In this document: positions 1-20,000 of the stretch, piece by piece
How positions within the stretch are numbered: the first letter of the stretch is position 1
How the letters are laid out: every line of letters starts with the position of its first letter
IMG/VR virus record: IMGVR_UViG_3300025769_000086
Strand: one strand, 5' to 3'
From: an uncultured virus (IMG/VR IMGVR_UViG_3300025769_000086)
Taxonomy: Duplodnaviria > Heunggongvirae > Uroviricota > Caudoviricetes
DNA: 20,000 nt
Position numbers and translations under genes: made by a program
Notes under the pieces: generated by a model
Told to the model about the DNA's origin: nothing
What the model saw: the letters and a program-made list of their open reading frames with translations, nothing else
The model's database searches: none

Positions 1-256
1 TTCTTTCATTTTTTTCACTCTCTTCTTTTCCTTTTATAATCGCTTCTTGTAGTTGCGGAAGAAGCATCTCCGCTTGTTCTAGTGTAAGCCTTACACCATG
101 TCTTGTATGTTGGGATTCACCAACGGGTCTTTGGACATTCATGATTCTCAAGTCTATCCATTGTTTATTGTAATATTCAATTTGGCTTAGGACAACATGA
201 CCTTTACCGTTTTTCCATTTACCTTCAAATGATACATCTCTCCAAATTTCAGTCAT
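1..256 (-). CDS. PC4/p15-like ssDNA-binding protein (runs off the window edge)
   Basis: Not in the ORF track. Manual translation from ATG at 256 gives MTEIWRDVSF...HVVLSQIEYYNKQWIDLRIMN...HTRHGVRLTLEQAEMLLPQLQEAI..., open to position 1. The pattern V-x-S-x-x-EY...IDLR...T-x-x-GV-x-L-x-x-EQ matches the PC4/YdbC family. Confidence 0.7.
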   Translation of the reverse strand, partial: MTEIWRDVSFEGKWKNGKGHVVLSQIEYYNKQWIDLRIMNVQRPVGESQHTRHGVRLTLEQAEMLLPQLQEAIIKGKEESEKNER

Positions 257-961
257 TCATTCTTCCTCCTCGTTTGGGTCTATAACTTTACAATAAGTAC
301 CGTACAACCAAAGAGGAATCTTCTCTTTAGTAACAGGGTCAACACTACCTATCAGTAAACCTTGTTCACCTGCATCAGCCATTTCCATCATTTCTCTACG
401 TGTAAGTGCTTGAATGATGTCTCCTTCTCTGTTCATGTACCTCATAAACGCTCTATCATCAGTTAGTAAATGATAATCATCAGGGTCAATCTCTACATGT
501 TCACCAGTATTTGGATTCAATAACCTGTAAGCCCATATCTCTATCTCTTGTGTATCTCCACCTTCTAGTAAAACATCTTCCATTTTTATAAATTCAGGGA
601 ATGTATTGTAGGGATTCATGTCAATTAGTTTTGTACCATCTTTATCAGCCCAACTTTTAGCAATCTGTTTCTTTTCTTCAACTTCCATACGTTGTGCTTC
701 TTCTAAAGTCGCCGGTGGTTCTTTCCATTCTGTATTCTTTTCATCAAGAGAATACCCTAAATCAAACATAACAGTTCGTATTCCATGCAACGTTTCAATG
801 CAAGCAGGATGTTGTATTGCTTTCTGTAAAGTCCACTCTTTAGTATCTGTTTTCAAGAAAATTAATCCTGTTCCATCAGGACTCCACACACCACCTAAAG
901 GGGAATGTGCAAAATGTTCTTTCGCCCAATCAACAACTCTAGGGTCTGTCCAATTACTCAT
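257..961 (-). CDS. Hypothetical protein, 234 aa
   Basis: Long ORF with GGAGGGG RBS, abutting both neighbours; no recognised motif. Confidence 0.8.
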   Translation of the reverse strand: MSNWTDPRVVDWAKEHFAHSPLGGVWSPDGTGLIFLKTDTKEWTLQKAIQHPACIETLHGIRTVMFDLGYSLDEKNTEWKEPPATLEEAQRMEVEEKKQIAKSWADKDGTKLIDMNPYNTFPEFIKMEDVLLEGGDTQEIEIWAYRLLNPNTGEHVEIDPDDYHLLTDDRAFMRYMNREGDIIQALTRREMMEMADAGEQGLLIGSVDPVTKEKIPLWLYGTYCKVIDPNEEEE

Positions 962-1255
962 CTAGTTCCCCTCCTTCATTTTCATCTTCATATATTCAGC
1001 CCTTTCATTCATTTCAGTAATATACTTTTCATTCATTTCAGTAATATACATATCAATTACACCTGAATTGCTTCTTTCCCATTCTTCCATTTGCTCATAA
1101 TCTATCTCATAAATTTCAGATATTACGTCTTTGTATATTTCACGTATGTCGTTTTTTAAATCTTCTACTTGGTACTCCAAACTTTCTTTTTCTTCTATCA
1201 TATTATTCATAATTAATGTTTTTTCATCTATCAATTTTTTTACTTTTTCGTTCAT
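962..1255 (-). CDS. Hypothetical acidic coiled-coil protein, 97 aa
   Basis: ORF with GAGGAGG RBS; contains the tandem repeat YITEMNE(K/R). Confidence 0.7.
   Translation of the reverse strand: MNEKVKKLIDEKTLIMNNMIEEKESLEYQVEDLKNDIREIYKDVISEIYEIDYEQMEEWERSNSGVIDMYITEMNEKYITEMNERAEYMKMKMKEGN
1003..1049. repeat. 23-nt direct repeat with 24-nt period (in-frame tandem duplication)
   Basis: tttcattcatttcagtaatatac occurs at 1003-1025 and 1027-1049. Confidence 0.9.
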
Positions 1256-1450
1256 TTAACAAACCTCCTCAAATGGTGGATATTCATTTTTCCACAAATG
1301 CCAATCAACAGATTCATTCAATTTTTCCTTTTTAATAGAATAAGTGTACATATCACCACTAATTAAAGTAATTGATATGTGTACTTCTCCATCTATTTGT
1401 TCGCTTTCTATATATTTTATTTCTATTTCTTTTTCTTTTATTTTATTCAT
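1256..1450 (-). CDS. Hypothetical protein, 64 aa
   Basis: ORF preceded by AAAAGAGGTAATAAAATG, nearly the same leader as the gene starting at 6009. Confidence 0.65.
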   Translation of the reverse strand: MNKIKEKEIEIKYIESEQIDGEVHISITLISGDMYTYSIKKEKLNESVDWHLWKNEYPPFEEVC

Positions 1451-1487
1451 TTTATTACCTCTTTTGTTCTTCTTCCGAAATCATGTC

Positions 1488-1500
1488 GCTTTATATACCT
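1488..1500 (-). promoter_or_regulatory. Degenerate copy of the TATA-like promoter element (AGGTATATAAAGC)
   Basis: Lies in one of the few intergenic gaps and shares the GTATATAAAG core with the copies at 6041, 12177 and 19083. Confidence 0.5.
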
Positions 1501-1798
1501 ATTCTTTCTCCTCATGTAAAGTGTATACTTTGCAACCTTTACATGCTGTAATCATGCCGATATCGGTTAACATGATTGCACTTCCTTTCACCAACTCGTT
1601 ACAAGTTGGGCATTCTATATCTGATTCTGCCATTGCTAACACACCAAATATTCTTTCTTTTCCTCTAAATTTACCTTTAAATGTACTATTAGGAATATCT
1701 ATTTTTACTTCATCGTCATAATCTGCTAAACCATCAGAAGCAGTTATGTCATCTACTGTCATTTCATCTTTACCAGCCATCATTTCACCTTTACCCAA
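1499..1798 (-). CDS. Small zinc-finger-like protein (start more likely 1783)
   Basis: CPTC...CKGC pairs; ATG at 1783 overlaps the upstream stop as ATGA. Confidence 0.65.
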   Translation of the reverse strand: MGKGEMMAGKDEMTVDDITASDGLADYDDEVKIDIPNSTFKGKFRGKERIFGVLAMAESDIECPTCNELVKGSAIMLTDIGMITACKGCKVYTLHEEKE

Positions 1799-2049
1799 AC
1801 ATCAACATTAGCCTTTCTATTAATACCATATCTTGAACTATGTAATTTTATTGTATCGTCTACTCTAAAACCGCTATGTCTTTTTAATATGTGACTAATT
1901 TTAAATTTATTAATTGAATGATTGCTAAGTCTTAACAACTTCCCACTCTTCAATGTTGCACCTTCAAAAATTTCTAACACTGTACACGGTGTATGTTTTT
2001 CAGCATACTTTATGATTGCTTCTTCAGCCCTAACACAAGTTTTCTTCAT
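1780..2049 (-). CDS. Basic hypothetical protein, possibly winged-helix DNA-binding
   Basis: Coupled ORF, K/R-rich; AEEAIIKYAEKHTPCTVLEIFE loosely resembles wHTH helices 1-2. Confidence 0.55.
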   Translation of the reverse strand: MKKTCVRAEEAIIKYAEKHTPCTVLEIFEGATLKSGKLLRLSNHSINKFKISHILKRHSGFRVDDTIKLHSSRYGINRKANVDVWVKVK

Positions 2050-2612
2050 TTTTCTTCCCTCTTTTTATTTTTATTTGTTCTTTTTAGTGGTTTTTGTTTT
2101 TTACCAAGTGCGATATATGCTCTATCTAAGTCTTTTTCTAAAACAGAAATCCTATCATTCAATTTTACAATATAACCCATTATTTTATCTTCTTTGTTTA
2201 TTGGATTTACTTTTTCTTTTTCAAACAAAACATCTATTCGTTTTTCGATTATTTCTTTCATTGCTTGATGTTTTTTCATAGTGTATCCTTCCATATCTGC
2301 ATTAGTTATATCAGCAACTATATCATGAAGCATATTGATTCTTTTGTTAGTCTCTATTTGAGAATTTGTAATTTTATCATTAAGTTCTTTTCTAGTTAAT
2401 GCTCTACTATTCATTTCAGACAAAACATATTCTCTCATTTCTTCTTGAATTTGAACTTTAGAAAAGGTATTAGTTGACCTTGGTTTATTGCCTGACATTG
2501 TTTCATGTTCGTCACAATATATTCTCCAACTTCTAATACTACTTGTTGTAAACGGTTTTCCACATCTACCATCTTCTACGGGATGCATGCAATACTTTAT
2601 TGATTTCGTCAT
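2046..2612 (-). CDS. Hypothetical protein with N-terminal Cys/His cluster and coiled coil
   Basis: YCMH...RCGKPF...YCDEH followed by heptad-like helices; ATGA coupling. Confidence 0.7.
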   Translation of the reverse strand: MTKSIKYCMHPVEDGRCGKPFTTSSIRSWRIYCDEHETMSGNKPRSTNTFSKVQIQEEMREYVLSEMNSRALTRKELNDKITNSQIETNKRINMLHDIVADITNADMEGYTMKKHQAMKEIIEKRIDVLFEKEKVNPINKEDKIMGYIVKLNDRISVLEKDLDRAYIALGKKQKPLKRTNKNKKREEK

Positions 2613-2749
2613 GTTCTATCCCTCAAACGACTATCATCTTCGTGCTGAATCTCTACTGTGTCGTACTCATCTATATCTTCTAGGGGAATCCATGTTTTCC
2701 TTTCACCTGTTACTTTATGTTTCCATTGATGTGTTTGTTTTCGCCTCAT
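2609..2749 (-). CDS. Small hypothetical protein, 46 aa
   Basis: Manual translation MRRKQTHQWKHKVTGERKTWIPLEDIDEYD...RDRT*; fills the gap exactly with ATGA overlaps at both ends. Confidence 0.6.
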   Translation of the reverse strand: MRRKQTHQWKHKVTGERKTWIPLEDIDEYDTVEIQHEDDSRLRDRT

Positions 2750-3267
2750 GCAAACCACGCTCCATATCCTATATTGTTTTCACCGAAGTCTAAATTTTCC
2801 ATGACGCTCGGAGGCAAACTCTCATACGCAGGTGGTAGTGTTAACACATCTTCCATATCCCACATTTCTGCTAAAGCACCATCATATGCTACACGTAATA
2901 GATGTGGCATTGATTTACCATTTTGAAGTAGAGGCATCACACCTCTATTGATGATATACATTCTAGCAGGTTCAGAATACATTGTGAAATCAAAAGCAGT
3001 CATGAAAGACAATGGTACATTCCATGCTTCTGCTAGTTCTTCACACAACAACAACCGAGTCATGCCATCTTCAATAGATAAGGCTGAATGAACTTCTAGC
3101 CATCCAGTGTGTGTAGTGCCAGTATCTTCTACTTTAGATACAACCTTAGTATACAATCTACGTCTAGCCTCAATATGGTCTGCTACCACAGGTGGTATCA
3201 AAAACTGCTTACCCAATCTCTCATCAAGTTCACGCAAAGTTCCTTGTATTTGATTAAATAATATCAT
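2746..3267 (-). CDS. Hypothetical protein, 173 aa
   Basis: ORF starting in a GAGGTGACAGTATG junction. Confidence 0.75.
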   Translation of the reverse strand: MILFNQIQGTLRELDERLGKQFLIPPVVADHIEARRRLYTKVVSKVEDTGTTHTGWLEVHSALSIEDGMTRLLLCEELAEAWNVPLSFMTAFDFTMYSEPARMYIINRGVMPLLQNGKSMPHLLRVAYDGALAEMWDMEDVLTLPPAYESLPPSVMENLDFGENNIGYGAWFA

Positions 3268-3410
3268 ACTGTCACCTCTTTACTACAACAAGTACACCTT
3301 AATTTACCATCACGGTCAAGCACCAGTTGCATTTCAACAGGACCATCTATATCCCACTTGGTAATGCAATCAGGATTATCTCTTGCGAACCAATCTAAAT
3401 CGAAGTTCAT
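3264..3410 (-). CDS. Small hypothetical protein, 48 aa
   Basis: Manual translation MNFDLDWFARDNPDC...LRCTCCSKEVTV*; bounded on both sides by the identical 15-nt junction. Confidence 0.65.
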   Translation of the reverse strand: MNFDLDWFARDNPDCITKWDIDGPVEMQLVLDRDGKLRCTCCSKEVTV

Positions 3411-3670
3411 ACTGTCACCTCCAAATGTGGTAATAACTTTTTCATTTCCGCAGTGAACTCTTCAACATAATCTCCACCCCAATAGTAATCACAATGTTTC
3501 AAAAGTCGTATGGTATCTTTTAGAAGTTTAGGGTTAGCCTTGCCACCCGTATCAACGGAAAATATAAACTCATCGTGTACTATGTTTGCCATTCTCTTAG
3601 GTGTACCATTGTAGGCCGTTAGTTGTAATAACATGAACTTCATTTCTTTTGACAATCTTATCTCGTTCAT
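3407..3670 (-). CDS. Hypothetical protein, 87 aa (start reassigned from 3691)
   Basis: ATG at 3670 follows GGGGGTGACAGC and overlaps the upstream stop; the protein ends EVTV*. Confidence 0.7.
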   Translation of the reverse strand: MNEIRLSKEMKFMLLQLTAYNGTPKRMANIVHDEFIFSVDTGGKANPKLLKDTIRLLKHCDYYWGGDYVEEFTAEMKKLLPHLEVTV

Positions 3671-4176
3671 GCTGTCACCCCCATCCACCAATCAGGCGGG
3701 CTTGTGTGTCTGTAATGCACACCACCTTTACTGTGTATTTTGCTGTGATAATAGGCACGATAGGCTTTGACTGCATCATCATCTTTGTACTCATCAGGCA
3801 TAGCCTGAGCGAACGGTGTGAGAGTAGCGTCAGGGATTATCTTCTGTATACCTATCATGTGATAGATAGCGTCAGTACATCTATGCATCTTGTTGAAGCG
3901 TTTGTAGTATTCCTCACATAACTGCATAGCATGATGAGCAAGCCACATCCAATTCTCTTGACTATCTCCTGCCCAAACTGTGCATGGGTGATGCTTGTAG
4001 CCACCCTTGTAGGGCGTGCCACTCTTAGTCAGTGGCATCTGCTTATCGGTAGCACCCCATCTGCGTAGGGCTGATGCCATCATCTGTGCTGACTCAACAA
4101 TCATCTTCGGCACTCGCACACAATCTATCGCTTGTGCTGCTTTTACAGGGTCATTATCTAATACAAATATATTCAT
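3667..4176 (-). CDS. Pyrimidine-dimer DNA glycosylase / endonuclease V family protein
   Basis: MNIFVLD..P..AAQ...KMIVESAQM...YK...HHPCTVW...NW.WL...TPFAQAMPDEYK..DAVKAYRAYY is the motif series of the phage Pyr_excise (DenV-related) family. Confidence 0.8.
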   Translation of the reverse strand: MNIFVLDNDPVKAAQAIDCVRVPKMIVESAQMMASALRRWGATDKQMPLTKSGTPYKGGYKHHPCTVWAGDSQENWMWLAHHAMQLCEEYYKRFNKMHRCTDAIYHMIGIQKIIPDATLTPFAQAMPDEYKDDDAVKAYRAYYHSKIHSKGGVHYRHTSPPDWWMGVTA

Positions 4177-4343
4177 TCTACTACCTCCTTCAAATATCCT
4201 ACAAACAATTGTTTACCTTTGTCAATATCATTGTACTCCATGTGTACTAAGCACATATCTTCATCAGCCCAATTCCATTCCAACAAAGTCCAGCCTGTAT
4301 CTTTTCTCCATATACTTCCTAATTTCATTTTCTCATTACTCAT
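4173..4343 (-). CDS. Small hypothetical protein, 56 aa
   Basis: Manual translation MSNEKMKLGSIWRKDTGW...YLKEVVE*; GAGGTGA RBS and coupled to the next gene. Confidence 0.6.
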   Translation of the reverse strand: MSNEKMKLGSIWRKDTGWTLLEWNWADEDMCLVHMEYNDIDKGKQLFVGYLKEVVE

Positions 4344-4344
4344 T

Positions 4345-4509
4345 CTAAATCACCTCTCTCACACTACACCCATCTCTAGGTGGGCTTCTACGCCGCCCAC
4401 CACTCATATGTCCACCGCACTTACTACATCTCCACATTGAACCATCCACATGTCTACCACCTCTTAGGTATCGAATGTTATCACCCCTTCTCCAGTCACA
4501 CTTACTCAT
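4345..4509 (-). CDS. Small Arg/Gly/Cys-rich protein, 54 aa
   Basis: Manual translation MSKCDWRRGD...WRCSKCGGHMSGGRRRSPPRDGCSVREVI*; starts in the 15-nt junction. Confidence 0.6.
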   Translation of the reverse strand: MSKCDWRRGDNIRYLRGGRHVDGSMWRCSKCGGHMSGGRRRSPPRDGCSVREVI

Positions 4510-4748
4510 ACTGTCACCTCTTTCATCGCCATCTCATTAATTATTTCATCTCTAATTTTTTCAAAACTTGGTGGGAGAAGGTCTCCAAAATCAGATGTAG
4601 TCAAATACATAAAATGAACCAATTTTTTTATTTGTTTTTTCGATAAATTATCAACCTCAAAAGCATCTACGCCACTAAATAAACTATCCATTTCAATACA
4701 TCTTCTTATTACCATTTTTAATCTTCTTCGTTCTCTTTGTGTTACCAT
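4506..4748 (-). CDS. Hypothetical protein, 80 aa
   Basis: AGGTGA RBS; ends EVTV*. Confidence 0.65.
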   Translation of the reverse strand: MVTQRERRRLKMVIRRCIEMDSLFSGVDAFEVDNLSKKQIKKLVHFMYLTTSDFGDLLPPSFEKIRDEIINEMAMKEVTV

Positions 4749-4952
4749 TTATAAATCACCTAATTGTATATTTAATTCCTCAACAACATCAGCCCAATTC
4801 TCACTTGCCCAACCACATGGTTCTTGTATTCCAAAACTACCTATTGTATCACACGCCGCCATCACATAATATTGTGCCTTTTCACATATTTCTATGGCTC
4901 TTTCTATCGCTTCTGCTTGTCTTACTTTTCTTTTTAATTCTTCACTAATCAT
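4749..4952 (-). CDS. Hypothetical protein, 67 aa
   Basis: GGAGGA RBS and TAATG coupling. Confidence 0.65.
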   Translation of the reverse strand: MISEELKRKVRQAEAIERAIEICEKAQYYVMAACDTIGSFGIQEPCGWASENWADVVEELNIQLGDL

Positions 4953-5125
4953 TACTCTTCCTCCGCAAAAATACCTGTTGCTTTTTCATAAGCAGTGTAG
5001 ATGTCGTCATCGGGATAGAGATGTCTATGCGTTTCTTCTAACCACACAAGATATGCAAGGTCTTCTGCATATTTTCTCTCCATTGACTCAAGTACATTTC
5101 TTAGTCTTTGTAAGTCCGATGGCAT
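4952..5125 (-). CDS. Small hypothetical protein, 57 aa
   Basis: Manual translation MPSDLQRLRNVLESMERKY...GIFAEEE*; fills the gap exactly, GGAGGA RBS. Confidence 0.65.
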   Translation of the reverse strand: MPSDLQRLRNVLESMERKYAEDLAYLVWLEETHRHLYPDDDIYTAYEKATGIFAEEE

Positions 5126-5596
5126 TCACTCTTCCTCCTTGCGTACTGCTAATACAATACTTTTGATGTCACTTATTATTGATGAAACATCTTCAATAGA
5201 TACGAAATTACCGTACACTTGAGCCGCTAAGTCTGACATATCTATGTGTTTTGTTAATTCTTCATGGTCAATGAACTCTTCAAGTTGTGATACATCTATG
5301 TCTATGTCTACATTTTCTGCCACCGCATCATAGTCAATATATTGACCAAGGGTCTCATATTCTATCTTGTCTGCTAAAGTATAGTAATCAATTTCTAAGT
5401 GGTCAGCAATCTCACTCTCATTCATTTCACCAGCAATATCAGCAGGGTCAATACACATTGCTTCTGCTAATTTTTCATAATCAATATCTATATCATGTGC
5501 TACTTCGTAAAGCGTATCTTCAAATTTATTAATCAGTTCACTCATCTTCTTCATCATTCTTTCATCTATCTTTTTGTTTAACCATTTCATTATCAT
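5126..5596 (-). CDS. Acidic protein with ~9-aa tandem repeats (I-D-Y-x-x-L-A)
   Basis: 41 of 156 residues are D/E; repeats include IDYEKLA, IDPADIA, IDYYTLA, IEYETLG, IDYDAVA, IDHEELT and IDMSDLA. Confidence 0.75.
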   Translation of the reverse strand: MIMKWLNKKIDERMMKKMSELINKFEDTLYEVAHDIDIDYEKLAEAMCIDPADIAGEMNESEIADHLEIDYYTLADKIEYETLGQYIDYDAVAENVDIDIDVSQLEEFIDHEELTKHIDMSDLAAQVYGNFVSIEDVSSIISDIKSIVLAVRKEEE

Positions 5597-6009
5597 TCTT
5601 CTTCATCTCCATTCATTGGTACATATCGTGGACCAACTACATCAATTACCATTTCCGCTTCTGTTGCAAACTCCAATAACTGTTGTACTGGTTGGTCTAG
5701 TGGTTGTAAGTCAAGCATAGCACCTTCAGGATGATTTGCTTCACTACCTTTAATGAATATCTGATATGAACCATCTGCATACCTAAGTACATCAAATGGT
5801 ATGTACATCAATTCACCTGAAGCAGCCGACTTAAGTATCGCTGGCTGTTCTCTTAACCACATAGAAACATCGTCAGCAGTACGCATCTTCAAAGCGATAC
5901 CATACTTTCGACCACGTTTTACGGTACTACTCACACCTTGTATGTGTAGCCTACCTATGTCGTAGTTACATTTTATCTGCATTCTTTCTTCTTCTTGTTC
6001 ATTCATCAT
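5593..6009 (-). CDS. Hypothetical protein, 138 aa
   Basis: First gene after the promoter element at 6041; GAGGT RBS. Confidence 0.75.
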   Translation of the reverse strand: MMNEQEEERMQIKCNYDIGRLHIQGVSSTVKRGRKYGIALKMRTADDVSMWLREQPAILKSAASGELMYIPFDVLRYADGSYQIFIKGSEANHPEGAMLDLQPLDQPVQQLLEFATEAEMVIDVVGPRYVPMNGDEEE

Positions 6010-6040
6010 TTTTATTACCTCTTTTATTTTCTTTTATTAT

Positions 6041-6058
6041 TAGACCTTTATATACTAA
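6041..6058 (-). promoter_or_regulatory. Conserved TATA-like promoter element TTAGTATATAAAGGTCTA
   Basis: Identical 18-mer at 6041, 12177 and 19083, always intergenic and just upstream of a minus-strand gene. Confidence 0.75.
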
Positions 6059-6059
6059 A

Positions 6060-7220
6060 TTACCAATCATTTAACTTCCTCTCTATTTTTTTTGTTTCCT
6101 TTCTACGTTCAATCACAACTTCAGTTGAGTATATACCATCATCTTCTATACTCACAAATGCAAGTGGTCTAATCCTATTAGTTATCTCACATTTGAATCG
6201 TCTGTCTTGCCATCTCATACCACCTTTTTCTATTCGTAACTGTTTAGGTTTTTCTTTCTCTATGATGTACATTTTACTGACACCATTGTGCATTTCAATT
6301 GGATGAAACATATCACCTGTTGCTTCACATTTTTCTGCGAACTCATCGTAGTTCTTATCATCCAAACTCATTTCACCTATCTCATGCATCACATCTATGT
6401 TACCGCATACACTACAAGGCAACTTAGCATCTGATACCTTATTAGTTCTGAATTCGTAGTGACCACAAACATCACACCAGTATAAGGCATAACCTTTGAT
6501 ATGAGTGTTAGGTATTGTCTTAGGTTTACCTTTGTCGCTAGTAAAATAATTCTTACCTACTTGTTTTTTCTTCTTACTTTTACTACCCACACTCTCTATC
6601 TCAATTTCATCAGCATCGAAAGAATCTACTTTTATGTTATCCCAATTAAATGATGTACCACTTGATAATGTTTCTACCTTATTTTCCCCAAATGGTATTT
6701 GACACACTGTTGATATGTACTCTTGTTGTGATTTGGCTTCTACTGCATGCGTACAATAACTGTTTCTTACCCATTGTATCAACTCACCTGCATCTTTCCA
6801 TGTTTGATTCTTCTTCTCAATCATAAGGTGTGCAAAGATAGCCAACTGTACACCAGTGCGACCATGACCACCCATGCATTGACAAGAGATAGATTTGATA
6901 CCTTTAGCCTTTACATCAGCAACAAGTGATACCCAAAACTCTCTACCTACGTTGCTAGGTATATCAAAATCAGGCCACTCTAACTCAATAATGTGTGGAG
7001 CATTCAACGATTGTACATGGTTGACACAAGTGAAACCATCAGGTATATTGTCAAAACTACGTGCAACACGGATGACACCTTGTGGACCAATTGCTAAGTC
7101 GGGTAGTGGTTTCATTTTCATCCAACCACCGTTACGTGTATTACCACCAGCATATACTCTTACACCATCAGTCGTTTCAAACACTAAAGGATTACCTGTA
7201 TGACAATTCATTTTATTCAT
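6060..7220 (-). CDS. Cys-based (PTP/dual-specificity) phosphatase with C-terminal zinc-ribbon extension
   Basis: CX5R loop CMGGHGRTG (C115-R121), WPDF acid loop, and AVEAKSQQEYI Q-loop-like segment; later CDVC...CSVC. Confidence 0.85.
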   Translation of the reverse strand: MNKMNCHTGNPLVFETTDGVRVYAGGNTRNGGWMKMKPLPDLAIGPQGVIRVARSFDNIPDGFTCVNHVQSLNAPHIIELEWPDFDIPSNVGREFWVSLVADVKAKGIKSISCQCMGGHGRTGVQLAIFAHLMIEKKNQTWKDAGELIQWVRNSYCTHAVEAKSQQEYISTVCQIPFGENKVETLSSGTSFNWDNIKVDSFDADEIEIESVGSKSKKKKQVGKNYFTSDKGKPKTIPNTHIKGYALYWCDVCGHYEFRTNKVSDAKLPCSVCGNIDVMHEIGEMSLDDKNYDEFAEKCEATGDMFHPIEMHNGVSKMYIIEKEKPKQLRIEKGGMRWQDRRFKCEITNRIRPLAFVSIEDDGIYSTEVVIERRKETKKIERKLNDW

Positions 7221-9622
7221 TCTAAATCACTTCCCGCTATTGTAGTAGTTACTTCATTCGTCCAATCCTCATCTGTGGCAATCTTTTTCTTGAGTTGCTT
7301 CTTCAACATACGAGCCAACACTTTGTACATTGGGTCTTCCTTGTCTAATCCATTCCAAGCCTCAACAAACATCATAGTATCTACATCATCGTATTGTTTT
7401 TGTTTTATCATTTGAGCCACCCTGTATGTAATAAGTTTCGATTTGTTGTGTTCTAGTGCAAAGAAAATCGAAGGTGCTTCATCAGCAAGCAACATAGAAC
7501 TAAGTTGATTATCCATTCCCAGTGACACTGTAATTATATCTTTTTCATCGCAAACAGTACAATCGTCATGACCACATGGTATGAAGTAATCATCATTCAA
7601 AGTGTACTTCGTATCGTGATGTAGCCATTTTGGGCCTAAAAGATTAGCAGTAACTTGCAAGGGTTTGTGTACTTGATTACCACAGATAGGTGTATGTTTG
7701 TAACTCATTGTTGATTTCTTCAACAAGTAATCAAACAATTCGTACCAATCATTCTCCGGTCTAGTCGTAGTAAATGTCTCTTCCAAGAATGTACGAGTCA
7801 CTTCATAAGTCTTGAACATTCTATTCAAATCTTTTTGCTCATGAGCAAACCAACCTACAACACTGTCTGATTCATTTAGTGTTCCGTAATCGAATGCTGT
7901 CTTCTCCAAGAATTTATTATACAAATTACCAGTGTTATGTGCATAGTTTTCTACTATGTTTGCAAGTGTAGTAACTTTTTGTATGTTAGATTCATTCTTA
8001 TCACTATTGAACTTTATAATCGCTGATGCTAAATCAGCAACACCAAAAGCACATTCAGCCCATTTTTTACCACCAAAATTCTTTTGCGGCCAACCAGTTT
8101 GGAATTGTTTACCACACCATCGTAATGCTTTTTCCATTTCCTCATATGTCAATTCGTAACCTTCCAATGCAAGATAATAGTGCTTACGGTCTTTACTAGG
8201 TGATACTTTATCATGAAGTTCAATGAACTTACTACTACCTATTGCTGCTACAATCGCTGGAGTAAACTCTATCGACATATCAGTCTTCATACCAAAAGCA
8301 TGTCTTAACTCACCAAAACATAAACCAACTGCTGACTTGACCAACCAACCACAAAATGCACCACTCAAATGTGCATTATGTTTGGGATTCATATTGAAAC
8401 CTGATAACCATTGGTGGAAATAATGTGCAAACCAACCTTGTTGCCTACGCCACTGTGTTCTGTTTCGTTCTAAACCATCAGCAAAAGCAGCAATATCATC
8501 AGGTAGATATGGATTGTATGGGTCAGGGTCAATTGGAAGTCCTTCTTCTTTAGCAACATGTGTAGGGCTACCTTCTACCCACACATCACCAACAGATACT
8601 TCAGCCACAATATAAGGTATACCATGTGACCTACAATGTGCATAAACATGGCTACCTAACGAACCATTAGGATGAGATATAACGAAGCCTTCAGGCATCT
8701 TATCCTTAGTGATGTTAGCCTCTAACCACGCTAGTTCTTCCAAACCTTCTGTTCTCCATACATCTTTGACATCTATCTTACCAACACCGTTGGGTACTGC
8801 ACCCATCTCTTTAGAAAGTGTTTCAACTGTTTTACCATCTATTAGTCTATTGTATACAAAAGGTGGACCACGAACTGTATGCGGTTCACTACCTCTTATC
8901 TGCGTTAGATGAGATGAACCATGACCATACATTTCTGTCAGATAGTTATCATCTTTCTGATACACATATTCTAATTCATATGTATTAGGTGCATGATGTA
9001 TGGTCTCAAAGTGTTTAGTGCATGACTTCTCATTTGGATTGAACAAGTAACACATCTTTACACCGTCCTTACCAGCAGTGATACCATCATGGTCACGACC
9101 AATCCAAGCATACACATTTGGTACAGCCACCATGCTAGATGTAGCAGGGATGAATGGTTGTAGTAACATGCAACCGTTTGGGTCTTCTTCTAACATTACA
9201 CCACGCAGGTAGTTCCATCTTTCTTCCAAGTTGCCCATTGAAACTTCTATGCTTTCCAAGACACCATGTCTAGGATTTTCTGGACAGGCTCTAAGAAAAC
9301 CTTTTTCCTCATCTAGTCTTTCAAAAGCACTCAATACAATATCATAATTATCTTGTAATAGTATCAGTTCAGTATTAGGTATCTTGTATTTACCTAGTCC
9401 TGACTTACATAAATCTACATAATTTAGGAAACTCTTAGCCTTTTGTGACCCAACTTGAGATGTACGTGAAGGATTTACTGTTCCTTTAATACTTGAGACT
9501 TTATTGATTGTCTCTTTAATCTCACTGTCTACTTTAACATCATCTTTTAGCACGTCAAATAAATCATTAAAATCCATTTCATCATATTCTTTATCCATCT
9601 TAGTTCTCTCCTGTTTGTTCAT
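7217..9622 (-). CDS. PEP-synthase/PPDK-like protein: ATP-grasp, phosphohistidine swivel and unknown C-terminal domains (start possibly 9598)
   Basis: Motifs appear in PPDK_N order: VGSQKA, KIP, FLRAC, LLQPFI..SSMV, G..DGITAG, ELEYV, LTQIR. GSLGSHVYAHCRSHGIPYIV then matches the PEP-utilizer mobile-domain signature GGxTSHxAIxARxxGIPxVV (His325). Confidence 0.7.
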   Translation of the reverse strand: MNKQERTKMDKEYDEMDFNDLFDVLKDDVKVDSEIKETINKVSSIKGTVNPSRTSQVGSQKAKSFLNYVDLCKSGLGKYKIPNTELILLQDNYDIVLSAFERLDEEKGFLRACPENPRHGVLESIEVSMGNLEERWNYLRGVMLEEDPNGCMLLQPFIPATSSMVAVPNVYAWIGRDHDGITAGKDGVKMCYLFNPNEKSCTKHFETIHHAPNTYELEYVYQKDDNYLTEMYGHGSSHLTQIRGSEPHTVRGPPFVYNRLIDGKTVETLSKEMGAVPNGVGKIDVKDVWRTEGLEELAWLEANITKDKMPEGFVISHPNGSLGSHVYAHCRSHGIPYIVAEVSVGDVWVEGSPTHVAKEEGLPIDPDPYNPYLPDDIAAFADGLERNRTQWRRQQGWFAHYFHQWLSGFNMNPKHNAHLSGAFCGWLVKSAVGLCFGELRHAFGMKTDMSIEFTPAIVAAIGSSKFIELHDKVSPSKDRKHYYLALEGYELTYEEMEKALRWCGKQFQTGWPQKNFGGKKWAECAFGVADLASAIIKFNSDKNESNIQKVTTLANIVENYAHNTGNLYNKFLEKTAFDYGTLNESDSVVGWFAHEQKDLNRMFKTYEVTRTFLEETFTTTRPENDWYELFDYLLKKSTMSYKHTPICGNQVHKPLQVTANLLGPKWLHHDTKYTLNDDYFIPCGHDDCTVCDEKDIITVSLGMDNQLSSMLLADEAPSIFFALEHNKSKLITYRVAQMIKQKQYDDVDTMMFVEAWNGLDKEDPMYKVLARMLKKQLKKKIATDEDWTNEVTTTIAGSDLE

Positions 9623-11306
9623 TCATTACATTATCTGCTGTATTTTTGAGTACCATCGGTACGATGTTCTGAATTTTCTCACTCCAACTAGAATCTATTC
9701 TACCTGTGGCGGTTATTTGTTTACATAAATCAAAGGCTTCATTCTGTTCAGTAGGATTACCAAACATAACCATCGTTTTCATTTCCTCTGCATTAGGTAA
9801 GTCTTCAGGATTTTTATCCCACTTCATCCTCACATCAACTTTTATCTCTCTAATAGTGATACCACTGCTATCTGCTGGTATCTCAATGTCTTCTTGACCA
9901 CTAGACAAATCCCATACTCTATTATTCAACTTAGCAACTGGCATTTTTGTTGCCATCTTTATAATCATGTCTCGATAGTATGCTGCTTCTTTTGCAGTAT
10001 TACAAATATAATCACCCAGTATTGTAGGACCAATACCTAAAGCATATACAGAACGTTGCTTAATAGGTCGCCATTCAAACTTAGCCATTTCATGACCATA
10101 TGATTGTTTACTACTGTACTTGACATATTTCCATCCATCACCACATCTACATATTGGTTTACCTGTGTCATCTTCTGATTCACCTGCCGCATAACAAATC
10201 CTACATGCAGTATCGTTTTCGTGTCTATTTTTACTATGAGTATCACTAACCCAAACAGATATCTCATTAAGCCAATCCCATCTGTTCCAACAATGTGTCG
10301 CTGTCTTACCACGACCATGCTTCTCGACAAGAGAACGACCATCCCAATTTTTCATACGATTCAACGATTCTTTGACATGTTTTATTACAGTCTCTTCAGG
10401 TATCATTTGTGCTGCTACACGTTTCACTCTATCAAATACAACAATTTGTGATTTCTTGAGTTGTTGTGTAAGATGTCTTGACCTGAATTGGTCGTTGTTC
10501 CAACCACTATGCACAACTGTACCTTTACCTCTGAACCATATTGTTTTCCAGTCACTACTTGAATCTGACTCCTTTACCATGTACCAATCTTCTTTCATAG
10601 GAGCGTCATGATGACTACAAAAACCATGATTTGGGTCATCTTCAGCAAAGCCACAAACACCTTTTGTCTGTCGTTTTATCATCTGAGTTTGTAAACCATC
10701 AAGAGAAAATAAGTCTGTACCATGTGTTTCACACAACCAATCAAACAGTTCAGGTAATGCACGAAGATGACAAAGTACAGTGTAGTTGGTCTTGTTAGGG
10801 TTGATTGACCATGATGGTTTGTCTTCTGTAAGTCTTACACTAAGCATTGACCTTATTTCTGATGGCATGTTTACTGAGTCATAAGATGGGTCATAAGGGC
10901 GACTCGATGCAGCAAAACACAGTATCTTTTTTCCGTTTGCATCATGATGATGACTGATATCAGGTAAATGATAATCGTAAGTATCTACTTCATCATGACC
11001 ACATGATACACTTAGTGGGTTAAGTAATTTACCGTAACCGACTGCACCCGTCATCATCACTGAAGCAATACGTGTATTCTGATTTACCATATCACTCCAC
11101 GTCAATTTCGCATTTGGTCCATGATTAGCAAGTGTATATGCCACTGCTGCATCGATAGGCCAACAAAGACCTAAAGTATCTCTAGTACGACCAAGTGTGT
11201 TATCTACTTCTATTGGATTATCAGTCCACAGCAAAGTCTCTTCAACTACACCAGCATCAATGAATCTTTTCCAACGATTTTGCCCTTGTCTTTCCGCTTT
11301 ACCCAT
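9600..11306 (-). CDS. Large hypothetical protein, 568 aa, with Cys/His clusters
   Basis: Long ORF with GGAGGT RBS; CGF...FCSHH and CRIC...CRC; family not recognised. Confidence 0.85.
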   Translation of the reverse strand: MGKAERQGQNRWKRFIDAGVVEETLLWTDNPIEVDNTLGRTRDTLGLCWPIDAAVAYTLANHGPNAKLTWSDMVNQNTRIASVMMTGAVGYGKLLNPLSVSCGHDEVDTYDYHLPDISHHHDANGKKILCFAASSRPYDPSYDSVNMPSEIRSMLSVRLTEDKPSWSINPNKTNYTVLCHLRALPELFDWLCETHGTDLFSLDGLQTQMIKRQTKGVCGFAEDDPNHGFCSHHDAPMKEDWYMVKESDSSSDWKTIWFRGKGTVVHSGWNNDQFRSRHLTQQLKKSQIVVFDRVKRVAAQMIPEETVIKHVKESLNRMKNWDGRSLVEKHGRGKTATHCWNRWDWLNEISVWVSDTHSKNRHENDTACRICYAAGESEDDTGKPICRCGDGWKYVKYSSKQSYGHEMAKFEWRPIKQRSVYALGIGPTILGDYICNTAKEAAYYRDMIIKMATKMPVAKLNNRVWDLSSGQEDIEIPADSSGITIREIKVDVRMKWDKNPEDLPNAEEMKTMVMFGNPTEQNEAFDLCKQITATGRIDSSWSEKIQNIVPMVLKNTADNVMNEQTGEN

Positions 11307-11307
11307 A

Positions 11308-11922
11308 TCAGTTACCTCCAGATGGTATCATAACAATGTCACTAACGTCATCTATATTCACATACTTTTTGTCCGTAATAACTTCAGTTAAACTCCCTGT
11401 AAGATATTCTTTATCTTGTATACCTGCATAATAACCCCTTGGTATACACGCTGGAATTGCTTCGTACACCGTTTCACCTTGTAGTGGTCCGTTCTGTAAA
11501 GTATAACTTCCGTTGTATGCATATGGATTATTCCAACGGAACTTTACAGGAACTAACTTAGTTTTGTCTATATCTTTTTGCTCAAACCACCAATGCATTT
11601 GACTTTGCATTTCATGTCTAAGCGGTGATGTGATTACATCTACTTCTAAGGCTATAACTCCATCAGTGGATTCTGCACCGAGTATGTTATCTTTCGTAAC
11701 TGTCTCTTGTTGTTGGTTCTGTAACCATTTGCGTTTTCCCCAACTTGCTATTCCATATATTTGCCCTGTCTCAGTGTGTTCCCAACCACCAGTCCATTGA
11801 CCATACCCATTTTGGCTACTACACTTGAACTGACGTTTTACGCCATCAGGACACTCAAAGGACTTGAGCGAACCTTCTTCCCATTCATCATTATCTATCT
11901 TATCACTTATATCTTCATTCAT
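11308..11922 (-). CDS. Hypothetical protein, 204 aa
   Basis: ORF with TAATG coupling and GAGGG RBS; W/G/Y-rich. Confidence 0.8.
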   Translation of the reverse strand: MNEDISDKIDNDEWEEGSLKSFECPDGVKRQFKCSSQNGYGQWTGGWEHTETGQIYGIASWGKRKWLQNQQQETVTKDNILGAESTDGVIALEVDVITSPLRHEMQSQMHWWFEQKDIDKTKLVPVKFRWNNPYAYNGSYTLQNGPLQGETVYEAIPACIPRGYYAGIQDKEYLTGSLTEVITDKKYVNIDDVSDIVMIPSGGN

Positions 11923-12161
11923 TATATTCCCTCTCCTGTTATTCTTGTTAACAACTTATGTAGTTCATCATTATCTCTTACATTAACAGCAAATATTGTA
12001 TCTGATACATGTATATCCACCACACCGCCATTATCACTACTCAAAGCCGACACATCAAATTGTACTGCTGTTATATCACTACGTCTAATTTTGGTGTGAT
12101 ATGTACTTTGATTTCTGTATGTTGTCACTTTTATCCATTTTTCTTTCTTAGTCTTCGACAT
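11922..12161 (-). CDS. Hypothetical protein, 79 aa (possibly leaderless)
   Basis: ATG lies 21 nt downstream of the TATATAAA box with no SD-like motif. Confidence 0.7.
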   Translation of the reverse strand: MSKTKKEKWIKVTTYRNQSTYHTKIRRSDITAVQFDVSALSSDNGGVVDIHVSDTIFAVNVRDNDELHKLLTRITGEGI

Positions 12162-12176
12162 GATTTCTTCTATTAC

Positions 12177-12194
12177 TAGACCTTTATATACTAA
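12177..12194 (-). promoter_or_regulatory. Conserved TATA-like promoter element
   Basis: Exact copy of the 18-mer with an A-rich tract upstream. Confidence 0.75.
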
Positions 12195-12237
12195 CTTTAT
12201 TTTTTGATTGGAAATAGAGTTTTGGTTACAATGTTCT

Positions 12238-12251
12238 TTTATATACTAACT
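12238..12251 (-). promoter_or_regulatory. Second, partial promoter element (AGTTAGTATATAAA)
   Basis: Same 5' half as the 12177 copy, 55 nt upstream of it. Confidence 0.5.
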
Positions 12252-12318
12252 ACGCTATGATGTGGGCTACGTCATCAAGGGAACTATCATCATCCGTGTG
12301 AGGGTAAAATTTGAAAAT

Positions 12319-12350
12319 AAAAAAAAGGCGAGGGCTGTTAAGCCCCCGCC
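12319..12350 (-). terminator. Intrinsic hairpin plus U-tract terminator
   Basis: The minus strand reads GGCGGGGGCT-TAAC-AGCCCTCGCC-T8, a 10-bp stem with one G-U pair, 26 nt after the stop at 12377. Confidence 0.8.
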
Positions 12351-12376
12351 AGTTTGTTATGTAATACGTGCGTGTG

Positions 12377-12700
12377 TTAATAAATTCCTTTCTCGACTAA
12401 GAATTTATAGAAATCAGGATTGTATAATTTAACATTATGATTATAATCACAAGCATAAGCATCTAAACTTCCTTGTTCACCATAGATTCTTCCCACAGCA
12501 GTTAGACCAAGAGTCCATTCAACTTGATGAAATATGTCTTCTGCCCACCCTATGAAATCTCTTTCATAATCCTCAATATGCGTGTATTCATGCTCATCGT
12601 ACAAAAAGATTTTTTGATTACAATAAAAGCAACAACAATCTATGTGTGTAAAATAATTATTTAATTCTAATTCTAATAAAAACTTATTATCATCCTTCAT
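12377..12700 (-). CDS. Hypothetical acidic protein with Cys cluster, 107 aa
   Basis: CCCFYC...AC..NH; last gene before the terminator. Confidence 0.7.
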   Translation of the reverse strand: MKDDNKFLLELELNNYFTHIDCCCFYCNQKIFLYDEHEYTHIEDYERDFIGWAEDIFHQVEWTLGLTAVGRIYGEQGSLDAYACDYNHNVKLYNPDFYKFLVEKGIY

Positions 12701-12704
12701 ACTC

Positions 12705-12893
12705 TCAACTCTCCATTAAATGTTTGCGAACTCTACCGTTGCTAAATATCTCAACCCTTGAAACATTACACTCCCATTGTAAATGGTATAATAGAAATTG
12801 TTCTACTCTACCGCCATCCATAAGTTCTTCCTCACTCTCAGCCATTGGTGTTTCATATCCACACTTAGGACATACTAATCTTAATTCAATCAT
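12705..12893 (-). CDS. Small zinc-finger-like protein, 62 aa
   Basis: CPKC...H...C; GGAGATGA RBS. Confidence 0.7.
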   Translation of the reverse strand: MIELRLVCPKCGYETPMAESEEELMDGGRVEQFLLYHLQWECNVSRVEIFSNGRVRKHLMES

Positions 12894-12914
12894 AATACTT
12901 CATCTCCTTAACAG

Positions 12915-12932
12915 TATATAAAGAACAAAAAA
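12915..12932 (-). promoter_or_regulatory. Possible T-tract terminator followed by a TTTATATA box
   Basis: The minus strand reads stop-TTTTTTGTTC-TTTATATA, 21 nt before the ATG at 12893. Confidence 0.35.
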
Positions 12933-13064
12933 CTATGACTCCGCTTCAAAAAATTCTGCTATTTCATCTAAGCATTCTAATTCACGCAGCCAATAATTTA
13001 TTGTTTCTAAATCTGTTGCTTCTTGTATTGCTTTTATTATTGTATTTCTTATACTCTCATTCAT
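12933..13064 (-). CDS. Small hypothetical protein, 43 aa
   Basis: Manual translation MNESIRNTIIKAIQEATDLETINYWLRELECLDEIAEFFEAES*; overlaps the helicase stop, with an AGGAG RBS. Confidence 0.55.
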   Translation of the reverse strand: MNESIRNTIIKAIQEATDLETINYWLRELECLDEIAEFFEAES

Positions 13065-15738
13065 ATTTCTTCGCTCCTTTATCATCATCTTTGTCTTTAT
13101 TCTTGTAGTCATTTAGTATAGATTCTAACTGTGCCTTCTCCTTACCTGTGGCTGACTCAGCCATACCTGTCAGTATCTCCTCAATCACATTGACTCTATC
13201 AGATGCTTCTCCCCCATCGGTAATTGCTCTAAGCACTTCTCTCTTAGCCTCAATCACACGGTCAAAGTGTTGGTCAACAGTACCATCAACAGACAAGTAG
13301 ATAGCCCAACAAGTATCACCAGTAGCACCTATTCTATTCACTCTATTCTCCGCTTGTTCTTCCCAACCTGATACCCACTCACGCTCAATGAACACTGTGG
13401 TATCAGCAGCAGTAAGAGTAAGTCCTTCCTTCGCTGCTATGGTAGAGCAAAACAATACATCAACCTTACCTGCTTGAAAGCCTTCTACAATCTGTTGTCT
13501 CTTCTTACCCGGCGTTTCACCTGTAATCATATAGATATTAGTTCCACGATTTTTTAATCTGAAAGCATCACCACATTCTTTCAACACATCTCTATGATGT
13601 GCAAATACAATGATTGGTTTGTTGTTGTTCTGAAGTCTATATTCTTCTATGTATTCAACTGTGTTATCAACCTTTAAATGAGCACATTTCTTTCTCAAGT
13701 CAGTAAGCATGTTAAGAACGAAACCTGCTGGCATACCACCATGACTCTTATAATTTGCATACTGTTCAAACCATGATGATTGAACATCTTTGTATTCTCT
13801 CAATTGTTTTTTATCAGGTTGGACAGGTAGCATTGTTCTTACTTGGTCAGGTAGTTCAGGAAGAACTTCTTTCTTTAGTCTGCGTATCATAAAGTCTCTA
13901 GTTAATGCGTGTAACTCTTCTAGGTTACTAGCACCATTGACAACAAGATGACCCCAATCATTCTTGTGTGCATCACAATATCTGTACACATAATTCATCC
14001 ACTTACCTTTCCAATCAGCAGGTCTTACTAGACATAGTGAATTGTAAAACTCAACAGGTCTGTTAGGTATAGGAGTACCGGACATCAACACAATTGAATC
14101 AGATTGTTCTGCAACCTTTACACTACTCTTAGTTCTAGCAGCCTTGTGATTCTTTATGTAATGTGACTCGTCAAACACAACGATGTTATACCCACGCTCT
14201 AGTAAGTTACTCTCCTGTTTGTTCATCTTGTTGTAAGTGATGACTGTAAAGTCTACATCTTCTAATACATCATTACCTTTCTCAACTACTTGCACTGTAA
14301 CATTCTTAACCCAACTAAGTATTTCTTTTCTCCAATTGTATTGTACATTGGCAGGTGCAACAATAAGCACAGGCCATTGTTCAGGATGAAGTGCTGCGTA
14401 TGCTATGGCTTGTATTGTTTTACCAACACCCATGTCATCTCCAATGATGAATGCCCCGCCCGATAGTATGCCAAACTTTACACCTACGTACTGAAATGGA
14501 TATAACTTTTTACCTTCATGGAATACTTTAGATAACTTTTCTTCCATTTCTGTATGGTCATCAAGGCTCACTGCATTACTGATTGCTATCCTTTGTACCT
14601 TGTCTGTAAGGTATGACTCTACTTCAGGTATGGCTCGTATGGCTGCTGACAATGGGTGTTCATCTCCCAACAACTTCAACAAATCCAAAGACTTGTGCAA
14701 GGGTACATTCCATGCTTTGCTGTCTGCATCCCAACGTCTGTTTTCTTTTCCTAACTTCACAGATATAACATTCACAGTCTTAGCATCGTAAGGGAATGAT
14801 AACACAAGTCCACCTTTGATTAGTGTTGCTTTATATTCATCCGGTGATATCTCATCAACAACATTTAGTGCATCATCACAATCATGTAAGTATGCATGTA
14901 GTTCAGTGGTAATCCATCTTCCATTCAACACCCGTATCGCTTCTTCAATCACAGTTTTATCTCTCAACAAGTACATACTCTTAGTAGCAAAATCAAATTT
15001 GTAAGCATTCCTAAGACCCTCATACTGCCAACCAATACGCATTTTTAGTTCTCTATGAATCCTATTGTTCTCATCAAACCCATGATGTTCTAAGCGTAGT
15101 ATCAATACATTGTTATTATACTTGAAACCTTTTTGGCTTACACCTACATCATTGTGTGGTGTAACTGAAATTGTACGGTATATCTTTTCATCTTCAATTT
15201 GTTCAATCATAGCATCAATATACCTGTCAAGTATACCTAGTTCCTTTGCATCTCTCCTTGCCTGTTCAGCATCGAAGTTTATTATCTTTGATACATCTGC
15301 GTATTCAGGGTCTTGCACATCGTGTTTCTTCATGACTCTACGTGCCAATGTCCATTGTTCTTTTGCAATTTCTCTTTCGATACGTTTTTGTTCTCGCCTC
15401 GCTTCTCTTTCGATACGCTCTTGTTCTTCTTTGATTGCTATTGCTTTCTTACCAGCATCGCTGATTGCTTTCAATGCCTCAGACCAATTAACATTAGGTG
15501 GATAACCTGCAAGATGTTGTATGGTAGGTATTTGTGTGTTGATATATTTCTCCAACCTTTGTGCTAACTCTACGTATTGATATTCCTCTACTTTACCTGC
15601 ATCTACTACCTTTTGGAAGAATGGTGCATCAGGTTTGTTCGGCCCGATATCGTCTAGTTCATTCTCAACATGCACACCCATAAATGCTTTAATCATCCTG
15701 AACATATCTTTTGTGTTTGGTACAAATACTTCGCTCAT
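13057..15738 (-). CDS. SNF2-family ATPase, SMARCAL1/HARP-like (putative annealing helicase)
   Basis: LYPFQ, GDDMGVGKTIQAI (Walker A), DESH, SGTP..NRP.E, MIRRLKKEVLPELP, EGLTLTAA, QAENRVNRIG; a HARP-like segment (LSFPYD...RRWDADSKAWNVP) precedes the ATPase. Confidence 0.9.
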   Translation of the reverse strand: MSEVFVPNTKDMFRMIKAFMGVHVENELDDIGPNKPDAPFFQKVVDAGKVEEYQYVELAQRLEKYINTQIPTIQHLAGYPPNVNWSEALKAISDAGKKAIAIKEEQERIEREARREQKRIEREIAKEQWTLARRVMKKHDVQDPEYADVSKIINFDAEQARRDAKELGILDRYIDAMIEQIEDEKIYRTISVTPHNDVGVSQKGFKYNNNVLILRLEHHGFDENNRIHRELKMRIGWQYEGLRNAYKFDFATKSMYLLRDKTVIEEAIRVLNGRWITTELHAYLHDCDDALNVVDEISPDEYKATLIKGGLVLSFPYDAKTVNVISVKLGKENRRWDADSKAWNVPLHKSLDLLKLLGDEHPLSAAIRAIPEVESYLTDKVQRIAISNAVSLDDHTEMEEKLSKVFHEGKKLYPFQYVGVKFGILSGGAFIIGDDMGVGKTIQAIAYAALHPEQWPVLIVAPANVQYNWRKEILSWVKNVTVQVVEKGNDVLEDVDFTVITYNKMNKQESNLLERGYNIVVFDESHYIKNHKAARTKSSVKVAEQSDSIVLMSGTPIPNRPVEFYNSLCLVRPADWKGKWMNYVYRYCDAHKNDWGHLVVNGASNLEELHALTRDFMIRRLKKEVLPELPDQVRTMLPVQPDKKQLREYKDVQSSWFEQYANYKSHGGMPAGFVLNMLTDLRKKCAHLKVDNTVEYIEEYRLQNNNKPIIVFAHHRDVLKECGDAFRLKNRGTNIYMITGETPGKKRQQIVEGFQAGKVDVLFCSTIAAKEGLTLTAADTTVFIEREWVSGWEEQAENRVNRIGATGDTCWAIYLSVDGTVDQHFDRVIEAKREVLRAITDGGEASDRVNVIEEILTGMAESATGKEKAQLESILNDYKNKDKDDDKGAKKYE

Positions 15739-16109
15739 TCAATCCACCTGCCTTCATCGCCTCTAATTTGGTATGCTTCGTCAACATAAGACATCATTAT
15801 ATCTCGTAAGAGTTCAAGGTTAGGTTTCTCAACAGGTAAAACTTGACCCTCTTTTTCATTCTTGTAATATACTACATCATCTATCTTATCAAGTAGTCCT
15901 TGTAACCGCTTGACTTCTGCTAGGAGAAGTGGTGCGTCTGCTATGAGTTGTGCCGTTGCATCTGTTGGATTGGAGTACAAATCATAAGGCATCATCAACT
16001 GTACTATATCTTTACCATGTTTGTCTAAGAGTATACCACTCAGCGTTCCTAATTTCGTCCAATTCCAATCACCTTCTGCGTGTCCATCATACTTGCTTGT
16101 ATCAATCAT
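15735..16109 (-). CDS. MIDT-family paralog 1, 124 aa
   Basis: MIDTSKYDGHAEGDW...LIADAPLLLAEVKRL. Confidence 0.8.
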   Translation of the reverse strand: MIDTSKYDGHAEGDWNWTKLGTLSGILLDKHGKDIVQLMMPYDLYSNPTDATAQLIADAPLLLAEVKRLQGLLDKIDDVVYYKNEKEGQVLPVEKPNLELLRDIMMSYVDEAYQIRGDEGRWIE

Positions 16110-16411
16110 TCAATCACCTCAATGTTCTTTACTTCCCAATTGTATATGTCGTAGTCTTCCTTGTGACAATACTCACGCAGACTATCCACTTGCTTCTGTA
16201 ACCGCTTAACTTCTTCAAGGAGAAGCGGTGCGTCTGCCGCAAGTATAGCATCTTCTTTCATCCATTCAATCCATAAATGCCCATCAGATTTATCCATGAC
16301 AACCCAATGCTCACCTCCCCACATAACCCAAGCCTTGCCTTCTTCCATTTCTTCTTCCCTCGCATACCACGGCCCTTCTGTATGTCCTTCGTATTTATCT
16401 GTGTCAATCAT
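16106..16411 (-). CDS. MIDT-family paralog 2, 101 aa
   Basis: MIDTDKYEGHTEGPW...LAADAPLLLEEVKRL. Confidence 0.8.
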   Translation of the reverse strand: MIDTDKYEGHTEGPWYAREEEMEEGKAWVMWGGEHWVVMDKSDGHLWIEWMKEDAILAADAPLLLEEVKRLQKQVDSLREYCHKEDYDIYNWEVKNIEVIE

Positions 16412-16737
16412 TCAATCACCTTCCATCTGTAAAGTGTATCTTTACCCTTACTTCTTTTGATGCCGATTATACAATCAGTAAGTATAGCCCCGCCACCTTT
16501 ACTTCTTTTGTTGTGAAGAAGGATAGGGATTTTTACTTGACCGCCTGACCTACCAACCCTACCTGTAATACCATACCTATCGTTCCAAGACTTACCTGTT
16601 TTGGTATCACCGTAGTCTAAAACTACCCTAGTGTTGTTTGTTCGACAACGTTCCAAGACTCTAATGACTTCATCATCAGTTCTCTCGTCATAACTTGTTC
16701 CATTAACCAACTTGTATTTTGTAGACCATTTTTTCAT
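16408..16737 (-). CDS. Basic hypothetical protein, 109 aa, inserted in the array
   Basis: Unrelated to the MIDT family; ATGA-coupled on both sides and ends VIE* like paralog 2. Confidence 0.75.
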   Translation of the reverse strand: MKKWSTKYKLVNGTSYDERTDDEVIRVLERCRTNNTRVVLDYGDTKTGKSWNDRYGITGRVGRSGGQVKIPILLHNKRSKGGGAILTDCIIGIKRSKGKDTLYRWKVIE

Positions 16738-17030
16738 TCTTTCATCACCTCACAAAAGTTATTGAACCAATCAGTTCTATCTTCGTGATTACAATTTTCC
16801 CACACATCAACTGCTTGCTTTATCCATTCACGCAATCGTATGACTTCTGCTAAGAGAAGTGGTGCGTCTGCTATGAGTGCCGCATCCACTTCTTTGTCTA
16901 TTGAATCTCCACTTAGATGCCTTCCTGTGATTATGTAATTCTTGTATTTTCCTTTCAGTAGTATTGAATCCTCTTCGGGCCATTCCCACGGTGCAGGTGT
17001 GTGTCCTTCGTATTTGTCTGTGTCAATCAT
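16734..17030 (-). CDS. MIDT-family paralog 3, 98 aa
   Basis: MIDTDKYEGHTPAPW...LIADAPLLLAEVIRL. Confidence 0.8.
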   Translation of the reverse strand: MIDTDKYEGHTPAPWEWPEEDSILLKGKYKNYIITGRHLSGDSIDKEVDAALIADAPLLLAEVIRLREWIKQAVDVWENCNHEDRTDWFNNFCEVMKE

Positions 17031-17377
17031 TCTTCTTCACATCCACAGTAGTTCTCGGTGTTCTCATCGCAAGTGGGGCATCGTTCAATGATGCTCTCAC
17101 AATACAAGTCGTGTGCTGAACCTTCTCTTCCTCGGTATGCACACCTGTTTATTGCATCGTGCAACTTCTTGTTATCTTCACGCAACTGCTTGTATGCATC
17201 AAGGAGAAGCGGTGTGTCTTGTATCAGGAGTCTGTTAGCCTCACTACCAACAAGATGAACTTCGGGGTCACGTATGTACCAAGTACAAGGCTCTACCCAT
17301 TCAACCCACCATCCACTAGGATGTAACTCACTTTTGCTTCCTTTTGTGTGTCCTTTGTATTTGTCTGTGTCAATCAT
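17027..17377 (-). CDS. MIDT-family paralog 4, 116 aa, with C-terminal Cys cluster
   Basis: MIDTDKYKGHT...LIQDTPLLLDAYKQL...CPTC...CGC. Confidence 0.8.
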   Translation of the reverse strand: MIDTDKYKGHTKGSKSELHPSGWWVEWVEPCTWYIRDPEVHLVGSEANRLLIQDTPLLLDAYKQLREDNKKLHDAINRCAYRGREGSAHDLYCESIIERCPTCDENTENYCGCEEE

Positions 17378-17589
17378 TATTCTTCCCCCTTTATCAGTTC
17401 AGAATAAACAGAAAACCAATCCGAGCGACCTAATACATCTTCAGCCATCTCCAATCGGTATTCTGTTTCATCCAACTCTTCACGCAACCGCTTGAGTTCT
17501 GCGAGTATCTCTAACCCCAACGCCTGTAAAATGTCAGGGTGTGTGTCATCACCTTGTAGTATTTGTTCAGCCATGTCTGTGTCAATCAT
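17377..17589 (-). CDS. MIDT-family paralog 5 (short, divergent), 70 aa
   Basis: Retains only MIDTD and ILAELKRLREE. Confidence 0.7.
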   Translation of the reverse strand: MIDTDMAEQILQGDDTHPDILQALGLEILAELKRLREELDETEYRLEMAEDVLGRSDWFSVYSELIKGEE

Positions 17590-18530
17590 TCTTCCTCGCC
17601 TCCTAGTATCGCTGACAGTATGTAGTCAGCCGCTTTCTGTGCATCACCAAACGCTTTGTTCAATGCTTTGTCTTTATCTTTGCAAGCCTTGAGCCATGAC
17701 TGTAAGTATGCTACGTTGTTAGCATTCTCTTCGGCCACCAAGTCAGGCTTGAACTCACCACCAAGAGTAAGTGTAACAATCAATGAACCAAGTTCAGCAA
17801 TCAATTCCTCGTAGGCATACTCCGCCGAACCAAAGCGAGACTTGAGATTTCTATTTAGTCTTGTTGCATATCCAGTGGAGTGAACTGCCTCATGTATAGC
17901 GGTCATCACTTCACCCATGCTGTCAGCGAATGAATCATGTGGTGGTAGTACAATCTTATCATGTTCTGGTGAATAGTATGCTCTATCGCCACCTCTTGAG
18001 TAATCAAGATTGACTTGTGATGCTACGTATTCATCCATGTGTTCCATCATTTCTGATGTAGGTATTATCTCTTCAGCATTCTCAACAACGGGTGCAACAT
18101 AGTCCTCACATTGTTCAACACAAAACACTTCATAGAATCTAAGTGTACGACCATAGTGTTCTTCTTCCTCACCCTCGTCATTCTTCTTAGTGTACTTAGT
18201 AGGTTTGAAGAACTTGATGCTTACACCTGTACCATTCTTCAAGCCTTTGATTGACATTTTCTTAGCCATCAACTGCTTACGTGTAGCAAACCGTAGGTCA
18301 GTCCAACCATTAGTCATCGCTTCAATCCAAAGCATGACTAGATTACCACCACGATATGATTTCTTAGATACTAGATTGGATGGCATACTACTCTTACCAC
18401 CCTTCCATGGCTTACGCCAAGCCAAGTTCTCACCCTGTATCGCACTCTCTAGTTTCTTGAACCACTCATCGTTAGCAGTTTCTTTCTTCATCTTTGCATA
18501 TTGTTTCTTCTGTTGCATACTCATCGCCAT
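17586..18530 (-). CDS. ardC: ArdC-like ssDNA-binding antirestriction protein with zincin-like domain
   Basis: WRKPW...P.N..S...YRG.N...LW...FAT.KQ (ArdC N-domain), then RAYYSP..DKIVLP, HEAVH (HExxH), RLNR...FGS.EYAYEELIAELGS and AYLQSWL. Confidence 0.88.
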   Translation of the reverse strand: MAMSMQQKKQYAKMKKETANDEWFKKLESAIQGENLAWRKPWKGGKSSMPSNLVSKKSYRGGNLVMLWIEAMTNGWTDLRFATRKQLMAKKMSIKGLKNGTGVSIKFFKPTKYTKKNDEGEEEEHYGRTLRFYEVFCVEQCEDYVAPVVENAEEIIPTSEMMEHMDEYVASQVNLDYSRGGDRAYYSPEHDKIVLPPHDSFADSMGEVMTAIHEAVHSTGYATRLNRNLKSRFGSAEYAYEELIAELGSLIVTLTLGGEFKPDLVAEENANNVAYLQSWLKACKDKDKALNKAFGDAQKAADYILSAILGGEEE

Positions 18531-18764
18531 ATTATTTCATCTCCCTTATCTGTCTTGCTATTGATTCTCTCATCGCTTTCTTTTCTTCATCTGTATAGCC
18601 CATGTTTATCCATTGAGAACCACATTGTTCACAAAAGAAATCATTTGCATCTTCATCATAGTCCACAGATTTCTCACTACATTCTTCTGTCACATCACAA
18701 TGTAACCAATCTTTCTTCTTTATTTCCTCTATCGTCATTCTTCTATTCATATTATTTCATCTCC
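18528..18764 (-). repeat. 17-nt gene-junction direct repeat GGAGATGAAATAATATG (2 copies)
   Basis: catattatttcatctcc at 18528-18544 and 18748-18764, bracketing the 72-aa gene. Confidence 0.85.
18532..18750 (-). CDS. Small zinc-ribbon-like protein, 72 aa
   Basis: C....C...FFCEQCG; ends EMK*. Confidence 0.7.
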   Translation of the reverse strand: MNRRMTIEEIKKKDWLHCDVTEECSEKSVDYDEDANDFFCEQCGSQWINMGYTDEEKKAMRESIARQIREMK

Positions 18765-19078
18765 TTTGTAGGCCAAGCAATCTTTCGTGCTTGTGCTAAC
18801 TGTTGTAGTAACTCATCGTAAGTATTGTACATGTTACCATTCTTACCATGTATCTTCAATTGTCTAATCAAGTAATCAATCTGTGCTTTGGCTGCCTGTT
18901 GGTTCATTAGATATTCATACTTCAACTGTGAATCTCTACCCCACTTTTCTATCTTAGCCCTGTCGATTTTACTCCACTTACTCTTGTTCCTTATTCTTTC
19001 TTCTTCATTTGCAGGTAAATACCTGTCATCATTTTTACTATTATATTTTCTTCTTCTCATTTTATTCATCTCCTTCAT
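18752..19078 (-). CDS. Basic hypothetical protein (start possibly 19069 or 19060)
   Basis: First gene after the 19083 element; GGAGATGA precedes the ATG at 19060; ends EMK*. Confidence 0.7.
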   Translation of the reverse strand: MKEMNKMRRRKYNSKNDDRYLPANEEERIRNKSKWSKIDRAKIEKWGRDSQLKYEYLMNQQAAKAQIDYLIRQLKIHGKNGNMYNTYDELLQQLAQARKIAWPTKEMK

Positions 19079-19082
19079 TTAC

Positions 19083-19100
19083 TAGACCTTTATATACTAA
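19083..19100 (-). promoter_or_regulatory. Conserved TATA-like promoter element
   Basis: Exact copy of the 18-mer TTAGTATATAAAGGTCTA. Confidence 0.75.
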
Positions 19101-19102
19101 CT

Positions 19103-19204
19103 TCAAACTAATCTACTCCTTACACATTCATATACTAGGTAGCCAAGTGACCACACAAACACAACACCAACAAAAACTATTGGAAACATATCTACTGTAC
19201 TCAT
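19103..19204 (-). CDS. Putative 33-aa single-pass membrane peptide
   Basis: Manual translation MSTVDMFPIVFVGVVFVWSLGYLVYECVRSRLV*; ATGA-coupled with a GGGTGG RBS and fills the gap. Confidence 0.6.
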   Translation of the reverse strand: MSTVDMFPIVFVGVVFVWSLGYLVYECVRSRLV

Positions 19205-19728
19205 GATAACCACCCTGTCTCGTTCAAATCGTGTAACTCTTTATCTGTCAGCGTTCTATGTCCTTTTTCTTCTGCTTGTTTACATGAATAACAAACATTG
19301 TGCAACTCATCATGTTGATAACTACCTTCACACTTGTGGGTATAATGCCAACCAAAATCACCTACATTATGTTCAGTATTTATTGGCAGGTCAGTGTAAA
19401 CATTACCTGAGTGACGACATTTGTATGTATACATTATACCTGCGACTTTTGCTTTCGTATCTTTCAAATGACTTGTTTGGTGTGCGTCCACTTCATAATC
19501 TTCTACCCTTCTAATTGCTTCGGCTTTACTTACTGTGGCATTTGGAAACATACTTCCTTTACCGTACTCAGCATCCACTGAGAACAAATCTTCTTCCCAT
19601 CTTCTACGCATTACTATATACTGTACTCTTATTACTTCATCACCATGTTTACTTTCCATTTTCCAAAATTTAGGATGTTGGACATACATCTCTCCGTATG
19701 CTGTGTCATAGTCACTGTAATAACTCAT
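19201..19728 (-). CDS. Hypothetical protein, 175 aa, with C-terminal Cys/His cluster
   Basis: AGGTGA RBS and ATGA coupling; HKC...CYSC. Confidence 0.75.
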   Translation of the reverse strand: MSYYSDYDTAYGEMYVQHPKFWKMESKHGDEVIRVQYIVMRRRWEEDLFSVDAEYGKGSMFPNATVSKAEAIRRVEDYEVDAHQTSHLKDTKAKVAGIMYTYKCRHSGNVYTDLPINTEHNVGDFGWHYTHKCEGSYQHDELHNVCYSCKQAEEKGHRTLTDKELHDLNETGWLS

Positions 19729-20000
19729 TCATCATCACCTTCCTTAGTTCGGTTGTTGAATAGTTCATCCACACTACGGATAGTTCCTCTTATCCAAAAC
19801 ATATTCTCTTTCAATTTGGCTTTATCTCTATCATTACCATAGCGTTTTATTTGCATGACATCTAATGCAACCATCTTTTCCCAATTTAAAAGTGCATTTT
19901 TCTTTACGCTGATTAATTCTTTAATCATTTTATCATTTTGTGGGGTATCTTCATGTGCATGTTCTAAAATAACACCCCTAAATGCTTCGTATGCTTTGTA
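19725..20000 (-). CDS. Hypothetical protein, 5'-truncated by the window edge
   Basis: The frame of the 19725..19928 ORF stays open to 20000 (YKAYEAFRGVILEH...), so the ATG at 19928 is probably internal. Confidence 0.65.
   Translation of the reverse strand, partial: YKAYEAFRGVILEHAHEDTPQNDKMIKELISVKKNALLNWEKMVALDVMQIKRYGNDRDKAKLKENMFWIRGTIRSVDELFNNRTKEGDDE

What the first reader, a model, noticed from the sequence alone, without database searches (positions are those of the whole stretch)
6060..12194. Promoter-bounded five-gene unit ending in a coupled dikinase-like enzyme and CX5R phosphatase: candidate viral phospho-writer/eraser system
Seen: genes of 79, 204, 568, 801 and 386 aa are abutting or overlapping and lie exactly between two copies of the 18-nt element (12177 and 6041). 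The 801-aa stop overlaps the phosphatase start (ATGA at 7217-7220). Known: ATP-grasp plus phosphohistidine enzymes (PEP synthase, PPDK, rifampin phosphotransferase, glucan water dikinase) transfer the beta-phosphate of ATP via His. In plant starch metabolism glucan water dikinase is opposed by the CX5R phosphatase SEX4. Inference: this virus may encode a reversible phosphorylation module for an unknown substrate (host protein, nucleotide signal, glycan or nucleic-acid end), with the three unknown genes as substrate or accessory factors. I do not know of a characterised viral system with this layout.
Basis: partly seen in the sequence, partly recalled or inferred. Interest (0 to 1): 0.82.

Follow-up and report, generated by a model that had tools for sequence, protein, structure and literature searches.

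The report
Phage dikinase-like enzyme with phosphatase partner
Two overlapping genes in this uncultured phage encode an ATP-driven, histidine-relay phosphate-adding enzyme and a cysteine phosphatase, and this pair recurs side by side in about a hundred very different phage sequences, so it is an undescribed phage tool whose target is still unknown.

Summary

The enzyme calls hold too. The 801-aa protein has a PPDK-type ATP-grasp domain, a swivel domain whose His325 is invariant in 131 of 131 relatives, and a new helical C-terminal domain. The 386-aa protein is a CX5R phosphatase with a WPD acid loop, a Q-loop and zinc ribbons.

The new result is synteny. Among 106 unique viral loci, baited with either gene, 101 have both genes on one strand within 1 kb. 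In 93 of these the phosphatase starts within 60 nt of, or overlaps, the dikinase end. Three exceptions sit at contig ends. In 52 distant loci no other gene family is shared by more than 5 loci.

So the functional unit is the two-gene cassette, not the five-gene unit:
- g79 and g204 occur only in close relatives.

No Pfam, PHROG, NCBIfam or PADLOC model covers the dikinase. No cultured phage carries it, and nine literature searches found no description.

The substrate is unknown. I favour a shared phospho-cycle on a target outside the cassette (0.45). RNA or DNA end healing, independent targets, and a glycan cycle are rivals.

The parts
12327..12350 (-). Intrinsic terminator-like hairpin plus T-run, upstream of the unit
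   Evidence: 10-pair stem with 8 G-C pairs, followed by TTTTTTTTAT. Sequence read.
12177..12194 (-). 18-nt element TTAGTATATAAAGGTCTA, 15 nt upstream of the g79 ATG. A partial copy of its core lies at 12238-12248. Presumed phage promoter; function not shown.
   Evidence: The 98%-identical relative L001 has the element at the same two places.
11922..12161 (-). g79, 79 aa, unknown function, lineage-restricted
   Evidence: no family match. Homologues found only in loci from 3 contigs.
11308..11922 (-). g204, 204 aa, unknown function, lineage-restricted
   Evidence: no family match. Homologues found only in loci from 4 contigs.
9600..11306 (-). g568, 568 aa, clade-specific companion with Cys/His clusters and no clear fold match
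   Evidence: Alignment A4. AlphaFold model with pLDDT 81. Only weak winged-helix-like matches, Z 6.4 or lower. Foldseek found nothing at E <= 1e-3. Present in 30 of 35 near loci, upstream or downstream of the pair, and in 33 of 104 unique phosphatase loci.
7217..9622 (-). Dikinase-like phosphotransferase: 801 aa as listed, probably 793 aa starting at ATG 9598
8753..9487 (-). ATP-grasp nucleotide-binding domain (residues 46-290), PPDK_N-like. Motifs: Q60-K61, R111, E216-x-E218, Q241-x-R243.
   Evidence: VIA-align: PPDK 1dik Z 9.2, rmsd 3.4, 181 aligned (tied with biotin carboxylases); RPH 5fbs Z 8.4. ATP-grasp folds at Z 7-8. Motifs compared with E. coli PpsA, D318-I-E320 and Q334-A-R336. R111, E218 and R243 are invariant in 131 sequences.
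8528..8752 (-). Phosphohistidine swivel domain (residues 291-365), motif GSLGSH325VYAHCRSHGIPYIV. The His325 codon is 8648-8650.
   Evidence: His325 is invariant in 131 of 131 sequences. hhalign places His325 on PpsA His421. The superfamily profile's top two PDB hits are PEP synthases, E 0.012 and 0.054. PPDK 2r82 and RPH 5hv1 align across grasp plus swivel.
7220..8527 (-). New alpha-helical C-terminal domain (residues 366-801), the presumed acceptor-binding domain. Conserved H403, E438, R440, H441, R479, G517-G518, N555, H562, N563, K570, and a Cys cluster at 683-691.
   Evidence: No Pfam, PDB-sequence or Atlas match. It was not folded as a separate domain, so its fold novelty is untested.
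6060..7220 (-). PTP-fold cysteine phosphatase with zinc-ribbon tail, 386 aa, its start overlapping the dikinase stop (ATGA)
6651..7220 (-). Phosphatase catalytic domain (residues 1-190): W82-P83-D84 acid loop, P-loop C115-M-G-G-H-G-R121-T, Q165-Q166 loop. The Cys115 codon is 6876-6878.
   Evidence: Invariant columns in A2. The profile hits classical PTPs, best 2pi7 at E 3.1e-5, with alignment across the WPD loop, P-loop and Q-loop. PHROG 17568 at 2.6e-16. Codons checked.
6321..6482 (-). CxxC...CxxC zinc-ribbon region of the phosphatase (residues 247-300), preceded by a Lys-rich linker
   Evidence: Zinc-ribbon Pfam hints in distant partners (Zn_ribbon_TFIIB, DZR).
6041..6058 (-). Second copy of the 18-nt element, 1 nt after the phosphatase stop and 31 nt before the g138 ATG
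   Evidence: In most relatives this spacer is absent and g138 overlaps or abuts the phosphatase gene.
Invariant Q11, H22, Q24, R34, Y36, G37, S61, A63, Y69, N92, H93; acidic C-terminal tail.
   Evidence: Follows the phosphatase in 34 of 35 near loci; the exception is cut by the contig end. Alignment A3. No PDB or Pfam match. Present in 46 of 104 unique phosphatase loci.

Best explanation
The core of the finding is a self-contained, phage-specific two-gene cassette.

Gene 1 (801 aa) is a divergent dikinase-type phosphotransferase. Its ATP-grasp domain binds ATP. His325 on a swivel domain picks up phosphate and carries it to an acceptor held by a new helical C-terminal domain. By analogy with water dikinases, the reaction would be ATP + acceptor-OH + H2O -> AMP + Pi + acceptor-O-P.

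Gene 2 (386 aa), translationally coupled to gene 1, is an active Cys115/Arg121/Asp84 phosphatase with zinc ribbons. It hydrolyses a phosphomonoester.

Because the pair travels alone between unrelated phages, its target is not encoded in the cassette. The target must be a host component or a universal molecule.

I think the two enzymes most likely work on the same target or pathway, as a phosphorylate-then-dephosphorylate cycle, during early host take-over or counter-defence. In the window's ~100-kb phage clade, g138 and g568 would be added adaptors or substrates.

Shown: the folds, the motifs, the invariance of the catalytic residues, and the near-obligate adjacency.

Inferred: the chemistry, the shared target, and the timing.
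For: Enzyme 1.
- ATP-grasp fold: PPDK 1dik Z 9.2, rmsd 3.4, 181 aligned; RPH 5fbs Z 8.4; PEP synthase 2ols Z 7.6. ATP-grasp matches at Z 7-8.
- The top Foldseek PDB hit is RPH 5hv1, E 2.8e-3.
- The top BFVD hit is Bacillus phage G gp139, E 5.7e-4. Its record annotates it as pyruvate phosphate dikinase.
- PPDK_N-type motifs line up with E. coli PpsA.
- The swivel motif aligns His325 with PpsA His421.
- A profile of 131 relatives ranks two PEP synthases first in the PDB, E 0.012 and 0.054, in register over the QxR motif and the catalytic His.
- His325, R111, E218 and R243 are invariant in 131 of 131 sequences.

Enzyme 2.
- C115, R121 and D84 are invariant and Q165-Q166 conserved in 24 sequences.
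- 22 of the 25 PDB sequences with E <= 1 are tyrosine phosphatases, best at 3.1e-5.
- 45 of 46 distant partners hit PTP-type Pfam families, and 24 of 46 pass the PF22784 cut-off.
- A CxGGHGR[TS]-type P-loop is present in about 103 of 106 unique partners.

Linkage.
- 35 of 35 near loci.
- 51 of 52 distant short-form loci.
- 5 of 5 long-form loci.
- 56 of 57 phosphatase-baited loci.
- Overall, 101 of 106 unique loci have both genes on one strand within 1 kb, 93 of them within 60 nt or overlapping.
- Only these two families are shared among the 52 distant loci: 50 and 49 loci, against 5 or fewer for any other family.

Context. ArdC-like, SNF2 helicase and DenV-like genes lie in the window. In other phages the neighbours are mostly small ORFs with no PHROG match.
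Against: - There is no biochemical evidence.
- Sequence-level membership in the Pfam dikinase families is sub-threshold. The window protein has no hit. PEP-utilizers is matched by 1 of 56 homologues at E <= 1e-3 and by 5 of 44 at E <= 0.1.
- The ATP-grasp Z-scores are tied with biotin carboxylases, so the fold alone does not single out dikinases.
- Two opposing enzymes made together could amount to a futile cycle. Nothing here shows that they share a substrate.
- The C-terminal domain has no recognisable ligand site.
- The domains are not basic: the C-domain has a median pI of 6.9 and the phosphatase tail 6.5. This gives no support for a nucleic-acid target, and none for any other.
Confidence: 0.45

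Rival explanations
1. Nucleic-acid end healing. The dikinase-like enzyme phosphorylates 5'-OH ends and the phosphatase removes 3'-phosphates. RNA, or DNA, cut by host anticodon nucleases or toxins could then be resealed. This would be a non-homologous analogue of T4 Pnkp.
For: - A kinase and a phosphatase acting on different ends avoid a futile cycle.
- The best Pfam family for distant partners is PF22784, the phosphatase domain of the 'Swiss Army Knife' protein. A jumbo-phage survey places that protein family among RNA-repair phosphatases (PMC7824862, passages seen).
- An invariant acid Asp84 fits an alcohol leaving group (the chemistry is recalled).
- The phosphatase carries zinc ribbons and a Lys-rich linker.
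- In locus L057 an Rnl1-type RNA ligase gene abuts the pair.
- An ATP-dependent DNA ligase lies about 3 kb upstream of the pair in one complete relative.
Against: - Rnl1, Rnl2 and RtcB families were found in 0 of 5 near-complete (95-100%) genomes of the window's clade. The Rnl1 control rang in no genome, so that one result is weak.
- Only 1 locus shows a ligase next to the pair: 1 of the 141 flanking proteins scanned and 1 of the 94 loci then held.
- All known polynucleotide kinases are P-loop enzymes (recalled).
- No domain is basic.
Confidence: 0.15
2. Two co-transferred but separate weapons. The dikinase inactivates a small molecule by phosphorylation, as rifampin phosphotransferase does to rifampin. 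Candidates are a host immune signal or an antibiotic-like metabolite. The phosphatase independently strips phosphates from host proteins, for example in kinase-based defence or signalling.
For: - Characterised relatives with non-TIM acceptor domains act on small molecules. These are RPH (PMC4844700, abstract seen) and HpeHI (PMC12167813, abstract start seen).
- The phosphatase profile matches classical tyrosine phosphatases best.
- The cassette sits among accessory or early-type genes.
Against: - Independent functions do not explain near-obligate adjacency in both directions of baiting.
- They do not explain the frequent 4-nt start/stop overlap.
- They do not explain why neither gene was found alone away from contig ends.
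Confidence: 0.15
3. The phosphatase acts on the dikinase itself. It could reset a phosphorylated residue of the enzyme as a regulator or safety catch. Alternatively its Cys115 could accept phosphate from His325 as the next step of a relay.
For: - Stoichiometric co-translation is implied by the overlapping stop and start.
- No third conserved component exists.
- Earlier AI notes of this scan report dikinase modules paired with various phosphatases in ultra-small bacteria and archaea. These are unchecked leads.
Against: - The conserved Q165-Q166 loop and Asp84 are the equipment of a hydrolase acting on O-phosphomonoesters, not of a relay (mechanism recalled).
- No interaction test could be run.
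Confidence: 0.1
4. A glycan phosphorylation cycle like plant GWD/PWD with SEX4/LSF2. It would act on host glycogen or a surface polysaccharide to aid its breakdown.
For:
- The enzyme classes match.
Against: - No carbohydrate-binding module or glycoside hydrolase signal appears in either protein.
- None appears among the flanking genes scanned.
- The domain order differs from GWD (recalled).
- The phosphatase carries zinc ribbons rather than a CBM.
Confidence: 0.05

Closest known systems
PEP synthase / pyruvate phosphate dikinase (EC 2.7.9.2 / 2.7.9.1)
   Same: - N-terminal PPDK-type ATP-grasp, then a swivel domain with catalytic His in a G-x-x-S/T-H-A-x-x-A/C-R...IP motif, then an acceptor domain.
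- His325 aligns with E. coli PpsA His421.
- The [DE]xE and QxR motifs are shared.
- PEP synthases are the top PDB sequence hits of the family profile.
   Different: - The C-terminal domain is helical, not the PEP/pyruvate TIM barrel.
- No Pfam PPDK_N or PEP-utilizers_C match.
- Found almost only on viral contigs.
- Always paired with a phosphatase.
Rifampin phosphotransferase and small-molecule dikinases (phenylphosphate synthase, HpeHI, CreHI)
   Same: - ATP-grasp plus swivel His with a family-specific, non-TIM acceptor domain.
- RPH is the top Foldseek PDB hit and aligns at Z 7.6-8.4.
   Different: - RPH has the order grasp, acceptor, swivel (PMC4844700 abstract names the three domains; their order is recalled). 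Here the order is grasp, swivel, acceptor.
- The acceptor domain is unrelated as far as tested.
- Those enzymes have no obligate phosphatase partner (recalled).
Glucan water dikinase with SEX4/LSF2 phosphatases (plant starch turnover)
   Same: It works alike at the level of logic: a dikinase and a CX5R phosphatase cooperating on one substrate.
   Different: - No carbohydrate-binding modules.
- Different domain order.
- Phage context.
- No evidence for a glycan substrate.
Classical and dual-specificity Cys phosphatases, including the PF22784 PTP-SAK domain
   Same: - C(X)5R P-loop, WPD-type acid loop and Q-loop.
- The profile hits PTPRO/CRYP-2.
- Distant partners pass the PF22784 cut-off.
   Different: - Distinct P-loop C-x-G-G-H-G-R-T.
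- Conserved N-terminal C6-H7-x-x-N10 motif.
- Zinc-ribbon extensions.
- The window protein itself is below every Pfam cut-off.
T4 polynucleotide kinase-phosphatase (Pnkp) with Rnl1
   Same: A phage-encoded kinase plus phosphatase. One locus has an Rnl1-like ligase next to the pair.
   Different: - Pnkp is one protein with a P-loop kinase and a HAD-type phosphatase (recalled). Here there are two proteins with unrelated folds.
- No RNA ligase in 5 of 5 complete clade genomes.

Membership tests
Dikinase / PEP-utilising enzyme superfamily (PPDK, PEPS, RPH, GWD) | PPDK_N-type ATP-grasp nucleotide-binding domain | tested here: met
   Fold: 1dik Z 9.2, rmsd 3.4, 181 aligned; 5fbs Z 8.4; 2ols Z 7.6. 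These are tied with other ATP-grasp enzymes. Motifs K61, R111, E216xE218 and Q241xR243 parallel PpsA. The Pfam PF01326 model itself is not matched.
Dikinase / PEP-utilising enzyme superfamily (PPDK, PEPS, RPH, GWD) | Swivel domain with conserved phospho-accepting His | tested here: met
   His325 is invariant in 131 of 131 sequences. It aligns to PpsA His421. The profile hits PEP synthases across this motif, E 0.012. Pfam PF00391 is only sub-threshold: 1 of 56 and 5 of 44.
Dikinase / PEP-utilising enzyme superfamily (PPDK, PEPS, RPH, GWD) | ATP -> AMP with beta-phosphate passed via His to the acceptor | not testable with these tools
   Needs labelled-ATP assays.
PEP synthase / PPDK proper | C-terminal PEP/pyruvate-binding TIM barrel (PF02896) | tested here: not met
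   Residues 366-801 are modelled as all-helical. No Pfam hit. No PDB sequence hit.
Rifampin phosphotransferase | Domain order grasp, rifampin-binding domain, C-terminal swivel | tested here: not met
   The swivel lies at residues 291-365, between the grasp and the C-domain. The RPH match covers only model residues 48-361.
GWD/SEX4-type glycan phosphorylation system | Carbohydrate-binding modules on the dikinase and/or the phosphatase | tested here: not met
   No CBM family at E <= 0.1 in either window protein, nor at E <= 0.01 in 46 partner phosphatases.
Cys-based protein tyrosine / dual-specificity phosphatase superfamily | C(X)5R P-loop with catalytic Cys and Arg | tested here: met
   C115 and R121 are invariant in 24 sequences. 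A CxGGHGR[TS]-type loop is present in about 103 of 106 unique partners.
Cys-based protein tyrosine / dual-specificity phosphatase superfamily | General-acid Asp loop and overall PTP fold | tested here: inconclusive
   W82-P83-D84 are conserved. WPD or FPD is present in 80 of 106 partners by a simple pattern. The profile aligns WPD loop, P-loop and Q-loop to 2pi7 at E 3.1e-5. No structure of this protein was predicted. The window protein scores 18.8 bits against the Pfam cut-off of 20.9.
T4 Pnkp-type end-healing enzymes | P-loop polynucleotide kinase plus HAD phosphatase, used together with an RNA ligase | tested here: not met
   The folds differ. RNA ligase families were found in 0 of 5 complete clade genomes. 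A ligase is adjacent in 1 locus only.

The most novel reading that the evidence does not exclude
The cassette is a new kind of macromolecule-modifying writer/eraser pair. A phage 'macromolecular dikinase' would use a phospho-histidine swivel to phosphorylate a hydroxyl on a host protein or on a nucleic acid. Tyrosine is a natural candidate: it is a phenol, like the substrates of several small-molecule dikinases, and the partner looks like a classical tyrosine phosphatase. The dedicated phosphatase would tune or reverse the mark. In the window's clade, g138, with its invariant Tyr36 and Tyr69, would serve as a built-in substrate or adaptor. This would be a protein- or polymer-kinase chemistry with no known precedent outside glucan dikinases.
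Probability: 0.12. Interest if true: 0.9.

Novelty: new variant of a known kind. Interest (0 to 1): 0.72.

Why it matters
The dikinase family is large: 788 cluster representatives at 50% identity match at E <= 1e-3. It appears to be found mainly in viruses. It is invisible to Pfam, PHROGs, NCBIfam and PADLOC, and no cultured phage carries it.

A two-gene module that moves intact between unrelated phages usually marks a portable host-manipulation or counter-defence function. Finding its target could reveal a new phosphorylation-based step in phage-host conflict. It would also give a new acceptor specificity for the dikinase mechanism.

The pair is small, self-contained and easy to express, so the question can be tested directly.

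Tried and rejected
Family and database searches.
- The dikinase, g568, g204, g79 and g138 have no match in Pfam, PHROGs, NCBIfam or PADLOC. 56 distant dikinase homologues gave one sub-threshold Pfam hit.
- Megablast and tblastn of the window genes against 50,697 phage records found nothing. A distant homologue, P0127, hit only 4 uncultured records annotated as hypothetical.
- The ESM Atlas gave no usable hit for the dikinase C-domain, and only scores of 0.87 or lower for g568.

Structure searches.
- g568 gave no Foldseek match at E <= 1e-3 and only winged-helix-like bits at Z 6.4 or lower. I draw no function from this.
- g138 and g568 profiles hit nothing in the PDB. Relaxed Pfam scans of their families gave only scattered single hits.
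- The long-form N- and C-terminal extensions had no PDB sequence hit.

Distribution and fusions.
- A search for fused, longer forms of the dikinase found none, which is weak evidence. No phosphatase domain is fused within the 203 collected proteins.
- The genome-contig scan returned only 2 relatives, both on MAG contigs. One is the same phage lineage. The other is a partial gene, again followed by the phosphatase. The scan used a single peptide pattern, so absence from cellular genomes is only weakly supported.

Hypotheses checked.
- DNA hypermodification through a hydroxymethyl-pyrimidine route: thymidylate-synthase-type genes were found in 0 of 5 complete clade genomes.
- A T7-type RNA polymerase to explain the 18-nt element: 0 of 5, but the control rang nowhere, so this is uninformative.

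Tools and sources not available.
The window's own genome is not held.

Literature.
- Nine searches found no description of a phage dikinase-phosphatase pair.
- Burroughs and Aravind 2016 (NAR 44:8525), which defines the 'Swiss Army Knife' protein, is not held. What I say about it comes from the citing passage in PMC7824862 and from recall.

Full report
**1. The observation**

The window is phage-like and every long ORF is on the minus strand. They abut or overlap. The 801-aa stop and the 386-aa start share ATGA at 7217-7220.

The 18-mer TTAGTATATAAAGGTCTA is exact at 12177-12194 and 6041-6058, and also at 19083-19100. None of 200 shuffles reached 3 matches. Partial copies of its core lie about 40-55 nt upstream at two of the three sites.

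A strong terminator precedes the unit at 12350-12327. None follows the 386-aa gene. In the 98%-identical relative L001 the element sits at the same two places. It was not found with this exact core in the other 92 loci held at that point.

The 801-aa ORF probably starts at ATG 9598, which has an AGGAG upstream and would give 793 aa.

**2. What the 801-aa protein is**

It matches no model in Pfam, PHROGs, NCBIfam or PADLOC and no PDB sequence. It does have many relatives:
- 56 proteins in the 5.8-billion-sequence set, none with a precomputed Pfam domain.
- 788 representatives at E <= 1e-3 in the 50%-clustered library, of which 324 are at E <= 1e-10.

An AlphaFold model built on 43 sequences (pLDDT 84) shows three parts: an alpha/beta N-terminal half, a small beta-rich domain around residue 325, and an all-helical C-terminal half.

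Residues about 46-250 align to ATP-grasp enzymes. PPDK 1dik is at the top (Z 9.2, rmsd 3.4, 181 aligned), tied with biotin carboxylases. RPH 5fbs scores Z 8.4 and PEP synthase 2ols Z 7.6. PPDK 2r82 and RPH 5hv1 align over model residues 48-361, that is grasp plus swivel, with high rmsd as expected for mobile domains. The top Foldseek PDB hit is RPH at E 2.8e-3. The top viral hit is Bacillus phage G gp139 at E 5.7e-4, which its record annotates as pyruvate phosphate dikinase.

The sequence motifs agree with this:
- Q60-K61, R111, E216-x-E218 and Q241-x-R243 parallel the GGK, VRSSA, D318-I-E320 and Q334-A-R336 motifs of E. coli PpsA.
- GSLGSH325VYAHCRSHGIPYIV matches the PEP-utilizer swivel signature. 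hhalign places His325 on PpsA His421.
- In 131 diverse relatives R111, P114, G120, T182, E218, R243, H325, E438 and R440 are invariant.
- A profile of those 131 sequences ranks two PEP synthases first in the PDB, at E 0.012 and 0.054. The alignment is in register from the ExE/QxR region to the catalytic His.

Pfam's own PEP-utilizers model is reached only below threshold: 1 of 56 homologues and 5 of 44 at E <= 0.1.

I conclude that this is a divergent member of the dikinase superfamily, with the PPDK/PEPS domain order. Its acceptor domain (residues 366-801) is not the TIM barrel and has no match so far. Conserved H403, E438, R440, H441, R479, GG517-518, N555, H562, N563 and K570 are candidates for its active site.

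**3. What the 386-aa protein is**

Residues 1-190 are strongly conserved. The invariant positions include W82-P83-D84, C115-x-G-G-H-G-R121-T and Q165-Q166.

A profile of 24 homologues hits classical tyrosine phosphatases. The best is 2pi7 at E 3.1e-5, and 22 of the 25 sequences at E <= 1 are tyrosine phosphatases. The alignment runs through the WPD loop, the P-loop and the Q-loop.

The window protein is just below Pfam's cut-off, at 18.8 bits against 20.9. It hits PHROG 17568 at 2.6e-16, a family labelled 'thymidylate synthase'; the phosphatase motifs above do not fit that label.

Of 46 distant partner proteins, 45 hit PTP-type families, and 24 pass the cut-off of PF22784, 'Swiss Army Knife protein, DSP-PTPase domain'. 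A CxGGHGR[TS]-type P-loop is present in about 103 of 106 unique partners.

After a Lys-rich linker the protein carries CxxC zinc ribbons. In distant partners the ribbons may lie on the N-terminal side instead.

**4. Synteny, the main result**

I baited viral contigs with four different queries:
- Near relatives of the 801-aa protein, 30-98% identical: all 35 loci have the phosphatase gene directly after the dikinase gene. 34 of 35 then have a 138-aa gene; the exception is cut by the contig end. 30 of 35 have a g568 homologue within the flank, either upstream or downstream.
- A distant short-form group, 550-700 aa and about 25% identical to the window protein: 51 of 52 loci have the phosphatase next to the dikinase. 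The exception ends at the contig edge.
- Long forms of 1200-1400 aa: 5 of 5 loci.
- The phosphatase as bait: 56 of 57 new loci have a dikinase-like ORF directly upstream. The exception is at a contig end.

After removing duplicates by dikinase ORF sequence, 106 loci remain:
- 93 have the order dikinase then phosphatase on one strand, with 60 nt or less between the open frames, or an overlap.
- 7 have a gap of 61-1000 nt.
- 1 has the reverse order.
- 2 are farther apart or on opposite strands.
- 3 are truncated by contig ends.

Many junctions are 4-nt overlaps like the one in the window.

When the flanks of the 52 distant loci are clustered, only the dikinase (50 loci) and the phosphatase (49 loci) are shared. 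The next family is in 5 loci. The flanking genes are mostly small ORFs with no PHROG match.

A partial, very distant copy on a high-GC MAG contig is also followed by the phosphatase, with an 8-nt overlap.

The unit of function and of transfer is therefore the two-gene cassette. g79 and g204 occur on only 3 and 4 contigs. g138 and g568 are companions in one large clade, present at 46 and 33 of 104 unique phosphatase loci within the fetched flanks. In some members the order is phosphatase, g568, g138.

**5. How it probably works**

Shown:
- two catalytically intact enzymes of known mechanistic classes;
- invariant catalytic residues;
- near-obligate coupling of the two genes;
- no third conserved gene.

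Inferred: ATP is bound by the grasp domain. His325 is phosphorylated and swings to the helical domain, where E438, R440, R479, H562 and K570 would bind and activate an acceptor hydroxyl. The partner then hydrolyses a phosphomonoester through Cys115, with Asp84 as the acid and Gln165/166 positioning water.

Because the pair moves alone between phages whose contigs range from 16 to 447 kb, the target must be a host component or a universal molecule.

I favour a shared target or pathway (0.45), because independent functions would not keep two genes overlapping across this much divergence. The location points to an early host-takeover or counter-defence role. ArdC-like, SNF2 helicase and DenV-like genes and an acidic repeat protein lie nearby in the window, and small unknown ORFs flank the pair elsewhere. 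This role is not demonstrated.

**6. Rivals**

*End healing (0.15).* This would be a 5'-kinase plus a 3'-phosphatase.
- In its favour: it removes the futile-cycle problem. It fits the PF22784 link to a family placed in RNA repair (PMC7824862, passages seen). It fits the zinc ribbons and one adjacent Rnl1-like ligase.
- Against it: Rnl1, Rnl2 and RtcB were absent from 5 of 5 near-complete clade genomes (the Rnl1 control did not ring, so that result is weak). No domain is basic.

*Independent targets (0.15).* This fits the small-molecule habit of RPH-like enzymes. It does not fit the tight coupling of the two genes.

*Phosphatase acting on the dikinase (0.1).* Regulation of, or a relay through, the phosphatase cannot be excluded.

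*A GWD/SEX4-like glycan cycle (0.05).* No carbohydrate-binding signal was found.

**7. Novelty**

Nine literature searches found no description of such a pair. No cultured phage in 50,697 records carries the dikinase.

Earlier AI notes of this scan describe dikinase modules with other kinds of phosphatase partner in ultra-small bacteria and archaea. Those are unchecked. They suggest that pairing a dikinase with a phosphatase may be a wider theme.

I rate the cassette a new variant of a known kind: a known catalytic machinery, with a new acceptor domain, a new obligate partner and a new viral niche.

**8. Limits**

- All relatives come from metagenomic contigs, and the hosts are unknown.
- The acceptor domain was not folded on its own.
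- Complex prediction and read mapping were not available.
- The window's own genome is not held.
- The scan of cellular genomes used a single peptide pattern.

Noticed in passing
window 5126-5596 (-): A 156-aa, very acidic protein with a repeated I-D-Y/x-x-x-L-A-type motif roughly every 11-12 residues and a C-terminal EEE. It looks like a possible DNA mimic or anti-restriction protein. Homologues were found in only 10 loci.
   Followed up: partly
window 17586-18530 (-): An ArdC-like anti-restriction protein: ArdcN plus a zincin MPTase-PolyVal domain (PHROG 7245 at 2.8e-57). It is conserved near the cassette in many clade members.
   Followed up: partly
window 13057-15738 (-): An 893-aa SNF2-family helicase with an N-terminal extension of about 370 aa that has no family match. 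It is conserved upstream of the cassette in the clade.
   Followed up: no
window 16106-16411 and 16734-17030 (-): Two small neighbouring genes that both match PHROG 1273, so probably paralogues. A PHROG 17487 gene lies between them.
   Followed up: no
window 3667-4176 (-): A DenV-like pyrimidine-dimer DNA glycosylase (Pyr_excise; PHROG 624 at 7e-55). It is conserved in many related loci.
   Followed up: no
window 9596-9622 (-): Two candidate starts for the dikinase gene. ATG 9598 has an AGGAG Shine-Dalgarno and would give 793 aa, as in database homologues. ATG 9622 has none.
   Followed up: yes
L057 4883-5983 (+): An Rnl1-type RNA ligase (PHROG 562 at 6.7e-52) directly abuts the dikinase-phosphatase pair in this one distant phage contig. 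A peptide deformylase gene follows the pair.
   Followed up: partly
L089 2561-4527 (-): Two tandem paralogues of the phosphatase on the strand opposite the dikinase gene. This is the only locus with that arrangement.
   Followed up: no
records behind L006, L008, L025, L034 (G004, G005, G007, G008): Giant ORFs of about 1800-1890 aa with a weak ATP-dependent-ligase-like nucleotidyltransferase segment in four near-complete clade genomes. G004 also has a regular 379-aa DNA ligase about 3 kb upstream of the cassette.
   Followed up: no
L091-L093, between dikinase and phosphatase: In three long-form loci a gap of about 0.8 kb, probably one extra small gene, separates the two cassette genes.
   Followed up: no
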